From Candidatus Paceibacter sp. (GTDB lineage: Bacteria > Patescibacteriota > Minisyncoccia > Phycocordibacterales > BOKC01): DNA of 58,822 bases. A program made the position numbers and the translations under genes. Location of the stretch: the NCBI GenBank assembly GCA_020724885.1, contig DYGD01000001.1, positions 7,018 to 65,839 on the forward strand. The letters are read 5' to 3'. The notes under the pieces were generated by a model. That model saw only the letters and a list, made by a program, of their open reading frames with translations, was not told the origin of the DNA and did no database searches. Shown here piece after piece: positions 1 to 58,822 of the stretch. How positions within the stretch are numbered: position 1 is the first letter of the stretch; every line of letters begins with the position of its first letter.

Positions 1-1
1 A

Positions 2-481
2 TTAGATTTCCAAAAAATCCATCGTCTCGTCGTTATGCATCAAGCCGTGGATTTTCCAGATTTGATTTTTAACTCCGCCCATTCCCGGACTGCCAGCCGG
101 CATTCCCGGTAGAGCAATACCATTTAGCTCGGGTTTCTCTTGAAGCAGTTTTTCAATTGCTTCCACTGGCATATGACCCTCCACCGCATAATCGCCAATC
201 AAAGTCGTATGACAAGCCCACATTTCCTCGGGAATTCCGTGTTCTTTCTTAATTTTCTCTATTTCAGTTGTTGGAATTTTTTCTACTTCAAAACCGCTCT
301 GCTTTAGATAAGCCGCGTGAGCTCCGCAACAGCCACAATCGGGGTCGTAATAGACCGTAGCTTTTTCTTCGGCAAAGATTTGTTGATTGATATTGTTGTT
401 GCCTAAAGGCAGAAAATTCAGAACAAGCAAAGCGGCAACCGCTATTCCGCCGATAATTAGAATTGATTTTAAGTTTTTCAT
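2..481 (-). CDS. DUF411-family exported metal-binding protein
   Basis: N-terminal hydrophobic segment, CGCC motif, CHT..GY.VEGH.P and LPGMPAGSPGM motifs; lies downstream of a Cu ATPase. Confidence 0.88.
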   Translation of the reverse strand: MKNLKSILIIGGIAVAALLVLNFLPLGNNNINQQIFAEEKATVYYDPDCGCCGAHAAYLKQSGFEVEKIPTTEIEKIKKEHGIPEEMWACHTTLIGDYAVEGHMPVEAIEKLLQEKPELNGIALPGMPAGSPGMGGVKNQIWKIHGLMHNDETMDFLEI

Positions 482-585
482 AAGTTGTTAATTAACAAGT
501 TAGTAATCAGAAGTCAATAATTAGTAATTTACACAAACACAAAAAACTCATCGCCCAGATACGAACTTTGAGTTTTTGAAAGAAA

Positions 586-1014
586 TTAAATCCGAGTAGG
601 ACTATGCTCTAAAAAAGAGAGCCAAGAGATAAATTTATGGTGCGCTTGAAAATATGATTTTAGTTGATTTATTTTTTGAGAAAAATTAGAAAAAATTTTT
701 TTAATTATTCCCGAGGCAAGAAAAGACAACAAACCGAAAGCTATGACTGTCAAAGTCAAAACCAGCAAGGTTAAAAAACCGCTGCTGTTAAAAATCGTTT
801 CCGAAAAATTCTTCAAAACTTTCAAATGTAAAATAGCAAACTCCACTCCACTTGCTAACATTGAACAATCTTCTTGAATCAAGGGACTCACAATACAGCT
901 TGCCCCGTGCTCGCCGTGTCCAAATAAAGCCAAATCAACAGCGCCAAACGCAAAGACCCCAAACAGAACTATAATACTGACCACGGCAAGATTTTTCATA
1001 TTTGTTTCAATCAT
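586..1014 (-). CDS. hypothetical membrane protein in copper operon
   Basis: Two hydrophobic segments, His/Cys motif (HGEHGASC), co-oriented within the operon. Confidence 0.6.
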   Translation of the reverse strand: MIETNMKNLAVVSIIVLFGVFAFGAVDLALFGHGEHGASCIVSPLIQEDCSMLASGVEFAILHLKVLKNFSETIFNSSGFLTLLVLTLTVIAFGLLSFLASGIIKKIFSNFSQKINQLKSYFQAHHKFISWLSFLEHSPTRI

Positions 1015-1031
1015 ATCACTTTTTGGCCGGT

Positions 1032-3167
1032 TTAAGCCAATGTTTTCCTTCTCAAAAGCAGGGCGTTAAAGGCAACAATTACGGTGCTTGCCGACATAAA
1101 GACCGCCGCCAGCGCGGGTTCTACCGGCGGAATTCCGTAAAACATCAAAGCGCCGGCGGCTAAAGGCAAGGCAATAATATTGTAGCCGGTTGCCCAGAAA
1201 AGATTTTGAATCATTTTAGTGTAAGTCAAGCGGGAGAGTTTGGTGATTTTTGGAATATCGCGAGGGTCATTTCTAGCTAAAATTATGCCGGCTGATTCAA
1301 TTGCCACATTAGTGCCGGCGCCGACAGCAATACCGACATCGGCTTGAGTCAAAGCCGGCGCATCGTTTACTCCGTCACCTACCATCGCCACCTTCAAATC
1401 ACGACCTTGTAACTCTTTCACTTTTTCAACTTTTTGCTCCGGTAAAACTCGCGCAAAATACTCGTCAATTTCAAGCTCTTTTGAAACCCACTTGGCAACG
1501 TCTTCTGAATCGCCCGTAATCATCACCACCTTTTTATCCTGATCGTGAAGCATTTTGATCGCTTCTTTTGATTCTTCTCTTATAATATCCGCCAAAGAGA
1601 TCGCTCCAAAAAGTCCGTTCTCTGAAATGACGTAAATGACGGTTTTGCCTTGTGATTCTTGTTCTTTTATCTTTGCCGAAAAATCGCCACTTATAGAAAT
1701 TCCTTTTTCTTTAACTAAAACCTCGCTGCCAACTAGAATTTCTTTTCCATCTACAATTCCTTTTGCCCCTTTGCCCGGAATTCTTTCAAAACTTTTTACT
1801 TCGGGAAGAACAAGTTTTTTATTTTTCGCTTCTTTAACAATAGCTTTAGCGATTGAATGTTCGGAGTGCACGTTCACAGAAGCCGCCAGCTTCAGTATTT
1901 CTAAATCTGAAATATTAAATCTGAAATCTGAAATTATCTCTGTGACTCCGAACTCTCCTTTAGTTAAAGTGCCGGTTTTGTCAAAAAGAACAACATTAAC
2001 ATTGCGCGCCGCTTCCAGCGCCAGTCGCCTTTTAATAATGAAGCCATTTTTAGCCGCCATATTGGTGGAAATTGAAGCTACTAAAGGCACTGCCAATCCT
2101 AGAGCATGAGGACAGGCAATTACCAAAACCGCCACCAAACGCGCCACCGCAAAAGCAATTTCTCTTCCGGCTATCAGCCAAGCAATTAAAGTAATGACGC
2201 CGGCCGAGACAGCAATGATTGTCAAAACCAAAGCGGCTTTGTCAGATAGAATTTGCAATCGTGATTTTGACGCCTCGGCCTCGGAAACTAGCCGCATAAC
2301 ACCGGAAAGAAAAGTTTCTTCGCCAATTTTGGTAATTTCCACTTTTAGAGAACCGTCGCCGTTTATTGTGCCGGCGATTATCTCATCGCCAACTTTTTTT
2401 AAGACCAGTTTTGACTCGCCAGTGATTATTGATTCGTCCAATTCCGACTGGCCATCAACAATTTTTCCATCAGCCGGTATTTTCGCTCCGGGTTTTACCA
2501 AAACCCAATCTCCCTTCTTTAATTCCGAAATCGGAACTGTCCTTGTTTCCAATCTAAGGGTGTCGGAAACCCTTAATATTAGTTCGGCGGTATCAGGTAA
2601 AAGTTTGGCCAACTCCTTTAACGCGCCCCGAGCTCTTTTAACCGACTTCATTTCAATCCAATGGCCTAAAAGCATTACGGCAATCAAAGTAGAGAGTTCC
2701 CAAAACAAAGTCATATCTTCCACAAAAGTGGCATATATGCTCCAGAGATAAGCAGCAGAAATTGCGAGTGCAATCAAAGTCATCATCCCCGGCAGGCGAG
2801 CTTTGAGTTCACGCCAAGCCCCCATTAGGAAAATTCCGCCACCATAGAAAAAAACAATGGAACCCAAAATTAGATTAAGATATTCGAAACCGAGAAATTT
2901 GGGAGTAGAAAAACCAAAGAAAAGCATCGGCAATTCCGAATAAGCAATAATTGGGATGGTCAAAACAAGTGAAATCCAAAATTTCCGAAGAAACATCTCC
3001 GTGCTATGGCCTTGATGTTTGTCATGTTCTTTGTTCTTTGATTTTTGTTTTTTACTATTTTCTTTTTTAACTAAACTCATACCGCATTCCGGACACATTC
3101 CGGGCTTATCCCGCTCTATTTCCGGATGCATCGGGCAAGTGTAGATTTGATTATTCTCTTTGTTCAT
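1032..3167 (-). CDS. copB: copper-translocating P1B-type ATPase (CopB-like)
   Basis: YTCPMHP..CPECGM metal domain, TGES, CPH transmembrane motif, DKTGTLT, GDGVNDAP. Confidence 0.93.
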   Translation of the reverse strand: MNKENNQIYTCPMHPEIERDKPGMCPECGMSLVKKENSKKQKSKNKEHDKHQGHSTEMFLRKFWISLVLTIPIIAYSELPMLFFGFSTPKFLGFEYLNLILGSIVFFYGGGIFLMGAWRELKARLPGMMTLIALAISAAYLWSIYATFVEDMTLFWELSTLIAVMLLGHWIEMKSVKRARGALKELAKLLPDTAELILRVSDTLRLETRTVPISELKKGDWVLVKPGAKIPADGKIVDGQSELDESIITGESKLVLKKVGDEIIAGTINGDGSLKVEITKIGEETFLSGVMRLVSEAEASKSRLQILSDKAALVLTIIAVSAGVITLIAWLIAGREIAFAVARLVAVLVIACPHALGLAVPLVASISTNMAAKNGFIIKRRLALEAARNVNVVLFDKTGTLTKGEFGVTEIISDFRFNISDLEILKLAASVNVHSEHSIAKAIVKEAKNKKLVLPEVKSFERIPGKGAKGIVDGKEILVGSEVLVKEKGISISGDFSAKIKEQESQGKTVIYVISENGLFGAISLADIIREESKEAIKMLHDQDKKVVMITGDSEDVAKWVSKELEIDEYFARVLPEQKVEKVKELQGRDLKVAMVGDGVNDAPALTQADVGIAVGAGTNVAIESAGIILARNDPRDIPKITKLSRLTYTKMIQNLFWATGYNIIALPLAAGALMFYGIPPVEPALAAVFMSASTVIVAFNALLLRRKTLA

Positions 3168-3212
3168 AAAATTATTCGTGTTATTCGCATAAATTCGTGA
3201 ATTGGTGTCGTG

Positions 3213-3482
3213 TTATTTCTTTTGCGCTAATTTATAAACTTTCAAAATCTCCGAAACAGCTTTATTTTTTTGCCCGCCTCCTATCTGTTCCATCACATGA
3301 GTTGATAAATGATTTTCCAGAATCAAATTTTCCACGCCGGAGAGCGCGCTTTTAACTGCCTCGGCTTGGGTAATAATATCCACGCAGTATTTCCCATCTT
3401 CAACCATTTTCTGAAGTCCTCTAATCTGCCCCTCAATTATTTTCAACCGCCTTTTTGCTTTATTTTTGTATTCTTTTCGCAT
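3213..3482 (-). CDS. csoR: CsoR/RcnR-family metal-sensing repressor
   Basis: RLKIIEGQIRGLQKMVE..YC.DI..Q and H-x3-H motifs; ATG at 3482 preferred to the 3497 start. Confidence 0.9.
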   Translation of the reverse strand: MRKEYKNKAKRRLKIIEGQIRGLQKMVEDGKYCVDIITQAEAVKSALSGVENLILENHLSTHVMEQIGGGQKNKAVSEILKVYKLAQKK

Positions 3483-3521
3483 TTTCCCAGTGGCCAAGCC
3501 CTAATCCCTAATTACTAGTTT

Positions 3522-3549
3522 AGTATACCCCCCTAGGGTATATTGTCAA
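3522..3549 (-). promoter_or_regulatory. sigma70 promoter with overlapping CsoR operator
   Basis: TTGACA-16-TATACT on the minus strand; inverted repeat TATACCC-CCCTA-GGGTATA at 3524-3542 has the G/C-tract form of CsoR operators. Confidence 0.85.
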
Positions 3550-3601
3550 GCTGATGACCATTATTGCCCATAAAAATAACTGTGATAGACTAACCGCCAA
3601 C

Positions 3602-3724
3602 ATGCTTTGTAACCACAGTACAAAAACTTGGTCTAGTTTTGCCAAAATTACCGCCTTCTCTTAAAAGAGCGGTTTGGATAGTATTTATTTCCTATTTCAA
3701 AAAACCGCTTTCTCGGGCGGTTTT
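3602..3724 (+). promoter_or_regulatory. putative leader-peptide attenuator
   Basis: 20-codon uORF at 3602-3664 and mutually exclusive stems ACCGC / GAGCGGTTT / AAAACCGC / GCGGTTTT. Confidence 0.6.
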
Positions 3725-3789
3725 CTATTAACTATCAAAAAGCTGCGCGCCCATGGAATTAATCCGTGAGTGCATGGCCCACTCGGACC

Positions 3790-4500
3790 ATGATCATTAA
3801 ACCAATAAAAACTAGAATTTTTGAGGAAAAAGAAAATTTACTTTCTTTTGTCACTTCCTATTTCAAAAAAATTCCGGAAAAATCAGTGGTGGTTATAACT
3901 TCAAAAATCGTCGCTTTATCAGAAGGTCGGACGGCAGAAATTGAGAATGAAAAAACCAAAGAAGAGCTAATTCGCAGAGAAAGCGACCTAGCTTTAAGAA
4001 CCGAGCACGTTTGGCTGACTATAAAAGACGGAGTAGTGATGGCTTCGGCCGGCATAGACGAATCCAACGCCGATGGAAAATTGATTCTTCTGCCCCGCAA
4101 CAGTTTTAAGACGGCGGTAGATCTGCGCAAGAAATTACAGAAAAAATATAAAGTGAAAAATCTCGGCGTCTTAATTGTTGACAGCCGAACAATGCCTTTG
4201 CGAGCCGGAGTGGTCGGTAGCGCTTTGGGCTATGCGGGGTTTAGGGGTATTAAAGAATATGCTGGCAGCCGCGACCTTTTTGGCAGGAAATTCAAATTCT
4301 CTCGCACTAATGTAGCCGACGGGCTAGCAACCGGCGCAGTTCTCACAATGGGGGAAGGTAGAGAAAGGCAACCTCTGGTCTTAATTACTGGGGCTCCAAT
4401 TAAGTTTTCCGACCGAATTTCCCGTGCTGAATTGAAGATAGACATCAAAAACGATATGTATAGGCCACTTTTTGTAAGATTCTGTAAAACAAAACCGTGA
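3790..4500 (+). CDS. CofE-like gamma-glutamyl ligase (F420-0:L-glutamate ligase family)
   Basis: ITSKIVALSEGR, ASAGIDESN, DSRTMPLR.G, DLFGR and MGEG.E.QP motifs. Confidence 0.85.
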   Translation: MIIKPIKTRIFEEKENLLSFVTSYFKKIPEKSVVVITSKIVALSEGRTAEIENEKTKEELIRRESDLALRTEHVWLTIKDGVVMASAGIDESNADGKLILLPRNSFKTAVDLRKKLQKKYKVKNLGVLIVDSRTMPLRAGVVGSALGYAGFRGIKEYAGSRDLFGRKFKFSRTNVADGLATGAVLTMGEGRERQPLVLITGAPIKFSDRISRAELKIDIKNDMYRPLFVRFCKTKP

Positions 4501-4513
4501 TACAATTTCTACT

Positions 4514-4645
4514 ATGATGGGATATGGTGGTGGTTGGGGCATGATGGGAGGAGTGGGGTTAATTTTCACAATCTTCTGGATTGTGGCATTTGTGGACCTT
4601 ATCCTACTCGGCATCTGGCTCTGGCAGCAAATCACAAAAAAATAG
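4514..4645 (+). CDS. 43 aa single-pass membrane protein (MMGYGGGWGMMGG...)
   Basis: Read manually, below the ORF-track cutoff; Met/Gly-rich N-terminus and one hydrophobic helix. Confidence 0.65.
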   Translation: MMGYGGGWGMMGGVGLIFTIFWIVAFVDLILLGIWLWQQITKK

Positions 4646-4680
4646 TTGTAAACATCAGATGTTTAACATTTAGCGGTAAA

Positions 4681-5535
4681 TTAAGGACTTGCGATGTCCA
4701 TAATTTTTTCTGTTTCCGGTTCACTAAGTTGTTCTAACTCATCATTATGTTCATCTTCCAGAGCCACCAGAGACAGCATTATGGCAATACCAACCAAAAT
4801 TGAAACGAATTGGATCGCTGATTTTTTGGGGTTGCGGGTTTTCTGGATTTCTGGCACCAAATCCGAACCGGCAATATAAATAAAAGCGCCAGCGGCAAAA
4901 GCGCCGATAAAAAAAACATATCCTTCTAAAACGGAACCCAGAGCGATTGTCATTGCGGCGCCCAAGACAGCAAATAAAGCGGTGGCAAAGTTCCAGATCA
5001 AGGCCTTCAAGCGTGACATTCCAGAATGAACCAATAAGCCGAAATCGGCAATTTCCTGCGGAATTTCATGCAAAGCGACAGCAATAGTTGTCGCAATCCC
5101 GACCTCAATGCTTATAAAAAAACTGGCGGCAATTATGACACCATCAACCAGATTATGAATTGAATCTGAAGTTAAAATCAAAACGCCTAATGGCTTAATT
5201 CTACCGCCAGAATTTTTTAATTCTTCGGAAACTAAGCACGTCTCGCTATCTTCAATCCCGTGATGATGGTGCCAATGCAGAAATTTTTCTAAGATAAAAA
5301 AAGCCAGAAATCCGGCAATAATCAATAGAGAAACAAGGGTCAATCTGTCGGTATGTTCAAAGGCCTCGGGTATGAGATGAAGAAAAGCATCGCCAAAAAG
5401 AGCGCCGGCAGCCAAACCCACCAGCACAAACAGAGCTCTCTGTAAAAATTCTTTCTTCCAAGACAATGTCAGAGCACCGACCAGAGATATCAAACTTATT
5501 ATAAAGACGCTAAATATTATGTATATCGGGGTCAT
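4681..5535 (-). CDS. ZIP-family zinc/metal transporter
   Basis: HLIPEA, His-rich loop, HN.VDG and HEIPQEI.DF motifs; multiple transmembrane helices. Confidence 0.92.
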   Translation of the reverse strand: MTPIYIIFSVFIISLISLVGALTLSWKKEFLQRALFVLVGLAAGALFGDAFLHLIPEAFEHTDRLTLVSLLIIAGFLAFFILEKFLHWHHHHGIEDSETCLVSEELKNSGGRIKPLGVLILTSDSIHNLVDGVIIAASFFISIEVGIATTIAVALHEIPQEIADFGLLVHSGMSRLKALIWNFATALFAVLGAAMTIALGSVLEGYVFFIGAFAAGAFIYIAGSDLVPEIQKTRNPKKSAIQFVSILVGIAIMLSLVALEDEHNDELEQLSEPETEKIMDIASP

Positions 5536-5541
5536 AATTTT

Positions 5542-5556
5542 TGCAAATAATTTGCA
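5542..5556. promoter_or_regulatory. putative Fur-family (Zur) operator
   Basis: Perfect 7-1-7 palindrome TGCAAAT-A-ATTTGCA between the divergent ZIP and Fur-family genes. Confidence 0.7.
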
Positions 5557-5576
5557 TTTAGTTTAAGCTAGGGAGA

Positions 5577-6002
5577 ATGAAAACACAAGTAAAAAGTGTG
5601 GAAAAAGACAAAGAAGTCCTAAAACGGGCAGGCCTTAAAAACACCCCCGCCCGACAAGCAGTTCTAAGCACTTTCGGAACAGGTTGCCTTCCCCTCTCGG
5701 CCGAACAGATTTATCAGTCCTTAAAGAAAAAATATGACTTGGCAACAATTTATCGAATACTCAATAAATTTGAGCGAGGTGAATTAATCAGGCGGATAAA
5801 TCTCAAAGGCGGCACCGGTTATTATGAGCTAGTCGCCAATCACCACCATCACCTAATCTGCCAAGGTTGCGGATTGATAGAAGATTTCAGCCGATGCGGT
5901 ATAGAAAATATGCAAAATGCTATAATCAGATCAAGCAAAAAATTCAACGAAATTAAGGGACACTCTTTGGAACTGCACGGCTTATGCAAAAAATGCTCCT
6001 GA
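5577..6002 (+). CDS. Fur-family regulator (probably Zur)
   Basis: T..R.AVL, LATIYR, HHHHLICQGCG and C-terminal CxxC motifs. Confidence 0.9.
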   Translation: MKTQVKSVEKDKEVLKRAGLKNTPARQAVLSTFGTGCLPLSAEQIYQSLKKKYDLATIYRILNKFERGELIRRINLKGGTGYYELVANHHHHLICQGCGLIEDFSRCGIENMQNAIIRSSKKFNEIKGHSLELHGLCKKCS

Positions 6003-7123
6003 AAAAAATTCAAATTCTGGCAATTCTGGCGATTATCATTTTTCTCTCTTTGCCCGGGAACTCTTTCAGCCAAGAAATCCACCGCGACTTCCAAGGAACT
6101 TGGAAATCAAAAGTTGAAAGGGTTTTACAAGAAGAAAGGGTTCTGATCCCAGGGACAAACACGGAAACAACAGTCCAAACTCTTGAAGCCACAATTATGG
6201 AAGGAGACAGAAAGGGAGAGCTAATAACTTTCCAAAATGATTATCTGCCTCTTAAAACCGGAGATGTCTTCTTTTTGAACTTTTTAATAACCATAGACGG
6301 CCAGGAAATATTTTCAGTAAGAGATGTTGACCGACGCCCGGTTCTTCTGTTTTTCACACTGATATTCGGCTTGGCGGTTATCGCCTTCGGCGGTTGGCAA
6401 GGTCTCCGCGCTTTGATAGGTTTATTCGGAACTTTTTTGGTAATCATCTTCATCCTCCTGCCCCTGTTGTTGAAAGGGTACCCGCCGGTCTTAACCAGCA
6501 CATTCATTTCAACAATAATACTTTTTTTGGCCATATATTTTACTCACGGCTTTAATAGAGAATCAACTGTAGCTTTTACCGGAACAATAATCGCGGTCTC
6601 TTTGACAGGAATTCTGGCTTACTCGGCGGTCAGATTAGGTCGTCTGACAGGATTTGCCAGCGATGAGGCAATATACTTGAACTTCAGCACTTACGGACAA
6701 TTGGACTTATCCGGTCTTCTTCTGGCCGGCATAATAATCGGTGTCCTGGGAGTATTAGACGACATTTCTATAACTCAATCGGCGGTAGTAAGCGAGCTTT
6801 ATGGGGCAAACCCTAATCTTTCCAGAAAAGAAACCTACCACAAGGCCTTAAGAGTCGGTCGAGAACACGCTGGCGCATTAGTTAATACCCTGGCTTTGGC
6901 CTATACCGGCGCCGCTCTTCCCTTGCTCTTGCTTTTCTCAATATCCGAATCCGGTTTCAGTATGATAGTCAACCAAGAAATTTTTGCTTTGGAAATACTA
7001 AGAACCATCGTCGGCAGTATTGGCCTTATTCTAACTATTCCTGTCACGACTTTGATTGCGGTTTTTGTTCTGGAAAAATATCGAGGGCGCAAGCCAGAAG
7101 TCACTCACGGTCATGTGCATTAA
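5993..7123 (+). CDS. YibE/F-family membrane protein
   Basis: IIIGVLGVLDDISITQ, VNTLALAY.GA.LP and EI.RT..GSIG motifs; exact start uncertain (5984 or 5993). Confidence 0.88.
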   Translation: MLLKKIQILAILAIIIFLSLPGNSFSQEIHRDFQGTWKSKVERVLQEERVLIPGTNTETTVQTLEATIMEGDRKGELITFQNDYLPLKTGDVFFLNFLITIDGQEIFSVRDVDRRPVLLFFTLIFGLAVIAFGGWQGLRALIGLFGTFLVIIFILLPLLLKGYPPVLTSTFISTIILFLAIYFTHGFNRESTVAFTGTIIAVSLTGILAYSAVRLGRLTGFASDEAIYLNFSTYGQLDLSGLLLAGIIIGVLGVLDDISITQSAVVSELYGANPNLSRKETYHKALRVGREHAGALVNTLALAYTGAALPLLLLFSISESGFSMIVNQEIFALEILRTIVGSIGLILTIPVTTLIAVFVLEKYRGRKPEVTHGHVH

Positions 7124-7129
7124 TACAAG

Positions 7130-7159
7130 TTGTCAAAACAAAAGACCTTTTGGTATAAT
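7130..7159 (+). promoter_or_regulatory. sigma70 promoter for the ncRNA
   Basis: TTGTCA-18-TATAAT with extended -10 TG. Confidence 0.7.
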
Positions 7160-7164
7160 TGAAA

Positions 7165-7288
7165 CGGGGTTGTTTGAGATATTCTCTATAACATTTGTCA
7201 GGGAGTTCAAATTGCTCCGTCCCTTGGGTCGGACGCTGAGAGCACCCACCTATAACTTTATAGGGCAAATGTCTTCAAATGACCCCCG
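7165..7288 (+). ncRNA. ssrS: 6S RNA (compact)
   Basis: 5' and 3' ends pair into a long stem (GGGGTTGTTTGAGATATT / AATGTCTTCAAATGACCCC). Internal AACATTT..GGGAG and GCACCCACC motifs match Firmicutes-type 6S RNA. Has its own promoter and terminator. Confidence 0.75.
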
Positions 7289-7291
7289 ATT

Positions 7292-7323
7292 AAGGCCTCT
7301 CCATTTGTTTCCGGAGGGGTTTT
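7292..7323 (+). terminator. intrinsic terminator
   Basis: GCCTCTCC...GGAGGGGT stem followed by a T-run. Confidence 0.65.
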
Positions 7324-7333
7324 GATTTGAAAT

Positions 7334-7741
7334 ATGGCCGGAAAAATTTTAAACATAATCTTAGGTTCGATAGTGGCAATAGCCATCGCCCACACTTTGG
7401 CTTTGAAATTTTATCTTTACTACGAACTTTGGTGGTTTGACATTCTAATGCATTTTGCCGCCGGCGCCTGGACAGTTCTATTTTTTCTTTGGCTTTTGTT
7501 TTTTTCAGATTTTTTTCTATTGGACGTGGAGAGAAAAAATTTTTTACTCACCTCTGCCCTGTCTATCTCTTTTCTGTTTCTGGTTGCCGTCGGTTGGGAG
7601 ATTTTTGAATTGCACTTCGGTTTAACATTTATAGAAGATTCGGATTACTGGCAAGATACAATTTCTGATATCTTTTCGGCTCTTTCCGGCGGGCTTTTAA
7701 CTTTGTGGCTTTTCTTTCGGGCGGTCTTCACAAAATTTTAA
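7334..7741 (+). CDS. hypothetical membrane protein (VanZ/DUF2238-like)
   Basis: WWFDILMHF..G, WEIFE and DT.SD motifs; about four transmembrane helices. Confidence 0.7.
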   Translation: MAGKILNIILGSIVAIAIAHTLALKFYLYYELWWFDILMHFAAGAWTVLFFLWLLFFSDFFLLDVERKNFLLTSALSISFLFLVAVGWEIFELHFGLTFIEDSDYWQDTISDIFSALSGGLLTLWLFFRAVFTKF

Positions 7742-7815
7742 AGACAAGATCTAAACAAAAAAGCGCCCCTGAACAACTAGGATAGAGCTGTGCGGATGAG
7801 GGTGTCATGCCGAAT

Positions 7816-7986
7816 TCATTCCGGCATTCTTGAACCACCCACGATCTCCGCCTTTAAACCGGCCTCGAGCGGGACAGTGATCTTTTCTGGTTTCCCTTTG
7901 CCCCCATCGGACCCTTTTTCCGCCGGCTTCTGGTCCTCGGGTCTCTTTTCAGCTTGACCTGTCGGTTTCTGCCCATTCTCTTCCAT
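7816..7986 (-). CDS. 56 aa charged orphan protein
   Basis: Read manually (MEENGQKPTGQAEK...); strong GGAGG SD upstream. Confidence 0.5.
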   Translation of the reverse strand: MEENGQKPTGQAEKRPEDQKPAEKGSDGGKGKPEKITVPLEAGLKAEIVGGSRMPE

Positions 7987-8087
7987 GAATCCTCCCCTGC
8001 CTCAATGAGGCGGTTAGTTGTGCGTCTCAAAAAATAATACCAAAAACAAAACCGGATTCAAGGTGTCCGGAGTTGATTGCTAGGAAA

Positions 8088-8432
8088 TTAGGAAATTTTT
8101 TGGATAATCCGATTGAAAGTTTTCGGATTATTTTGAGCCAAACTGGAGAGAATCTTGCGATCAAGAGAGATATTTTTTTTCTTGAGAATGTCAATCAACC
8201 GGCTGTATGACACACCCTGTGATTTAGCCGCGGCGCCGATTCTGACATTCCAAAGCCGACGAAAATCGTTTTTCTTGTCGCGACGATGAGCAAAAGCGTG
8301 GGCGCCGGCATGCGCCAGAGCTTCATAGGCCTGTCTTTCTTTTTTTGAACGGCCATGCCTATAACCCTTGGCTCTCTTTAAAATATTTCTTCTCGTCTTT
8401 AGAGCATTTTTTCCTTTTTTTACCCTTGTCAT
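8088..8432 (-). CDS. rplT: 50S ribosomal protein L20
   Basis: MTRVK, AKGY, RRDKKNDFRRLW and LDRKIL motifs. Confidence 0.97.
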   Translation of the reverse strand: MTRVKKGKNALKTRRNILKRAKGYRHGRSKKERQAYEALAHAGAHAFAHRRDKKNDFRRLWNVRIGAAAKSQGVSYSRLIDILKKKNISLDRKILSSLAQNNPKTFNRIIQKIS

Positions 8433-8508
8433 GATATCTAGATGAATTCTAATAATGAAGATACAAACTCCAAAATAATATAATTAGCGCGGATAATTTA
8501 GACACAAA

Positions 8509-8694
8509 TCAACGCTGTGTTAAAAACCTCTTGATCGCTTTTTTATTTAGATTCAATTTTGTCACCCTTCTTTTAGCAACACGCTGCCTGCCAGAATCTT
8601 TTGAATTAAAGTGGTTTTGACCAGCTTTTCTGGAAAGGATTTTTCCATTCCTCGTAACTTTCAATCTCTTGGTGTATGACTTATTGGTTTTCAT
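8509..8694 (-). CDS. rpmI: 50S ribosomal protein L35
   Basis: MKTNKS..KR.KVT..GK; located between infC and rplT. Confidence 0.93.
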   Translation of the reverse strand: MKTNKSYTKRLKVTRNGKILSRKAGQNHFNSKDSGRQRVAKRRVTKLNLNKKAIKRFLTQR

Positions 8695-8697
8695 ATT

Positions 8698-9210
8698 TTA
8701 TTTCTTTTCTAAAACTATTGTCATCCCTTTCGGGCTTTTTTTGGCTGGTTCGGCGATTTTGTATTCTATTGGCAGAAGTTTTAGTATTCTATCCAATCTA
8801 TCTCTTAAAAAGTTTTGTTCAAGATACTTCGTTCGCCCCGGTAAAAACAGATCTATTTTTACCCTATTACCCTCGCTGAGCCATTCCCCAGCTTTTTTTG
8901 CCTTTAATTCCAGATCATGCTCTCCGGTGCCTATTTTGATTTGAATATTTTTTACTTCAACACTTTTCGATTTTACTTTTGCCTGCTTCTGTTTTTTGTT
9001 CTCCTCATACTGGTGCTTCCCAAAGTCAGCTATTTTGGCAATCGGCGGGTTGGCATTTGGCGAAATCTCTATGAGGTCAAGCCCGAACTCTTCGCTTCTT
9101 TTCAAAGCGTCGCTTAAGGGCAGAATTCCTAGATTTTCGCCTTTCGGCCCAATCACCCTCAATTCCGAAACCCTAATTTGATGGTTTATTCTGGCTTTCC
9201 AGTTCTTCAA
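8698..9210 (-). CDS. infC: translation initiation factor IF-3
   Basis: RIN.QIR..E.RVI and LDLIEISPNA.PP.AKI.DFGK motifs; TTG start. Confidence 0.96.
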   Translation of the reverse strand: MKNWKARINHQIRVSELRVIGPKGENLGILPLSDALKRSEEFGLDLIEISPNANPPIAKIADFGKHQYEENKKQKQAKVKSKSVEVKNIQIKIGTGEHDLELKAKKAGEWLSEGNRVKIDLFLPGRTKYLEQNFLRDRLDRILKLLPIEYKIAEPAKKSPKGMTIVLEKK

Positions 9211-9287
9211 TTAATTTTAGACAGCCGACTAATAACTCCTTAAGTTTAACACAATTCAAAACTGACTGCAACTACCTTTGGTAGAGA

Positions 9288-9875
9288 TTATTCATCAACA
9301 CCAAATCTCCGGTAATCAAAAATTGGAGGATTTTTACCAAACCAATGATTGATTTCGTGCTGAGCCTCTTCAGGGGTTTCCGAGCAGTGAAGAATGTTGG
9401 CGATTGCCCGCTTCTCTTTGTTGGCGATTGCCGGTGAATCAATTGAAAAATCACCCCGAATCGTACCCATGTCAGCCAGATATGGCATCGTGGGGCCGGC
9501 AATTTTCCGAACCACATCAACGGCATGTATCCCTTGCACCACCATACGAACCAGTGGCGCCGAAATCATGTAGTTGATAAGCCAGTTTCTGATTTCCGGA
9601 CCAATTTTCGCCGCCTCTGTTGTGCCAAAATCACTTTCGGCGTCAAGGTTGTATTTTTGATAAGTTGCCAAGGTCTTCTCACCCAAGCGGGTTATCCAAG
9701 CGCTGTCCTTCGGGTAGTGATTGTCAATCTGCTCGCGAGTCGGCTGAAACATTTCAATCGCCACAATTTTCAAATCGCGCTGTTCAAAACGTCGAATAAT
9801 TTCTCCGGTTAAACCCTTGCGCACTCCGTCGGGTTTTATTAAAACAAAAGTTTGTTCTTTTTTTAAAGCAGACAT
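9288..9875 (-). CDS. ndk: nucleoside diphosphate kinase
   Basis: EQTFVLIKPDGV, GTIRGDF and N.LHCS motifs. Confidence 0.95.
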   Translation of the reverse strand: MSALKKEQTFVLIKPDGVRKGLTGEIIRRFEQRDLKIVAIEMFQPTREQIDNHYPKDSAWITRLGEKTLATYQKYNLDAESDFGTTEAAKIGPEIRNWLINYMISAPLVRMVVQGIHAVDVVRKIAGPTMPYLADMGTIRGDFSIDSPAIANKEKRAIANILHCSETPEEAQHEINHWFGKNPPIFDYRRFGVDE

Positions 9876-10013
9876 AATCCTAATCTACAAATTCACCCTC
9901 CTAACTTTCTAAGAAAGTTTGGCGGGTAAATGCCGATCTACTAATATAATGACTACGAATAATTGAAGTAGTATAACTAAACCAATAAAAAATAGCAAAG
10001 CAAAACTAAAAAC

Positions 10014-10053
10014 CTCTGCCATCAATCTGGCGATCGTCAGATTGATGACAGAG
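10014..10053. repeat. 40 bp near-perfect palindrome with CGATCG core
   Basis: CTCTGCCATCAATCTGGCGA|TCGTCAGATTGATGACAGAG, two mismatches. Confidence 0.8.
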
Positions 10054-10077
10054 TATAAATAATCAAAAAGGGATAGA

Positions 10078-10845
10078 TCAATCTTTAGTTAAAACAATCG
10101 GCCCGGTTTCAGTAATAGCTACCGTATGCTCAAAGTGGGCGCATCTTTGGCGGTCTTTGGTGCGGATGGTCCAACCGTCGCGCTCCAAAAAAATATCGCC
10201 GTTGCCGAGGCAGAGCATCGGCTCAATCGCTAAAACCATTCCAACTTTCAATTCTTCCCCTTGACCGCGCTTTCCGGTATTAGGCACTAGTGGATCTTCA
10301 TGAACCTTATAACCAACACCATGGCCAGCCAACCCTCTGGCAACACTGAAACCATATTTTTTAGCGACACTCTCTATCGCAAAGCCGATGTCGCCGATAA
10401 AGTTCCCGTGGCGGGCAACAGATATGCCAGCTTCCAAACATTCTCTGGTGGCTTTAAGCAGAACTTTTGACTGTTGGTCAATCTTGCCAACCGGCGCGGT
10501 AGTCGCCGAATCGGTTATCAAGCCCTTGTGAACAAGACCCATATCAATACTCACAATGTCGCCGTCTCTTAATCTTTTCTCGGAAGAGGGCAGTCCGTGC
10601 ACCAATTCTTCGTTGACAGAGACACAAAGAGTCGCTGGATATGGCTTGCTGTCTTTATCAGGACTATAATCTAAAAAAGCCGGCCGATCACCAGCTTCGC
10701 TGATTAAGTTAAAAGCTAGTTCGTCCAGATCTTTAGTGCTGACTCCGGGAGCAACGGCTTTTTTGACTTCATTAAGAATTCCTGCCAGCCGCCGGCCGCT
10801 TTCACGCAAAACTTCTATTTCTTCTTTGGTTTTGATTAGGGACAA
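10078..10845 (-). CDS. map: methionine aminopeptidase type I
   Basis: CVSVNEE.VHG.P, GHGVG..VHEDP, AIEPM and AHFEHT motifs. Confidence 0.96.
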   Translation of the reverse strand: MSLIKTKEEIEVLRESGRRLAGILNEVKKAVAPGVSTKDLDELAFNLISEAGDRPAFLDYSPDKDSKPYPATLCVSVNEELVHGLPSSEKRLRDGDIVSIDMGLVHKGLITDSATTAPVGKIDQQSKVLLKATRECLEAGISVARHGNFIGDIGFAIESVAKKYGFSVARGLAGHGVGYKVHEDPLVPNTGKRGQGEELKVGMVLAIEPMLCLGNGDIFLERDGWTIRTKDRQRCAHFEHTVAITETGPIVLTKD

Positions 10846-10855
10846 TTGGCAAAAA

Positions 10856-11437
10856 TTAAATTCCAGAACTTTGGATTATCTCTTTATGAACCTCTTCTAT
10901 CGGTTGTTCGCCGTTTACTTCAAAGAAAAAATAGTCGGGGTTGTCCCTGAAAAAATCAACAGAAGGGGCGACCTCTTTTTCATACCAATCTAGCCGACTA
11001 TTAATGTATTCTTCGGAGTCATCTTTCCGACCTCTGGATTTCAATCTCTCCAACGACCATCCGCGAGAAACATTAAGCGAGATAACAAAAGGTTTGCCAA
11101 GATTATAGAATTTCAAAGCAGAATCTAAGACGGGCGCCTCGTAAGGCCGGCGACAAAGACCATCGAGGATCAGAACTTCCGCGCCAGTAAATTGTTCATT
11201 CAGGTTTGTGGTCCAAAGCCAAATTGGCAAAAAGGCGGGCAATAAACCGCCCTTATCTATAATCGCCTTTGTCAAATGGCTGGTGTGGGTGTCGGTTTTG
11301 ATAAATTCCCTTATCTTTTGACCGGTCTCAATGTAGATCGTTTTTTTATTTTTTTGATTTTCCAAATAATCAATCAGTAACTTGGCTTGAGTGCCTTTGC
11401 CCGATCCGGAAGGGCCAAAAAAAAGGAAAGTGTGCAT
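10856..11437 (-). CDS. adk: adenylate kinase (short LID)
   Basis: GPSGSGKGTQA P-loop, ILDG..R and RGRKDD; follows secY. Confidence 0.9.
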   Translation of the reverse strand: MHTFLFFGPSGSGKGTQAKLLIDYLENQKNKKTIYIETGQKIREFIKTDTHTSHLTKAIIDKGGLLPAFLPIWLWTTNLNEQFTGAEVLILDGLCRRPYEAPVLDSALKFYNLGKPFVISLNVSRGWSLERLKSRGRKDDSEEYINSRLDWYEKEVAPSVDFFRDNPDYFFFEVNGEQPIEEVHKEIIQSSGI

Positions 11438-11452
11438 ACTTAATTGGTTTTT

Positions 11453-12724
11453 CTAATATTCTCGCGCGGTGATTTGCGCTTCTACTTTCTTAATAAGATC
11501 AATAACTACGGAAACTACGATGAGCAATCCCGTGCCGCCGATGGCAAAAGCTGTCACATCAGTAAGCGCCACCATCACAAGAGGCAGAACAGCGATAATT
11601 CCCAAAAACATCGCGCCGACTAAAGTCAATCTGGTTAAAATCCTCGCAATGTAAGATGAAGTATTTTCGCCTGGTCGCACCCCGGGTATAAAAGCTCCAT
11701 TTTTCTGCAGGTGAGTCGCGGTGGTGTTTGGATCAAAGGTAACTGCTGTGTAAAAATATGTAAAGACAAAAACCAAACCAAAATAAACAGTGGCGTAGAT
11801 CCATGGCTGTTCCACAATCCTCAACAAAATTCCAGCTATATTCTGGATCGAGACGCTGTTTACACTACCCAAAAAGTTCAAAATCATCTGCGGAAAAAGC
11901 AGAATTGATAAAGCAAAAATTATAGGAATAACTCCGGCTTGGTTAAGACGAAGGGGTAAATATGTTGAAATTCCCCCAAAAACCTTTGACCCTCTGATCC
12001 TTTTGGCGTAAGTAATTGGAATAGGGCGTTCCGCTTCGGTGATATAGACAACCCCATAAGTTATAGCTAGAGCAGCCGCTAAAGCAGCCAGATAAACCGG
12101 TATTTGCGCCGGTTCAAAGGTGAACAAAAGTTGGGAAACGGTAGCCGGCAAAACCGCCACAATTCCAGCAAAGATAATTATGGAGACACCATTACCAATT
12201 CCAAATTCTGAAATAAGTTCGCCAATCCAAGTTAGAAGAATTGACCCAGCGGCAATTATAATAACATTGATTATCTGTTCGGATAAAGTCATTTCACTTA
12301 AAACCCCCTGGGCCCTAAGAAAAGCCAAAAATCCGAAACCTTGAATCAAAGCCAGTGGCACGGTCAACAACCTAGAATACTGGTTGAATTTTTTTCTGCC
12401 GGCTTCGCCCTCTTCTTGGTACAGAGCTTTCAACTTCGGTGACATTATTGTCAAGAGTTGCATAATAATTGAGGCAGTAATATAAGGAGCGACCCCTAGC
12501 ATCACAATTGAAAGGTTCGCCAAACCGCCTCCGGAAAAGATATTTAAGAGGCCTAGGAATTGATTATCAGATAGAAATCTTTCCAATTGAAAAGTGTCAA
12601 CTCCAGGTATTGGTATAGATGACATCATTCTGAAAACAACCAAAGCGCCAAGAACAAAAAAAATCCTTTTTCGCAAGATCTTGTCCTGAAAGATAAGTTT
12701 TAACTTTGAACTAAAACCTTCCAT
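11453..12724 (-). CDS. secY: preprotein translocase SecY
   Basis: LGVAPYITASIIMQLL, GIGNGVS and FIPGVRPG motifs. Confidence 0.98.
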   Translation of the reverse strand: MEGFSSKLKLIFQDKILRKRIFFVLGALVVFRMMSSIPIPGVDTFQLERFLSDNQFLGLLNIFSGGGLANLSIVMLGVAPYITASIIMQLLTIMSPKLKALYQEEGEAGRKKFNQYSRLLTVPLALIQGFGFLAFLRAQGVLSEMTLSEQIINVIIIAAGSILLTWIGELISEFGIGNGVSIIIFAGIVAVLPATVSQLLFTFEPAQIPVYLAALAAALAITYGVVYITEAERPIPITYAKRIRGSKVFGGISTYLPLRLNQAGVIPIIFALSILLFPQMILNFLGSVNSVSIQNIAGILLRIVEQPWIYATVYFGLVFVFTYFYTAVTFDPNTTATHLQKNGAFIPGVRPGENTSSYIARILTRLTLVGAMFLGIIAVLPLVMVALTDVTAFAIGGTGLLIVVSVVIDLIKKVEAQITAREY

Positions 12725-12729
12725 AAAAT

Positions 12730-13161
12730 TTAGACCTTAATTTGACCGCCGGCTTCTTCAATCGCTTTCTGGGCAGATTTTGAAAAAAGGCAACCCGAAA
12801 GTGTTATTTTCTTTGTTAGCGTTCCGTTGGACAAAACCTTGAGGACACCTCGTGATTCTGAAACACTAACTAGTCCCTTTTTAAACAAAGAATCTGGACT
12901 GACTTCTTCCCCATCAGCAAATTCACTTTCAATATCCTGCAGAGAAATTACCAGAGGACTTTCTTTAAAACTTTTAAAACGATATCCTCTCCTTTTGGGC
13001 AGTCTTTTTATTATATCTCTCATCTCCGGTCTCATCTTTCTTCCAGCCCTTGCTTTTTGACCCTTGGTGCCTCGTCCGGAGGTCTTCCCGCGCTTGCCAC
13101 CACGACCAACCTGCCTTGACTTTTTTCTTTGAGTTTTTGATTTTAAATTATGAAATTGCAT
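12730..13161 (-). CDS. rplO: 50S ribosomal protein L15
   Basis: GRGGKRGKTSGRGTKGQKAR and RLPKR motifs. Confidence 0.96.
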   Translation of the reverse strand: MQFHNLKSKTQRKKSRQVGRGGKRGKTSGRGTKGQKARAGRKMRPEMRDIIKRLPKRRGYRFKSFKESPLVISLQDIESEFADGEEVSPDSLFKKGLVSVSESRGVLKVLSNGTLTKKITLSGCLFSKSAQKAIEEAGGQIKV

Positions 13162-13169
13162 ATTGAATA

Positions 13170-13739
13170 TTACTTTATTTTTGAAAAAGCATTTATGGCC
13201 GCCTTGGCGTTGTTTAGCTTGTTTTTGCTTCCAGAAACAATTTTGGCATTAATGTTTCTGACCCCAGCCAACTCAACCACATCCCTTACAGAACTTCCGG
13301 CCAAAACCCCTTTGCCAGATGCCGGCATCATAATAACTTTTGAACTGCAGGATTTTCCTTTGACAGGATAGGGAATAGATAATTCTTGGTTTAACGATAT
13401 GTTTATAAGATTTTTCTTGGCATCTCGGTAGGCCTTTTCAATAGCAACCGGGGTTTCTGTCGCCTTTCCTAGACCAACGCCCACGGAACCTTTGCGGTTA
13501 CCGGCAACTAGAGCCACGCTAAAACTGAATCTTCTGCCCCCTGAAACAACCCGAGCAACGCGTCTAATATCTATTATCTTTTGCTCAAATTCCGGTTTGG
13601 GTCTACCGACCCTTTCATTTTTCTCATGACGCCTTCTTCGATTCTTCACAAAACCACCGGAGCTTTTTTCCGCCTTGCCGATTGGGGTTGCCACTGGTCC
13701 CCTTTTTTGATTTTGTTGTTGTCCTGTTTCTTTTTCCAT
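13170..13739 (-). CDS. rpsE: 30S ribosomal protein S5
   Basis: RVARVVSGGRRFSF and G.VGVGLGKA motifs. Confidence 0.97.
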   Translation of the reverse strand: MEKETGQQQNQKRGPVATPIGKAEKSSGGFVKNRRRRHEKNERVGRPKPEFEQKIIDIRRVARVVSGGRRFSFSVALVAGNRKGSVGVGLGKATETPVAIEKAYRDAKKNLINISLNQELSIPYPVKGKSCSSKVIMMPASGKGVLAGSSVRDVVELAGVRNINAKIVSGSKNKLNNAKAAINAFSKIK

Positions 13740-13754
13740 ATTCCAGAAGTTAAA

Positions 13755-14099
13755 TTAAAATTCCAAGCCGCCCTCCCTAAGACCGTCTGCTAAAGCTTTT
13801 ATCTTACCGCCATAAAGATAACCCCCTCTGTCAAAAACAACCTTGGAAATTTTTTTCTTTTTTGCTTCTTCGGCTAACAACCTGCCGGTCTCTTTGGCCC
13901 TTTCGGACGGCTTCACGTCTTTTGTCTTTTTTGAATTGATTGAAACCAACGTCTTACCGCTTTGGTCATCAATAATTTGAGCGTAAACATATTGGTTTGA
14001 ACGAAAAACACTGACTCTTGGTCGAGTATTTGTGCCTGAAATTTTTGACCGGATCTTCCTATGTCGCCTCTCAATTTGTGACATTTTCTTCATAATCAA
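13755..14099 (-). CDS. rplR: 50S ribosomal protein L18
   Basis: [10 protein letters not shown] and [10 protein letters not shown] motifs. Confidence 0.97.
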
Positions 14100-14113
14100 A
14101 TTCTAGCTAAAAA

Positions 14114-14653
14114 TTAAGCAGATTTTTTACCCTGTTTCCTTCTAATATGTTCGCCCTCGTAATGAATACCCTTTCCTTTATAAGGTTCGGGTTTTTTGAC
14201 AGATCTAACTTTGGCGGCAAATTGACCAACCAATTCCTTATCAAACCCGGACACCGTTATGACATTTTTTTCCGCAGAAACTTTAAGCCCGTCCGGAACA
14301 GCAATTTCAACCGGATGAGAGAATCCGACATTCAACACAAGAACATTGCCTTTGATTTCTGCTTTGAAACCAACCCCCTCAATTCCAAGCTTTTTTTCAA
14401 ATCCGCCGTTCACGCCAGCTATCATATTAGAAATATGGGAAGCATAAGTCCCCCACAAAATTCGGCTAAATTGATCACCCTTAGCCGGTTCTAATTTGAT
14501 AGTTTTTTCTTCCGTAGACACTAATATACTGACATTATCTTTGAATTTCCTCGCAGTTTCACCCTTCGGACCCTTCACGGTCAAGAGACCGTCTTCTAAA
14601 CTGACGGCGGTGTCTTGGGGTATGATTATTGTTTTTTTGCCTATTCTGGACAT
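14114..14653 (-). CDS. rplF: 50S ribosomal protein L6
   Basis: MSRIGKK start at 14653; PEPYKGKGI motif. Confidence 0.97.
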   Translation of the reverse strand: MSRIGKKTIIIPQDTAVSLEDGLLTVKGPKGETARKFKDNVSILVSTEEKTIKLEPAKGDQFSRILWGTYASHISNMIAGVNGGFEKKLGIEGVGFKAEIKGNVLVLNVGFSHPVEIAVPDGLKVSAEKNVITVSGFDKELVGQFAAKVRSVKKPEPYKGKGIHYEGEHIRRKQGKKSA

Positions 14654-14669
14654 TTTCTTATTTAGATAA

Positions 14670-15059
14670 TCACCAAATGCGAAACAGGGCTTCGCCTCCA
14701 CTTCTTTCTTTCGCCGCCTCCCGATCTGTCATCAAACCTTTTGAGGTGCTGAGAATCAGACGTCCGCGACCCTTCCTGCCGGAAGCCAGTTCTTTGTTTT
14801 TTAAATAAACTCTTTTAGAAAATTTTGAAATTCTCTCTACCCCGTTTATTTTCGGGCCATGACTATCGTAAGAAATTTCAAATTCTATAAACCGGCTGAC
14901 TGGGTCTTTTCCTTTAGTGCTTAATTTCTGGATAAACCCTTCTCTTTCTAAGATCTTCGCTAACTCAAACTTGATTTTTGAATACGGGACAGAGACCGGA
15001 CGGATATCCGCATCGGCTGCATTTTTTATTTTGACGATAAAATCAGATATCGGGTCCAT
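14670..15059 (-). CDS. rpsH: 30S ribosomal protein S8
   Basis: MDPISDF, ILSTSKGLMT and GGE motifs. Confidence 0.96.
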   Translation of the reverse strand: MDPISDFIVKIKNAADADIRPVSVPYSKIKFELAKILEREGFIQKLSTKGKDPVSRFIEFEISYDSHGPKINGVERISKFSKRVYLKNKELASGRKGRGRLILSTSKGLMTDREAAKERSGGEALFRIW

Positions 15060-15068
15060 AAATTAAAA

Positions 15069-15254
15069 TTACCAGCTTGACTTCTTTATACCTGGCAGCA
15101 TTCCCTCATTGGCCAATTCTCTAAAACAGATTCTGCAAAGATCAAAATCTCTCATATATCCGCGGCAACGACCACAGACAAAACAACGCCGGACTTTCCT
15201 GGTCGAGAATTTCGGTTTTTTCTTTGATTTTGCGATTTGCGCGGCGGTTGCCAT
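15069..15254 (-). CDS. rpsN: 30S ribosomal protein S14 (zinc-binding type Z)
   Basis: RC..CGR and [10 protein letters not shown]...PG.KKSSW motifs. Confidence 0.97.
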
Positions 15255-15263
15255 GATAGATTT

Positions 15264-15401
15264 TTAAGGAGTGAAACGACTAAAAAAATCATCACCCTGT
15301 AAAATCGAAATTCCTTTGGAATTTCGGAGATTTGAGCTTTAGCTCAAATCTATTTAACAGGGTTGTGAAAATTATAGTAGCTCGCTATACTCGCTCCTTA
15401 A
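15264..15401. repeat. nested palindromic element, copy 1
   Basis: Outer TTAAGGAGTGA/TCGCTCCTTAA, inner ACCCTGT/ACAGGGT and two internal hairpins. Confidence 0.85.
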
Positions 15402-15658
15402 TTTTTTACAAAAATCAGCTCTAAACGAGCTCTCAAAAGAATAGCAGAAAGCGAATTAAAGTCAAATGAAAAAAGAACTCTCTGTTTCCTAAAAAAGTAG
15501 GGGCGGGCCCTGTTTTTTAATTTTCAAAAGAAAATTTTGTTAGTTTTAAAAATATTTCTTTAGATTTAGAAAAAAGATTTTTCCCTAGTCCAAAAATGTT
15601 CAACACCAGGCGTTGAACATTTTTTGTTCTCTAAACCATAGTAGCTAGTGGCTATACC

Positions 15659-16195
15659 TTACTTTTTAAAAGGCACGCCTATATGTCTGAAAAATACCTC
15701 GGCTTCTTTTCTGTTGCGAGCGGTGGAAACAATAGTGATCGCCATACCAAAAACATCTTTCAAATCCTCGTCGGCGGTCTCCGGAAAAATAGTGTGTTCT
15801 TTGATGCCAAAGGTTAAATTCCCCATTTCATCCAATACATTCAAGGGAATCCCTTTGAAGTCCTTGGACCTCGGGAGAGCAATGCGAATGAATCTTTCCA
15901 AAAAATCTCTCATTCTTCTGCCTCTTAAAGTTACCTTTAATCCAACCACATCTCCCTGGCGGGACTTAAAATTGGCAATGGAAATTTTGGCCGGTCGGGG
16001 CGATGGTTTTTGGCCGGTAATTTTCGCCAAACGGTCCTCAATCAATTCCAGTTTTTTCTTGTCTTTGAGTGAACCAACTCCAACATTCAAAACAACTTTG
16101 ACGAGCTTCGGCGCCTGCATTCTGTTCTTATAACCGCCCTCATCTTTGGTCGCAATAAAAGTTTCTTTTATTCTTTTTTCAATAACGGTTGTCAT
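15659..16195 (-). CDS. rplE: 50S ribosomal protein L5
   Basis: PKLVKVVLNVGVG, ITGQKP, G.KVTLRG and LPRSKDFKG motifs. Confidence 0.97.
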   Translation of the reverse strand: MTTVIEKRIKETFIATKDEGGYKNRMQAPKLVKVVLNVGVGSLKDKKKLELIEDRLAKITGQKPSPRPAKISIANFKSRQGDVVGLKVTLRGRRMRDFLERFIRIALPRSKDFKGIPLNVLDEMGNLTFGIKEHTIFPETADEDLKDVFGMAITIVSTARNRKEAEVFFRHIGVPFKK

Positions 16196-16209
16196 AAATA
16201 AATTTAAAT

Positions 16210-16518
16210 TTAATCAATCAACTGACCGCTTTTTATGGCATATCTTTTCATCTTTTCACCCTCCAATCGTCGGCCGATTCTGGTCGGTTTTTGGCTTTTG
16301 GGATCAACAACCATAACATTAGAAATGTGGGTTGGCATACTTTTCTCTACAACTTGGCCTTTTTGACCTTGCTTTCTCGGTCTTTGGTGCGACTTAAAAA
16401 GATTCAGGCCTGGGATAATGACCTTGTTTACTTTCGGAAAGACCCTGCCGACTTTACCGGTTTTTCCTCTGTCTTTGCCAGCGATTATTTGGACTGTGTC
16501 TCCTTTTTTTATTTTCAT
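16210..16518 (-). CDS. rplX: 50S ribosomal protein L24
   Basis: IKKGDTV.IIAGKDRGKTG and HISNV motifs. Confidence 0.97.
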   Translation of the reverse strand: MKIKKGDTVQIIAGKDRGKTGKVGRVFPKVNKVIIPGLNLFKSHQRPRKQGQKGQVVEKSMPTHISNVMVVDPKSQKPTRIGRRLEGEKMKRYAIKSGQLID

Positions 16519-16532
16519 GGCTGATTTTTCTT

Positions 16533-16662
16533 ATGAGCGAAGCGAATTTGAAATAATCGCCACCCTGTTAAATAAAAATTTCTTGAATTTTTAGAATTCT
16601 GCTTTGCAAAATTCTATTTAACAGGGTTAAGAAAAAAATATTCACTCGCTTTACTCGTTCAT
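16533..16662. repeat. nested palindromic element, copy 2
   Basis: Outer ATGAGCGA/TCGTTCAT, inner ACCCTGTTAAATA/TATTTAACAGGGT and two internal hairpins. Confidence 0.85.
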
Positions 16663-16669
16663 TATTTTT

Positions 16670-17041
16670 CTAAATCACTTCCGGCGCCAAAGAAATAATT
16701 TTCTGAAAACCGCGTTCGCCAATCTCTCTAGGGATCGGACCGAAAATTCTTCCGGCAATCGGTTCATTTTTTTCTTTTTCCAAGACCACCACAGCGTTAT
16801 CATCAAAACTTACGTAGGAACCATCAGAACGTCGGAATGGCTTCTTCTGCCTTACTACCACCGCCCTCAAAACATCTTTCTTTTTGACTGATTTTCTAGG
16901 TTCAGCTTTCTGCACCGATAAAACCAAAATGTCTCCGATCCGAGCATATCGGCGCTTGCTACCTCCCAAAATCTTAAAGACACGCCCTATTTTGGCTCCT
17001 GAATTATCAGCAATATTTACTAATGAGCGTGGTTGTAACAT
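16670..17041 (-). CDS. rplN: 50S ribosomal protein L14
   Basis: ADNSGAK, FDDNAVV, RIFGP and SLAPEV motifs. Confidence 0.98.
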   Translation of the reverse strand: MLQPRSLVNIADNSGAKIGRVFKILGGSKRRYARIGDILVLSVQKAEPRKSVKKKDVLRAVVVRQKKPFRRSDGSYVSFDDNAVVVLEKEKNEPIAGRIFGPIPREIGERGFQKIISLAPEVI

Positions 17042-17058
17042 GGTTTATTTTTCTTAAC

Positions 17059-17150
17059 GAGCGAAGCGAATTTGAAATAATCGCCACCCGCCTAAATTTT
17101 TACAAAGTAAAAACCTTGGCGGGTTGTGTAATTCATAATCGCTTCGCTTC
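17059..17150. repeat. nested palindromic element, copy 3
   Basis: GAGCGAAGCGA/TCGCTTCGCTTC arms with inner ACCCGCC/GGCGGGT; 31 bp identical to copy 2. Confidence 0.85.
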
Positions 17151-17399
17151 TTGAATTACTACAAAATGTTTATCTTTCGATATCGGTTTACACTCCTGGA
17201 TTGAAACCTTGTCGCCGATCTTTCTTTTATTACCAACATCGTGGGCTTTAAACTTCTTGCTTATCCTGACATATTTGCCGAATCTCGGATGTTTAACAAG
17301 TCGATCTATCCTGACCACAATTGTATCTTTCATCTTTTCAGAAACCACAACCCCCGACAGAATTCGCCCTCGTATTTTTTTATTATTTTCTTTTTCCAT
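17133..17399 (-). CDS. rpsQ: 30S ribosomal protein S17
   Basis: G.VVS.KM..TIVV, KFKAHD and ECKPISK.K motifs. Confidence 0.97.
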   Translation of the reverse strand: MEKENNKKIRGRILSGVVVSEKMKDTIVVRIDRLVKHPRFGKYVRISKKFKAHDVGNKRKIGDKVSIQECKPISKDKHFVVIQEAKRL

Positions 17400-17404
17400 G
17401 AGAG

Positions 17405-17605
17405 CTATTTATTAACATTAATCGCTCTTTTGCGCAACTCTGTAAGAATTCTAGCGATTTCTTTCTTAAGATCACGACCTTCTTTGGTATTTCTGGTCTT
17501 GCCACCAGCTATACCAAAACGAAAATTGCGGAGCGCTTCTTTCTTCTCTTTCAAAGATTTATTTAAATCGTCATTATTCTTTTTTGCCAAGTCCTGATAT
17601 TTCAT
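17405..17605 (-). CDS. rpmC: 50S ribosomal protein L29
   Basis: KKEIARILT motif and position in the operon. Confidence 0.92.
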   Translation of the reverse strand: MKYQDLAKKNNDDLNKSLKEKKEALRNFRFGIAGGKTRNTKEGRDLKKEIARILTELRKRAINVNK

Positions 17606-17617
17606 TTTTTATTATAT

Positions 17618-18034
17618 TTACCTTGAAACAATCTTCGTTTTGACAGGCAGTTTTGTCCCGCCTTTACGCAGAGCTTCAGAAGCAACCTCCGATGATACTC
17701 CGTCAACTTCAAAAAGAATCCGACCGGGTCTGACCTGGACTTGATATCCTTGGATATCACCCTTACCTTTGCCCATCTTCACCTCTGCCGGCTTCGCCGT
17801 AAAAGGCATATCAGGGAAAATTCTGATCCACATTTTCCCCGTCTTACCCAGCGCCCTGGAGATAACTTTTCTGGCCGATTCTATCTGATTTGATCTTATT
17901 CTGGCTGGAGTCATTGCTTTCAAACCAAAGGAACCAAAAGATACTTCCGTACCGCGCGTGGCAACCTTCAGCTTTTTAGGATTCTCTCGAAGAGTGTGCC
18001 ATTTTCTGTATTTTACTTTTTTGGGGAATAACAT
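17618..18034 (-). CDS. rplP: 50S ribosomal protein L16
   Basis: PKKVKYRK, WIRIFPD and KMGKGKG motifs. Confidence 0.98.
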   Translation of the reverse strand: MLFPKKVKYRKWHTLRENPKKLKVATRGTEVSFGSFGLKAMTPARIRSNQIESARKVISRALGKTGKMWIRIFPDMPFTAKPAEVKMGKGKGDIQGYQVQVRPGRILFEVDGVSSEVASEALRKGGTKLPVKTKIVSR

Positions 18035-18061
18035 AATTTCAAATTATTCTAATTGGTCTAT

Positions 18062-18730
18062 TTATTTCGGCGACTTGTCGGCAAAAATGTCTCCTTTATA
18101 AATCCAAACCTTTATCCCCAAATTGCCATAAGGCAAGGCCGCTTCTTGTCTAGCAAAATCGACATCAGCACGCAGTGTTTGCAAAGGAATGCGACCGGCT
18201 TTTTTGCTTTCTTTTCTAGACATAGTCGCCCCGCCCAACCTTCCGGAAAGCTGTATTTTTGCTCCCAAAACATCTCTATTAGCCATGACCTTGTCCAAGG
18301 TCTGCTTCAAAACTCGACGGAACGGCATCCTCTTCTCCAGACCTTCGGCTATCATCTGGCTTACGATTGTCGCGTTAGATTCCGGTGATTTTATCTCTCT
18401 TATATCAATTTTTATCTCTTGGTTCGTATCAAAACCAGCCCTTCTCAACTTGCTGATTATCTCTTCTTTTAACTTGATTGCCCCTTCTCCATTTCGGCCT
18501 ATAACTAGCCCCGGACGCGAAGTTTCAATAATTATTTTCAGAGCTTTTTGACCTCTCTCAATAAAAACATTGGAAACATAAAGACCTTTCAGTCGGCCTT
18601 TCAAATATTCCCTTATAAAAATATCACTTCTCAAAGATTCGGTGTATTTTTGTTTCAGGCCAAACCACTGAGATTTCCAATCTCTTAGAATCCCGAGACG
18701 ATGAGCATATGGATGTACATTGTGTGGCAT
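18062..18730 (-). CDS. rpsC: 30S ribosomal protein S3
   Basis: VHPYAHRLG, RPGLVIGR.G and GRIPLQTLRAD motifs; start at MPHNV (18730). Confidence 0.97.
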   Translation of the reverse strand: MPHNVHPYAHRLGILRDWKSQWFGLKQKYTESLRSDIFIREYLKGRLKGLYVSNVFIERGQKALKIIIETSRPGLVIGRNGEGAIKLKEEIISKLRRAGFDTNQEIKIDIREIKSPESNATIVSQMIAEGLEKRMPFRRVLKQTLDKVMANRDVLGAKIQLSGRLGGATMSRKESKKAGRIPLQTLRADVDFARQEAALPYGNLGIKVWIYKGDIFADKSPK

Positions 18731-18740
18731 AAAAAAGTGA

Positions 18741-19097
18741 TTAGGGGTTAGGGGTTCCTTGTTCTCGCTCTGCGAGAATAAGGGAAATGCGGCTGGTTCT
18801 CTTGCGAATCGGCATGGTTCGACCCCTGGCTCTAAATCGCCGGCGGTATAAAATTGCGCCTTCATCAACGGTAATTTTCTTAACAAACAAATTGCCAGCA
18901 TCAACTCCCAAACTTTTAGCATTGGCAATCGCAGAGTTCATCAGTTTTTTGACAGGGTCAGAAGCTCTCTTGTTCAAAAAATCCAACACCAGAAGGGCGT
19001 CTGACACGGCTTTGCCGCGCACAGCGCCGGCTACCAAACGGACTTTTCTGGGCGACTGCCGATACATATTCAATTTTGCGGTTATATCTTTCTTCAT
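18741..19097 (-). CDS. rplV: 50S ribosomal protein L22
   Basis: RQSPRKVRLVA, SAIANA and RARGR...IRKRTS motifs. Confidence 0.97.
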   Translation of the reverse strand: MKKDITAKLNMYRQSPRKVRLVAGAVRGKAVSDALLVLDFLNKRASDPVKKLMNSAIANAKSLGVDAGNLFVKKITVDEGAILYRRRFRARGRTMPIRKRTSRISLILAEREQGTPNP

Positions 19098-19119
19098 TTT
19101 TCAATTAAATAATTAGGTA

Positions 19120-19479
19120 TTATTTTCCGGGTGCTTTGTTTGTACCCTCTCCCGCCGCTGACTTGGCTGCTTTGGCCGCCTCAATTTCGGATTCTTTCTT
19201 TTTCTGCTCAAGCTCTTTCTGCATTTTACCGCCATGCCTAATGAATTTTCTGGTTGGCGAAAATTCTCCCAAGCGGTGACCCACCATATCTTCCGAGACC
19301 CTGACTTCAATATGCTCACGACCGTTATGCACCCCAAAAGCAAAACCAACCATTTCCGGCGAGATTTGGCTGTCGCGAGACCAGGTTTTTATCACGCTGA
19401 CCTCATCCGGCTTTTTGCCCGAGATTTTCTTCAATAATCTCGGATCAACATACGGACCTTTTTTTGCGGATCTAGTCAT
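19120..19479 (-). CDS. rpsS: 30S ribosomal protein S19 with charged C-terminal extension
   Basis: [17 protein letters not shown] and [13 protein letters not shown] motifs. Confidence 0.97.
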
Positions 19480-19595
19480 AACAAAACAAAAACTCGCTGA
19501 GACGAGTAGCTTAATACTAACAAAAAGCAATTTATTGTCAATCAGGAATAAAAGAAAGCCCGCCGGGTGTTCGGCGAGCGTGGGGGCTGTTGGGG

Positions 19596-19946
19596 TCAGT
19601 AAGGGTCCATAGTCCTCCAACCCTGCGGAAGAATTACTTGGCTCTGGAAGCCGACGTGTGGATTACCAAACCCAACCTGAAGCTTGCCGATGGTTCCATC
19701 CAGTATCCAATCAAGAGCATCCTCGTGGGTTTTGAATAAAACCGGGATGAAGAAATGACAGCTGCTGTCGGAGTGACACTGGGCCATCAACATAGTGCAG
19801 GTCTCGCGATCCGCCACGGCAAAGCCGTTTGGAAGAAGCTGAACCGCGTAGAGGTTGCTGCGAAGTACCTTCGCCGTGTCGCCATGGTAGTCCACCGTTC
19901 TCGTTACCACATCGCGACTTTCCTTGCCGATCCCTGTTTCAGGCAT
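19596..19946 (-). CDS. orphan protein inserted between rplB and rpsS
   Basis: AGGAGG SD, upstream TTGCAG-17-TAGTCT and a downstream hairpin with T-run. Confidence 0.6.
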
Positions 19947-20048
19947 AGTTTACCCTCCTTTTCATGTTGCGAACCACTAGAACTCTGATTCTCAGACTAA
20001 CATCTTTTAAAAACTACTGCAAATTCTTAACCCTACCGCTAAAATTAA

Positions 20049-20165
20049 AATAACGACTTACGATGTCGTTATTCATTAAAATATGACTACTATTTTTAGT
20101 TTTTAAAATCTAGAAAAAAGATTTTTTCTAGTGATTAGTCAAATAATGGCTTACGATGTCATTAT
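20049..20165. repeat. paired TTACGAT-centred palindromes around an AT-rich spacer
   Basis: AATAACGAC-TTACGAT-GTCGTTATT and ATAATGGC-TTACGAT-GTCATTAT; third copy at 30225-30257. Confidence 0.8.
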
Positions 20166-20169
20166 GTGT

Positions 20170-21015
20170 CTATCCCCGCTTTTTCCCAACTTTTCGTCTG
20201 GAGACAATAAATCTATTTGAATACTTTTTAGGACGCCTGGTTTTTTGGCCCTTGCCGGTCGGTTTGCCCCATTTGCTTTTTGCTCTTCTCGTACCTCGTC
20301 CGCTTCGGCCCTCGCCACCGCCGTAAGGATGGTCAACCGGATTCATAGCGGAACCGCGCACCGTCGGGCGAATTCCGAGCCAGCGATTGCGCCCGGCCTT
20401 GCCGATATTCACCAGACGATTTTCTTCATTGGAAACCGAGCCAACTGAAGCCCAACAATTTTCAGAAACCTTGCGGACTTCGCTTGACGGCATTTTAAGA
20501 CCGACATAGCCGGCGTCCTTGGCCACAATTTCGGCGTAATTTCCGGCGCTTCTGGCCAATCGCGCCCCACCGAAAGGTTTCAGTTCAACATTGTAGACAA
20601 AAGTCCCAACTTCAAGATTTTTAAGCGGTAAGCGATTGCCGGCTTTAATCGGCGCTCGTGCGGAAATCAAAAGACCCTCGCCGACATTAACTTTCTGTGG
20701 CAAAAGAATATATCTTTTTTCACCGTCGGCAAAAACCGCCAGACCGATAAAACCGGTTCTGAACGGATCATATTCCACCGAAACAATTTTGAAGGGAATG
20801 TCTTTTTTATCCAACTTGAAGTCAACCATTCGGTATTTCTTTTTGTGACCACCACCTTTATGGCGAGTGGTAATGCGACCGAACTTATTTCTTCCAGATG
20901 CCTTTTTGCCGCCCTTAGTTAAGGCCTTTTCCGGTCTGACCGCATTTAAAACACCTTTAAAACTAGGTGTTGTCATCTGTCGTCTGCTTGGTGTTGTCGG
21001 TTTAAATTTTTTCAC
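20170..21015 (-). CDS. rplB: 50S ribosomal protein L2
   Basis: GRITTRHKGGGHK and RPTVRGSAMNPVDHP.GGGEGR motifs. Confidence 0.98.
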   Translation of the reverse strand: MKKFKPTTPSRRQMTTPSFKGVLNAVRPEKALTKGGKKASGRNKFGRITTRHKGGGHKKKYRMVDFKLDKKDIPFKIVSVEYDPFRTGFIGLAVFADGEKRYILLPQKVNVGEGLLISARAPIKAGNRLPLKNLEVGTFVYNVELKPFGGARLARSAGNYAEIVAKDAGYVGLKMPSSEVRKVSENCWASVGSVSNEENRLVNIGKAGRNRWLGIRPTVRGSAMNPVDHPYGGGEGRSGRGTRRAKSKWGKPTGKGQKTRRPKKYSNRFIVSRRKVGKKRG

Positions 21016-21044
21016 AATATTTACTATTTTCTATTTGCTATTTT

Positions 21045-21434
21045 TTATACCAGCTCTATCCTGTCGCCCTCTTTTAAATATACATAGGCCTTTTTCACGG
21101 CCGGTTTTCTACCGACTTTACCTCTAATGAAAAGTTTCTTGGCCGGATTCTTAACGATATTTATTTTCCGTGGGACCATCTTATAAATCTGCACAAAAGA
21201 TCTTTTTATCAAGGCCTTTGTTGCGTATGGAGCAACCTCAAAAACATAAACGCCACGCTGCTGCTCATCGGTTGCCTTTTCAGTTATCCGAGGACGGAAA
21301 ATCACATCAACCGAACGCTCAGTAGAAGCGACTGACACTTCTCCAACCGAACCCCTCTCCGGCATTTCTTTAACTTTATCGGATTTAGTTTGTTTGGATA
21401 TGTTTTTGTCTTTTTTTGATTTAAACAGCGCCAT
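21045..21434 (-). CDS. rplW: 50S ribosomal protein L23
   Basis: P.ITEKA and KKAYV.L motifs; N-terminal extension. Confidence 0.95.
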   Translation of the reverse strand: MALFKSKKDKNISKQTKSDKVKEMPERGSVGEVSVASTERSVDVIFRPRITEKATDEQQRGVYVFEVAPYATKALIKRSFVQIYKMVPRKINIVKNPAKKLFIRGKVGRKPAVKKAYVYLKEGDRIELV

Positions 21435-21449
21435 ATTTGTTTATTAAAA

Positions 21450-22112
21450 CTACACTTGACCAGCCGGGATACTTTTTATTGATTTTTCTGGGTCAGTTAT
21501 GATTAAAAATTTGTATTTAAGCAACAGATCCAAATTGATATTTCTTATCTCGCTGGTCTCCAAATTACCGAAATTCCTGAAACTCTTCTTGATATTCTCA
21601 TCTCGCTCATTGAATGTAATCAAAGATGAATTTTTTTTCTTTGAAACAAGACCCTCCAAGCCGCGAATCTGACTCAAAGAAGCCAAAACTTTTTTGGCCT
21701 CGCTTGCTTTCGGCTCGGCGAAATCAAACGATTCAATAAAAAAAATTTCGCCATCATTGAGTTTCTTGGAAAGAACAACGCGCAAGGCCTTGGCTTTCTC
21801 CTTTTTGTTTATCTTCCGACTGTAATTCTTATCATTTCTCGGCCCGTGCGTCACACCGCCACCAACCCAAATCGGACTCCTTATTGACCCGTGTCTGGCT
21901 CGACCAGTACCCTTCTGTCGCCAAGGTTTTTTGCCACCGCCACGAACTTCGCCACGAGTTTTAGTATGAGCCGTACCAGCTCTTTTATTGGAAGCAAAAA
22001 TCATAGACGCCCTGTGGACCAAGTCGTCATTCCAAGGGACACCGAAAACACTTTCCGGCAACTTTATCTTGCCTGTCTCTTTGCCGTCCTTGTTGTAAAT
22101 TACAGCTTCCAT
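21450..22112 (-). CDS. rplD: 50S ribosomal protein L4
   Basis: [24 protein letters not shown] motif. Confidence 0.98.
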
Positions 22113-22117
22113 AAAAT

Positions 22118-22741
22118 CTACATTGAGACAACTTCAACAACCGTACCGCGCCTGCCGGGGACAGCGCCAGATATCAACAGACGCCCCTCCTCCTTATCAA
22201 GACCGACGACTTTAAGGTTCTTGACAGTTATTTTCTCACCACCCATTCGGCCAGCCATCCTTATTCCCTTGGCAACCCGACCGCCGGCTCGACCACCACC
22301 ACCAATAGAACCCGGTTCTCTTTCAGAATGTTTCTGTCCGTGACTTCTAGGACCACCGGCAAATCCATGCCTCTTAACCACCCCTTGAAAACCTTTTGAC
22401 TTTGAAAGAGCCGAGACCCGGACACTGTCGTTTTCAGAGAATATAGAAAGATCAATCTTATCACCAACCTTAAATGCAGACAATTTTTCGGCCGGTAAAC
22501 GAAACTCTTTAAAATAACGGAAACTACCGATACTCTTAAGATGCCCTTTTTGTGGCTTCTTTACTTTTGAATCCTTTATTCCCTGAAAGGCCACTTGCAA
22601 CGCCGAATATCCGTCAGTTTCTTGATTTTTGACTTGGGCTATCGCTTGTGGATAGACCATCACCAAAGTCGCCGGAATCGCTTTCCCATCTTTATCAAAT
22701 ATTTGAGTCATTCCGACTTTTTTTCCGATGATAAACTTCAT
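22118..22741 (-). CDS. rplC: 50S ribosomal protein L3
   Basis: GKKVGMTQ, KGFQGVVKRHGF and MAGRMG motifs. Confidence 0.98.
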   Translation of the reverse strand: MKFIIGKKVGMTQIFDKDGKAIPATLVMVYPQAIAQVKNQETDGYSALQVAFQGIKDSKVKKPQKGHLKSIGSFRYFKEFRLPAEKLSAFKVGDKIDLSIFSENDSVRVSALSKSKGFQGVVKRHGFAGGPRSHGQKHSEREPGSIGGGGRAGGRVAKGIRMAGRMGGEKITVKNLKVVGLDKEEGRLLISGAVPGRRGTVVEVVSM

Positions 22742-22746
22742 AATAT

Positions 22747-22805
22747 CTCGGCACTAATTTACTAACGCCCGCCTTTGGCGGGTGCGTTCGTGGATTGGTG
22801 TCGGG
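22747..22805. repeat. hairpin element filling the rpsJ-rplC spacer
   Basis: CTCGGCACTAATTTACTAACGC...GCGTTCGTGGATTGGTGTCGGG inverted repeat. Confidence 0.75.
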
Positions 22806-23165
22806 TTAGATAATTTTCACATCTATCTCAACTCCGGAGGGCAAGCTGAGATTGGTAAGCGATTCAATAATTTTTGGATCGGGGTTGACTATATCAATCA
22901 TCCTCTTGTGAATCCTCATCTCAAACTGCTCTCTGGAGTTCTTGTAAACAAAAGAGGCGCGATTGACTGTATATTTTTTAATTTCTGTTGGCAAGGGTAC
23001 CGGTCCCACCACCTCCGCATCAAACCTCAAAGCTGTATCAATTATCTGTTTGACAGAAAGATCAAGAACTTTATGTTCGTAAGCTCTGACACGAATTCTC
23101 AACCTTGAAATACTGGCCGTTTCGGCCTTCTTGCCTGCCTTTTGTTTTTTTTCTTTGGTGGGCAT
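22806..23165 (-). CDS. rpsJ: 30S ribosomal protein S10
   Basis: GPVPLPT and SREQFEMRIHKR motifs. Confidence 0.98.
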   Translation of the reverse strand: MPTKEKKQKAGKKAETASISRLRIRVRAYEHKVLDLSVKQIIDTALRFDAEVVGPVPLPTEIKKYTVNRASFVYKNSREQFEMRIHKRMIDIVNPDPKIIESLTNLSLPSGVEIDVKII

Positions 23166-23229
23166 AACTCAATCAACAACCCATACAACGCTAAGTGAGT
23201 GTTGTGTGGGCTGAAGAATTTTTATAAAC

Positions 23230-24420
23230 TTATGCGATAACCTTGGTCACCACTCCGGCGCCGACAGTTTTACCTCCTTCGCGAATGGCAAATCTCTGTT
23301 GTTCTTCCAGGGCGACCGGAGCAACCAGCTTGACTTTCAATTTAACCGTATCCCCGGGCATTACCATTTCTGTCCCTTCCGGCAAAGTCGCTTCGCCAGT
23401 CACATCAGTTGTTCGCATATAGAATTGTGGTTTGTAGCCAGTGAAAAACGGGGTGTGGCGACCGCCTTCCTCTTTCTTCAAGATATAAACTTCGGTTTCA
23501 AATTCAGTATGAGGGGTTATTGACCCAGTTTTAGCCAAAACTTGACCTCTGTGAACATCCTCTTTTTTAAGCCCGCGAAGCAAGATTCCGGCATTATCGC
23601 CAGCCATACCTTCCGACAGAGATTTGTTGAACATTTCAATACCGGTGACAACTGTTTTTTGGGTGTCTTTCAGACCAACAATTTCTATCTCCTCTCCAAC
23701 CTTCAGCTTACCTCTCTCAATCCTTCCGGTGACAACGGTGCCTCGGCCCTCAATTGAAAAGATATCTTCAACTGGCATCAAAAACGGCTTGTCAATCTCA
23801 CGCTCCGGCATCGGAATATATTCATCCAATGCATTAGCCAAATCAAGAACCTTTTTTGACCATTCATCATCATTATCCTTGGCTTCCAAGGCCTTGAGAG
23901 CGGAACCACGGATAATCGGCGCATTTGCTCCGTCAAATTCGTATTTGTTCAACAGTTCCCGGACTTCTTCTTCAACCAAATCAATCAATTCGGCATCAGG
24001 CACAGCGTCGCACTTATTCAAGAAGACGATGATTTTTGGCACGCCAACCTGCTTTGCCAAGAGAATATGCTCTCTGGTTTGCGGCATAACACCATCAGTC
24101 GCGGCGACAACCAAAACCGCGCCATCCATCTGTGCCGCGCCGGTAATCATGTTTTTAATGTAATCGGCATGTCCCGGAGCATCAATGTGGGCATAATGCC
24201 TTTTGTCGGTCTCGTATTCGTTGTGAGAAAGAGCAATAGTAATGCCTCGGGCCTTTTCTTCCGGCGCCGAGTCAATTTGGTCAACTCCTTTCAACTTAAC
24301 ATTTTTGCCGGCGCGATTTAAGACATTTAGAATCGCGGCGGTTAAAGTGGTCTTGCCGTGATCAACGTGGCCAATGGTGCCGACATTGACGTGTGGCTTG
24401 GAACGATCAAATTCAGTCAT
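23230..24420 (-). CDS. tuf: elongation factor Tu
   Basis: [26 protein letters not shown] and [13 protein letters not shown] motifs. Confidence 0.99.
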
Positions 24421-24562
24421 ATTTTTATTTAAAACTAATTATTAATTATTTGGATGTTGTTTAAAAAAACAACAAAGACCATTACACTTTTGTGTAGACA
24501 CTATCCTAACAGAAAATCTTATGGCGTCAAGCGTTTTCTGTTAACTGCCTGTTGATTAAAAA

Positions 24563-24590
24563 CTGCCCCGTCCGCAAGCGGACGGGGCAG
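24563..24590 (-). terminator. GC-rich hairpin (terminator or DGR-type stem-loop)
   Basis: CTGCCCCGTCCGC-AA-GCGGACGGGGCAG followed by a T-run on the minus strand. Confidence 0.7.
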
Positions 24591-24635
24591 AGAAGGTCAG
24601 GGTGCTTGAATCTGGTACACCCAGATTCCTGGAAA

Positions 24636-25154
24636 CTAAGCGCGGAGGAACAGCCGGCAACCGGCTCTCCAAACACATTCATGTAGGTCAGACTCAGCGC
24701 CCCAGCCCCAGCCATAACCGGAGTACACACCAATCAGTCTGACACACACGACCGCAAGCGCAAGAGGGTCATCTTCAGTCAGAACTAAGAAGAGAACATG
24801 CTTAATGTTGAGGAGGAAGTGGCCAGTCACCCCATCCCACGAATCGTTCAACACATAATTCCACTGATCCACCGCGTGGCGGATCTGACTGGGGGTAAAG
24901 ATGTGTTTCTCGCGAACAACCTCCTCACCTCCGGCTGCTTCCACTATCTCGTCAATCGTCATGTCATGATCCAGAGTGTACCCCTGGAATCTCATTGCCG
25001 GGGTTTCTCCATCACGCATCCGAACGGGAAGAAGATCCCGTTGATGGAAGGGTGAACTGGGATCTACGCTCGCCGTAAGGAAAGCATCAGCCCTCGACGA
25101 GAGAGCCGGAATCTCCAGAACAAAGTCCTTGGCAACGGAGAGTGTCCCTGTCAT
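24636..25154 (-). CDS. orphan protein between fusA and tuf; possible DGR target
   Basis: AGGAG SD; C-terminus VVCV...W...W.AG.RLFLR resembles the variable tails of CPR DGR targets. Confidence 0.65.
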   Translation of the reverse strand: MTGTLSVAKDFVLEIPALSSRADAFLTASVDPSSPFHQRDLLPVRMRDGETPAMRFQGYTLDHDMTIDEIVEAAGGEEVVREKHIFTPSQIRHAVDQWNYVLNDSWDGVTGHFLLNIKHVLFLVLTEDDPLALAVVCVRLIGVYSGYGWGWGAESDLHECVWRAGCRLFLRA

Positions 25155-25391
25155 TTTTTTCTCCTATTCTTTTATTCTTTTTGTTATGCTTCACCTCTCA
25201 CCCTTGACAACGCGCCGCAGGCCACAGGCAAAGCATTTTAGATACAGCCCATAAGGGGCTAAATTTGGCAAAAACCACTTTTGGGCTGTATCCAAGAACT
25301 TCCACGCTTCAAAGAGCAAAACTGCCTCTAGTATACACTAAAGCAGTGTTTTGACAAGTTCGAAAAACCCCCTATTGGCTAGCGGCCAAAA

Positions 25392-27527
25392 TTATTTCCT
25401 CGCCTCAATAATTTCCTGCGCAACATTGGGCGGAACAATGGCGTAATGGTCAAATTCCATCATCGCCGTGCCACGACCTTCGGTCATGGAACGCAAGGAG
25501 GTGACGTAACCAAACATTTCCGAGAGCGGGACTTTGGCGACGATTGATTTCAGTTCGCCTTTATCTTCCATTGATTCAATCACACCCCTTTTTGAATTCA
25601 AACTGCCGGTAATATCACCCATAAACTTTTCCGGCACTACCACTTCAACTTTCATCACCGGTTCAAGCAAAACCGGCTTGGCGCGTTTGGCTGCTTCTTG
25701 AAAGGCCTGCGAAGCGGCGATTTTATAGGCAATTTCTGAAGAGTCAACATCGTGGTAAGAGCCGAAAGTCAGTTCGCAAGAGATGTCGGTCATCTTGTAA
25801 CCGGCAACAACCCCTCTTTCCATCGCCTCTTTGACACCCTTTTCAACTGCCGGAATGAATTCCTGCGGAATGACACCGCCCTTGATAGAATCAATAAATT
25901 CAAAGCCCTCATCTCGTTTAATATTTTTCGGCAGTTTTTCCGGCGCCGGCCCGAGTGGCTTGACATTGATTTTAACATGGCCGTATTGTCCGCGGCCGCC
26001 GGTCTGTTTGATGTATTTATTTTCAACTTCAGCAGTGCCGGTAATGGTTTCCTTATAAGCAACCTGCGGCTTGCCGACATTGGTCAGAACACCAAACTCC
26101 CTTTTCATTCGGTCTACCAAAATTTCAAGATGAAGCTCGCCCATACCCATAATGACCGTCTCACCGGTTTCCGGATCACTCTTGACTCTGAAAGTCGGGT
26201 CTTCATCAGACAACCTCTTTAATGCAATGCCCATCTTCTCCTGATCAGCTTTGGTCTTTGGCTCAACTCGAAGCGAAATAACCGGCTCCGGAAATTCTAT
26301 TTTTTCTAAAATAATCGGCTCGCTTTCATCACAAAGTGTGTCGCCGGTCTTGGCATTTTTCAAGCCAACTGCCGCTGCGATTTCTCCGGCATAGACGGTT
26401 TTAACTTCCTCTCTTTCATTGGCGTGCATTCGCAAAATCCGACCGAGCCGTTCGCGTTCGCCGGTAGTGGCATTATAAACATAAGAGCCGGCAGAAATTA
26501 TGCCCGAATAGACCCGAAAATAGGTTAATTGGCCAACATAGGGGTCGGTCTGTAATTTAAAAGCCAAAGCGGCAAAGGGTTCCTCATCGCTTGAATGTCT
26601 TTCAATCGATTCTTCGGTCTTGGGATCAATGCCTTTGATCGGTGGGACATCTGTCGGAGACGGCAAGTAGTCAACGACCGCATCCAAAACCAACTGTACC
26701 CCTTTATTCTTCAAAGCCGAACCAGTGAAAACCGGTACAATTTTATTTTCAATAACCGCCTTGCGCAAAATCCTTTTAAGATCAGCGAATGGAATCTCTT
26801 GGCCTTCAAGGTATCTACCCATCATCTCTTCATCGTTTTCAACAATTTTTTCAACCAGTTCGGAGTGGTATTTCCGGGCAAGCTCTTTATGGCTGTCAGG
26901 AATTTCAGCTTCGCGGACAGAATTGCCCATTTCTCCATCAAAGTAATAGGTCTTCATCTTGAGAACATCAATAATCGCCTCAAAGGCGCTTTCTTCGCCA
27001 ATCGGGATCTGCATTCTAACGGCGTTTTTAGTCAAACGTTTCAAAATTGATTGAAATGATTTTTCAAAACTGCCACCCATCCGGTCCAATTTGTTAATAA
27101 AACAAATTCTTGGAACTCTATACTTGTCGGCTTGTCGCCAGACGGTCTCGGATTGTGGCTCTACTCCAGCAACTCCGTCAAACACAACAACTCCACCGTC
27201 TAAGACCTTGAGCGACCGCTCTACTTCCACAGTAAAATCCACGTGTCCCGGGGTATCAATAATATTGAAACGGTGTTTCTTGCTCTGGTCTGTTTTATCT
27301 TCATAAGTCGGAACCCAAAAGCAGGTGGTCGCCGCCGAAGTGATGGTAATACCCCTTTCTTTTTCCTGCTCCATCCAATCCATAATGGCCTGACCTTCGT
27401 GAACCTCTCCGATTTTATGGGAAACTCCGGTATAAAAAAGCACCCTCTCGGAAGTAGTGGTCTTGCCAGCGTCTATGTGGGCGATAATGCCGAAATTTCT
27501 TACTTTTTCTAGTGGATAATCTCGCAT
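25392..27527 (-). CDS. fusA: elongation factor G
   Basis: [31 protein letters not shown] and [10 protein letters not shown] motifs. Confidence 0.99.
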
Positions 27528-27530
27528 AAA

Positions 27531-27985
27531 AACTAATTACAAATCTAATATAAATATACAAATTTCAACCTCTGATATTTAAAATTCTCTTGAATTTCAC
27601 CTCATCCGTCCCAAACTGTGCAATTATTCCTAGTTTTAGATTCTTGGCTTTTAAGTAACTTAGAATTTGGTCTATATTTCTTTTGCTAACTCTATTTCCT
27701 TTTTTTAATTCAAGAACAATTTTATCTTCTATCAATAAATCTAAATAATACTTTCCTATAACCTTATTCCTAAACTTCACTGGAAAGTAGACCTGTCTGT
27801 TATGTTTTATTCCATTTTCCGTTAATAAGCTTGAAACGGCTTCTTCATAAACTTTCTCCTTGTGTCCAGGACCAATCGTGTTATAAACTTCAAACAGAAA
27901 CCCAACTATTTTATAGCTCAATTCTGGATAGACCAGTTCTGAATCTTTCTTCATTTGTATATATGTATCGGATTTGTAATTGGCT
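27531..27985. mobile_element. inverted-repeat-bracketed GxxExxY cassette (putative)
   Basis: 33 bp arms at 27531-27563 and 27953-27985, 27/33 complementary, enclosing exactly one ORF; mobility is inferred. Confidence 0.55.
27565..27954 (-). CDS. GxxExxY protein (PD-(D/E)xK nuclease-like)
   Basis: GPGHKEKVY, DLLIEDKIVLELK and Q.LSYLK....LG motifs. Confidence 0.93.
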   Translation of the reverse strand: MKKDSELVYPELSYKIVGFLFEVYNTIGPGHKEKVYEEAVSSLLTENGIKHNRQVYFPVKFRNKVIGKYYLDLLIEDKIVLELKKGNRVSKRNIDQILSYLKAKNLKLGIIAQFGTDEVKFKRILNIRG

Positions 27986-27990
27986 CTTCA

Positions 27991-28461
27991 TTACCATGCG
28001 AAGTGAGCAAAGGCCTTATTGGCCTCCGCCATCTTATGGGTATTTTCCCTCTTTTTTACCGCCTCGCCTTCGTTTTTGCTTGCAGAAATTATTTCATCGG
28101 ACAATCTTTCTTTCATTGGCTTACCTTTTTTATTTCTGGCTGCCTCTACAATCCATTTCATGGAAAGCGCTTGACGTCTCTCGGCCCTGACTTCTCTAGG
28201 AATTTGATAATTGGCGCCACCGATCCGACGAGACCTGACTTCCATTGAGGGCGCGGTATTTTTCAGCGCGGTCTCAAATATTTCCAAAGGATCTTCTGTT
28301 TTGGTTTTTTGGGAAAGTAAAACAAGGGTGTCGTAAACAACCTTTCTGGCAACCTCTTTCTTGCCGTCTTCCATCACATAGTTAATAAACTTCTCAACTT
28401 TCGGCGAGTCATACTTGAAATCCGGCTTTAATTTTCTTTTGTTTTTTATTTTTCTACGCAT
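27991..28461 (-). CDS. rpsG: 30S ribosomal protein S7
   Basis: [15 protein letters not shown] and [12 protein letters not shown] motifs. Confidence 0.98.
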
Positions 28462-28471
28462 GATTTAACTT

Positions 28472-28569
28472 ACAACCTATACCACCTCTACTACCTATAC
28501 AACCAATACCAACTACCGGTTGAATTGTGTGGATGTCGGTTTAATTGCTGTTTTTGTTGTAAAGGTTGT
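28472..28569. repeat. 9-mer (ACAACCTAT-like) tandem repeat with an inverted arm
   Basis: Five degenerate 9-mers at 28472-28516, then GTTGTAAAGGTTGT. Confidence 0.75.
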
Positions 28570-28574
28570 CAGTG

Positions 28575-28988
28575 TTAAGAGGCCTTCGGCCTCTTCGCCC
28601 CATACAAACTTCGTCCGCGTTTCCTACCCTCAACTCCGGTTGCATCCAAAACACCACGAACGATAGTATATCTTAACCCGACATCTTTTACCCTACCACC
28701 TCTCAAAACAACAACAGAATGTTCCTGGAGGGCGTGTCCGATTCCTGGAATATAAGCCGTCACCTCCATACCGTTGGTCAAACGAACCCTGGCTATTTTT
28801 CTAATAGCAGAATTTGGTTTTTTCGGGGTCTTGGTTGTCACCTTCACGCAAACCCCTCTTTTGAAGGGCGAAGGATAGTAGGCCGGCTTATTCTTAAGAA
28901 CATTAAATCCCTTGGCTAAAGCAACGGCTTTTGATTTTTTGACAATCTTTTTTCTTTTTCTCTTTACTAGCTGATTTATCGTTGGCAT
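28575..28988 (-). CDS. rpsL: 30S ribosomal protein S12
   Basis: [22 protein letters not shown] and YIPGIGH.LQEHS motifs. Confidence 0.98.
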
Positions 28989-29042
28989 AAATTAAAAACG
29001 CATGAAAAGCGTCCTTGAATGCTATCAGAGACAGTAATATTG

Positions 29043-29693
29043 TCAACTAAAAAAACGCCCCAAACCTTCCAGGCCAGACGGGCCGGTTATAAAATAGAAG
29101 AGCCAGAGAACCAGAGGAAAGATAAAACGCCAAAGCACAAAGATAAATAAAATTACAAAAATAAGACCGAACTGCTCCAAAACAAAGCGGAATCTCTGCA
29201 TATGGTAGGGCAAGATGGAAAAAAGAATTTTTGAACCATCCAGTGGCGGAATCGGCACTAAATTGAAAATTGCCAAAATTATATTAATAAAGACCACCAC
29301 GCTTGCCAAGTCATTAAAAGACATCGGCAAAACCCCCGCTACCGCATTGAACCTCACAATCAGCCCGAAAACAACAGCAATCAAAATGTTGGTCAAGGGC
29401 CCGGCGCCGGCGACAATCGCCTCGCCCCATTTTTGATTCCGCAAATTATACGGATTGTAGGGCACCGGTTTAGCCCAGCCAAAAATTATATTGGTTTGCA
29501 GAATATAGAGAAGCAGCGGAACAAAAACCGAACCAACCGGGTCTAAATGTTTTAGAGGATTTAAAGTTAGCCGCCCGGCATATTTGGCGGTCTGGTCGCC
29601 TAGCCAAAGAGCCGAGTAGCCGTGCGCCAATTCGTGCAAAACCACCGACATTATGAGAATGATTATTATAAAAATGAAATCTGCTCCGGCCAT
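29043..29693 (-). CDS. site-2 protease family (M50) protein
   Basis: HELAH, GRLTLNPLKH.DP and FNLVPIPPLDGS motifs. Confidence 0.93.
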   Translation of the reverse strand: MAGADFIFIIIILIMSVVLHELAHGYSALWLGDQTAKYAGRLTLNPLKHLDPVGSVFVPLLLYILQTNIIFGWAKPVPYNPYNLRNQKWGEAIVAGAGPLTNILIAVVFGLIVRFNAVAGVLPMSFNDLASVVVFINIILAIFNLVPIPPLDGSKILFSILPYHMQRFRFVLEQFGLIFVILFIFVLWRFIFPLVLWLFYFITGPSGLEGLGRFFS

Positions 29694-29780
29694 TGTTGTT
29701 AAAAAGTAAAAAAGTAAAGAGTAAAAAGTAAATTTTTATAATATCGCTTGGACTTTTAATGAGAGTATGATAACATTACC

Positions 29781-29860
29781 CGACACAAATTACGAATAAA
29801 AACGAATGACACCAATATTATCTTATTCGTGTAATTCGCTCAATTCGTGGATTAGTGTCG
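29781..29860. repeat. long imperfect hairpin of ACGAAT units upstream of rpmB
   Basis: CGACACAAATTACGAAT...ATTCGTGGATTAGTGTCG. Confidence 0.75.
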
Positions 29861-29867
29861 AGTTTGT

Positions 29868-30107
29868 ATGAAAATCTGTCCAATCACAAAAAAGAAAACA
29901 ATTGTCGGTGGCGGTTATTCCAATCGCACCCGCGCCACCAAATTCAATCCGACCGGCAAATCGCCCAAACGACCGAACATCCAGCGGAAAAGAATTTATA
30001 TTCCGGAATTAAAAAAGACGGTTTCTTTGAATATCTCAACCAAAGGCCTCAAGACCATTCGCAAAAGAGGCGCTTACCAAACTCTCAAAAAAGCGGGAAT
30101 AATCTAG
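29868..30107 (+). CDS. rpmB: 50S ribosomal protein L28
   Basis: MKICPIT.K, PNIQ.K and ISTKGLKTI motifs. Confidence 0.9.
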   Translation: MKICPITKKKTIVGGGYSNRTRATKFNPTGKSPKRPNIQRKRIYIPELKKTVSLNISTKGLKTIRKRGAYQTLKKAGII

Positions 30108-30427
30108 TAGGGTCTAGAGAATAGTCCCGACCTACGACTAAAGTTTGGGTCAAGGAACCTCGATTTTGTTTACAAAATCAGGGCCACTTTTTTACAGCAA
30201 GGACTCTCCTTGCCATATTCCTTATTAAAATAATGACTTACGATGTCATTATTTTAAGATGAATTTTAGATGTTATTAATTTTAAAAATATTTCTTAAAA
30301 TTTAGAAAAAAGGGGGCTTTGGAAGTCCGGATGGTTTTTATATAAAAACAGCGCTCTTCCCGGTGAACTGGGTCAAGCGCTGGGGTGCCGATCTGTGGAC
30401 TTCCGAAGTCCACGGGGGGGCATTGGG

Positions 30428-31156
30428 TCAGAAGACGGCTATCAAGATGGCGATCGCCATCGAGACAAGAGCCACGACGCTGAAGAAACGGAACGCCCTG
30501 ACGTCTTCTTCGTCGAAGACGGCGAAGAAGGCGCCGACGGCGGCGAGGGCGGCGGCGGCGAGGGCGAGGAGGGCGGGGAGGGCGAGGAGGGCGGGGAAGT
30601 CGGGGAAGTCGGGGAAGTCGGGGAAGGCGGCGAGGAAGGCGAGGAAGGTGGCGAGGAAGGCGAGGAAGGTGGCAGCACCTATTTTCTTGCTTTTCAGCAC
30701 GTTGCTAATAAGCAAGAGACCGAGTGAACATACCGCCAAGAGACCGAAGGGGTTGGCCTTCTCCACCTCTCGGAGAACTCTTTCCGCCTCGCTTTTCGGC
30801 GCCCGGATGTCCAAGACGTCTCCTTCTCGCACCAGGACCAGCTTGTTTTCCCTCGTCTCCGCCCATGTCCAGAGGCCGACCATCCGCTGGTCAAACACCT
30901 TCGTTCTGACCGGCAGGAAGTCCCGTTCTTCGGCGATCAACTGCTTGATCGCCTCGGGGTACTTCATTGCCTCCGGAGTAGCCGTGAGACCGGTCTCCGT
31001 GTAGGACACTTCCTCTGACTGAAATCTGACACTGCCGTCAGAGCCGACGAGAACAGGTCTCGGCTCGCTCTCTTGAGCTTGAGCCAGGACAGGGACACTT
31101 GCCACGACAAGCACCACTAGCACAGCGAGAACAGCCAGCTTACCTTCTTCTTTCAT
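30428..31156 (-). CDS. GC-rich orphan membrane protein with a low-complexity NNC-codon tract
   Basis: AGGAGG SD, TTGACA-16-TATAAT promoter, signal-peptide-like N-terminus and hydrophobic C-terminus. Confidence 0.7.
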   Translation of the reverse strand: MKEEGKLAVLAVLVVLVVASVPVLAQAQESEPRPVLVGSDGSVRFQSEEVSYTETGLTATPEAMKYPEAIKQLIAEERDFLPVRTKVFDQRMVGLWTWAETRENKLVLVREGDVLDIRAPKSEAERVLREVEKANPFGLLAVCSLGLLLISNVLKSKKIGAATFLAFLATFLAFLAAFPDFPDFPDFPALLALPALLALAAAALAAVGAFFAVFDEEDVRAFRFFSVVALVSMAIAILIAVF

Positions 31157-31236
31157 CGTTCATTCCTCCTGTTGGGGTTGGGTCTTCTGATTTCAAATTC
31201 ACAAATCCGACCGGATTATATATTAAAGTAATTTTT

Positions 31237-31358
31237 TGTCAAATTTTTTGAGTGAGTGAAACTACAACCCCCGGACTTTAATTGTCCGCCCATCCGACCT
31301 AAACAAAATCGTGCCGAGGTCGTAGTTGCCAAGGGTTTTGACTCCGTTGTTTTGCAGA
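31237..31358. repeat. 122 bp direct repeat (copy of the comEC-MBL 3' end)
   Basis: Matches 33160-33281 with one mismatch. Confidence 0.95.
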
Positions 31359-31440
31359 AAATAAAAACAAATTTTTAAATGTTAACAATTTAGCGCGAAC
31401 GTCTTGGAATTGTTAACATGAGAAATTAATTAAGCAATGA

Positions 31441-31471
31441 AAAACCCGCCGGATACGACCCCGGCGGGCTT
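31441..31471 (-). terminator. intrinsic terminator after the SPFH gene
   Basis: CCCGCCGG...CCGGCGGG stem with a T-run on the minus strand. Confidence 0.7.
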
Positions 31472-31487
31472 GGAGAGAACATGCTGG

Positions 31488-32756
31488 TTAGTTGTTGTTG
31501 CCACTGACCTCAAGGTCGAGCGCTAGATCCCTGGCTGCCTTGACAGTCAGAAGATTGATGAAGTCGAGAGCGCCACCGCCGACTGCCTGATTGAAGCCTC
31601 CGTTGCCACCCATGACGACCGACGGCACCCAGGCCCCTTGGTAACCGCGGATCGCATCAGCGAACATGCGATTGACCTCGAGATAGGCCTCCAACTTCTT
31701 GTCCAGTGCTCCATCGGCAGACATGACCAGTTCCCGCCGGCGCGCTTCGCCCTCGCCAAGCAGAATTTGCTCCTGCTTGCGCAGATCGGCAGTATCCAAG
31801 TCGAGTTTGGCGACATCGCGCCGCTGTTCGGCCTCGGTCACCGCCTGTGCCTTGAGCACTTCCTGCTTCCACTTGGCTTCGGCCGCGGCTGCCTTACCCT
31901 TCTGCTCGGCGGTGATGGCCTCCTGCTCCGCCTTCTTGGCGGTAGCAATCGCGGTCTGAACCTCCATGATTGCTTCCTGCTGCTGGCGGATCTGGCTCAG
32001 AACGTTGCCGTCGTAGGAAACTTCGTTCAAAGACAAGTTGAAGATTCTGATGCCGAAGTCGCCAAGCGGGGATTCCGCTTCGCGTCGGTAGCCGAAGTCT
32101 TGCGGCCGTTCGCTCTCCACAAGCTCCACCACCCGTACGGTCTTGGTGTGACCAGTGATCGGATCAGTGGTTCGCTCGTCCCGCGACCGGGTAGCATAAG
32201 TGCCGTACTTGATCTGATCATCGATAAGTCGCAGAAGATCGTTACGCCTCGAAGCGTACGACTCAGCGGAAGTCATCAGGGGACCAGTCATGTAGACGCT
32301 CTTCTCCACCACTGTGCGGATAAGCTGCTGCTCGATCGCCCGAGGACTGCCGTAGCGAGTGTGCAATCCTCGAAGATTGTCCTCGTCGAGCGGCATCTCC
32401 CAGGAGAGCGAGCCGGAGATGTCGGCGCTGGCGCCGTCGTTGAAGAGGACCCGAATGGCATCCTCAGCGTCAGTGCCCTGACCCTCCTTAGAGGAGAACC
32501 AGAAGTGGGCGCGCTTCGGATAAGCAGTAACATAACCGAAGCCCTGCCACTTGATGCCGGGAGTAGAGTGCCAAGTCAGCTTGCCACTGATCGGACTCTG
32601 GATGACGACAACCTCGTCGGCATCGACGTTCTCAAACAACTTGAACGCCGAAAGCGAACCAGCGATGGTCAGAACCAACGCCACAATCACCAACATGATG
32701 TGCAGGGGATTGGGGTTGGCCGGACGCTCGTCACGACTCAATCTGCTCTGACTCAT
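31488..32756 (-). CDS. SPFH/Band-7 domain membrane protein
   Basis: N-terminal transmembrane helix, SPFH-like region and Ala/Glu/Gln coiled coil; GC-rich codon use. Confidence 0.75.
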   Translation of the reverse strand: MSQSRLSRDERPANPNPLHIMLVIVALVLTIAGSLSAFKLFENVDADEVVVIQSPISGKLTWHSTPGIKWQGFGYVTAYPKRAHFWFSSKEGQGTDAEDAIRVLFNDGASADISGSLSWEMPLDEDNLRGLHTRYGSPRAIEQQLIRTVVEKSVYMTGPLMTSAESYASRRNDLLRLIDDQIKYGTYATRSRDERTTDPITGHTKTVRVVELVESERPQDFGYRREAESPLGDFGIRIFNLSLNEVSYDGNVLSQIRQQQEAIMEVQTAIATAKKAEQEAITAEQKGKAAAAEAKWKQEVLKAQAVTEAEQRRDVAKLDLDTADLRKQEQILLGEGEARRRELVMSADGALDKKLEAYLEVNRMFADAIRGYQGAWVPSVVMGGNGGFNQAVGGGALDFINLLTVKAARDLALDLEVSGNNN

Positions 32757-32823
32757 ACTTTTCCTTTCTTCCTGTTTTGTTCGGCTGAACTTTCTTCAGA
32801 CCGAAAGTGAGTGAATGAGGATT

Positions 32824-33075
32824 TCAATCCTCATCGAGATCGAGAACTTCCAGAGCTCTATTAACATCCTCCTCGGCGCCCCGAACGATTCGAGCGTCTC
32901 CAAGAGTATACCTAGACTTCATGGCCTCCGACTCCACAGTTCTTCCTCCCCTGAAAATAAAACGAATGACCGGAAACGGTCTCGTCCTATTGAACAGGGG
33001 GAGAATGATCTCCGAGAGTAAAAGACCCAACAGCATGGCCAGGGCCAGAAACACCAAGAGTCGCAACAGAAACAT
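32824..33075 (-). CDS. small membrane protein upstream of the SPFH gene
   Basis: AGGAGG SD and N-terminal hydrophobic helix. Confidence 0.65.
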   Translation of the reverse strand: MFLLRLLVFLALAMLLGLLLSEIILPLFNRTRPFPVIRFIFRGGRTVESEAMKSRYTLGDARIVRGAEEDVNRALEVLDLDED

Positions 33076-33159
33076 GGATTGTGCCTCCTTCTCGGCCTAA
33101 GCCGGGTTATGACAAGTTGCAAACTAACTCTTTTTTAATTATAACAAATCAAATAAAAA

Positions 33160-33281
33160 TGTCAAATTTTTTGAATGAGTGAAACTACAACCCCCGGACT
33201 TTAATTGTCCGCCCATCCGACCTAAACAAAATCGTGCCGAGGTCGTAGTTGCCAAGGGTTTTGACTCCGTTGTTTTGCAGA
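33160..33281. repeat. 122 bp direct repeat (native copy)
   Basis: Matches 31237-31358; overlaps the last codons of the MBL gene. Confidence 0.95.
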
Positions 33282-34048
33282 GTTTCCAAAACTTCCTTGT
33301 GCGGATGTCCGTATTTATTGTCCCGACCGGCTTGAATAACGGCAATGTCCGGCCGAACCGCTTTGACGAAAGAATCAGAAGTAGAGGTCTTTGAACCGTG
33401 GTGGCCGACCTTTAGAACATCGCTTTTTAGAATCTCACCGTCCAGAAAAACCAGATATTCTTCAATCTTTATCGGCGCGTCGCCGGTGAGCATAAAAGAA
33501 TTCTCGCCAAAAAATAATTTGCCGACGATAGAAGCATCGTTGGGGTTGAGTCCCGAAACATCCCTGTCCGGGAAAAGGACGACGAAAACTGCGCCGCCGC
33601 CCAAATCAACAAACATTCCTCTTTCAGCAACAATTCGCTTGGCTGGCGATTCTTCCGCTAAATAATTAAAGTTATCGACAATTCTGGTAGGGTGAGCTAC
33701 TCCTGATTCAATAATAAGATCGGTTTCAAATCTCTCCAAAATTGGAATAAAACCGCCGATGTGGTCAGCATCCGAATGGGTAACGAGCAATACTTCTATC
33801 TTTCGGTCATGAAAAGGCAGAGATTTTGACAAAGAATCCAAGACCGCGCCTCCCTGGCCAGCATCTATGAGCATTTTGTTGCCAGATGGCGATTTTATCA
33901 AAATAGCGTCCCCCTGCCCGACATCAAGAAAATAAACCCGGAGAGAAGAATCAGATGACCAGACGAAATTCCAAATAAAGAGATTAGAAACCGCCAAAAA
34001 TCCCAAAGTCAAAAACCAATGATACTTTACAAAAAATGATTTCATCAA
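33185..34048 (-). CDS. ComEC/Rec2-related metallo-beta-lactamase-fold protein
   Basis: FLDVGQGDA, THSDADHIGG, LKVGHHGS and N.YGHPH motifs. Confidence 0.92.
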   Translation of the reverse strand: MMKSFFVKYHWFLTLGFLAVSNLFIWNFVWSSDSSLRVYFLDVGQGDAILIKSPSGNKMLIDAGQGGAVLDSLSKSLPFHDRKIEVLLVTHSDADHIGGFIPILERFETDLIIESGVAHPTRIVDNFNYLAEESPAKRIVAERGMFVDLGGGAVFVVLFPDRDVSGLNPNDASIVGKLFFGENSFMLTGDAPIKIEEYLVFLDGEILKSDVLKVGHHGSKTSTSDSFVKAVRPDIAVIQAGRDNKYGHPHKEVLETLQNNGVKTLGNYDLGTILFRSDGRTIKVRGL

Positions 34049-34105
34049 AAAAAGAATGGTGGTAAAATATATTTGAGATTATACATCTAATTCTAAACAA
34101 TCATT

Positions 34106-34696
34106 ATGGAAAACTACCAGGAACAGAAATTTAACATCCCAAAATTAAAAGGAATTTCAGAAAAAAGCATTGAAGAACATCTGAAGCTTTATGCCGGCTA
34201 CGTTAAGCATACCAACTTGATTTTGGAAAAAATTACCGAGCTAAATGAGGATTCGGAAAAAAATATGTATCTTATCGGCGAACTTCGCCGGCGGTTGGGG
34301 TTTGAATTTGACGGAATGAGAAACCACGAATACTACTTCCGGTCGTTTGAAGGCGGTTCAACTCCGCTTGCCGAAAATTCGCCACTAAAAAAACAAATCG
34401 GGAACAGCTTCGGCGGTTTTGAAAATTGGCTGAAAGAATTCAAGCAAACAGCGGCCACTCGCGGCATCGGCTGGGCGATGCTTTATTTTGACCCGCAAAC
34501 AAAACGACTGCTGAATGCCTGGATTGACGAACAGCACTTGGGACACTTGACCGGCCTCTCGCCGGTTCTGGCACTTGATATGTGGGAACATTCTTATGTC
34601 TTTGACTACCAACCCAGCGGCAAAAAGCAATACATTGAGGACTTTTTTGAAAATCTGAACTGGCAAGTGATTGAAGCTAATTTTTTAGAAAATTAA
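34106..34696 (+). CDS. sod: Fe/Mn superoxide dismutase
   Basis: H..LY.GYV, NHEYYF, G.GWA.L and LDMWEHSY motifs. Confidence 0.9.
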   Translation: MENYQEQKFNIPKLKGISEKSIEEHLKLYAGYVKHTNLILEKITELNEDSEKNMYLIGELRRRLGFEFDGMRNHEYYFRSFEGGSTPLAENSPLKKQIGNSFGGFENWLKEFKQTAATRGIGWAMLYFDPQTKRLLNAWIDEQHLGHLTGLSPVLALDMWEHSYVFDYQPSGKKQYIEDFFENLNWQVIEANFLEN

Positions 34697-34699
34697 TTT

Positions 34700-36220
34700 T
34701 TGAGAATGAAACCGGCCGATTGGCTTTTCTTTTTTTGTCTCGCTTTCATCGGCGGAGTGTTCCTAAAATCTTTCTGGGATACTCCATGGCTGTTTTTCCT
34801 AAATTTGGCTTTTGTCTCTCTGGCCGCTTTTGTTTTAAGTTTTTTTGTTTTCCATAAACCGGTAAAAATTTTTCTGCCAATCTCTTTGGTTTTTCTCACC
34901 GCGGGCTTGGGAATTCTGCGGACCGACTTCAAAATTTCCGCTCCGGACCAACTGCAGGCCTACAGAGACAACGAGGAAATTGTTGAGATTGCGGGGAAAA
35001 TAAAAGGCCAGCCGAGTTTGAGAGACAATCATATCAAGTACACCGTATTAACTGACACTTTCAGCGAAAAAATTTTAATCAACGCCGAGCTGACGGAAAA
35101 ATTTAACCCGGGTGACAAGATTTTAATCCGGGGCAAGCTCCAGACCCCCGCTGAATTTCCCGACTTTAATTATCGCGAATTCTTACAAAAAGACGGAATC
35201 CAAACAGTCGCCTATTATCCGGAGATTGAAATTTTGAAAGAGAAAAAATGGAGTTTTTTGGGCTTGGTCTTAAAAGCTAAAAACAAACTTAGAGAGGCAA
35301 ACAGAAAAATTATTCCTTTTCCGCAAGGTGAAATTTTGGCGGCGATGACACTCGGCGACGCCCCTCTTATGCCCCAAACGGTAAAAGACAATTTTAATAA
35401 AGTTGGTATTCGCCATATCACCGCCATCTCCGGAATGCATATCGGAATTATTGCGGGGCTCTTAGCGGGGATCTTGTATGCAAGCCCGTTAAAGAATAAA
35501 ACTTTTTGGATTGTCTCAATCTTTTTAATTTTTTATGTGACACTGGTCGGCTGGCCGGCCTCAGCTGTCCGGGCCGCCATTATGGGTTCAATCTTGCTTT
35601 TAGCCGAGAAAGTCAGAAGGAAATATTTTGCCGAACGCGCGCTGGTCTTAGCCGCTTTTGTAATGCTTCTTTTAAACCCCCTACTCTTGCGTCTTGATGT
35701 CGGCTTCCAGCTTTCTTTTCTGGCGGTTTTGGGAATTATCACTACCGCTCCATTTTTTGCCCAGATTTTAAAAAGGTTTATAAGATTTAAATACCTCACC
35801 CAAATCGTCGCCATCACTCTCGCCGCCCAAGTTTTTACCCTGCCGATTTTAATTTACAATTTCGGAATTTTTTCCACCGTCTCGCCTCTGGCAAATGTTT
35901 TAGTGGTACCGCTCGTGCCGTTTATAATCGTCGGCGGATTTCTGGCGATGATTGGTGGCGCAATTCACGAGTGGTTGGGTTTGGTTTTGGCTTTTCCAGT
36001 TTATCTAATCCTTAAATACATCACTTGGCTAAGCGAATTTGCGGCTGACTCTCCGTGGTCATTCCAAACAATCTCCGGCCTCCATGTCTTCTGGATGATT
36101 CTTTATTATTTGATTCTCCTACCTTTTGCCTTCTGGCTGAAAAGAAAACTGCCACAAGCTGAATTAAATCTTCTACCGAAAACTAATAAAAATGAAAACA
36201 AAAACACAGATCGGAATTAA
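34700..36220 (+). CDS. comEC: ComEC/Rec2 competence membrane protein
   Basis: G.RHITAISGMH, SAVRAAIM and DVGFQLSFLA motifs; lacks a fused MBL domain. Confidence 0.92.
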   Translation: MRMKPADWLFFFCLAFIGGVFLKSFWDTPWLFFLNLAFVSLAAFVLSFFVFHKPVKIFLPISLVFLTAGLGILRTDFKISAPDQLQAYRDNEEIVEIAGKIKGQPSLRDNHIKYTVLTDTFSEKILINAELTEKFNPGDKILIRGKLQTPAEFPDFNYREFLQKDGIQTVAYYPEIEILKEKKWSFLGLVLKAKNKLREANRKIIPFPQGEILAAMTLGDAPLMPQTVKDNFNKVGIRHITAISGMHIGIIAGLLAGILYASPLKNKTFWIVSIFLIFYVTLVGWPASAVRAAIMGSILLLAEKVRRKYFAERALVLAAFVMLLLNPLLLRLDVGFQLSFLAVLGIITTAPFFAQILKRFIRFKYLTQIVAITLAAQVFTLPILIYNFGIFSTVSPLANVLVVPLVPFIIVGGFLAMIGGAIHEWLGLVLAFPVYLILKYITWLSEFAADSPWSFQTISGLHVFWMILYYLILLPFAFWLKRKLPQAELNLLPKTNKNENKNTDRN

Positions 36221-36228
36221 CAACAGAG

Positions 36229-36264
36229 GAGACAATTTGACGATCGCCAAATTGTCTCTATAAT
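36229..36264 (+). promoter_or_regulatory. palindromic operator overlapping a promoter
   Basis: GAGACAATTTGACGATCGCCAAATTGTCTC contains TTGACG and the 16 bp spacer, and abuts TATAAT. Confidence 0.7.
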
Positions 36265-36270
36265 AGAATT

Positions 36271-36780
36271 ATGAGCTTCACAGAAGATTTACTTTCAACT
36301 CTCACCACTTTGAGTGACTACTCACGGCTTTGGGCTAGAGTTCGCGGGTCTGGAAAGATCTACGGAAGACCTAAATCGGATTCGGTTGACTCTATATCTT
36401 ATAAAACTTTTTGGAAAACTCTCTCCCGTTTGGAACAAAGAGGATTGGTTGAGAACAAAGGCAACCAATGGAAGATTACTTCTCTAGGATTGGACTATCT
36501 CAAAAAACTACAGAGAAAGAAAAAATTACCGAAACACTCCGCCAAATCTCTGTCGTCCAAACCCAAAAGAATGATTATAATTTTTGATATACCGGAAAAA
36601 TTCCGGCGAGAGAGAGCGTGGTTAAGGTTTGAGTTAACAAATCTCGGCTTTGTAATGCTTCAGAAAAGCGTTTGGTTTGGCCCAGCGCCATTGCCAAAAG
36701 AATTTATAAAATCCTTAAAGGAACTGAAAATTTTACCCTATTTGAAATTCTTTAAAGCAACTGAAGAAGAAATCGTTTAA
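36271..36780 (+). CDS. PaaX-like regulator (wHTH plus Cas2-like domain)
   Basis: LSRLEQRGLV...W.IT..G helix-wing region; IIFDIPE..R..R..LR..L..LGF..LQKSVW motif. Confidence 0.8.
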   Translation: MSFTEDLLSTLTTLSDYSRLWARVRGSGKIYGRPKSDSVDSISYKTFWKTLSRLEQRGLVENKGNQWKITSLGLDYLKKLQRKKKLPKHSAKSLSSKPKRMIIIFDIPEKFRRERAWLRFELTNLGFVMLQKSVWFGPAPLPKEFIKSLKELKILPYLKFFKATEEEIV

Positions 36781-36801
36781 CACCAGAACCCAACTCAAAG
36801 T

Positions 36802-36843
36802 TCAACGGAGACAACTTGGCGATCGCCAAGTTGTCTCCGTTGA
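36802..36843. repeat. perfect 42 bp palindrome
   Basis: TCAACGGAGACAACTTGGCGA|TCGCCAAGTTGTCTCCGTTGA. Confidence 0.95.
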
Positions 36844-36942
36844 CATCTGAAACGAGAAAATGATAGTGTCAGCGGAACAAAATCAGCGGTGCTCGTAGCA
36901 CCGCTAACAGACGGGGAAGAAACAGGGGTAAGGAGACATAAT

Positions 36943-37263
36943 ATGGAATGGTTTTGGGTCATAACCATTACCTACGGATGTGTCGCTATAATCGGAGGTA
37001 TTTACTACTTCGCCTTCGTCAGCAGTGATTGCTATCGAGAAGAGGAGGAAGCTGGTCGAGTTCCCATGGATCCTGTCTTCACTCAAGTGATGATCTTTCT
37101 TGTCGTTCCTATACTTTTCGGCATTCTCTGGCTACCGCTGCTCATCGTACTCATGCAAGAGAAGAGAGAGAGGGGGGGTGAAGTGATCCGAATCCAGGAA
37201 GCCGACCCGTCAAACCGCCGGCACTCGCTCGGCGGTTTTTTCATTTTCTCCAACTTTCTATAA
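36943..37263 (+). CDS. orphan two-helix membrane protein
   Basis: AAGGAG SD before ATG 36943; two hydrophobic segments. Confidence 0.55.
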   Translation: MEWFWVITITYGCVAIIGGIYYFAFVSSDCYREEEEAGRVPMDPVFTQVMIFLVVPILFGILWLPLLIVLMQEKRERGGEVIRIQEADPSNRRHSLGGFFIFSNFL

Positions 37264-37951
37264 TCTTCTTTTCTTCTTCCGCACTAAAAACTTTTTTATA
37301 TTTCGCGCCACTTTTGCCTTTGACTCTTTTTTCACACTCCGCCCATGTCTTATGAGTTTTTATGACTCCGTTTATCATACTGACATAAGAATACGCTTTG
37401 CCTCTTTTACCTGTTTTAGCTTTGCTAGTTGGAGGTGGAGTTTTTAAATGCTCATATCCAGAAAGCAAACCTGAATAAAGCTCAAGGGGGTTCCGGTCGG
37501 CAAAAGCGGTGGCGATTCCATCTGCGCGTTCGTTGCCGGAAACTCCGCTGTGCCCGGCCACATGTTTCCATTCAATTTTTTTATTTTTAACAAGTTCCAA
37601 AAGATTTTCCCATAAATCCTTGTTTAAAACCGGCTCTTTGTTTTTTGTAACCCAGTTTCTTTTCTCCCACGAGTAAATCCATTTAGTTATTCCATTGATA
37701 AGATAATTAGAATCAGTATATATAATTATTAGTTGATAGTTTATAGTTGATAGTTTATAGAAAGAAACAAATTCTAATGCTTTAATTGCCGCTGTAAGTT
37801 CCATTCTGTTGTTAGTTGTGTGATCTTCGTGCCCGCCAAGTTCAACGACTTTTGATGAGCCGTTTTGGTTTTGCAAAACCAAAACGGCGCCCCAGCCACC
37901 GGCCCCCGGGTTGCCACGCGAAGCGCCATCGGTAAAAATTATAGTTCTCAT
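37241..37951 (-). CDS. rnhA: ribonuclease HI with C-terminal viroplasmin-like hybrid-binding domain
   Basis: FTDGASRGNPG.GGWG, TTNNRMEL.A, N.DLW and GNERAD motifs; C-terminal TWAECEKRVKG.SGAKYKK. Confidence 0.93.
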   Translation of the reverse strand: MRTIIFTDGASRGNPGAGGWGAVLVLQNQNGSSKVVELGGHEDHTTNNRMELTAAIKALEFVSFYKLSTINYQLIIIYTDSNYLINGITKWIYSWEKRNWVTKNKEPVLNKDLWENLLELVKNKKIEWKHVAGHSGVSGNERADGIATAFADRNPLELYSGLLSGYEHLKTPPPTSKAKTGKRGKAYSYVSMINGVIKTHKTWAECEKRVKGKSGAKYKKVFSAEEEKKIIESWRK

Positions 37952-37957
37952 TTAATT

Positions 37958-39658
37958 TTAATTAAAAACATCAACAATCCTTAATCGGAATTCCGGACGA
38001 CCCAAAAAGAAGGATTCTTCCAGAGAAACTATGAGGTTCGCTTTTTCTCCTTCATTTAAAAATTTAATTTTTTCTTTCGGAGCAAAAAAATAAATCGCCC
38101 GAACATCCGTCCCGATAAACTTAATTTCAAAATGTTTGCCTTGTTTTCCAAATTCTTTCAAAGACTTTATTTCAATTTTTTCAATTAAAAATATCGGCTT
38201 TGGATTCCCAACACCAAACGGCGCCAGTTTTTTTATAATCTCAAAAGTTGTTTGATTTGCATCTTTGATATCAAGCTTTTCATCAATAATGATTTTTTCC
38301 GGTTGAAAATCCTTAACGCTAGAAACCGTTTCGCAAGCCAAAGAAATTTTTTCCGGCAAGGTGTGAATCTTTTCAAAAATTACCGAAAAACCGCCAGCCA
38401 TTTTATGCCCGCCGAACTCAAGAAAACAATCGCGAGTTTCTTCCAAAATAGACAATATATTAATTTTTCCGTCCGAACGGCAAGAACCCTTGATAACTTC
38501 TTCGCCGTCCCGACCCCAAAGAAAAACCGGTTTTTTGAATTCCTCAACCAAATTATTAGCAACCAAACCCAAAAGCGCCGGACGCCATTTTGGATTGCCA
38601 ATAACGAGCGAACGACCGGAAAGTATCGCGTCATTTTTGAAAATATGCTGTTTTATTTCCTTTGAAATCAAAGCCACCGCCCCTTTTCTCTCATTATTTA
38701 TTTCATTTAAACGGATAGTCGCTTCCTCGGCTTCCTTGAAGTTCTTCGTGGAAAGAAGTCCGAAAGCGTCTAAAGCGCTACCCATTCTAGACGCGGCATT
38801 AATTCTCGGCGTAATCATAAAAGTTATGTCATCTTCAGAAAGATGTCTTTGTTCAATCCGCAGTTTTTCAAACATTTTACGCAAGCCCGGCCGGCGGGAC
38901 TTTCTTAAAACCAAAATTCCGTAATACGCCAACACCCGGTTCTCGCCGACTAAAGGCACCATATCAGAAAGAGTGGCTAAGCCGGCCATGTCTAAAAACC
39001 ATTTTTCCTGACCCTTCTTCCATTCAAAACCGCCACGCTCAATTAGGCCTTGAATCAATTTATAAACCACCGCCGCGCCACAAAGGTGCAAAAAAGGATA
39101 GGTTGAATCGGGGCGTTTGGGGTTAATTACCGAGAGAGCTCCTTCCGGCAATCCACTGCTATTTACCTCATGGTGATCGGTAATGATGACATCAATGCCG
39201 AACTCATGCGCTTTTTGAACTTGCGCGGTATCAGCCGTGCCACAATCAATAGTAATTATTAAATTAACTTTTTTCTCGGCAAAACTTTCAACTGCTTCCA
39301 AATGCAAACCGAAGCCATCGTTGTGCCGATGCGGAATATGATTTTCAAAATTATTGAAACCAATTTCTTTGAAAAAGTCGTGAAGCATCACAGCTCCGGG
39401 AATTCCGTCAGCGTCGTAGTCGCTGTAGATAACAACTTTTTCGTTATTTTTTACAGCCGTAGAGATTCGCTGAACCGCCTTATCCAAATCATTCAATAAA
39501 AACGGATTATGAAGGTGTTCTTCATAATCGGGATTTAAAAATTTTTCTATTTCCGGCCCGTCTTTTATGCCACGCAAGTGCAGAAGTTTTTTTAAAAGAG
39601 AATCAGGATCGTTTTCCAAGCCGTCTAGATTAATTTCCGCCAAAGAATATTTTTCCAT
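37958..39658 (-). CDS. recJ: ssDNA exonuclease RecJ
   Basis: DYDADG, ITIDCG, TDHH, PRINAASR, GGH..AGG and PFG.GNP.P motifs. Confidence 0.96.
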   Translation of the reverse strand: MEKYSLAEINLDGLENDPDSLLKKLLHLRGIKDGPEIEKFLNPDYEEHLHNPFLLNDLDKAVQRISTAVKNNEKVVIYSDYDADGIPGAVMLHDFFKEIGFNNFENHIPHRHNDGFGLHLEAVESFAEKKVNLIITIDCGTADTAQVQKAHEFGIDVIITDHHEVNSSGLPEGALSVINPKRPDSTYPFLHLCGAAVVYKLIQGLIERGGFEWKKGQEKWFLDMAGLATLSDMVPLVGENRVLAYYGILVLRKSRRPGLRKMFEKLRIEQRHLSEDDITFMITPRINAASRMGSALDAFGLLSTKNFKEAEEATIRLNEINNERKGAVALISKEIKQHIFKNDAILSGRSLVIGNPKWRPALLGLVANNLVEEFKKPVFLWGRDGEEVIKGSCRSDGKINILSILEETRDCFLEFGGHKMAGGFSVIFEKIHTLPEKISLACETVSSVKDFQPEKIIIDEKLDIKDANQTTFEIIKKLAPFGVGNPKPIFLIEKIEIKSLKEFGKQGKHFEIKFIGTDVRAIYFFAPKEKIKFLNEGEKANLIVSLEESFFLGRPEFRLRIVDVFN

Positions 39659-39737
39659 CCCAAAAATTATACCACGCCCCGCCAAGGCGCTTTGCGCCTT
39701 GGCGGGGCAATTTCCTTCCTATGATATAATTTTTATT

Positions 39738-40118
39738 ATGAAAGATGAAAATTGCACTTTTTGTAAAATTGCCAAAAAAGAAATTCCGGCGCACATAGTT
39801 TACGAAGATAATAATTTTATGGTATTTCTTGATATAAATCCGCAGACACCCGGACACGTTCAAGTCATACCGAAAGAACACTACCGATGGGTATGGGACG
39901 TCCCCAATATCGGTGAATATTTTAAAATTGCGCAAAAAATTGCCCTGGCTCAAAGAAAGGCCTTTAAAACCGAGTGGATTCTTTCAAGAATTATCGGCGA
40001 CGAACAACCTCACGCTCATATTTGGGTTTTTCCCGCCGGCGATGCCGATGGTCACAAAGGCGACCTGCATGGAAATGCCAAGAAGATAATTGAAGTATTG
40101 GAAGAGGTAAAAAATTGA
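39738..40118 (+). CDS. HIT-family hydrolase
   Basis: CTFCKI, FLDINP..PGH..VIPKEH and PHAHIW motifs. Confidence 0.92.
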   Translation: MKDENCTFCKIAKKEIPAHIVYEDNNFMVFLDINPQTPGHVQVIPKEHYRWVWDVPNIGEYFKIAQKIALAQRKAFKTEWILSRIIGDEQPHAHIWVFPAGDADGHKGDLHGNAKKIIEVLEEVKN

Positions 40119-40215
40119 CCTAATTGCTCCAATCAACCTAAAAAATCCTAAACGCCGATTCCTAATTTAGAAAATGGGTCAGTAAGTATTGTCTAAAATA
40201 ATTAGGCAAATTAAG

Positions 40216-41337
40216 TTAATTCTCCAAAGCTTCAATCCCCCGTAATGTCTCGTTCGCCAAAAAATCAAGCATCGCGCCGCCAGCAGTTGAGACAAAAGTG
40301 AATTTTAATAAATCGGAATCAGACAAAGCTGAAATGGTGTCGCCACCGCCCAAAATTGTCTGGGCTGAACTTTGAGAAATCAGGTCGGCCAGTTTTTGAG
40401 TCCCTTCCAAAAAACCTTCTTCCAGATTTCCCATTGGTCCGTTCCAAAGAATAAATTTTGATTTTTGGATAATTTTTTCAAGCGATTCCAAATCGCCGAT
40501 CACCAGATCTTTGATGGCTTCTTCCACCCGCATTTCATTTATAGATTTTTTTGCATGATTTTCTCTGTCTCCAATTATGACATTTTGAGGCAGAATCACT
40601 TTTGAATTTTGCGAGAGCTCTATAATTTGCCCTTCAATGCCTTCCGAAACAAGCGATTCTCCAACTTCAAAGCCGCGGGTTTTAAAAAAATCATTAGCTA
40701 AAACTCCGCCAACAAAAATATAATCAGCGGTCTTCGCAAATTTTTTCAGAAGGGGCACTTTTGTTTCCGTTTTGGCGCCACCTAAAATAAAAAGGAATGG
40801 GTGCGACGGATTAAAAGCCAAGCGCAAATTTTTAACTTCTTCATCAAAAAGCAAGCCGACAAAACTAGGCAGAAATTTCGGCAAGCCGACGATAGAAGCA
40901 TGTTTGCGGTGGGAAACAGAAAATGCCTCGTTAACATAAATATCGCCAAAAGATGCCAACTTTTTGGTAAAATTTTCATCGTTTTCTTTTTCACCAGAAT
41001 TCAACCGCAAATTTTCAAAAAGGATGACTCCGCCACTACCAATTTCCCCAACCTGTTTTTCCAATTCCAAAAAATCAGCGGCAAAAATCAGATCCGGAAT
41101 TTCTTTTCTTAAATATTCAAAAACTGACCTCAAACTTAATACATTTTTGTCTTTGTCTTCTATGTGGCTTAGAAGAATAATTTTAGCGCCCCTCTCTTTA
41201 AGAAAATTTATGGTTGGCAAAACTTTTTTAATACGGAAACTTTCGCCGACCAAGCCGTTTTGGAAAGGAACATTAAAATCAACTCTGACTAAAACCCTTT
41301 TTCCTTTTAACTCCTCCGCCTCTGTTATTTTTTTCAT
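40216..41337 (-). CDS. pgk: phosphoglycerate kinase
   Basis: RVDFNVP, ENLR, WNGPMG, GGGDT and STAGGA motifs. Confidence 0.96.
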   Translation of the reverse strand: MKKITEAEELKGKRVLVRVDFNVPFQNGLVGESFRIKKVLPTINFLKERGAKIILLSHIEDKDKNVLSLRSVFEYLRKEIPDLIFAADFLELEKQVGEIGSGGVILFENLRLNSGEKENDENFTKKLASFGDIYVNEAFSVSHRKHASIVGLPKFLPSFVGLLFDEEVKNLRLAFNPSHPFLFILGGAKTETKVPLLKKFAKTADYIFVGGVLANDFFKTRGFEVGESLVSEGIEGQIIELSQNSKVILPQNVIIGDRENHAKKSINEMRVEEAIKDLVIGDLESLEKIIQKSKFILWNGPMGNLEEGFLEGTQKLADLISQSSAQTILGGGDTISALSDSDLLKFTFVSTAGGAMLDFLANETLRGIEALEN

Positions 41338-42110
41338 TTTAAACTCTCCAGAACTTTTAAAATTTTTTTCACCGTCTCCGGTTCCAAGCTGGCTCTGCCC
41401 GGTAAAATTCCAGAAACTTTACCATGAGAAACAATATCTAAAACATTTGCCTCGGAAACCGAACCGCCATAAATAATTTGCGGTCTAAAAGCCGCGGTCT
41501 TACCGTAATTTTCCGCCAAGACTTTCCGAATAAAAATCGTCATTTGGTGCAAATCTTCACCTTTCATGTTCTCTTTGTCGTTCTTGCCAATCGCCCAAAC
41601 CGGCTCATAGGCGACAATTATTTTCCCTAGATCATTTTTCTTTAACCGACTGAAAGTAGTCTTAACTTGCGCCTTTAATATTTCAAAAAAATGACCGTCC
41701 TTATCTCTTTCTTTTTCACCGATACAGACAACGGGTTTCAAACCGGCTTTCAAAGCGACTTTTATTTTTTTATTCACCATTTCGTCGGTTTCCCCTCTCT
41801 CTCGTCTTTCAGAATGGCCTAAAATCACATACTCCACTCCTAAATTTTTCAACATCGTCGCGCTAATTTCGCCAGTGAAAGCCCGACTACCAGAGACAGG
41901 GTCTTCCTCAAAAATATTTTGAGTGCCGATTCCAATCACCGATGGCTTAGTGCTAATAACTGACAGATAAATAGAAGGGGGGCAGATGACCAATTCGGTT
42001 TTTTTAAAATTTTTAGCCAAATGATTAAGCGCCGAAAAAATCCTCCGCGCTTCATTTAAAGTTGCTGGGTTCATCTTCCAATTACCGATTAAAATTTTTC
42101 TAGATTTCAT
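41334..42110 (-). CDS. tpiA: triosephosphate isomerase
   Basis: GNWKMN, GHSERR, AYEPVWAIG and YGGSV motifs. Confidence 0.97.
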   Translation of the reverse strand: MKSRKILIGNWKMNPATLNEARRIFSALNHLAKNFKKTELVICPPSIYLSVISTKPSVIGIGTQNIFEEDPVSGSRAFTGEISATMLKNLGVEYVILGHSERRERGETDEMVNKKIKVALKAGLKPVVCIGEKERDKDGHFFEILKAQVKTTFSRLKKNDLGKIIVAYEPVWAIGKNDKENMKGEDLHQMTIFIRKVLAENYGKTAAFRPQIIYGGSVSEANVLDIVSHGKVSGILPGRASLEPETVKKILKVLESLK

Positions 42111-42285
42111 CGAACTTATTATATCCCATCTCGCCTAAAATCCGAAAACGTAAGAAGCTTTAAAAAAGTAATTTCACATCGCGCCAAAAACTCAAGTTAG
42201 CAATATAACGATCGTCAATGTGTTTAATCTGATTCTCCAGTTTTTAGCTTAGTGAAATAAAGAAATAACAAGGTGGAGAAAATTC

Positions 42286-43716
42286 TTATCTAATCTCCTG
42301 CCAGTTTAACAGCTTAAAATCGGGGTTTATGTATGGAGTAAAAACGGGCGGATTATAGATTTGACCGGAATCAAAGTAGCTTTCTCTCTTGCGATAGCCG
42401 GAAACTATCTCACTTCCGGATATCCACTGAGTTCCAACACGGCCATTGCTTACAATTGAGCCGTAAATTTCCAGCTTCTCCTTTATATTGCCATTATAAT
42501 GATTCCTGGAAAACCTTCCTTTTTGAGCGATAAAAATTCCCCTTAATTCCATTTGATCCGGAGAGTTGGGACCGATCAAGATATTCCGTTGACCGATTAA
42601 AAGCAAACCCTCGGAACCATCTTTGAGAACATAATCAATATTGCCCTGCAATATAACATCGGTATCAACATTTGAGTCAATTAGATTGGCCGAGGCCAGC
42701 GCTATTTTCCCATCAACTTCCCCTTCCGGCCAAATATTATCTTCAACAAAAATCGCGGAACATTCCGATGGTATAGAAAAATTATCATGAAAATACTGGC
42801 TACTTATATTGAAATAGTCGTAATGCCAACCCTCTTCCAAAGAATAAGCCCAAGTAGAAGACACCCCAGTAATCACAAAAACATCAAAGGTTCCATCACT
42901 TTTGAAAACTACTCGATAACCCCTGCCTTGAGGATTTAAGTCGGTTGAGGGCGGCAAATATACTCCACTACCTTGCGCGGCGTTTTTCATTTGAGCTAGG
43001 TCAATAGTAATACCATTAAAATCAAAAGAAGGGACAGGAAAATCAAATAAATCAGGATTGGCGACTCCGGTAGTGGTGAAAACCCCATCTTCTTCCCTGG
43101 TCGGGTCGCAACCAAAAGAAGAAGTGCATGTCCAAGTCTCTAGAGCTGAGCTGACGATGGACTGATTCTCGCCGTCAAACCTAATGCCACCGTTAGAATG
43201 ATATCTCCCCCTAATTTCATGGTCGGATCCAATCCAGACATTACTGTTCAAAACATAAGAATAGCTGGCGACTGATTCCCTGGCATAAAGAGCCGAGACC
43301 TGACGCTTTGTACTAGGCAATCTTTCGGTCCAACCGGTCGAGGCGATCCCGTCTTGAATAGTCAAACCGCACGATTCAACTTTTTGGGTATCAAGAGAAA
43401 AATGACCGAGCAATTCCCCGCTAGCGCCGTAGTACGGGTTTTCCGCCAGACAACTATCCTCAACTTCATTATTCAAACACCAACGATAATAATTCAAGCC
43501 GGCTTCGGCAATATGCAAGGCCTCATTCCAAGCCAATCTTTGGGTTGAAATTTTAAATTGATTAAGAACAAAACTAAACAACCCCCCAAGTAAAATTAAA
43601 AATACAATTCCAAAACTTAAAACATAAAGAGTGATCGCCCCCTTGTTTTTCTGTTTCAAAAAGTCGGGATTATTCTTCTTTAAGATTGCGTATTTGAACA
43701 TATGACTCCAACTCAA
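42286..43716 (-). CDS. PilX-like pilus-associated protein
   Basis: KG + hydrophobic helix and A..IAEAG motif; in pilin cluster; start uncertain. Confidence 0.7.
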   Translation of the reverse strand: MSWSHMFKYAILKKNNPDFLKQKNKGAITLYVLSFGIVFLILLGGLFSFVLNQFKISTQRLAWNEALHIAEAGLNYYRWCLNNEVEDSCLAENPYYGASGELLGHFSLDTQKVESCGLTIQDGIASTGWTERLPSTKRQVSALYARESVASYSYVLNSNVWIGSDHEIRGRYHSNGGIRFDGENQSIVSSALETWTCTSSFGCDPTREEDGVFTTTGVANPDLFDFPVPSFDFNGITIDLAQMKNAAQGSGVYLPPSTDLNPQGRGYRVVFKSDGTFDVFVITGVSSTWAYSLEEGWHYDYFNISSQYFHDNFSIPSECSAIFVEDNIWPEGEVDGKIALASANLIDSNVDTDVILQGNIDYVLKDGSEGLLLIGQRNILIGPNSPDQMELRGIFIAQKGRFSRNHYNGNIKEKLEIYGSIVSNGRVGTQWISGSEIVSGYRKRESYFDSGQIYNPPVFTPYINPDFKLLNWQEIR

Positions 43717-44668
43717 AATCGTTCGGGGCGCGGTCTACCCGGACATTAACTATTAAATGCACTTTGACCATCCGGACGTCAATCAAACGTGCTGGCAAAT
43801 CTTCAACCTTGTTCCCTCCAGCATCAAAGTATTCAAAAATCGGCGGAGAGTTCCTGACATAAGAAGTCAAAATTGAAACATCTTCTTGGTCTGAAGGATA
43901 GCTGACCTGTCCGTTTTGACCAATAATAGGTTTTGTCACCCCTTTTTTGAATTCATGAGCAAAGGCTGATAAATCTTCTTGCCAAGAAAATTCAAACCTC
44001 GCTTTCATGGCATGAGGACAGATTGGATCAACGGTGCTTCTGGCATCAGCAAGCAACGAGATAGAGCCATTTTCAACATGATTTGTGACATCAAAAACGC
44101 TCGTGCCTTGCCAATTTGACGGACAGTCGTTGCACCCTGATTGACAGACCCGTCCAAGATTACTGACGGTATTGGCATAAATGTCCGCATATTCGTTGCC
44201 AGCGCCAAAATCTCCGTCGACCAAAACCCTTACTTGAGCTGAGATCAAGCCACCCTGTAGAAAATCAGAAAATTGAACATCACAAGACCCACCGGCCGAA
44301 AAGGTTTCGCATTCGGTGACTTGATCTCCATACCCGACTGTTCCCAAAAAATACCGAACCCGTTCAACTAATCCATCACTATCAATATCGCTATAAAAAA
44401 CGAATTCTTTGCCTGCAGCGGTTTCAATAGGATAAGCTCCGTCGTCTCCGGTCCTAGCAGTTCTGATTTCTCTGACCAAAACTTCAATTCCTCTCCTAGC
44501 TTCGTTTATTGCCATTGATTGCTCCAAACCATAGCCGTAAGTACGATAAAGAGACGCGATTAAACCAGATACAGCCCCCATCATCAAACCTAAGATCGCC
44601 ACCGCCACCAAAGTTTCAATTAAAGTCAGACCCCTCTTTTGATTAAAATCAATCATAAGTTTATTCAA
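43670..44668 (-). CDS. prepilin-type (PilW-like) protein
   Basis: RG-LTLIETLV class III signal. Confidence 0.8.
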   Translation of the reverse strand: MNKLMIDFNQKRGLTLIETLVAVAILGLMMGAVSGLIASLYRTYGYGLEQSMAINEARRGIEVLVREIRTARTGDDGAYPIETAAGKEFVFYSDIDSDGLVERVRYFLGTVGYGDQVTECETFSAGGSCDVQFSDFLQGGLISAQVRVLVDGDFGAGNEYADIYANTVSNLGRVCQSGCNDCPSNWQGTSVFDVTNHVENGSISLLADARSTVDPICPHAMKARFEFSWQEDLSAFAHEFKKGVTKPIIGQNGQVSYPSDQEDVSILTSYVRNSPPIFEYFDAGGNKVEDLPARLIDVRMVKVHLIVNVRVDRAPNDFELESYVQIRNLKEE

Positions 44669-45992
44669 TTCGGTCTAAATCTATATCCATAAAAGTGTTG
44701 CCGAAGACAGACACCGAGGTGGAAAAAGAGCTATAACTTTGGCCGGCTGATACTTCCAAATCATAATCTCCAGATTCTAATGGGATAAACAAAATTTGTC
44801 CGTTAGAGTCGGTAAAACTGGTCTCGTCGTATCCACCATTAAACAACCTGACACTAGCTGAAAAGACCGGATCTGAAGTATCCTGCTCTTTGACTGTAAC
44901 CAAAAGAGTATTTTCGGCGCTGACAAAAAGTTGAACATTCATTGCGTCTCCGGGATCCAGAGCGATTGGCTGTGGCGATGGGACAATATCAACCAAACTC
45001 AAATTAGAAGGTGAAACGACGGAGAACTCGTAATTATCCCATTCCAAATTATATACACCAACCACACCCTGAGAATTAGTGGTGTGATCAGCCAAATACT
45101 TATAAACCGGCTGGTCATTTATATCTGTGCCGATAATTTTCTGCCCTTTCAAATTGAAAGTGACATTTGGCACCGGGAATGTCTCTTCATCAATTACAGA
45201 TAAAGTTTCCACCGAAAAACTCGCTGACTGATCAATCACAAAGGTCTTTTGGGTAAGTTCCAAATCGATGACATTCAAATGAGGATTCAGGGGTGTGGTT
45301 ATCTCATCACTGCCGTATGTTCGCTCGGAATTAAAACCGGATTTTGAGACGACGACTTTATAAGACCCGGAGGGAAGAGAAAAATAGTGTTGCCCTTCAA
45401 AAGGCGTAGCCGAATTCAAAAGATCGTTTGTATCGGGATCTCGCACCTCAATCGTTGGCGAAGAAACCAACAATCCAGAAGTGTCCGCTACCGCGATCAA
45501 GAGAATACCCCCGTCATCAGCGCATTCTTGAGCAAGATTCTTGGGAGGAATATTTGTCACCATAAAAATATCCACCTCAAACCTACCCGAAGATAGCACG
45601 CTAATTTCAGCTTTTTTGTAATCATTTGGACACTCGTCTCCATCGCCCTGGGCTATGCCGTCAGCCGAATCTGCTACATAGTCAACCCTCCTGTTTATTG
45701 AAAAGGTAACCCCGCCAGAAATAATTTCATCTGTCGCCGCAAGCACCCCTTCTGGGTGGGAATTAACAACACCGATATCTTCGTAAGGCATATTGCGAAT
45801 CTTTTCTAATTCAGCATTAGCAATCGCGGTGGCAATAACCCTAGCTTTAGAAGTTCCGATGACTTTCAAGCCCGCCTGATACGCCGCGATAATAGAAGAA
45901 AAAACCAACAAAGCCAGAGCCGTTCCGACAACAACATCAATCAAAGAAAATCCTCTTGTTTTGTTTTGGAAAAAAGACATTTTAAATATCAT
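44661..45992 (-). CDS. prepilin-type (PilV-like) protein with beta-sandwich repeats
   Basis: RG-FSLIDVVV signal; G.Y.V.VSK.G carboxypeptidase-regulatory-like motifs. Confidence 0.75.
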   Translation of the reverse strand: MIFKMSFFQNKTRGFSLIDVVVGTALALLVFSSIIAAYQAGLKVIGTSKARVIATAIANAELEKIRNMPYEDIGVVNSHPEGVLAATDEIISGGVTFSINRRVDYVADSADGIAQGDGDECPNDYKKAEISVLSSGRFEVDIFMVTNIPPKNLAQECADDGGILLIAVADTSGLLVSSPTIEVRDPDTNDLLNSATPFEGQHYFSLPSGSYKVVVSKSGFNSERTYGSDEITTPLNPHLNVIDLELTQKTFVIDQSASFSVETLSVIDEETFPVPNVTFNLKGQKIIGTDINDQPVYKYLADHTTNSQGVVGVYNLEWDNYEFSVVSPSNLSLVDIVPSPQPIALDPGDAMNVQLFVSAENTLLVTVKEQDTSDPVFSASVRLFNGGYDETSFTDSNGQILFIPLESGDYDLEVSAGQSYSSFSTSVSVFGNTFMDIDLDRIE

Positions 45993-46468
45993 GGCAGAAC
46001 CTCAATCGCGCCCGTCGGATAAATGGCCAAAGTGATACTATTTTCGGGTTGGGCTGAAAGAGAAATAATCACCGTGCCGTGTTGCTCAGCTGAACCAGCC
46101 GGTCGGGAGAAAATCACTGAATCACCATTGCCACCGATTAAATTAACTTCCGAAATCACAACAGATTCATCTAGAAAATAGCTCTGATTGGTTAGAGAAG
46201 TAGGCAAAAAAATGTCGCCGCGGAATATCACGACTTCCCGTCCGCCAGCCTTTAAATAAACTCCATAATGCGACGCATCTTGCGCCGAAAGAGTCAGCAA
46301 GCGAGCTTCTTCAAAAATTGAAACAATCTTGCCGGCTTCTTTGTTCAAAACCTGATTTTTCTGAAAGCCGCCAAAAGCAAAGTAAGAAAAAATGGCCAAA
46401 GCGGTAAAAGTCCCCAGGACGACAAGAGTTTTCGGAATTGCAAGACCTGCTTTTAGTTTGTAGTCCAT
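45989..46468 (-). CDS. FimT/GspH-like minor pilin
   Basis: Degenerate prepilin helix, EAR..TLS motif and cluster context. Confidence 0.6.
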   Translation of the reverse strand: MDYKLKAGLAIPKTLVVLGTFTALAIFSYFAFGGFQKNQVLNKEAGKIVSIFEEARLLTLSAQDASHYGVYLKAGGREVVIFRGDIFLPTSLTNQSYFLDESVVISEVNLIGGNGDSVIFSRPAGSAEQHGTVIISLSAQPENSITLAIYPTGAIEVLP

Positions 46469-46534
46469 AGTTGATGATTTATAGTCCGCGATAAAAAACT
46501 TTTTCTTTTCAAAAATATAAACTACCGACCAACT

Positions 46535-47758
46535 TTATATCGCGTCAACCAAAGAATAAATCGGACCGAGCATAGAAACAGCGAAAATACCAACAAACAA
46601 ACCAATGCACACCATCAGAACCGGCTCCACAATGGTAGAGAAATTTTTGGTTTTCTGATTGACCTCTTCCTCATAAAAATCTGCGACATTAGAAAACATT
46701 TCAGAAAGCTTTCCTGTTTCCTCGCCGATGGAAACCATCTCACCGACAAATGGCGGATATAATTTTTGAGCGCTATCCTCTAAAAAAACCGAGGCAATGG
46801 AGTCGCCTTTTCTGACACTGGCTTCGGCTTTTTCCAAAATCTTTTTGTAAAAATGATTTTGGATGACATCACGCGTAATTTTAATCGCCACCAGAAAATC
46901 AACACCGGCAGACAACAAGCTGGATAATGTCCTAGCTGTTCGCGCCGAATTACTCTCTTTTATCAAAGTTGAAATAATCGGCAATCTTAAAAAACTGAAT
47001 CCAAGAAATCTTTTACCGCCTGGAGTTCTGAAAATAAAGACAACAGAAGAAACAAAAAAGATAATAAGGAGAAGGGACGATAAAGTATTATCCTTTAAAA
47101 AACTGCTAAGACCGATGATAATTCTTGTTGAAAGAGGTAAATCAAGATTCAGCTCCGAAAATGTCTGGGTCAGTGTCGGCACCAAAAAAATAAGAAGTAA
47201 TATGCTGATAATAATCATTACCGAGACGACAATCGCCGGATAAATCATCGCCCCTCTCAATCTTTTTATCAGAAGATAATTTTTTTCCATTTGTTCAGCG
47301 ACTGATTTCAAAGATTTGGTGATACTCCCGCTTTCTTCCCCAGCTTTAACCATTGAAATAAAAAGCGGGGAAAATACTTCTGGAAAATCAGAAATTGACT
47401 GACTCAAAGATTCACCATGCCCGACTCCTTGGGTTATCTTTGAAATCACCATTTTTAGTTTTTTGTTTCTAGTTTGGCGCTCCAAGACAGAAAGCGCTCG
47501 CGTCATCGGCAAACCCGACTCAATCATAGCGCCGAGATTTTTAGCAAAATTTATTTTTTCCGCCATCCCGACTCTGCCCAAAAATCCAACCAAGTTTAAG
47601 AAAGGTCTTCTTTTGCCGCGCCCTTTGTCTTCAACGGCTGAGATGACAGAGTCCCCGCTCTTCTTTAATTCTTCATACAAAGAATGCTGGTCGGTTGCTT
47701 CCATAGCACCCTCATAGACCTCGCCACTTGGTTTAACTGCTTTGAATTTAAACAACAT
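46535..47758 (-). CDS. pilC: type IV pilus platform protein (GspF family)
   Basis: MVKAGEESG, AMIYP, IGEETGKL and IVEP motifs. Confidence 0.93.
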   Translation of the reverse strand: MLFKFKAVKPSGEVYEGAMEATDQHSLYEELKKSGDSVISAVEDKGRGKRRPFLNLVGFLGRVGMAEKINFAKNLGAMIESGLPMTRALSVLERQTRNKKLKMVISKITQGVGHGESLSQSISDFPEVFSPLFISMVKAGEESGSITKSLKSVAEQMEKNYLLIKRLRGAMIYPAIVVSVMIIISILLLIFLVPTLTQTFSELNLDLPLSTRIIIGLSSFLKDNTLSSLLLIIFFVSSVVFIFRTPGGKRFLGFSFLRLPIISTLIKESNSARTARTLSSLLSAGVDFLVAIKITRDVIQNHFYKKILEKAEASVRKGDSIASVFLEDSAQKLYPPFVGEMVSIGEETGKLSEMFSNVADFYEEEVNQKTKNFSTIVEPVLMVCIGLFVGIFAVSMLGPIYSLVDAI

Positions 47759-47770
47759 ACCTATACAACA

Positions 47771-48148
47771 TTAATTATTATTGATTGTTTTGATTTTCCT
47801 TTTAAAACCGCCGAGTTGGTCACAGATTCCGGAAACTTCCTGCTGGATAAATTCAAAATCTTTTTGGCTAATCAGTTTGTTTCTGATTAAAGTATCACTA
47901 GCGGCCAATGTCTCGTAAGCTGAACCTAAAGCAATATCCAAAAATCTGTTAAGCTCCGCATCTGATATTTTACCACTTCCTTCGGCAATATTTAAAACAA
48001 CAGAAAAATTAGAACGAACCAATTGACTACCAAGCTCATAACGATACTTCTTCGGAAGCTTTTCTACTACATTTAAAATAAAGGAAAATAATTCTTGAGC
48101 ATCTTGGTATACTTGCCATTCCAGAAAGCGGAACTTTTTGATTGCCAT
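47771..48148 (-). CDS. four-helix-bundle (23S rRNA IVS protein family) protein
   Basis: F..W.VYQ.A, QL.RS..SV..NIAEG.G and RFL.IA.GSA.E motifs. Confidence 0.92.
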   Translation of the reverse strand: MAIKKFRFLEWQVYQDAQELFSFILNVVEKLPKKYRYELGSQLVRSNFSVVLNIAEGSGKISDAELNRFLDIALGSAYETLAASDTLIRNKLISQKDFEFIQQEVSGICDQLGGFKRKIKTINNN

Positions 48149-48151
48149 TTC

Positions 48152-48185
48152 TGTTGTTGGTTGTAGAGGTTGTAGAGGTTGTTGG
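48152..48185. repeat. GGTTGTAGA 9-mer tandem repeat
   Basis: Fills the spacer between pilB and the four-helix-bundle gene; complementary to 47751-47770. Confidence 0.8.
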
Positions 48186-49934
48186 TTACTCGGAAATTAC
48201 TCTCAAAATTTCCTCAAGAGTAGTATAGCCCTGAACGGCCTTGAAAACACCGTCTTCAATCATTGTCATCATCCCTTCACGCTTGGCCTGATCTTCTATT
48301 TCTTTGTCGGTTTTATTCTGAAGAATCAATTCTTTGACAGCCGGAGAAACTTTCAAAACTTCATAGATGCCAACTCGACCACTGAAACCGTCCTCCGACT
48401 CTTCCCCCGCTTTTGGCTTATAAAAAGGAACCTCCTGCCATTTAGCTTTAGTGTCAACAATTTTTTCCTGTTTTAGGAAATCTAGGATTCTGTCCAAATC
48501 AACCATCTTGCCCAAATTTTCCAATTCGGCTTGGCTCAAAAAATACTTTTCTCTTTTGTCGGTCAATTTTCTTACCAACCGTTGAGCAATGACCACATTG
48601 ACAGTAGACACAATGAGAAAAGGTTCAATTTTCATATCTACCAACCTTGGAATAGCGCCGGCAGCCGAATTGGTATGCAAAGTAGACAACACCAAATGTC
48701 CAGTGAGAGCCGCATTGACTGCCAGAGAGGCGGTTTCGTTATCACGAATCTCGCCAACCATAATAATATCCGGATCTTGTCGGACAAGCGTCCTTAAACC
48801 GGCGACAAAAGTCAAACCGATTTCTGGTTTTACTTGAGTTTGGTTTACCCGATCCATTTGATATTCAACCGGATCTTCAATTGTGGAGATATTAACATCG
48901 GGTGTATTCAAAATCTCCAAAACAGAATAAAGAGTGGTGGTTTTGCCGGAACCGGTCGGACCGGTCGTTAAAATCATTCCGTTTGAAAGTCGTGTAGCGG
49001 CGTGTATCCGCTCCAACGCTTCGCCATGAAAACCAAGCGACTCCAAAGTAAAGCCGGAGGCGTTCTCCCGCAGAAGACGCATAACCGCTTTTTCGCCAAA
49101 ATAAACCGGCAAAGTAGAAACACGAAAAGAAACTTTTTCACCGGCCATGTCAATTCTAAATCTTCCATCTTGTGGCAGTCGTTTTTCGTCAAGTTTCAAA
49201 TTCGCCAAAACTTTAACTCTGGCGACGATGCTCAAAGCGACATTTTTGGGCAAAACCATGGCATCCCGCAAAATTCCATCTATCCGATATCGAACGACAA
49301 CCTGATTTTCCAAGGGCTCTATATGAATATCAGAGGCCTTTTGGATTATGGCGTGCTTTAGCAAAGTATCAACAATCCTGACCACCGGCAAATCTTCAGC
49401 CAGTTTTTTCAAGTCATCTCCTGACATTTCGCTCCCTTCTTCCGGCACCGTCTTCAAAGAGTCAGATTCTTTCCTTATAATTTCGCCGAATTCGGCTTTA
49501 AGCGATTTCTGATACTGGATCAAGGAATTCCTGATTGATTGTTCATCGGTCAATCTGGGCAAGATTTTTAAACCGACTTTTTTCTTGACGAAATCAATTG
49601 CCGGCAAGTCATTGGTATCGAGCATAGCGACTTCCAGAGAGTCACCGCCTTTCTTAAAAGCAATAATATTGTGACTTCTAGCAACCGGCTCGGGGATCAG
49701 GGACAAGGTTTCAAAATCAATTTTCTGATTTTTTAAATCTACATAAGGAATTCCCAGGACCATTGCTTGAATCCGGCGAATTTCATCCGGATTTAGAAGA
49801 TTCTTTTTCAAAAGAACCGCTTCCAAGCTTTCCTTATTTTTTTCAGCCAATTTTTCTGCCTCTTTTAGATCCTTCTGCGCAACAAGGCCGGAGTCGGCGA
49901 TAAATTCTTTTAATTGTTCGGGGTTAACAAACAT
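48186..49934 (-). CDS. pilB: type IV pilus assembly ATPase (GspE/PilB)
   Basis: ASDIHIEP, RLPQDGR, GPTGSGKTTTLY, RQDPDIIMVGEIRD and TGHLVLSTLHTN motifs. Confidence 0.95.
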   Translation of the reverse strand: MFVNPEQLKEFIADSGLVAQKDLKEAEKLAEKNKESLEAVLLKKNLLNPDEIRRIQAMVLGIPYVDLKNQKIDFETLSLIPEPVARSHNIIAFKKGGDSLEVAMLDTNDLPAIDFVKKKVGLKILPRLTDEQSIRNSLIQYQKSLKAEFGEIIRKESDSLKTVPEEGSEMSGDDLKKLAEDLPVVRIVDTLLKHAIIQKASDIHIEPLENQVVVRYRIDGILRDAMVLPKNVALSIVARVKVLANLKLDEKRLPQDGRFRIDMAGEKVSFRVSTLPVYFGEKAVMRLLRENASGFTLESLGFHGEALERIHAATRLSNGMILTTGPTGSGKTTTLYSVLEILNTPDVNISTIEDPVEYQMDRVNQTQVKPEIGLTFVAGLRTLVRQDPDIIMVGEIRDNETASLAVNAALTGHLVLSTLHTNSAAGAIPRLVDMKIEPFLIVSTVNVVIAQRLVRKLTDKREKYFLSQAELENLGKMVDLDRILDFLKQEKIVDTKAKWQEVPFYKPKAGEESEDGFSGRVGIYEVLKVSPAVKELILQNKTDKEIEDQAKREGMMTMIEDGVFKAVQGYTTLEEILRVISE

Positions 49935-50027
49935 ATCGTATGTTTAAAAATTATAACAAAATCTCCGCGAAAGCGGAGATTTTGTTGTGTATAGTTTATG
50001 AAATTTCCAAAACTTAGTTTTAAATCA

Positions 50028-50609
50028 CTAAGGCTGTTCCGGGCCCTGAGTGTCAAGAAATCTCAATTGAGGCAAACAACAGATCGCGGTGGCAGAGACC
50101 GAAGTCGATAACTGCGAACACTGGACTTCCCACCTCTGTTGGGTCGCGTGCGGTCTTGAATAATTAATTGTCCTATTTCCACAATCCCCGCCTCCGCCGG
50201 TCAAAATTTCTCCCGGGACACAAGAAACCGAGGCGGTTGAAGAATTAGAAGATATTCCAGACCTTCTCTGACAAGAGAAAGATTCAACTCCCGACCAGAC
50301 GGCTGCTCCCGCGCTATCTTCCGCCACTAAAACTTTCCCGGCCCCCGGTTCACCACCACCAATTGTTATCGTGCCGCCAAATTCAGCGGGGCCTTGAGCA
50401 AAAAAACCGCCTGCTGTGGCCAAAAAAGTATCAACCCAAAGCGTTCCGGTTTTTGTCTGCGTGCTATCGCCAACATTGACTGGGGCCGGAGTATTGCCGC
50501 CAAAAGGAGATTCAGTCGGACCTGCCCATTGGGCAAAAACAAAGCCAATACCGAAAGAAAACAAAACTCCTACGATTATAATTTTGATACTGTCAGTATA
50601 TTTTTTCAT
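50028..50609 (-). CDS. exported protein with Cys-rich C-terminal module
   Basis: Signal peptide, W.GPT..P.GGNT.APVN motif and C..GE..TGGG..C module. Confidence 0.65.
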   Translation of the reverse strand: MKKYTDSIKIIIVGVLFSFGIGFVFAQWAGPTESPFGGNTPAPVNVGDSTQTKTGTLWVDTFLATAGGFFAQGPAEFGGTITIGGGEPGAGKVLVAEDSAGAAVWSGVESFSCQRRSGISSNSSTASVSCVPGEILTGGGGDCGNRTINYSRPHATQQRWEVQCSQLSTSVSATAICCLPQLRFLDTQGPEQP

Positions 50610-50630
50610 GATAAAAAGTTAGGTAAATTA

Positions 50631-50975
50631 TTAATTTCTATTTAAACGATTTTCAATTATTTCTCTCTCTTCCGGCGAAAGAATTTTGGCTTCAACGTCA
50701 GCGCCCAAAACCTTTCTCTCAATTTCCCTTCTTTCATCCAACCCCAAATCCCTTCTAGCCCAGCCGGCAAGCAGGCGATTTTCAATTTCTTGGCGATCTT
50801 CCAGTGTTAAAATCCTTCTGCCTTCTTGAACTTCCACAAAAAAACTTGTTTCTGACTTAATTATAACAAGTAGCAAAATAACCGCCACCGAGATAGCGCT
50901 AAAAAGCGCCAAATAATACCACTTGACCCTCTTTAACCTTTTTTCCAATTCTTGTGAATAAGTTTTGTGAGTCAT
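50631..50975 (-). CDS. hypothetical single-pass membrane protein
   Basis: One transmembrane helix and three L..E.R.EIE repeats. Confidence 0.6.
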   Translation of the reverse strand: MTHKTYSQELEKRLKRVKWYYLALFSAISVAVILLLVIIKSETSFFVEVQEGRRILTLEDRQEIENRLLAGWARRDLGLDERREIERKVLGADVEAKILSPEEREIIENRLNRN

Positions 50976-51019
50976 AATTATCTCGACACAAATTCGTGGA
51001 TTGGTGCCAGGTTATTTTT

Positions 51020-52318
51020 CTAAATTTCTCTAAAGAACAAACCACCCGGGATAATAAATGTAACCGGACAATCATAAAATTCTATGCCTCCATCAACAGA
51101 GACCTGAGTAAATTTAGGCCCTACAGTGACATAAGAAACTTCGCAGGTTGATCCATCGCAGATATCCACCCCGCCATCACCACTCCAGACGTATTCATAT
51201 TCGTCTCTACCTCCTTCACCCCCTTCTCCTCCTCCACCTTCTAACACCTCCACCCTCCAGATAACAGTATCATAAAGGAAGAAAAATTTGCCCCCATAAA
51301 AACTCTCACCTTCAGCTGAACAAGTCACATCCGTCACATCCGGCGGCGGGTCTTGGGGGTCCGGCACTGTAAATCTCACTTCAGTTGTCTTATCTAACAG
51401 TGAACCTGAAACAATAAAAGAATATTGCCCGTCCGCAACCGACTCTCCAACACTTATTCTAAGGGTTATATTGCAATTAGGATTGCATGGGTTATCACCC
51501 TCAACCTGACTAACAAATATTCCATCAAAAGGATCGGAATTATAACCAATTGTCACCCCCTCTGAATTCCCACTTACAAGCTCTAGATTTACAGAAACAT
51601 CCGCAGAAGTTCCGGCTGGAATTGCTATTTCATAATCTGGAGAAGAGTTAGATATTGAGTAGTCAAAAATTTCCGACTGCGCGTCAGGCAATCCATACCA
51701 AACATTAGGCCAGGAATTGGTCCTGTCTCCAAAATAGAGCCAGCCGACCACCGGCCCGCCCCAAGTAGCACCAATCAATTTGCCCAAATTTGGATCATAA
51801 GTCACTCCGCCGTTTCCATCTAGCTGTGGAGAAGAATGATTATTGCCAGACATTGAAACCCAGCCATCCCAACCGTCGTCTGGGTCATCCGCTCCGGCTA
51901 AAAATCTAGCCCAACCTCTGACTTTACCGTCTCCGAAAACAATATTGGCGTTGACGGACTCGGTGCCAGAACCGGACGGAAAACTGGACAAACCGCCAAA
52001 CTGAAGCCAACCAATGTTGGAAGACCAAGCAGAGCCGGTTAAGTTGCCGGTTGAGCTATTTACCTGCACCGAATAATCAACCGAGCTGGGCGGACAATTT
52101 TCCGTCCCCTCCGACAAATTAACCTCGCAGGAATTAAAGCTGACCCAGCCGATATTAGAAGACCAAGCAGAGCCGTAAAGAGAAACATTTGAAGCCGGCA
52201 ATCCCCCGCCGATTTGGGCTTTGACAATATGATGACCAACAAAGAAGACAGAAACTGTGCTCAAAAAAACAGCGGAGAAAAACGAGGCGCGAAATAGATT
52301 CTCTCTCATCTTTTCCAT
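51020..52318 (-). CDS. exported protein with GSAWSSNIGW repeats
   Basis: Signal peptide, repeated G.AWS.NIGW motif, GWDGWVSM and Ig-like C-terminus. Confidence 0.7.
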   Translation of the reverse strand: MEKMRENLFRASFFSAVFLSTVSVFFVGHHIVKAQIGGGLPASNVSLYGSAWSSNIGWVSFNSCEVNLSEGTENCPPSSVDYSVQVNSSTGNLTGSAWSSNIGWLQFGGLSSFPSGSGTESVNANIVFGDGKVRGWARFLAGADDPDDGWDGWVSMSGNNHSSPQLDGNGGVTYDPNLGKLIGATWGGPVVGWLYFGDRTNSWPNVWYGLPDAQSEIFDYSISNSSPDYEIAIPAGTSADVSVNLELVSGNSEGVTIGYNSDPFDGIFVSQVEGDNPCNPNCNITLRISVGESVADGQYSFIVSGSLLDKTTEVRFTVPDPQDPPPDVTDVTCSAEGESFYGGKFFFLYDTVIWRVEVLEGGGGEGGEGGRDEYEYVWSGDGGVDICDGSTCEVSYVTVGPKFTQVSVDGGIEFYDCPVTFIIPGGLFFREI

Positions 52319-52359
52319 TAGTATAAATATACCCTAAAAAGAAAAAAGGGGAAGACACA

Positions 52360-52384
52360 AAGCCCCCGCTTAAGCGGGGGCTTT
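52360..52384 (-). terminator. intrinsic terminator
   Basis: AAGCCCCCGCT-TA-AGCGGGGGCTT hairpin. Confidence 0.7.
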
Positions 52385-52427
52385 GTTCGGGCAAGAGAGA
52401 TAGAGCTATGCCCGTAAAAACTCAAAT

Positions 52428-53003
52428 TTATCTAGCCGTACAACTCTTCCAAAGATTCAAGAATGCATTGAAGTCATCTTGGCCAACAACGCCATCGCTA
52501 TTGATATCAGCGGCGACATCCTTTTGAGACCAGACGTTTAGATAAGCTGTAAGATCTCTAGTGTCAATTGTGGCATCTTTGTTAAAGTCAGCAACGACAC
52601 ATTTTGTGATACTACCCGGATTCGGCTGGCATCCTTGTCGCCAAGCGGACATAAAGGCGCGGAAATCTGATCTATCAATAACCCCATCGCCATTGATGTC
52701 AGCCCTTATCTCTCTAGCAGTCCAATCACCCAAGAAAGCAATTATGTCTCTTGTATCAACGGCAGAATCGCCATTCCAATCAACAAAACAATCAGAGCCA
52801 CGAGTTCCGGTAAAAGAGCCGGAAGGCGCGACCTTAATAATACCGAGGTTTCCAGATTGAATTTTTATGGGGCTCACGGAATAAGGCGTAATTGATTTGG
52901 CTTTGTTTTCGCCAACTTCAGCCGCCGAAGCGGAACCAACAAAAGCGAATACCGCCATCAACAGAACAGTCAAACCAGACATAAAGATTATTTGTTTTTT
53001 CAT
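52428..53003 (-). CDS. secreted protein with two dockerin-like (EF-hand) modules
   Basis: Signal peptide; twice C..D.N.D..VDTRD..A....W......AD.N.DG V....DF.AF...W..(G/S)C. Confidence 0.8.
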   Translation of the reverse strand: MKKQIIFMSGLTVLLMAVFAFVGSASAAEVGENKAKSITPYSVSPIKIQSGNLGIIKVAPSGSFTGTRGSDCFVDWNGDSAVDTRDIIAFLGDWTAREIRADINGDGVIDRSDFRAFMSAWRQGCQPNPGSITKCVVADFNKDATIDTRDLTAYLNVWSQKDVAADINSDGVVGQDDFNAFLNLWKSCTAR

Positions 53004-53138
53004 AATATAATCTTATAATTAATAAGATAATTTCGCACGATACTTAACCTCGACCAAATCTAAAGACGGACAGAGCTGGAGATGCTTACATTAAACTTGA
53101 CCCAAAAAATGATTTAGGGTATCATAAAATTACTGATG

Positions 53139-53166
53139 GTTCGCCCGAAAGGCGAACTTAATTTTT
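53139..53166 (+). promoter_or_regulatory. nusA leader hairpin
   Basis: GTTCGCC-CGAAA-GGCGAAC plus an interrupted T-tract, between TTGACC..TATCAT and nusA. Confidence 0.55.
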
Positions 53167-53184
53167 AAAAATTCAACACAAAAT

Positions 53185-54372
53185 ATGTTTGATCTAAAAG
53201 TAATAAATTCCGTTCTGGAACAACTGGAACAGGAAAGGGGTATACCCAGAGAAAAAGCTCTTGAGGCCATAGAGGCGGCGCTGGCCACTGCATATAAAAA
53301 AGAATACGGCGAACGTGGCCAAATCATAAAAGCTGAATTCAACCCGCAAAATGGCGAAGTCAGATTCTCTCAAGTAAAAGTGGTAATGGACAAAAATATC
53401 GCGACAGAAGACAAAGAAGAATTTGAAGAAATTTTGACAGCCAGAAGGGAAGACGATGGAGGAGACGAGAGGCCGACGAAAGAATTATTCAACCCCGAAC
53501 ACCATATTTGGATTGAAGACGCGAAAAAAGTAAAAAAAGACGTGGAGATCGGTGAAGAACTGACATTTCCCTTGGAAACCAAGGGCGAATTTGGCCGAAT
53601 CGCTTCCCAAACTGCCAAACAAGTAATTATCCAGAAAATCAGAGAGGCCGAGAAAATTTCTGTACTGAAGGAGTACGGGGAGCAGGAAGGAGAAATAATA
53701 AGTGGCACCGTTCAGAGAATAGAGAGAGGTAGTGTTTTTATTGATGTGGGCAAAGCAACCGGTATCTTGTCTTATGAAGATCAAATCCCAGGCGAGAGAT
53801 TCTCGCAAGGAGAACGGGTACGGGCTTTCCTCTACAAAGTAGAGGAAAGCCCGAGAGGTGTTTTTTTACGCCTGTCTCGCACCAACCCGAAATTCCTAGA
53901 AAAACTTTTTGAAATGGAAGTGCCTGAAATCAGCGCGGGAATAGTAGTCGTAAAAAATATTGCCAGAGAAGCCGGTTCCCGCTCAAAAATAGCGGTGGTC
54001 TCAAAAGACGAACACATTGACCCAGTCGGTTCAATGGTCGGGCAAAGAGGCGTCAGGGTTTCCACAGTTATGTCCGAACTTGGGGGCGAAAAGGTTGATA
54101 TAATAGAGTGGTCAGAAGACCCGAAGAAATTTGTTGAGGATGCTTTGTCACCGGCCAAAGTGATAGAAGTGGAAGTTGAAGAAGGGGAGAACAAAGCCGT
54201 AGCTCTAGTAACGGAAGACCAGCAATCACTGGCAATTGGGCGAGGTGGACAAAACGTCCGTTTGGCCGCTAAACTGACAGGTTGGAAAATAGACGTCAGA
54301 TCAACCAAGGGAGAAAATCTGGCCGAGGCCGATGTCTCCGGAAAAACCGAGATAAAAGAGCAAGAAATTTAA
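53185..54372 (+). CDS. nusA: transcription factor NusA
   Basis: FGRIASQTAKQVI.QK.REAE, AREAGSRSKIAV and AIGRGGQNVRLAAKLTGW motifs. Confidence 0.98.
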   Translation: MFDLKVINSVLEQLEQERGIPREKALEAIEAALATAYKKEYGERGQIIKAEFNPQNGEVRFSQVKVVMDKNIATEDKEEFEEILTARREDDGGDERPTKELFNPEHHIWIEDAKKVKKDVEIGEELTFPLETKGEFGRIASQTAKQVIIQKIREAEKISVLKEYGEQEGEIISGTVQRIERGSVFIDVGKATGILSYEDQIPGERFSQGERVRAFLYKVEESPRGVFLRLSRTNPKFLEKLFEMEVPEISAGIVVVKNIAREAGSRSKIAVVSKDEHIDPVGSMVGQRGVRVSTVMSELGGEKVDIIEWSEDPKKFVEDALSPAKVIEVEVEEGENKAVALVTEDQQSLAIGRGGQNVRLAAKLTGWKIDVRSTKGENLAEADVSGKTEIKEQEI

Positions 54373-54379
54373 TCAAAAT

Positions 54380-54907
54380 ATGAATCTTCTACACGACATA
54401 GCGCCCGGCAGCATTGAAAAGATGAATGTCATCGTGGAAATTCCGCGCGGATCAAAAAACAAATACGAAATTGACAAAGAAACCGGCCTGATCGCCCTAG
54501 ATCGGACAATGCACACCGCCCAGGACTACCCGGTTGATTATGGTTTTGTACCTCAAACTCTTTGGGACGACAATGATGCTCTGGATGTAATTGTTTTAAC
54601 GACTTTTCCATTAATGCCGGGAATTTTGGTCCGAGCTAGACCGGTGGCTATTTTGAATATGACCGACGATGGCGACAATGACGACAAAGTAATCGCCGTG
54701 CCAACCGACGATCCGCGGTTTGCCGAAACACACGACCTCGCCGACATAAACAAGCACACCCTGAAAGAGATCGAGCACTTTTTTTCTACTTACAAAAAAC
54801 TCCAGAACAAAGAAGTCGCGGTTTTGGGCTTCAAGGGTAGAGACGAGGCACAAAAGGCCTTTTTGAAATCGATTGAATTATACAAAAATAAATCCAGCCA
54901 AAAATGA
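54380..54907 (+). CDS. ppa: inorganic pyrophosphatase
   Basis: EIPRGSKNKYE.DK, YP.DYGF.PQT..DD.D.LD and HFF..YK motifs. Confidence 0.96.
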   Translation: MNLLHDIAPGSIEKMNVIVEIPRGSKNKYEIDKETGLIALDRTMHTAQDYPVDYGFVPQTLWDDNDALDVIVLTTFPLMPGILVRARPVAILNMTDDGDNDDKVIAVPTDDPRFAETHDLADINKHTLKEIEHFFSTYKKLQNKEVAVLGFKGRDEAQKAFLKSIELYKNKSSQK

Positions 54908-55023
54908 GTAAGAGATTGCCGACTAATTCGTCTTAACTAACGCAAAGATTGCTTTTCCAAAAGCGAATCAAAATTAAATTATTAGCATTAATAACATCGT
55001 TTATTATTAACCAACAGAAAACT

Positions 55024-56064
55024 ATGAAAAAGATTTTTCTTTTTGCTTTATTGGGAGTAATTATATTAGGCGCCCCGGTTTACGCTGAAGAGACCGAAGC
55101 CCCATCTCACCGAATTGAAGGAGAGATGGAGAGAACGCTTGATACAACTACGATTTTTAACCCCGAAGAAGACGCTTCCGGTGTCAGACCAAACGTCGTG
55201 AACCCCGGACAGCCGGCGGCAATCACTCCCGGAAGAATCGCCCCAGCCCCGGGACGACTAGCCCCAGGCAGAGTTAACCTAACGCAAATATCGACCCTGA
55301 TTCCGTCTGAAGACAGAATCTTTGGTGATTTAAACGGCGATGGTCATGTGGATTTCACCGATTTTAAAATCCTAGTTGAGTCGTTTGGGCCATGCTCACT
55401 TTTAAAATCAAGTTGCCCGGCCGATCTAAATGACGACAAAACCGTAAACACCCTGGACGCTCTTCTACTCCTGAACAATTTTACTCGTTATGGAGATGAT
55501 ATGCCCGGGATTGCTTCGTCGCTAGAAAGATGCCAGTCCATAAGAACAGCCGAACTACAGAGAAGGTGTTTGTCGGTCTCAATGCAAGAGGCAGAAGTGT
55601 CATTAAGGGCCAAGAATGTAGCCCCGATTTTGGCAGAAAGAATGGCTATGAGGGCCGAGAACGCCGAAAGCGCCCCAGAGCAAGTAGGTGTGAGAGTTGA
55701 AATGCGGGTTAGAGCTTATCTGGGCTATATGAGCAATATGCTTATCAGAATGACCGCCGCTATTGAGAGATTGGAAGGTTTGGCAGACAGAATTGATTCC
55801 CGAATCCAAAAAATTGAAGCGGAGAGTGGTGCTGACTTATCAAATGCCAAAAGCGTTTTAACAGAAGCCAGGAGGCAAATTGAAATAGCCAAAGCCAGCC
55901 ATGCCACGGTTTCTCAAAATTACGAAGAAATTCTCGAAGGCGAAAACCTGACCGAAGAATTTGCCAGAATCAGAGAACTGGTGCAAAAATTGAGAGATGA
56001 AATCAAAAATGTTCACCAATCTCTGGTTGGTGTTATCAACATTATCGGATCCAGTATTAATTAA
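55024..56064 (+). CDS. exported protein with a dockerin-like module and coiled-coil C-terminus
   Basis: MKK signal peptide at 55024; GDLNGDGHVDFTDF...CPADLNDDKTVNTLD. Confidence 0.75.
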   Translation: MKKIFLFALLGVIILGAPVYAEETEAPSHRIEGEMERTLDTTTIFNPEEDASGVRPNVVNPGQPAAITPGRIAPAPGRLAPGRVNLTQISTLIPSEDRIFGDLNGDGHVDFTDFKILVESFGPCSLLKSSCPADLNDDKTVNTLDALLLLNNFTRYGDDMPGIASSLERCQSIRTAELQRRCLSVSMQEAEVSLRAKNVAPILAERMAMRAENAESAPEQVGVRVEMRVRAYLGYMSNMLIRMTAAIERLEGLADRIDSRIQKIEAESGADLSNAKSVLTEARRQIEIAKASHATVSQNYEEILEGENLTEEFARIRELVQKLRDEIKNVHQSLVGVINIIGSSIN

Positions 56065-56082
56065 AAAAATAACCAACAAAAT

Positions 56083-56415
56083 ATGGACAATTTCGGAACA
56101 AATCAAACAAATCCCGGATCGCCGGTACCGGGAAACAAGTCGGCGAAATCTTCTTTGGGACCGACTATTGGGCTTATTATTATCTTGGCTATGATAATCA
56201 TCGGCAGTTTGTATTTCTTCGTGAATGACAACGGAACGCTTCGGCCGACATCAGACGAGCCGAATGTAACCGACATTGAAAGAGAACTCGGGGATTTGAG
56301 GAATCTTGATGAGTCCGATGAGTTATCTGCCATTATGGCAGACCTTGAGGCCACCAACTTGGACAATCTGGATGCCGAGCTTGATGCCGCCGAGCAAGAA
56401 TTGTCCGAACTTTAA
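56083..56415 (+). CDS. hypothetical single-pass membrane protein with acidic tail
   Basis: GP.IG.IIIL..II.G.LYF transmembrane helix and SDE..AI.ADL motif. Confidence 0.7.
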   Translation: MDNFGTNQTNPGSPVPGNKSAKSSLGPTIGLIIILAMIIIGSLYFFVNDNGTLRPTSDEPNVTDIERELGDLRNLDESDELSAIMADLEATNLDNLDAELDAAEQELSEL

Positions 56416-56434
56416 AACAAAAAAATAAAAGTTC

Positions 56435-56470
56435 AAAACCGCCCCGACTTGCGTCGGGGCGGTTTTGTTT
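56435..56470 (+). terminator. intrinsic terminator
   Basis: AAAACCGCCCCGAC-TTGC-GTCGGGGCGGTTTT. Confidence 0.8.
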
Positions 56471-56564
56471 TGCAGGCAAAAACTTGAAAGTCGGCGACAA
56501 AAAAGATATAGTGCCTTGAATTACGAAACCCCTATTTCGTGATTCAAGATGTAATACACCAAAT

Positions 56565-57578
56565 ATGAATAACAAAGTTTTTCAAGCAACCATAAACAAG
56601 CTCGCAAATTCCGAAATGGAAATCATTTTGGAAATCAACAAAGATAAGCTGGAAGAAAGGCGGGCAAAAATACTCAAGCAATACGCCGAAAACACCGAAC
56701 TGCCCGGCTTTCGCAAAGGTAAGGCGCCGGAAAATCTCATTGTCGAGCGTGTCGGTGAAATCAAAATCCTTGAAGAAGCGGCTGAAGAAACCGTTCGGGA
56801 AATTTATCCGCAGGTCTTAGCCGAGCATCAGATCCAAGCCATCGGCCGGCCGGATGTCTCAATCACCAAACTGGCGCGCGGCAACGAGCTTGGAGTAAAA
56901 ATCAAAACAGCGGTGGTGCCGGAAGTAAAACTCGCCGATTACAAAAAAATCGCAACTGAAGATAAAAGTGTTGTCCAAGAAAATCCGGAAATCACCGACG
57001 AAGAGGTGGAAAAAGTTATTGAATCGGTGCAACAAGCGCGCAAGGACGGAGAAGGGAAGGTGCCAGAAATAGATGACGACTTCGCGCGGGAGCTCGGCAA
57101 CTTTGCCGACTTGGCAGATCTCAAACAAAAAATCAGAGAAAATTTGCGCCGAGATAAAAAACACCGAGAAAAAAGCAAAAAGCGAACAGCCATAATAGAC
57201 AAAATCATCAACAGCTCGAAAATTGAACTACCGGAAATTTTGGTTGCAAGCGAACTTGAAAAGATGCTGGCGGAATTTAAAGAACAGATTGAATCTGCCG
57301 GAATGGCCTTCAAAGATTATTTGGACAAAATTAAATCCGACGAAGAAAAGATCCGGAAAGATTGGCGTCCACAAGCGGAAAAAAGAGCCCAAGGCCAACT
57401 TGTTTTAAACAAAATTGCTGCCGTGGAAAACATCACTGCCGACCCAAAAATTCTTGAACAGGAAGTTGAAAAAATTATGCGCGAGTATCCGAGCGCCGAC
57501 AGAAGCCGCGCCGAAATTTTTGTTGAAACTATTCTAATCAACAACGCCGTGTTGGAGTTTCTGGAAAAGCAGGAGTAA
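56565..57578 (+). CDS. tig: trigger factor (no FKBP domain)
   Basis: PGFRKGKAP motif; only 337 aa, with the N-domain joined directly to PEIDDDFA. Confidence 0.92.
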   Translation: MNNKVFQATINKLANSEMEIILEINKDKLEERRAKILKQYAENTELPGFRKGKAPENLIVERVGEIKILEEAAEETVREIYPQVLAEHQIQAIGRPDVSITKLARGNELGVKIKTAVVPEVKLADYKKIATEDKSVVQENPEITDEEVEKVIESVQQARKDGEGKVPEIDDDFARELGNFADLADLKQKIRENLRRDKKHREKSKKRTAIIDKIINSSKIELPEILVASELEKMLAEFKEQIESAGMAFKDYLDKIKSDEEKIRKDWRPQAEKRAQGQLVLNKIAAVENITADPKILEQEVEKIMREYPSADRSRAEIFVETILINNAVLEFLEKQE

Positions 57579-57735
57579 AATATAATCTACCTGATTATTC
57601 TAAAGAAGCGCCGAGTCCAATTTCAACTTAGTCATTGGTGCTTGGTCATTGGGAATTCTTTAGGTCAATTAGGCCTGCCCCGTACCGAGCTTTGCTCTGG
57701 TACCGGGGTTAATTAGAATAATTTTTAATATTTTT

Positions 57736-58206
57736 ATGTTAAACAAAAATCTAAATACCAAAGCCGGTTTCACTTTAATAGAGGTTCTCATCGTCATCGG
57801 TATTTTGGCGATCTTGGCTGGCATTGTTTTGGTCGCCATCAATCCGGGCCGGCAGTTCGCCCAAGCCCGCGACACTCAAAGAGCCAGCGCCGTCCACGCT
57901 ATTCTAAACGCTATCGGCCAAAATATGGCAGAAAATCGCGGCACTCTTGATTGTGAAAATGTAGAGATTCCCGAAGGAGAAGAACAAGCTAAAGAAATTT
58001 CTTCAGATTCGGAAAGTGGTGTGGACTTGTATGACTGTCTTGTTCCAAACTATCTAGCCGAGTTGCCGGTTGATCCGGAAGAAGGCGCTATGAATAAAAA
58101 TACTGGCGAATACGACACCGGCTATCAAATCTTCAAATCCGCGGGCGACCGAATCACCATCACCGCCCCTCACGCCGAGTTAGACGACATTTCGGTGACG
58201 AGGTAG
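57736..58206 (+). CDS. type IV pilin
   Basis: AG-FTLIEVLIVIGILAILA, AINP..Q...ARD..R and YL.ELP.DP motifs. Confidence 0.9.
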   Translation: MLNKNLNTKAGFTLIEVLIVIGILAILAGIVLVAINPGRQFAQARDTQRASAVHAILNAIGQNMAENRGTLDCENVEIPEGEEQAKEISSDSESGVDLYDCLVPNYLAELPVDPEEGAMNKNTGEYDTGYQIFKSAGDRITITAPHAELDDISVTR

Positions 58207-58215
58207 GTTTTTAAT

Positions 58216-58262
58216 TCAACCCCCCGTCCCGCTGAAGCGGGACGGGGGGTTTGATTTTTTTA
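58216..58262. terminator. terminator between convergent genes
   Basis: TCAACCCCCGTCCCGCT-GA-AGCGGGACGGGGGTTGA. Confidence 0.8.
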
Positions 58263-58292
58263 CTTTTTACTCGCTACTTTCTACTTGTTAAC

Positions 58293-58822
58293 TCAACAAC
58301 AAGGAGTAATATCTCCCGAAGAACCCGAAGGCGGATCTCGCCAGTTGTATGGGTCTTCGTAGAGCCAAGGAGTGAATTCCACATTGTTGGAAACTCTATC
58401 CCCTTGTCCATTAGGATTGTTAGTTGAATGATAAGGTCCGCTCTCGTGCCCCCAGAAATTGTATTGGGCAGTTGTTGTCCCGGTGCCGGTGTGGTAAATT
58501 CCGTAAGAAGTGTTGTCTCTAATGGAGCTTTGAGTGATGTTGGCGTTGCCCGAGTTATTCCGGTAAATCCCATAATTGTTCTTGGTAATCAAAGAATCAG
58601 AGATGTTAACTTCCCCATTGTTGACCCGCAAGACACCCGAGTAGATAGTGCCGCAAGAGTACGACGAACTATTGCCCCCATAGCGAATGACGGCGTGAGA
58701 GATGTCCACCGAAGCGCCACTACAGACATCAATACTACGCCAGTCGGAAGAAGTGGGACTGGTGGCATTGCCGTCGCCGTTAGAATCCCCGCCGACCGAG
58801 TCGTCTTTGTAGGAGGTGAAGT
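58293..58822 (-). CDS. right-handed beta-helix repeat protein (5' end outside window)
   Basis: Frame is open to the window edge; FTSYKDD..GGD.NGDG, N..YGIY repeats and N.WG..SGP.H..NP.G.GD.VS..V.F.PW motifs. Confidence 0.8.
   Translation of the reverse strand, partial: FTSYKDDSVGGDSNGDGNATSPTSSDWRSIDVCSGASVDISHAVIRYGGNSSSYSCGTIYSGVLRVNNGEVNISDSLITKNNYGIYRNNSGNANITQSSIRDNTSYGIYHTGTGTTTAQYNFWGHESGPYHSTNNPNGQGDRVSNNVEFTPWLYEDPYNWRDPPSGSSGDITPCC

Follow-up and report, generated by a model that had tools for sequence, protein, structure and literature searches.

Rickettsia palindromic elements are palindromic selfish DNA that is tolerated in essential genes through in-frame translation. Free-standing homing endonuclease genes are promoter-less nuclease genes wedged between conserved genes; they occupy the same conserved junctions in distant lineages and differ in presence or absence between close relatives, and they are not known to require inverted arrays at their flanks or to leave repeat copies that are gene-less. 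The homing endonucleases of CPR rRNA genes covered in PMC11270868 are of the LAGLIDADG or GIY-YIG type. In the REP/REPIN and RAYT systems, as outlined in PMC3337134 and PMC3116915, a single-copy enzyme gene is flanked on both sides by a short palindromic repeat in inverted orientation; the repeat also occurs without the gene, in larger numbers, in the spacers between genes, either alone or as inverted doublets; and repeats and enzyme gene co-occur across genomes. Intervening sequences (IVSs) of 23S rRNA that carry an ORF are described as cut by RNase III, with the fragments left unligated (PMC4990558, PMC11270868). GxxExxY, or PDDEXK_3, is a large protein family tabulated as 'function unknown' in PMC3424549.

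We analyzed a stretch of 58,822 nt (the window) from a Candidatus Paceibacter genome, here called G000, in whose str operon a GxxExxY gene between two inverted arms separates rpsG from fusA. The cassette resembles the REP/RAYT systems in its single-copy enzyme gene between inverted repeats, in the gene-less arrays of a related unit in the spacers of G000, and in the co-occurrence of arrays and gene across genomes. However, its enzyme is a PD-(D/E)XK protein (PF13366), whereas that of the REPtron is an HUH Y1 tyrosine transposase; its arms are phased arrays of 6-7-nt units with one free position, whereas REPs are single hairpins; and its copies also lie in frame within protein genes. As to an enzyme gene flanked by a repeat that is also dispersed, as in a REPtron, we observed the inverted arms and 12 gene-less heads of a related xCNAAT array, but the arm sequence itself had no second copy and differs from the dispersed arrays. 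With the 23S rRNA IVSs (S23p or 23S_rRNA_IVP ORF), the cassette shares a small ORF in a long stem, a highly expressed conserved transcription unit, and a patchy distribution of the kind regarded as selfish. It differs from them in lying between two protein genes and not in a 23S or 16S rRNA helix, in its ORF (PF13366 instead of PF05635), in that RNase III excision is demonstrated for IVSs and proposed for the cassette, and in having protein-embedded copies that are translated through, which have no IVS counterpart. As with the Rickettsia elements and the intragenic MITEs described in PMC10969869, relatives of the cassette lie in frame in RecG and in a GTPase, but the Rickettsia elements are gene-free, whereas the cassette encodes a nuclease and the window's copy is intergenic with its own start and stop. 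Unlike a MITE or a transposon with terminal inverted repeats, the cassette shows no target-site duplication. The resemblance to homing endonuclease genes covers the wedged, promoter-less nuclease gene, the shared junctions in distant lineages and the variable presence among close relatives; GxxExxY was not found in the literature among the described homing endonuclease families. We found no description of the cassette in openly accessible papers, and this class, widespread at gene junctions of ultra-small bacteria, is apparently undescribed.

The rpsG-fusA gap and its nuclease gene

The original prediction held that the gap consists of arm, gene and arm. We found exactly this layout, two 36-nt arms around an intact GxxExxY gene, on the minus strand, on which the whole str operon of the window lies (rpsL, rpsG, the GxxExxY ORF and fusA in the ORF list):

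28575-28988, minus strand: rpsL (ORF list)
27991..28461, minus strand: rpsG (ribosomal protein S7), the upstream neighbor (PF00177, 7.1e-58; ORF list)
27953..27988, minus strand: 5' arm (top pair of the inverted-repeat search; mRNA sense AAGAGCCAATTACAAATCCGATACATATATACAAAT)
27565..27954, minus strand: GxxExxY/PDDEXK_3 gene, 129 aa, intact (PF13366, TIGR04256)
27528..27563, minus strand: 3' arm (top pair of the inverted-repeat search; mRNA sense ATTTGTATATTTATATTAGATTTGTAATTAGTTTTT)
25392..27527, minus strand: fusA (EF-G), the downstream neighbor (Pfam EF-G domains)

On the mRNA strand, the 5' arm starts 2 nt past the rpsG stop and covers the first two bases of the GxxExxY ATG, and the 3' arm, in its 36-nt version, starts 1 nt past the GxxExxY stop and has its last base directly before the fusA ATG. 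The gene between them has its own ATG and TGA and is without a Shine-Dalgarno-like motif. The arm pair (36 nt, 81% complementary, 389 nt between) ranked first among the inverted pairs, and the 33-bp arms with 27/33 complementary positions noted earlier are its inner part. The arms consist mostly of ACAAAT units and are degenerate; the 5' arm is a degenerate array of xCNAAT units, a unit type common to the arms of relatives.

A 29-nt IUPAC consensus of the arms matched only the two arms in the 58.8-kb window and had no match in 100 shuffles, and the local alignment score of the flanks was 49, whereas 20 shuffles averaged 20.75 and reached at most 26. Copies of these arms elsewhere in G000 were not found beyond chance matches of at most 15 nt, and an Rfam search of the window gave no match.

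The only Pfam match of the ORF was to PF13366 (3.3e-30, 105.3 bits against a cut-off of 22, profile positions 2-116 of 117). It also matched the GxxExxY profile TIGR04256 (1.2e-31, 109.4 bits against a cut-off of 35, profile positions 1-115 of 116), with the motif reading G-H-K-E-K-V-Y in the translation. Residues E33, Y36, D72, K84, Q96 and Y100 were invariant in 48 aligned sequences, the window's included. An AlphaFold2 model (pLDDT 92.7) had a predicted restriction-endonuclease-like alpha/beta fold, and its best matches in the fold search were all PD-(D/E)XK nucleases, namely Cas4 (4ic1; E 1.2e-4, TM 0.56), the BpuSI nuclease domain (Z 8.0, rmsd 2.5, 92 aligned), 3ijm (Z 7.9) and Hjc (Z 6.6); these matches are generic (best Z 8.0, TM 0.56). 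Sequence profiles and the modeled fold suggest that the protein is a minimal PD-(D/E)XK nuclease of the GxxExxY family with putative activity. A likeness to T7 endonuclease I, seen in weak sequence-profile matches to the PDB (E 0.09-0.13), found no support in the fold searches and was dropped.

Filled and empty junctions and the wider family

The empty form of the site is found in G001, a genome of the same genus that is in one contig and 100% complete and in which no PF13366 gene was found. Its rpsG (88% identity with that of the window) and fusA are separated by ~65 nt without arms. In the alignment of the two sites, homology stops 2 nt past the rpsG stop and restarts at the fusA start, and a 63-nt native spacer of the G001 type is replaced by the cassette with no duplicated flank. 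The EF-G of the window begins MRDYPLEK, one codon shorter than the MNRDYPLEK of the 3 relatives examined, so that the replacement reaches the fusA start at its right junction. The cassette is present in the source species and absent from its congener, with the whole native spacer replaced, and the str operon of G000 carries two lineage-specific insertions, neither of which is conserved translation machinery. Two gene-less elements that we compared likewise replace sequence at their sites. Neither at these two nor at the cassette (versus G001) did we find a target-site duplication, and there was no clean insertion boundary. Replacement of a spacer without target-site duplication fits simple cut-and-paste poorly.

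Three runs that probably represent the source samples gave DNA contigs with only the filled form and no empty one, and no joint across the cassette assignable to the source organism was found there. We inspected 48 free-standing order loci and 80 from metagenomes, and the window's copy was the only one at rpsG-fusA. Vertical inheritance at this site, which had been set against the original prediction, was not seen, G001 being empty and no other inspected locus occupying it.

The survey covered 401 genomes of the order and the 80 metagenome loci. PF13366 gave 72 matches in the order, with 54 genomes positive and 347 negative. The inverted-repeat score of the flanks had a median of 30.5 at 46 free-standing order loci and of 14 at 43 control ORFs, with 26 of the 46 above the controls' 95th percentile. 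When windows were anchored on the domain, 32 of 48 order loci scored at least 30 and carried xACNAAT arrays, and 61/74 metagenome loci scored at least 30. The predicted enrichment of flanking inverted repeats in the GxxExxY family was therefore borne out in both sets. These figures also bear on the suggestion that the ORF is an ordinary accessory gene and its inverted repeat a product of chance or a terminator-like pair. The window is A+T-rich, short A/T-rich inverted matches are common, and eleven further weak pairs lie within the same 700 nt. However, the arm pair stands far above the shuffles in both the consensus search and the alignment score, the same architecture recurs in the 32/48 and 61/74 relatives against low scores in the control ORFs, and the arms have neither the G+C-rich stem nor the T-run of a terminator; we consider this explanation extremely improbable.

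Both neighbors were co-oriented at 39/46 order loci and at 45 of 60 distinct metagenome loci, and the cassettes sit in sense orientation in both sets. The gap from arm to stop was at most 15 nt in 28/41 loci and that from arm to start at most 15 nt in 32/45. Junctions filled elsewhere but empty in G000 have spacers of mostly ~27-132 nt. As a unit, the cassette is found repeatedly, both at many different junctions between co-directional genes and in frame within genes.

The closest nucleases, 49-61% identical, were found at no fewer than 15 other junctions, for example MetRS-TatD, gmd-epimerase, T2SSE-T2SSF, LeuRS-CofD and rpsL-rpsG. In one genus (g48) the MetRS-TatD gap holds a cassette in one genome (G048) and a gene-less hairpin in another (G226), with the same TACGAAT arms. 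A near-identical cassette that would signal recent movement was not found among the 80 metagenome loci kept of 116 matches, the best being 61% identical. With degenerate arms and no close relative, the window's copy looks old and may no longer move. Thus, of the proposal that this is a mobile cassette that keeps the operon intact, the discrete, sense-oriented unit with arms abutting stop and start codons in relatives is upheld, but no sign of recent movement was seen.

A strict [AT]ACNAAT scan of G000 revealed no array of at least three units, and a relaxed scan revealed a dispersed family. The following gene-less elements lie in the window:

3174..3212, minus strand: solo array (CACGACACCAAT TCACGAAT .. 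GCGAAT .. CACGAAT), from the array scan (head-pattern match G000:C7:10210-10226)
22751..22805, minus strand: mini hairpin, from the sequence (head-pattern match G000:C7:29803-29819)
29779..29862, no strand assigned: hairpin of two inverted arrays, each of four units, around an 8-nt loop (arrays C7:36802-36833 and 36842-36873)
50983..51010, minus strand: short array head (GGCACCAATCCACGAAT, then an inverted unit; head-pattern match G000:C7:58009-58025)

The first, a member of the dispersed family of G000, fills the entire spacer from a small upstream gene to a 711-aa gene. The second, whose G+C-rich stem lies between a head of GACACCAAT-CCACGAA and a tail of inverted TTAGTAAATTAGTGCC, fills the gap ahead of the gene starting at 22741. 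The third ends 5 nt ahead of the ATG at 29868, where the sequence of G001 is unrelated, and the fourth directly precedes a gene start. A different repeat family (GAAGTCTAG) fills the same junctions in G001.

Array heads numbered 12 in G000 (0 in the control), three of them as doublets, and 0 in the nuclease-less G001; G002 has 3 though it is without the nuclease gene. In raw counts that ignore kinship, a three-unit CGAAT pattern occurred in 41/54 PF13366-positive and 45/347 PF13366-negative genomes. Likewise, 28 of the 54 positive but 14 of the 347 negative genomes had at least five matches to the CGAAT pattern, again as raw counts with kinship ignored. Gene-less arrays of the same unit type are dispersed in genomes with the nuclease gene. 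The idea that the protein acts on its own arms thus gains a genome-level association of arrays with the gene, but the arrays persist in 45/347 gene-negative genomes. The arms of the window's cassette differ in sequence from the dispersed GACACCAAT-CCACGAAT arrays of G000.

In-frame copies and proposed pairing of the arms in mRNA

The original prediction also raised an mRNA-level intervening element, for which we found no support: intragenic copies are translated through, RtcB was not found in the six genomes checked, and the mismatches between arms have no wobble bias. In the broader form of this idea, the arms pair in the polycistronic mRNA, and the stem either serves as a substrate for RNase III or the encoded nuclease or else brings the rpsG stop and the fusA start together, keeping the translation of the two genes coupled. 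Considered jointly, these versions seem to us improbable.

Several observations favor pairing in mRNA. In RNA folds predicted for 27515-28000, the arm stem was closed in both the minimum-energy and the centroid structures, at -99.5 kcal/mol compared with -83.3 +/- 4.5 for shuffles (z -3.6; 0 of 100 shuffles equal). In the window's cassette and in most relatives the arms lie directly against stop and start codons, whereas empty junctions have spacers of tens of nucleotides, and all cassettes are sense-oriented. The two arms of one cassette agree in their spacers too, beyond the common motif, and the best partner of the 5' flank was the cassette's own 3' flank in 35/91 cassettes, which we read as co-evolution of the arms. 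The PD-(D/E)XK fold includes tRNA-splicing endonucleases (fold matches Z 5.2-5.4). The ORF-bearing rRNA IVSs described in PMC4990558 and PMC11270868, cut by RNase III without ligation, set a precedent, and RNase III was found in 4/4 relatives tested. The gene had no match in the assembly of G000, but we do not count this gap because the assembly is 92.8% complete and all four relatives have the gene. By analogy with rRNA IVSs, cleavage without ligation may occur at the arm stem. A search for sequencing runs containing this DNA turned up none of RNA, and in one metatranscriptome, coverage was limited to conserved parts of fusA and rpsG and came from other organisms.

Other results argue against an RNA function. 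Open frames of 521-907 aa hold 20 of the 72 order matches, and a 327-aa frame holds another. The six of these 21 in-frame cases that we inspected comprised four in RecG, one in a GTPase and one fused to a pilin-like gene. The in-frame copies contain no stop and keep the frame across both junctions, so excision with re-joining is not what lets the hosts survive. An apparent break of the RecG frame in G300 proved to be an assembly gap represented by a run of Ns. No neighbor pair representing a gene split by an out-of-frame cassette was seen among 71 and 43 annotated neighbors. The RtcB ligase was not found in any of the six genomes checked (G000, G001 and four with in-frame copies). Mismatches between the arms of the cassettes fell on 45/98 of N positions, nearly half, against 0-8/98 at C and AAT positions, and those compatible with wobble numbered 31 on the sense strand and 28 on the antisense strand. 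Since the mismatches cluster at the single free unit position, without a sense-strand excess of G-U wobble, the arms resemble arrays of a recognition motif more than a selected RNA stem. Finally, Shine-Dalgarno sites are rare in G000 (9/61 genes), so that a 36-bp stem covering two start codons would probably impede rather than aid initiation.

A proposed selfish cassette and its alternatives

We lean towards the view that the cassette in the rpsG-fusA gap is selfish and lacks a promoter of its own, follows a logic like that of REP/RAYT and has a putative PD-(D/E)XK enzyme. The cassette would have entered after the split from the G001 lineage and would be transcribed by read-through of the str operon. 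The nuclease would recognize AC-N-AAT arrays, whether in duplex form or extruded as a hairpin or cruciform, and cut DNA. Such cuts would help both the cassette and gene-less arrays to be copied into new junctions, in a manner resembling REP/RAYT or a homing endonuclease gene but with another enzyme. Against this selfish cassette stand the lack of recent movement and of target-site duplication, the difference between its arms and the dispersed arrays, the disregard of kinship in the association, the generic fold matches, and a Y1 transposase gene that G000 also encodes (Y1_Tnp, G000:C8:57067-57759), the only one of the genome, which has its own, different palindromic flanks.

In a wider reading, which we regard as doubtful, a new class of mobile DNA would have the GxxExxY nucleases as its only enzyme. 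These nucleases would recognize the phased AC-N-AAT arrays; hairpin-ended cassettes and their gene-less derivatives would be copied by spacer replacement into operon junctions and coding sequences; and the arms would also pair in mRNA. Such pairing would bring the upstream stop next to the downstream start and thereby hide the insertion from an operon reliant on translational coupling. If GxxExxY proteins are indeed the enzymes of hairpin-armed cassettes, an overlooked class of mobile or repeat-maintaining DNA would come to light, many odd 'domain insertions' seen in essential CPR/Patescibacteria proteins would be explained, and a sixth enzyme type would join the known drivers of prokaryotic repeat elements. 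The strict layout, sense-oriented with arms touching stop and start, can serve as a natural test of insertion tolerance in essential operons of tiny genomes.

It is also conceivable, though in our view unlikely, that the arrays are functional punctuation of operons, such as mRNA stabilizers or DNA-organizing binding sites, and that the nuclease is a vertically kept maintenance enzyme. G000 has one nuclease gene and its relatives 1-4, and RAYTs are presented in PMC5581495 as typically single-copy and possibly domesticated. The ORF is intact and keeps all residues invariant in the family although its arms are old and degenerate. Some junctions are filled in several families alike, PrgI-215 aa at 8 loci (a ninth, L059, has the downstream gene only), Wzm-Wzt at 4 and NusG-L11 at 3. 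However, such domestication sits poorly with a patchy distribution (54/401 order genomes), with presence and absence within one genus and with a sister genome, G001, that is without both gene and arrays. Solo arms also occur, as do decayed copies, seen in 5 metagenome loci whose open frames span 64-98 aa, and the insertion into essential proteins looks parasitic.

An arm-gene-arm cassette in the str operon

The original prediction described the rpsG-fusA gap as a GxxExxY gene between two inverted repeat arms, and the repeat search, ORF positions, shuffles and RNA folds all agreed with this description. The genes and arms are arranged as follows.

Features of the str operon in the window
28575-28988, minus strand, rpsL
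27991-28461, minus strand, rpsG
27528-27563 and 27953-27988, minus strand (operon), arm pair, the top-ranked inverted repeat pair
27565-27954, minus strand, GxxExxY ORF of 129 aa in the rpsG-fusA gap
25392-27527, minus strand, fusA
23230-24420, minus strand, tuf

The inverted-repeat search gave arms of 36 nt each, 81% complementary and separated by 389 nt. On the mRNA strand, 2 nt separate the rpsG stop from the 5' arm, which overlaps the GxxExxY ATG, and the 3' arm begins 1 nt past the GxxExxY stop and places its last base directly before the fusA ATG. The arm consensus had two matches in the window, both of them the arms (0 expected), the flanks aligned with a score of 49 versus at most 26 across 20 shuffles, and the stem was closed in the minimum-energy and centroid RNA structures alike (z -3.6). 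The arm pair is far above chance, and chance is a most improbable explanation.

The ORF encodes a full-length GxxExxY/PDDEXK_3 protein (PF13366, 3.3e-30; TIGR04256, 1.2e-31), and alignment of 48 free-standing relatives showed E33, Y36, D72, K84, Q96 and Y100 to be invariant. The structural neighbours of its AlphaFold2 model, which is confident (pLDDT 92.7), were PD-(D/E)XK nucleases without exception: Cas4 SSO0001 (E 1.2e-4, TM 0.56), the BpuSI nuclease domain (Z 8.0), and a Spirosoma restriction-endonuclease-like protein, HsdR, BglII and Hjc (Z 6.6-7.9). None of these matches was near enough to name the substrate. The product is predicted to be an intact minimal nuclease. The only listing of the family in the literature searched gives its function as unknown (PMC3424549).

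Comparison of filled and empty rpsG-fusA sites, which the original prediction had proposed, showed that the site is polymorphic within the genus. G000, the genome holding the window (591 kb, 18 contigs, 92.8% complete), has one PF13366 gene; the same-genus genome G001 (single contig, 100% complete) has none, and its rpsG-fusA gap of about 65 nt lacks similarity to the window's arms. Homology between the two genomes breaks off 2 nt past the rpsG stop codon and is restored at the fusA start, where the window reads MRDYPLEK versus MNRDYPLEK in three relatives, the window ATG lying at the relatives' codon 2; the cassette therefore took the place of the whole spacer. Alignment with the empty G001 site revealed no target-site duplication at the cassette ends. 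The locus provides a clean filled/empty pair within one genus and a spacer-replacement junction that touches the fusA start.

A hot spot in this family, the rpsG-fusA gap is filled differently in two other relatives: it measures 294 nt, with four TAAATC units adjoining the fusA ATG at its end (G002, L018 1204-1240), and about 1.2 kb, with a membrane-like 125-aa ORF and a 107-aa ORF (G005, L019 295-1497). The str operon has a second lineage-specific insertion, in the fusA-tuf gap (window 24421-25391), which is 971 nt here versus about 205 nt in G001 and includes a G+C-rich stretch (53-59% versus 22% at its edge). A sense-strand 172-aa ORF in the gap (24636-25154) had no Pfam or NCBIfam match, and the atlas clusters nearest to this ORF consist of hypothetical proteins from Minisyncoccota. 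A Shine-Dalgarno-like motif lies within 20 nt upstream of only 9 of 61 long window ORFs, suggesting that translation here mostly starts without such pairing.

Architecture and movement across the family

The arm-gene-arm architecture is a property of the GxxExxY family. PF13366 occurs in 54 of the 401 genomes of the order Phycocordibacterales (72 matches), and 48 free-standing loci were fetched. As the original prediction anticipated, inverted repeats were enriched beside these genes: the median flank score was 30.5 at 46 order loci versus 14 among 43 control ORFs taken from these loci, with 26 of the 46 above the controls' 95th percentile. With windows anchored on the domain, 32/48 order loci scored at least 30, as did 61 of the 74 loci with enough flank in an independent metagenome set of 80 relatives (36-61% identical). 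The arm unit is 6-7 nt long with a period of 8-10 nt (TACGAAT, TACAAAT, ACTAAT, GCGAAT; ACGAAA or CACGGAT in some lineages).

Neighbours were co-oriented on both sides at 39/46 order loci and in 45 of 60 distinct metagenome cassettes, the other 15 having no called neighbour (8) or one opposite neighbour (7). In the metagenome set, the gap from upstream stop to arm was at most 15 nt at 28/41 loci and that from arm to downstream start at 32/45; by hand count, both gaps were at most 10 nt at 20 of 31 order loci with good arms. Short native spacers do not account for this, because the same junctions, when empty in G000, have spacers of mostly about 27-132 nt by rough estimate.

Recurrent cassette junctions
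PrgI-215 aa: 8 loci by both neighbours, and a ninth (L059) by the downstream gene only
Wzm-Wzt: 4 loci
NusG-L11: 3 loci
MetRS-TatD, AI-2E-MetRS and DnaB-RecR: 2 loci each

The closest relatives of the window cassette occupy at least 15 different junctions, including gmd-epimerase, T2SSE-T2SSF, LeuRS-CofD, transketolase-GlpX, GtrA-DnaX, LemA-M48 and SecA-x. No second cassette was found at rpsG-fusA among the 128 other loci; L096, a relative at 49% identity, is inserted between rpsL and rpsG and has an 11-nt arm stretch in common with the window. In genus g48, the MetRS-TatD junction holds a cassette in G048 and a gene-less hairpin with the same TACGAAT arms in G226, and the AI-2E-MetRS junction holds a cassette in G226 and a solo 3' arm in G048. 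From such junction sequences, the cassette type appears to have moved between sites.

Several loci had further peculiarities. At L029 1880-2045 (G226), the cassette 3' end, comprising a 20-nt sub-terminal segment and an ATTCGT array, occurs twice in tandem, about 100 nt apart, and the segment recurs in inverse orientation at L063, beside the 5' arm of that locus's gene-less hairpin. At L047 1413-3061 (G246), a PrgI cluster of type IV secretion genes has one 216-aa gene between two GxxExxY cassettes, and the next downstream gene matches an intein splicing domain below threshold (PF14890, 34 bits versus a cut-off of 35.8). A metagenome LeuRS beside a related cassette (L081 1-2364) has a nested NUDIX domain (PF00293, 7e-12).

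Repeat arrays with and without the nuclease gene

G000 has nine arrays of at least four units, versus 0-1 in shuffles. The array head GACACYAATYCRCGAAT had 12 matches in this genome (control count 0), and several heads form inverted doublets or hairpins. Four gene-less arrays, all of the head GACACYAAT-CCACGAAT family, are located in the window, where they fill or end intergenic gaps, flush with start or stop codons.

Gene-less arrays in the window
3174-3212, array
22751-22805, array
29779-29862, complete hairpin with an 8-nt loop
50983-51010, array

Array heads were absent from G001, and three were found in G002. Counted by hand in genomes that are related and not independent, a three-unit CGAAT pattern occurred in 41/54 PF13366-positive versus 45/347 negative genomes, and at least five matches in 28/54 versus 14/347. 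Counts reach 56 per genome, far above two arms per cassette; most of the 13 positive genomes lacking it carry the G+C-rich type inserted in frame in RecG, which has other units. Subject to this relatedness among genomes, gene-less arrays seem to accompany the nuclease gene, and the window locus provides a one-genus contrast between a genome with gene and arrays and one with neither. That the two form a domesticated array-maintenance system is unlikely.

Arm-versus-arm comparison of 98 units in 26 cassettes showed disagreement at the third position, N of AC-N-AAT, in 45 units and at the C and AAT positions in 0-8; spacer columns disagreed in 120/525. G-U-compatible mismatches were equally common on both strands (31 sense, 28 antisense). 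In this the units resemble a recognition motif in which one base is free to vary. When fixed windows were compared in a set whose proteins shared less than 70% identity, the own 3' flank was the best partner of the 5' flank in 35/91 cassettes (window cassette: self 38, best non-self 35); the arms of one cassette co-evolve as well. Repeated motif and arm symmetry are both maintained, and the paired form may be DNA or RNA alike.

Other small repeats were seen. The single Y1 transposase-like gene of G000 (230 aa, within G000:C8:56900-58000) lies between GACATCGTAAGTC / GACTTACGATGTC palindromes, which differ from the cassette arrays, and is followed by about six ACGGAAC-type units, which are cassette arms in another genome (L026). 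Two G001 junctions with ACNAAT elements in G000 hold unrelated sequence (L146 1340-1460, L147 1425-1500) in which the word GAAGTCTAG is shared and CTAGAC/GTCTAG or GAACAG units occur in inverted form; these may belong to another small repeat family, present in G001 without any PF13366 gene.

In-frame copies and the nature of the element

We lean towards a promoter-less selfish cassette whose nuclease would act on the cassette's own repeat arrays, a logic like that of REP/RAYT with a different enzyme; its entry into the rpsG-fusA junction would postdate the split from G001, and the copy would now be old. In the openly available full texts searched, neither array-flanked GxxExxY genes nor their gene-less derivatives or in-frame copies were described.

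The original prediction also raised an RNA-level role for the stem, which we consider quite unlikely. Open frames of 521-907 aa contain 20 of the 72 order matches, and a 327-aa frame contains one more. No annotated neighbour pair resembles two parts of one gene interrupted out of frame by a cassette, and searches of G000, G001 and four genomes with in-frame copies (these four 84-100% complete) did not find RtcB. These results argue against RNA splicing and indicate that hosts cope with the element through translation across it and not through its removal. At the intergenic stem the RNA may be cleaved without being re-ligated, by analogy with rRNA intervening sequences, for which such cleavage is described (PMC4990558, PMC11270868).

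Six in-frame copies were inspected: four are nested in RecG between DEAD and Helicase_C, a fifth is inside a LepA-like GTPase, in its G domain, and the sixth forms a fusion with a pilin-like gene. An apparent frame break in one in-frame copy proved to be an assembly gap.

What the first reader, a model, noticed from the sequence alone, without database searches (positions are those of the whole stretch)
31237..33281. Cassette array at the comEC 3' end with a shared -35 box
Seen: a 122 bp direct repeat (one mismatch) covers the last codons of the MBL gene plus downstream DNA and brackets a 1.8 kb GC-rich two-gene cassette. The repeat stops exactly at TTGACA (minus strand). Beyond each copy, different sequence supplies TATAAT 16 bp away, giving two consensus promoters for two different cassettes. 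No integrase is present. Inference: promoter-anchored cassette capture or stacking beside a DNA-uptake gene, excisable by recombination. Caveat: the assembly may have concatenated two strain alleles.
Basis: partly seen in the sequence, partly recalled or inferred. Interest (0 to 1): 0.72.

Follow-up and report, generated by a model that had tools for sequence, protein, structure and literature searches.

The report
Stacked gene cassettes behind competence gene
In a tiny-genome groundwater bacterium, a foreign two-gene unit sits between two near-identical copies of the end of a DNA-uptake gene and joins the chromosome exactly at a promoter's -35 box; it likely arrived by ordinary recombination with a relative's DNA rather than through a dedicated integrase, a known but still unexplained kind of insertion that recurs behind other genes in this group.

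Summary
A 122-bp direct repeat (one mismatch) covers the last 97 nt of the ComEC C-terminal (MBL) gene plus 25 nt to TTGACA and brackets a 1,801-bp GC-rich small-ORF + SPFH unit. Each copy feeds a perfect TTGACA-16-TATAAT site. The host is a Patescibacteria genome. Unitig depths in the deepest run (repeat 95.8, cassette 45.8, flanks 47.8/50.5) argue against a two-strain chimera. The closest relatives have neither cassette. The SPFH unit circulates among Patescibacteria and large phages with its own promoter. The same layout (gene end, integrase-free cassette, displaced gene end) turned up in ten other events, at four other genes as well as this one. In eight of them the two copies differ by 46 synonymous against 7 non-synonymous codons, so donors likely brought their own gene end. 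Only this event ends at a -35 box (1 of 11 by scan), and comEC is not special. However, -35 boxes are frequent junctions for other small elements in these genomes. Verdict: a non-restriction-modification variant of 'insertion with long target duplication'. Earlier agents of this scan noted this kind in other Patescibacteria.

The parts
33185..34048 (-). ComEC C-terminal metallo-beta-lactamase-fold gene (287 aa); intact, completed by the upstream repeat copy
33160..33281 (-). upstream repeat copy: last 97 nt of the gene plus 25 nt ending in TTGACA
33138..33165 (-). consensus sigma-70-type site for cassette B (12/12, spacer 16); the -35 box lies in the repeat, spacer and -10 box in the cassette
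32824..33075 (-). 83-aa ORF with a hydrophobic N-terminus; a similar small ORF precedes SPFH homologues in 12 of 14 cellular loci
   Evidence: no Pfam, NCBIfam or PHROG hit
31488..32756 (-). SPFH/band-7 protein (422 aa), GC3 0.72
   Evidence: PF01145, phrog_11908
31440..31468 (-). GC-rich hairpin followed by a T run, a likely terminator of cassette B
   Evidence: read by eye; not listed by the scan
31359..31439 (.). AT-rich cassette tail with a 12-bp inverted repeat (31379-31390 / 31408-31419); its edge at 31358/31359 is the non-homologous joint
   Evidence: no match elsewhere in the genome or held loci
31237..31358 (-). displaced orphan copy of the gene end, ending in TTGACA
31215..31242 (-). 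consensus sigma-70-type site for cassette A (12/12, spacer 16)
30428..31156 (-). cassette A: 242-aa GC-rich ORFan, predicted membrane or secreted protein with a low-complexity repeat; variable in the population
29868..30107 (+). rpmB (L28), the conserved convergent neighbour that directly follows the MBL gene in G001 and G002
34700..36220 (+). ComEC channel gene (DUF4131 + Competence domains), separate from the MBL gene

Best explanation
A self-contained, promoter-bearing two-gene unit (small membrane protein plus SPFH protein) sits between two copies of the 3' end of the ComEC C-terminal gene, and it was likely integrated by host recombination with DNA from a close relative, not by its own integrase. 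Shown: tandem structure, intact gene, displaced gene end, two consensus promoters, absence of both cassettes in the nearest relatives. Inferred step 1: cassette A inserted first behind the stop codon. Inferred step 2: in a sister lineage, cassette B replaced or joined A by crossing over at the A-tract/TTGACA that two strong promoters share, which keeps a working hybrid promoter. Inferred step 3: donor DNA carrying [gene end + B], probably taken up by natural competence, paired through the gene end. Its far end was joined non-homologously 97 nt inside the gene, which duplicates the end and stacks B in front of A. The repeat ends at TTGACA because donor and recipient stop matching there. RecA recombination between the copies would be able to drop or amplify B.
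For: One unitig (31329-33205) joins cassette B to the repeat at both ends in all five runs laid. In X1 the repeat has twice the flank depth and B equals the flanks. G001 and G002 show the MBL gene directly facing rpmB. The SPFH unit is patchy (5 of 400 other genomes of the order), lies at unrelated sites, and brings its own TTGACA-type site at about the same distance in 8 of 14 cellular loci. Ten other events have the same layout. In 8 of them the copies differ by 46 synonymous and 7 non-synonymous codons; decay of a dead copy would give mostly non-synonymous changes, so both copies were coding. The four MBL events begin at four different codons (9, 12, 14 and 42 residues before the G-T/A-I motif), so there is no fixed att core. 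The genome encodes ComEC and DprA. Com-dependent transformation is shown in Saccharibacteria (PMC10633639, passages). A divergent 210-bp patch segregates inside cassette A.
Against: Here the single mismatch is non-coding, so a donor origin for this particular copy is borrowed from the other loci; a one-step local duplication fits equally well. No strain with B alone, or with A alone, was seen. Repeat depth falls short of the tandem expectation in the other runs: 23 vs 31 (X2), 936 vs 1191 (X4), 1824 vs 3070 (X5). No read or contig spans both copies. That anchor-plus-illegitimate-joint recombination can yield duplications could not be checked in the primary papers (not held). Competence is untested in this lineage.
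Confidence: 0.55

Rival explanations
1. Promoter-targeted capture: a nuclease or transposase acting in trans cuts at the TTGAC of strong promoters, and incoming cassettes are joined there. The long duplication is a by-product of repairing the other end.
For: The junction is exactly at TTGACA, with perfect -10 boxes on both sides. Among 970 promoter-like sites in 3.2 Mb, 34 pairs share the upstream part up to TTGAC only and 19 pairs share the part from TTGAC on only. In G002, 7 of 61 end-hits of a palindromic mini-element are followed by TTGAC, and all 7 have a -10-like hexamer 16-18 bp on, against a background of 152 of 970. G000 encodes one Y1 transposase. The cassette's own promoter lies within 40 bp of the other joint in 3 of 10 other events, against 6% after stop codons.
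Against: 0 of 10 other gene-end duplications end at a -35 box in the scan; one weak site at the G002 gnd edge was seen by eye only. The mini-elements have short flanking repeats and hairpin ends, which this insert lacks. G002 has the mini-element but no Y1 match. Selection for a working promoter plus microhomology explains the junction without an enzyme. The pair counts include orthologous promoters and are not independent.
Confidence: 0.18
2. Remnant of a site-specific integrative element (as phage 21 and e14 at icd) that carried a replacement 3' end and later lost its integrase and most of its body, leaving a moron.
For: Replacement gene ends with synonymous differences are what such elements carry (recalled). 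The SPFH has 41-53% identical relatives on 6 viral contigs and a 51% relative in a 462-kb phage.
Against: Start points vary within one gene. No integrase remnant on the contig. The copies are 121/122 identical, including 25 non-coding host bases, which leaves little time for decay. Inserts are only 0.55-2.6 kb in all 11 events.
Confidence: 0.12
3. Assembly artefact: two strain alleles concatenated, or cassette B exists as a free circle with one repeat copy.
For: No single record spans both copies, and the de Bruijn loop cannot tell a tandem from a circle. In X5, B is 1.5 times the flank depth. Four of the five holder runs are flagged as possible sources of this assembly.
Against: Two alternative alleles would leave B's tail running into other sequence and would halve its depth. 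No loose ends exist, and B/flank depth is about 0.93-0.98 in X1 and X3. Both cassettes occur in two very small runs of about one genome's size (0.55 and 0.74 Mb).
Confidence: 0.05

Closest known systems
Insertion with long target duplication (Nobusato et al. 2000, seen only as a reference; Furuta et al. 2010, PMC2853133, passages and sections 15 and 18 read)
   Same: Insert under 20 kb, duplication over 30 bp and of variable length, no mobility gene, repeat spanning a stop codon so that the gene stays intact; reported mostly in naturally competent species; mechanism unexplained.
   Different: Cargo is not a restriction-modification system, so their proposed link to DNA breakage by RM enzymes cannot apply. 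Synonymous divergence in sister events points to donor-carried gene ends, not copying of the target. Here the junction is a -35 box.
PeSL promoter/stem-loop cassettes of T4-type phages (Arbiol et al. 2010, PMC2839356, abstract and passages read)
   Same: Non-essential ORFs behind strong sigma-70-like promoters, crossover within promoter elements, no integrase, circles by recombination between flanking repeats.
   Different: PeSLs are a dispersed family of about 100-bp promoter-terminator elements. This repeat is a unique two-copy piece of host coding sequence with only the -35 box.
Phage morons (as described in PMC2839356, discussion passage)
   Same: One or two genes with their own promoter and terminator, foreign composition, phage relatives.
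   Different: Sits in a cellular chromosome and has a long flanking duplication.
Homology-facilitated illegitimate recombination during natural transformation (described second-hand in PMC6382021, passages)
   Same: One homologous anchor plus one microhomology joint would give this structure.
   Different: Duplication products are not documented in what I could read; not tested in Patescibacteria.
e14 / phage 21 integration at icd with displaced icdC end (recalled; lead also in note e1-1273765)
   Same: Gene completed by an incoming 3' end, old end left as an orphan.
   Different: Those use an integrase and a fixed att core; neither is found here.
Deletion-coupled insertions of Haloquadratum (PMC3119063, passages)
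   Same: [quoted passage not shown]
   Different: No long duplication there; the A-only and B-only alleles are inferred here, not seen.

Membership tests
Insertion with long target duplication | Duplication longer than 30 bp flanking the insert | tested here: met
   122 bp
Insertion with long target duplication | Insert under 20 kb with no mobility gene | tested here: met
   1,801 bp
Insertion with long target duplication | Cargo includes restriction and modification genes (criterion in PMC2853133) | tested here: not met
   small ORF plus SPFH
Insertion with long target duplication | Empty site with one copy in a close relative | tested here: inconclusive
   G001 and G002 lack both cassettes but are too distant to align at the DNA level; no conspecific empty allele visible
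PeSL cassettes | Dispersed repeat containing a full promoter and a terminator stem-loop | tested here: not met
   two copies only in the genome, -35 box only
PeSL cassettes | Excised mini-circles | not testable with these tools
   unitigs cannot separate circle from tandem
Site-specific element at a gene 3' end (e14/phage 21 type) | Integrase in or beside the insert | tested here: not met
   none on this contig
Site-specific element at a gene 3' end (e14/phage 21 type) | Fixed crossover position among independent events | tested here: not met
   four MBL events start at four codons; edges of diverged copies are approximate
Site-specific element at a gene 3' end (e14/phage 21 type) | Replacement 3' end restores the gene | tested here: met
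Integron cassette array | Cassette edges at attC core sites (RYYYAAC/GTTRRRY, recalled) | tested here: not met
   neither junction nor the tail inverted repeat fits, read by eye; no model search run
Homology-facilitated illegitimate recombination | Dependence on DNA uptake and RecA; microhomology at the illegitimate joint | not testable with these tools
   donor sequence unknown; ComEC and DprA present

The most novel reading that the evidence does not exclude
Patescibacteria run an integrase-free gene-capture route in which the -35 box of strong promoters is a preferred, possibly enzyme-targeted, joining point: incoming cassettes and mini-elements are spliced at TTGAC, arrive expressed, and stack behind conserved genes with donor gene ends as anchors.
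Probability: 0.17. Interest if true: 0.78.

Novelty: new variant of a known kind. Interest (0 to 1): 0.44.

Why it matters
Insertion with long target duplication has lacked a mechanism since 2000 and was tied to restriction enzymes. Patescibacteria supply many cases with other cargo. The synonymous divergence between copies (46 vs 7) says the incoming DNA brings its own gene end, which points to transformation-type recombination. That is now testable, because Saccharibacteria can be transformed and comEC can be deleted. It would help explain how streamlined genomes with few integrases keep gaining toxin-antitoxin pairs and phage-like genes. If -35 boxes are true targets, it would be a new way of acquiring genes that are expressed on arrival.

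Tried and rejected
No RNA holder was listed, so nothing is said on expression. Runs X2 and X3 give identical figures and are treated as one data set; X1-X4 may be the source of the assembly. A search for a third cassette behind the same -35 box in four runs found no loose ends. No same-species relatives were returned by the metagenome scan (best 66% identity; the tool may leave near records out). A comEC-specific hotspot was rejected: 3 of 100 loci with at least 300 bp downstream (this one included) have a promoter-like site within 150 bp of the stop, and 1 has a displaced end (10 of 110 loci dropped as too short). Of 19 genomes with two MBL C-terminal matches I followed 17: 2 are true nearby displaced ends, 14 are weak hits, and G377's lies on another contig without DNA similarity. 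G042 (two whole copies, 7% contamination) was not followed. The full rpmB query is insensitive to short displaced ends (1 clear case among 5 genomes checked). No direct repeat brackets the SPFH unit in its other hosts. The 242-aa protein has no homologue or usable fold match. The DGR reading of the minor allele was rejected: changes are not adenine-specific. A Y1 insertion reading of this insert was considered, but no sub-terminal hairpin lies at its left edge (by eye). Literature: searches returned no paper describing this in Patescibacteria; the library lacks most subscription journals, and no supplements were read.

Full report
Observation. The window is contig C7:7018-65839 of a 592-kb, 18-contig genome. 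Its gene content and the record titles of relatives place it in Patescibacteria. The repeat lies at 31237-31358 and 33160-33281, with one mismatch at 31252/33175. Read on the minus strand it covers the last 97 nt of a 287-aa MBL-fold gene and 25 nt ending in TTGACA. Both copies continue into different spacers and a perfect TATAAT 16 bp on; only four such perfect sites exist in the genome. The MBL gene matches the C-terminal part of the ComEC profile, and the ComEC channel is a separate gene on the other strand. Between the copies lie an 83-aa ORF, an SPFH gene, a hairpin and an AT-rich tail (cassette B; 1,801 bp, GC 0.54 vs 0.43). Behind the displaced copy lies a 242-aa GC-rich ORFan, cassette A.

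Is it real? Five public runs hold the region; four may be the assembly's source. In every run laid, one 1,877-bp unitig joins cassette B to the repeat at both ends and the repeat collapses into one 106-bp unitig. In X1 the depths are left flank 47.8, repeat 95.8, B 45.8 and right flank 50.5, as a tandem predicts. In X2/X3 (one data set) they are 14.5, 23.1, 14.9 and 16. The very small runs X4 and X5 hold both cassettes but are uneven, with repeat depth 0.79 and 0.59 of the tandem expectation. There are no loose ends at either copy. Two alternative alleles do not fit. A free circle at about one copy per chromosome is not formally excluded, and no record spans both copies.

Relatives. In G001 (same genus, closed) and G002 (same family) the MBL gene directly faces rpmB, with neither cassette and no promoter after the stop. 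The SPFH gene was found in 5 of 400 other genomes of the order at unrelated sites, in 12 GTDB loci of which 8 are titled as Patescibacteria groups, and on 6 viral contigs and a 462-kb phage. A small ORF precedes it in 12 of 14 cellular loci, and a TTGACA-type site lies 370-500 bp upstream in 8 of 14; here it is at 410 bp. B is therefore a moron-like unit with its own promoter, and the junction falls on that promoter's -35 box.

The layout recurs. Among loci fetched for other reasons, and by a targeted search, I found ten more events in which a gene end is duplicated around a 0.55-2.6 kb insert: MBL (L111, G147, G176), rpmB (L059, twice stacked in L068, L198), an M50 peptidase (L076), gnd (G002), and a 5' start in this genome around a HicAB-like pair (C15). 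None of the 16 cargo ORFs scanned is an integrase; several are toxin-antitoxin genes, and the remaining ORFs were not scanned. For the MBL gene the rate is 2 of 230 other genomes with a match. In the eight events with ungapped coding differences, 46 codon differences are synonymous and 7 are not (the gapped L068 copy, the identical C15 pair and this locus are left out). Decay of a dead copy would give mostly non-synonymous changes, so both copies were coding sequence in different lineages: the incoming DNA likely brought its own gene end. Start points differ among the four MBL events, which argues against a fixed attachment site.

The -35 box. With an objective scan, only this event of 11 ends at a -35 box. 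The cassette's own promoter is within 40 bp of the other joint in 3 of 10 other events, against 5.8% after stop codons and 1.5% at random, a small and post hoc sample. A palindromic mini-element in G002 sits in front of TTGAC in 7 of 61 end-hits, each with a -10-like hexamer in place (background 152 of 970). So -35 boxes are frequent junctions. Whether an enzyme targets them, or microhomology plus selection for expression suffices, is open. The 13-mer of A-tract plus TTGACA occurs three times in the genome.

Mechanism. I commit (0.55) to host recombination: a promoter-to-promoter crossover placed B behind the same -35 box as A in a sister lineage, and donor DNA then integrated through the gene end with one non-homologous joint inside the gene, stacking B before A. 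All of these steps are inferred. ComEC and DprA are present, Saccharibacteria transform through the com system (PMC10633639, passages), and a 210-bp patch with 36 differences, 20 at third codon positions, segregates in cassette A at about a quarter to a third of the depth, consistent with recombination with a divergent donor. Rivals are enzyme targeting of -35 boxes (0.18), a decayed site-specific element (0.12) and an artefact or free circle (0.05).

Known kinds. The structure meets the size and no-mobility-gene criteria of insertion with long target duplication but not the restriction-modification cargo (PMC2853133). It works like PeSL shuffling in crossing at a promoter but is not a PeSL (PMC2839356). 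Three searches found no paper on this in Patescibacteria. Earlier agents of this scan noted the same kind at other genes in other genomes, and gave me the lead to the Furuta paper. I rate it a new variant of a known kind, interest 0.44.

Noticed in passing
window 30858-31127 and 30553-30626: Cassette A is variable in the population: a minor allele with 36 differences in 210 bp (20 at third codon positions; depth 14.4 vs 45.3 in X1, 5.1 vs 11 in X3) and a 72-bp in-frame skip in X4.
   Followed up: partly
G002 (L199-L233), e.g. C1 near 122640, 329344, 423288, 585663, 617572, 682271: A palindromic mini-element with GTAG-type ends is often flanked by TTGAC on both sides inside promoter-like sites, as if it inserts at -35 boxes and regenerates them; one copy interrupts a member of a five-copy promoter family. 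A different family does the same in G000 (C15 near 8097, C10 near 57912, C3 start).
   Followed up: partly
G000 C15:37384-39136: A 74-bp perfect repeat containing a gene's first codons brackets a HicAB-like pair and a membrane-protein gene; mirror image of the present case.
   Followed up: partly
window 31379-31419: 12-bp perfect inverted repeat with a 17-bp spacer in the tail of cassette B; not found elsewhere in the genome or held loci; function unknown.
   Followed up: partly
window 36229-37263: PaaX-like gene between two long palindromes; the downstream one ends in TTGACA in front of a GC-richer ORF, and the same palindrome-TTGACA junction with another spacer occurs on C10.
   Followed up: no
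window 24636-25356; G000 C9:17128, C8:38758, C15:8097: Several GC-rich islands share a promoter and leader that begin at the -35 box and carry a TCTTTGAA motif resembling boxA (name recalled).
   Followed up: no
G001 C1:507-512 kb; G000 C15:5.3-8.1 kb: Stacks of promoter-led GC-rich genes with repeated promoter/leader segments whose edges are not at TTGACA.
   Followed up: partly
G000 C16:26582-27103, C8:52271-52867; L092, L111, L247: Repeat pairs of about 110-130 bp differing mostly at adenines, resembling DGR template and variable repeats.
   Followed up: no
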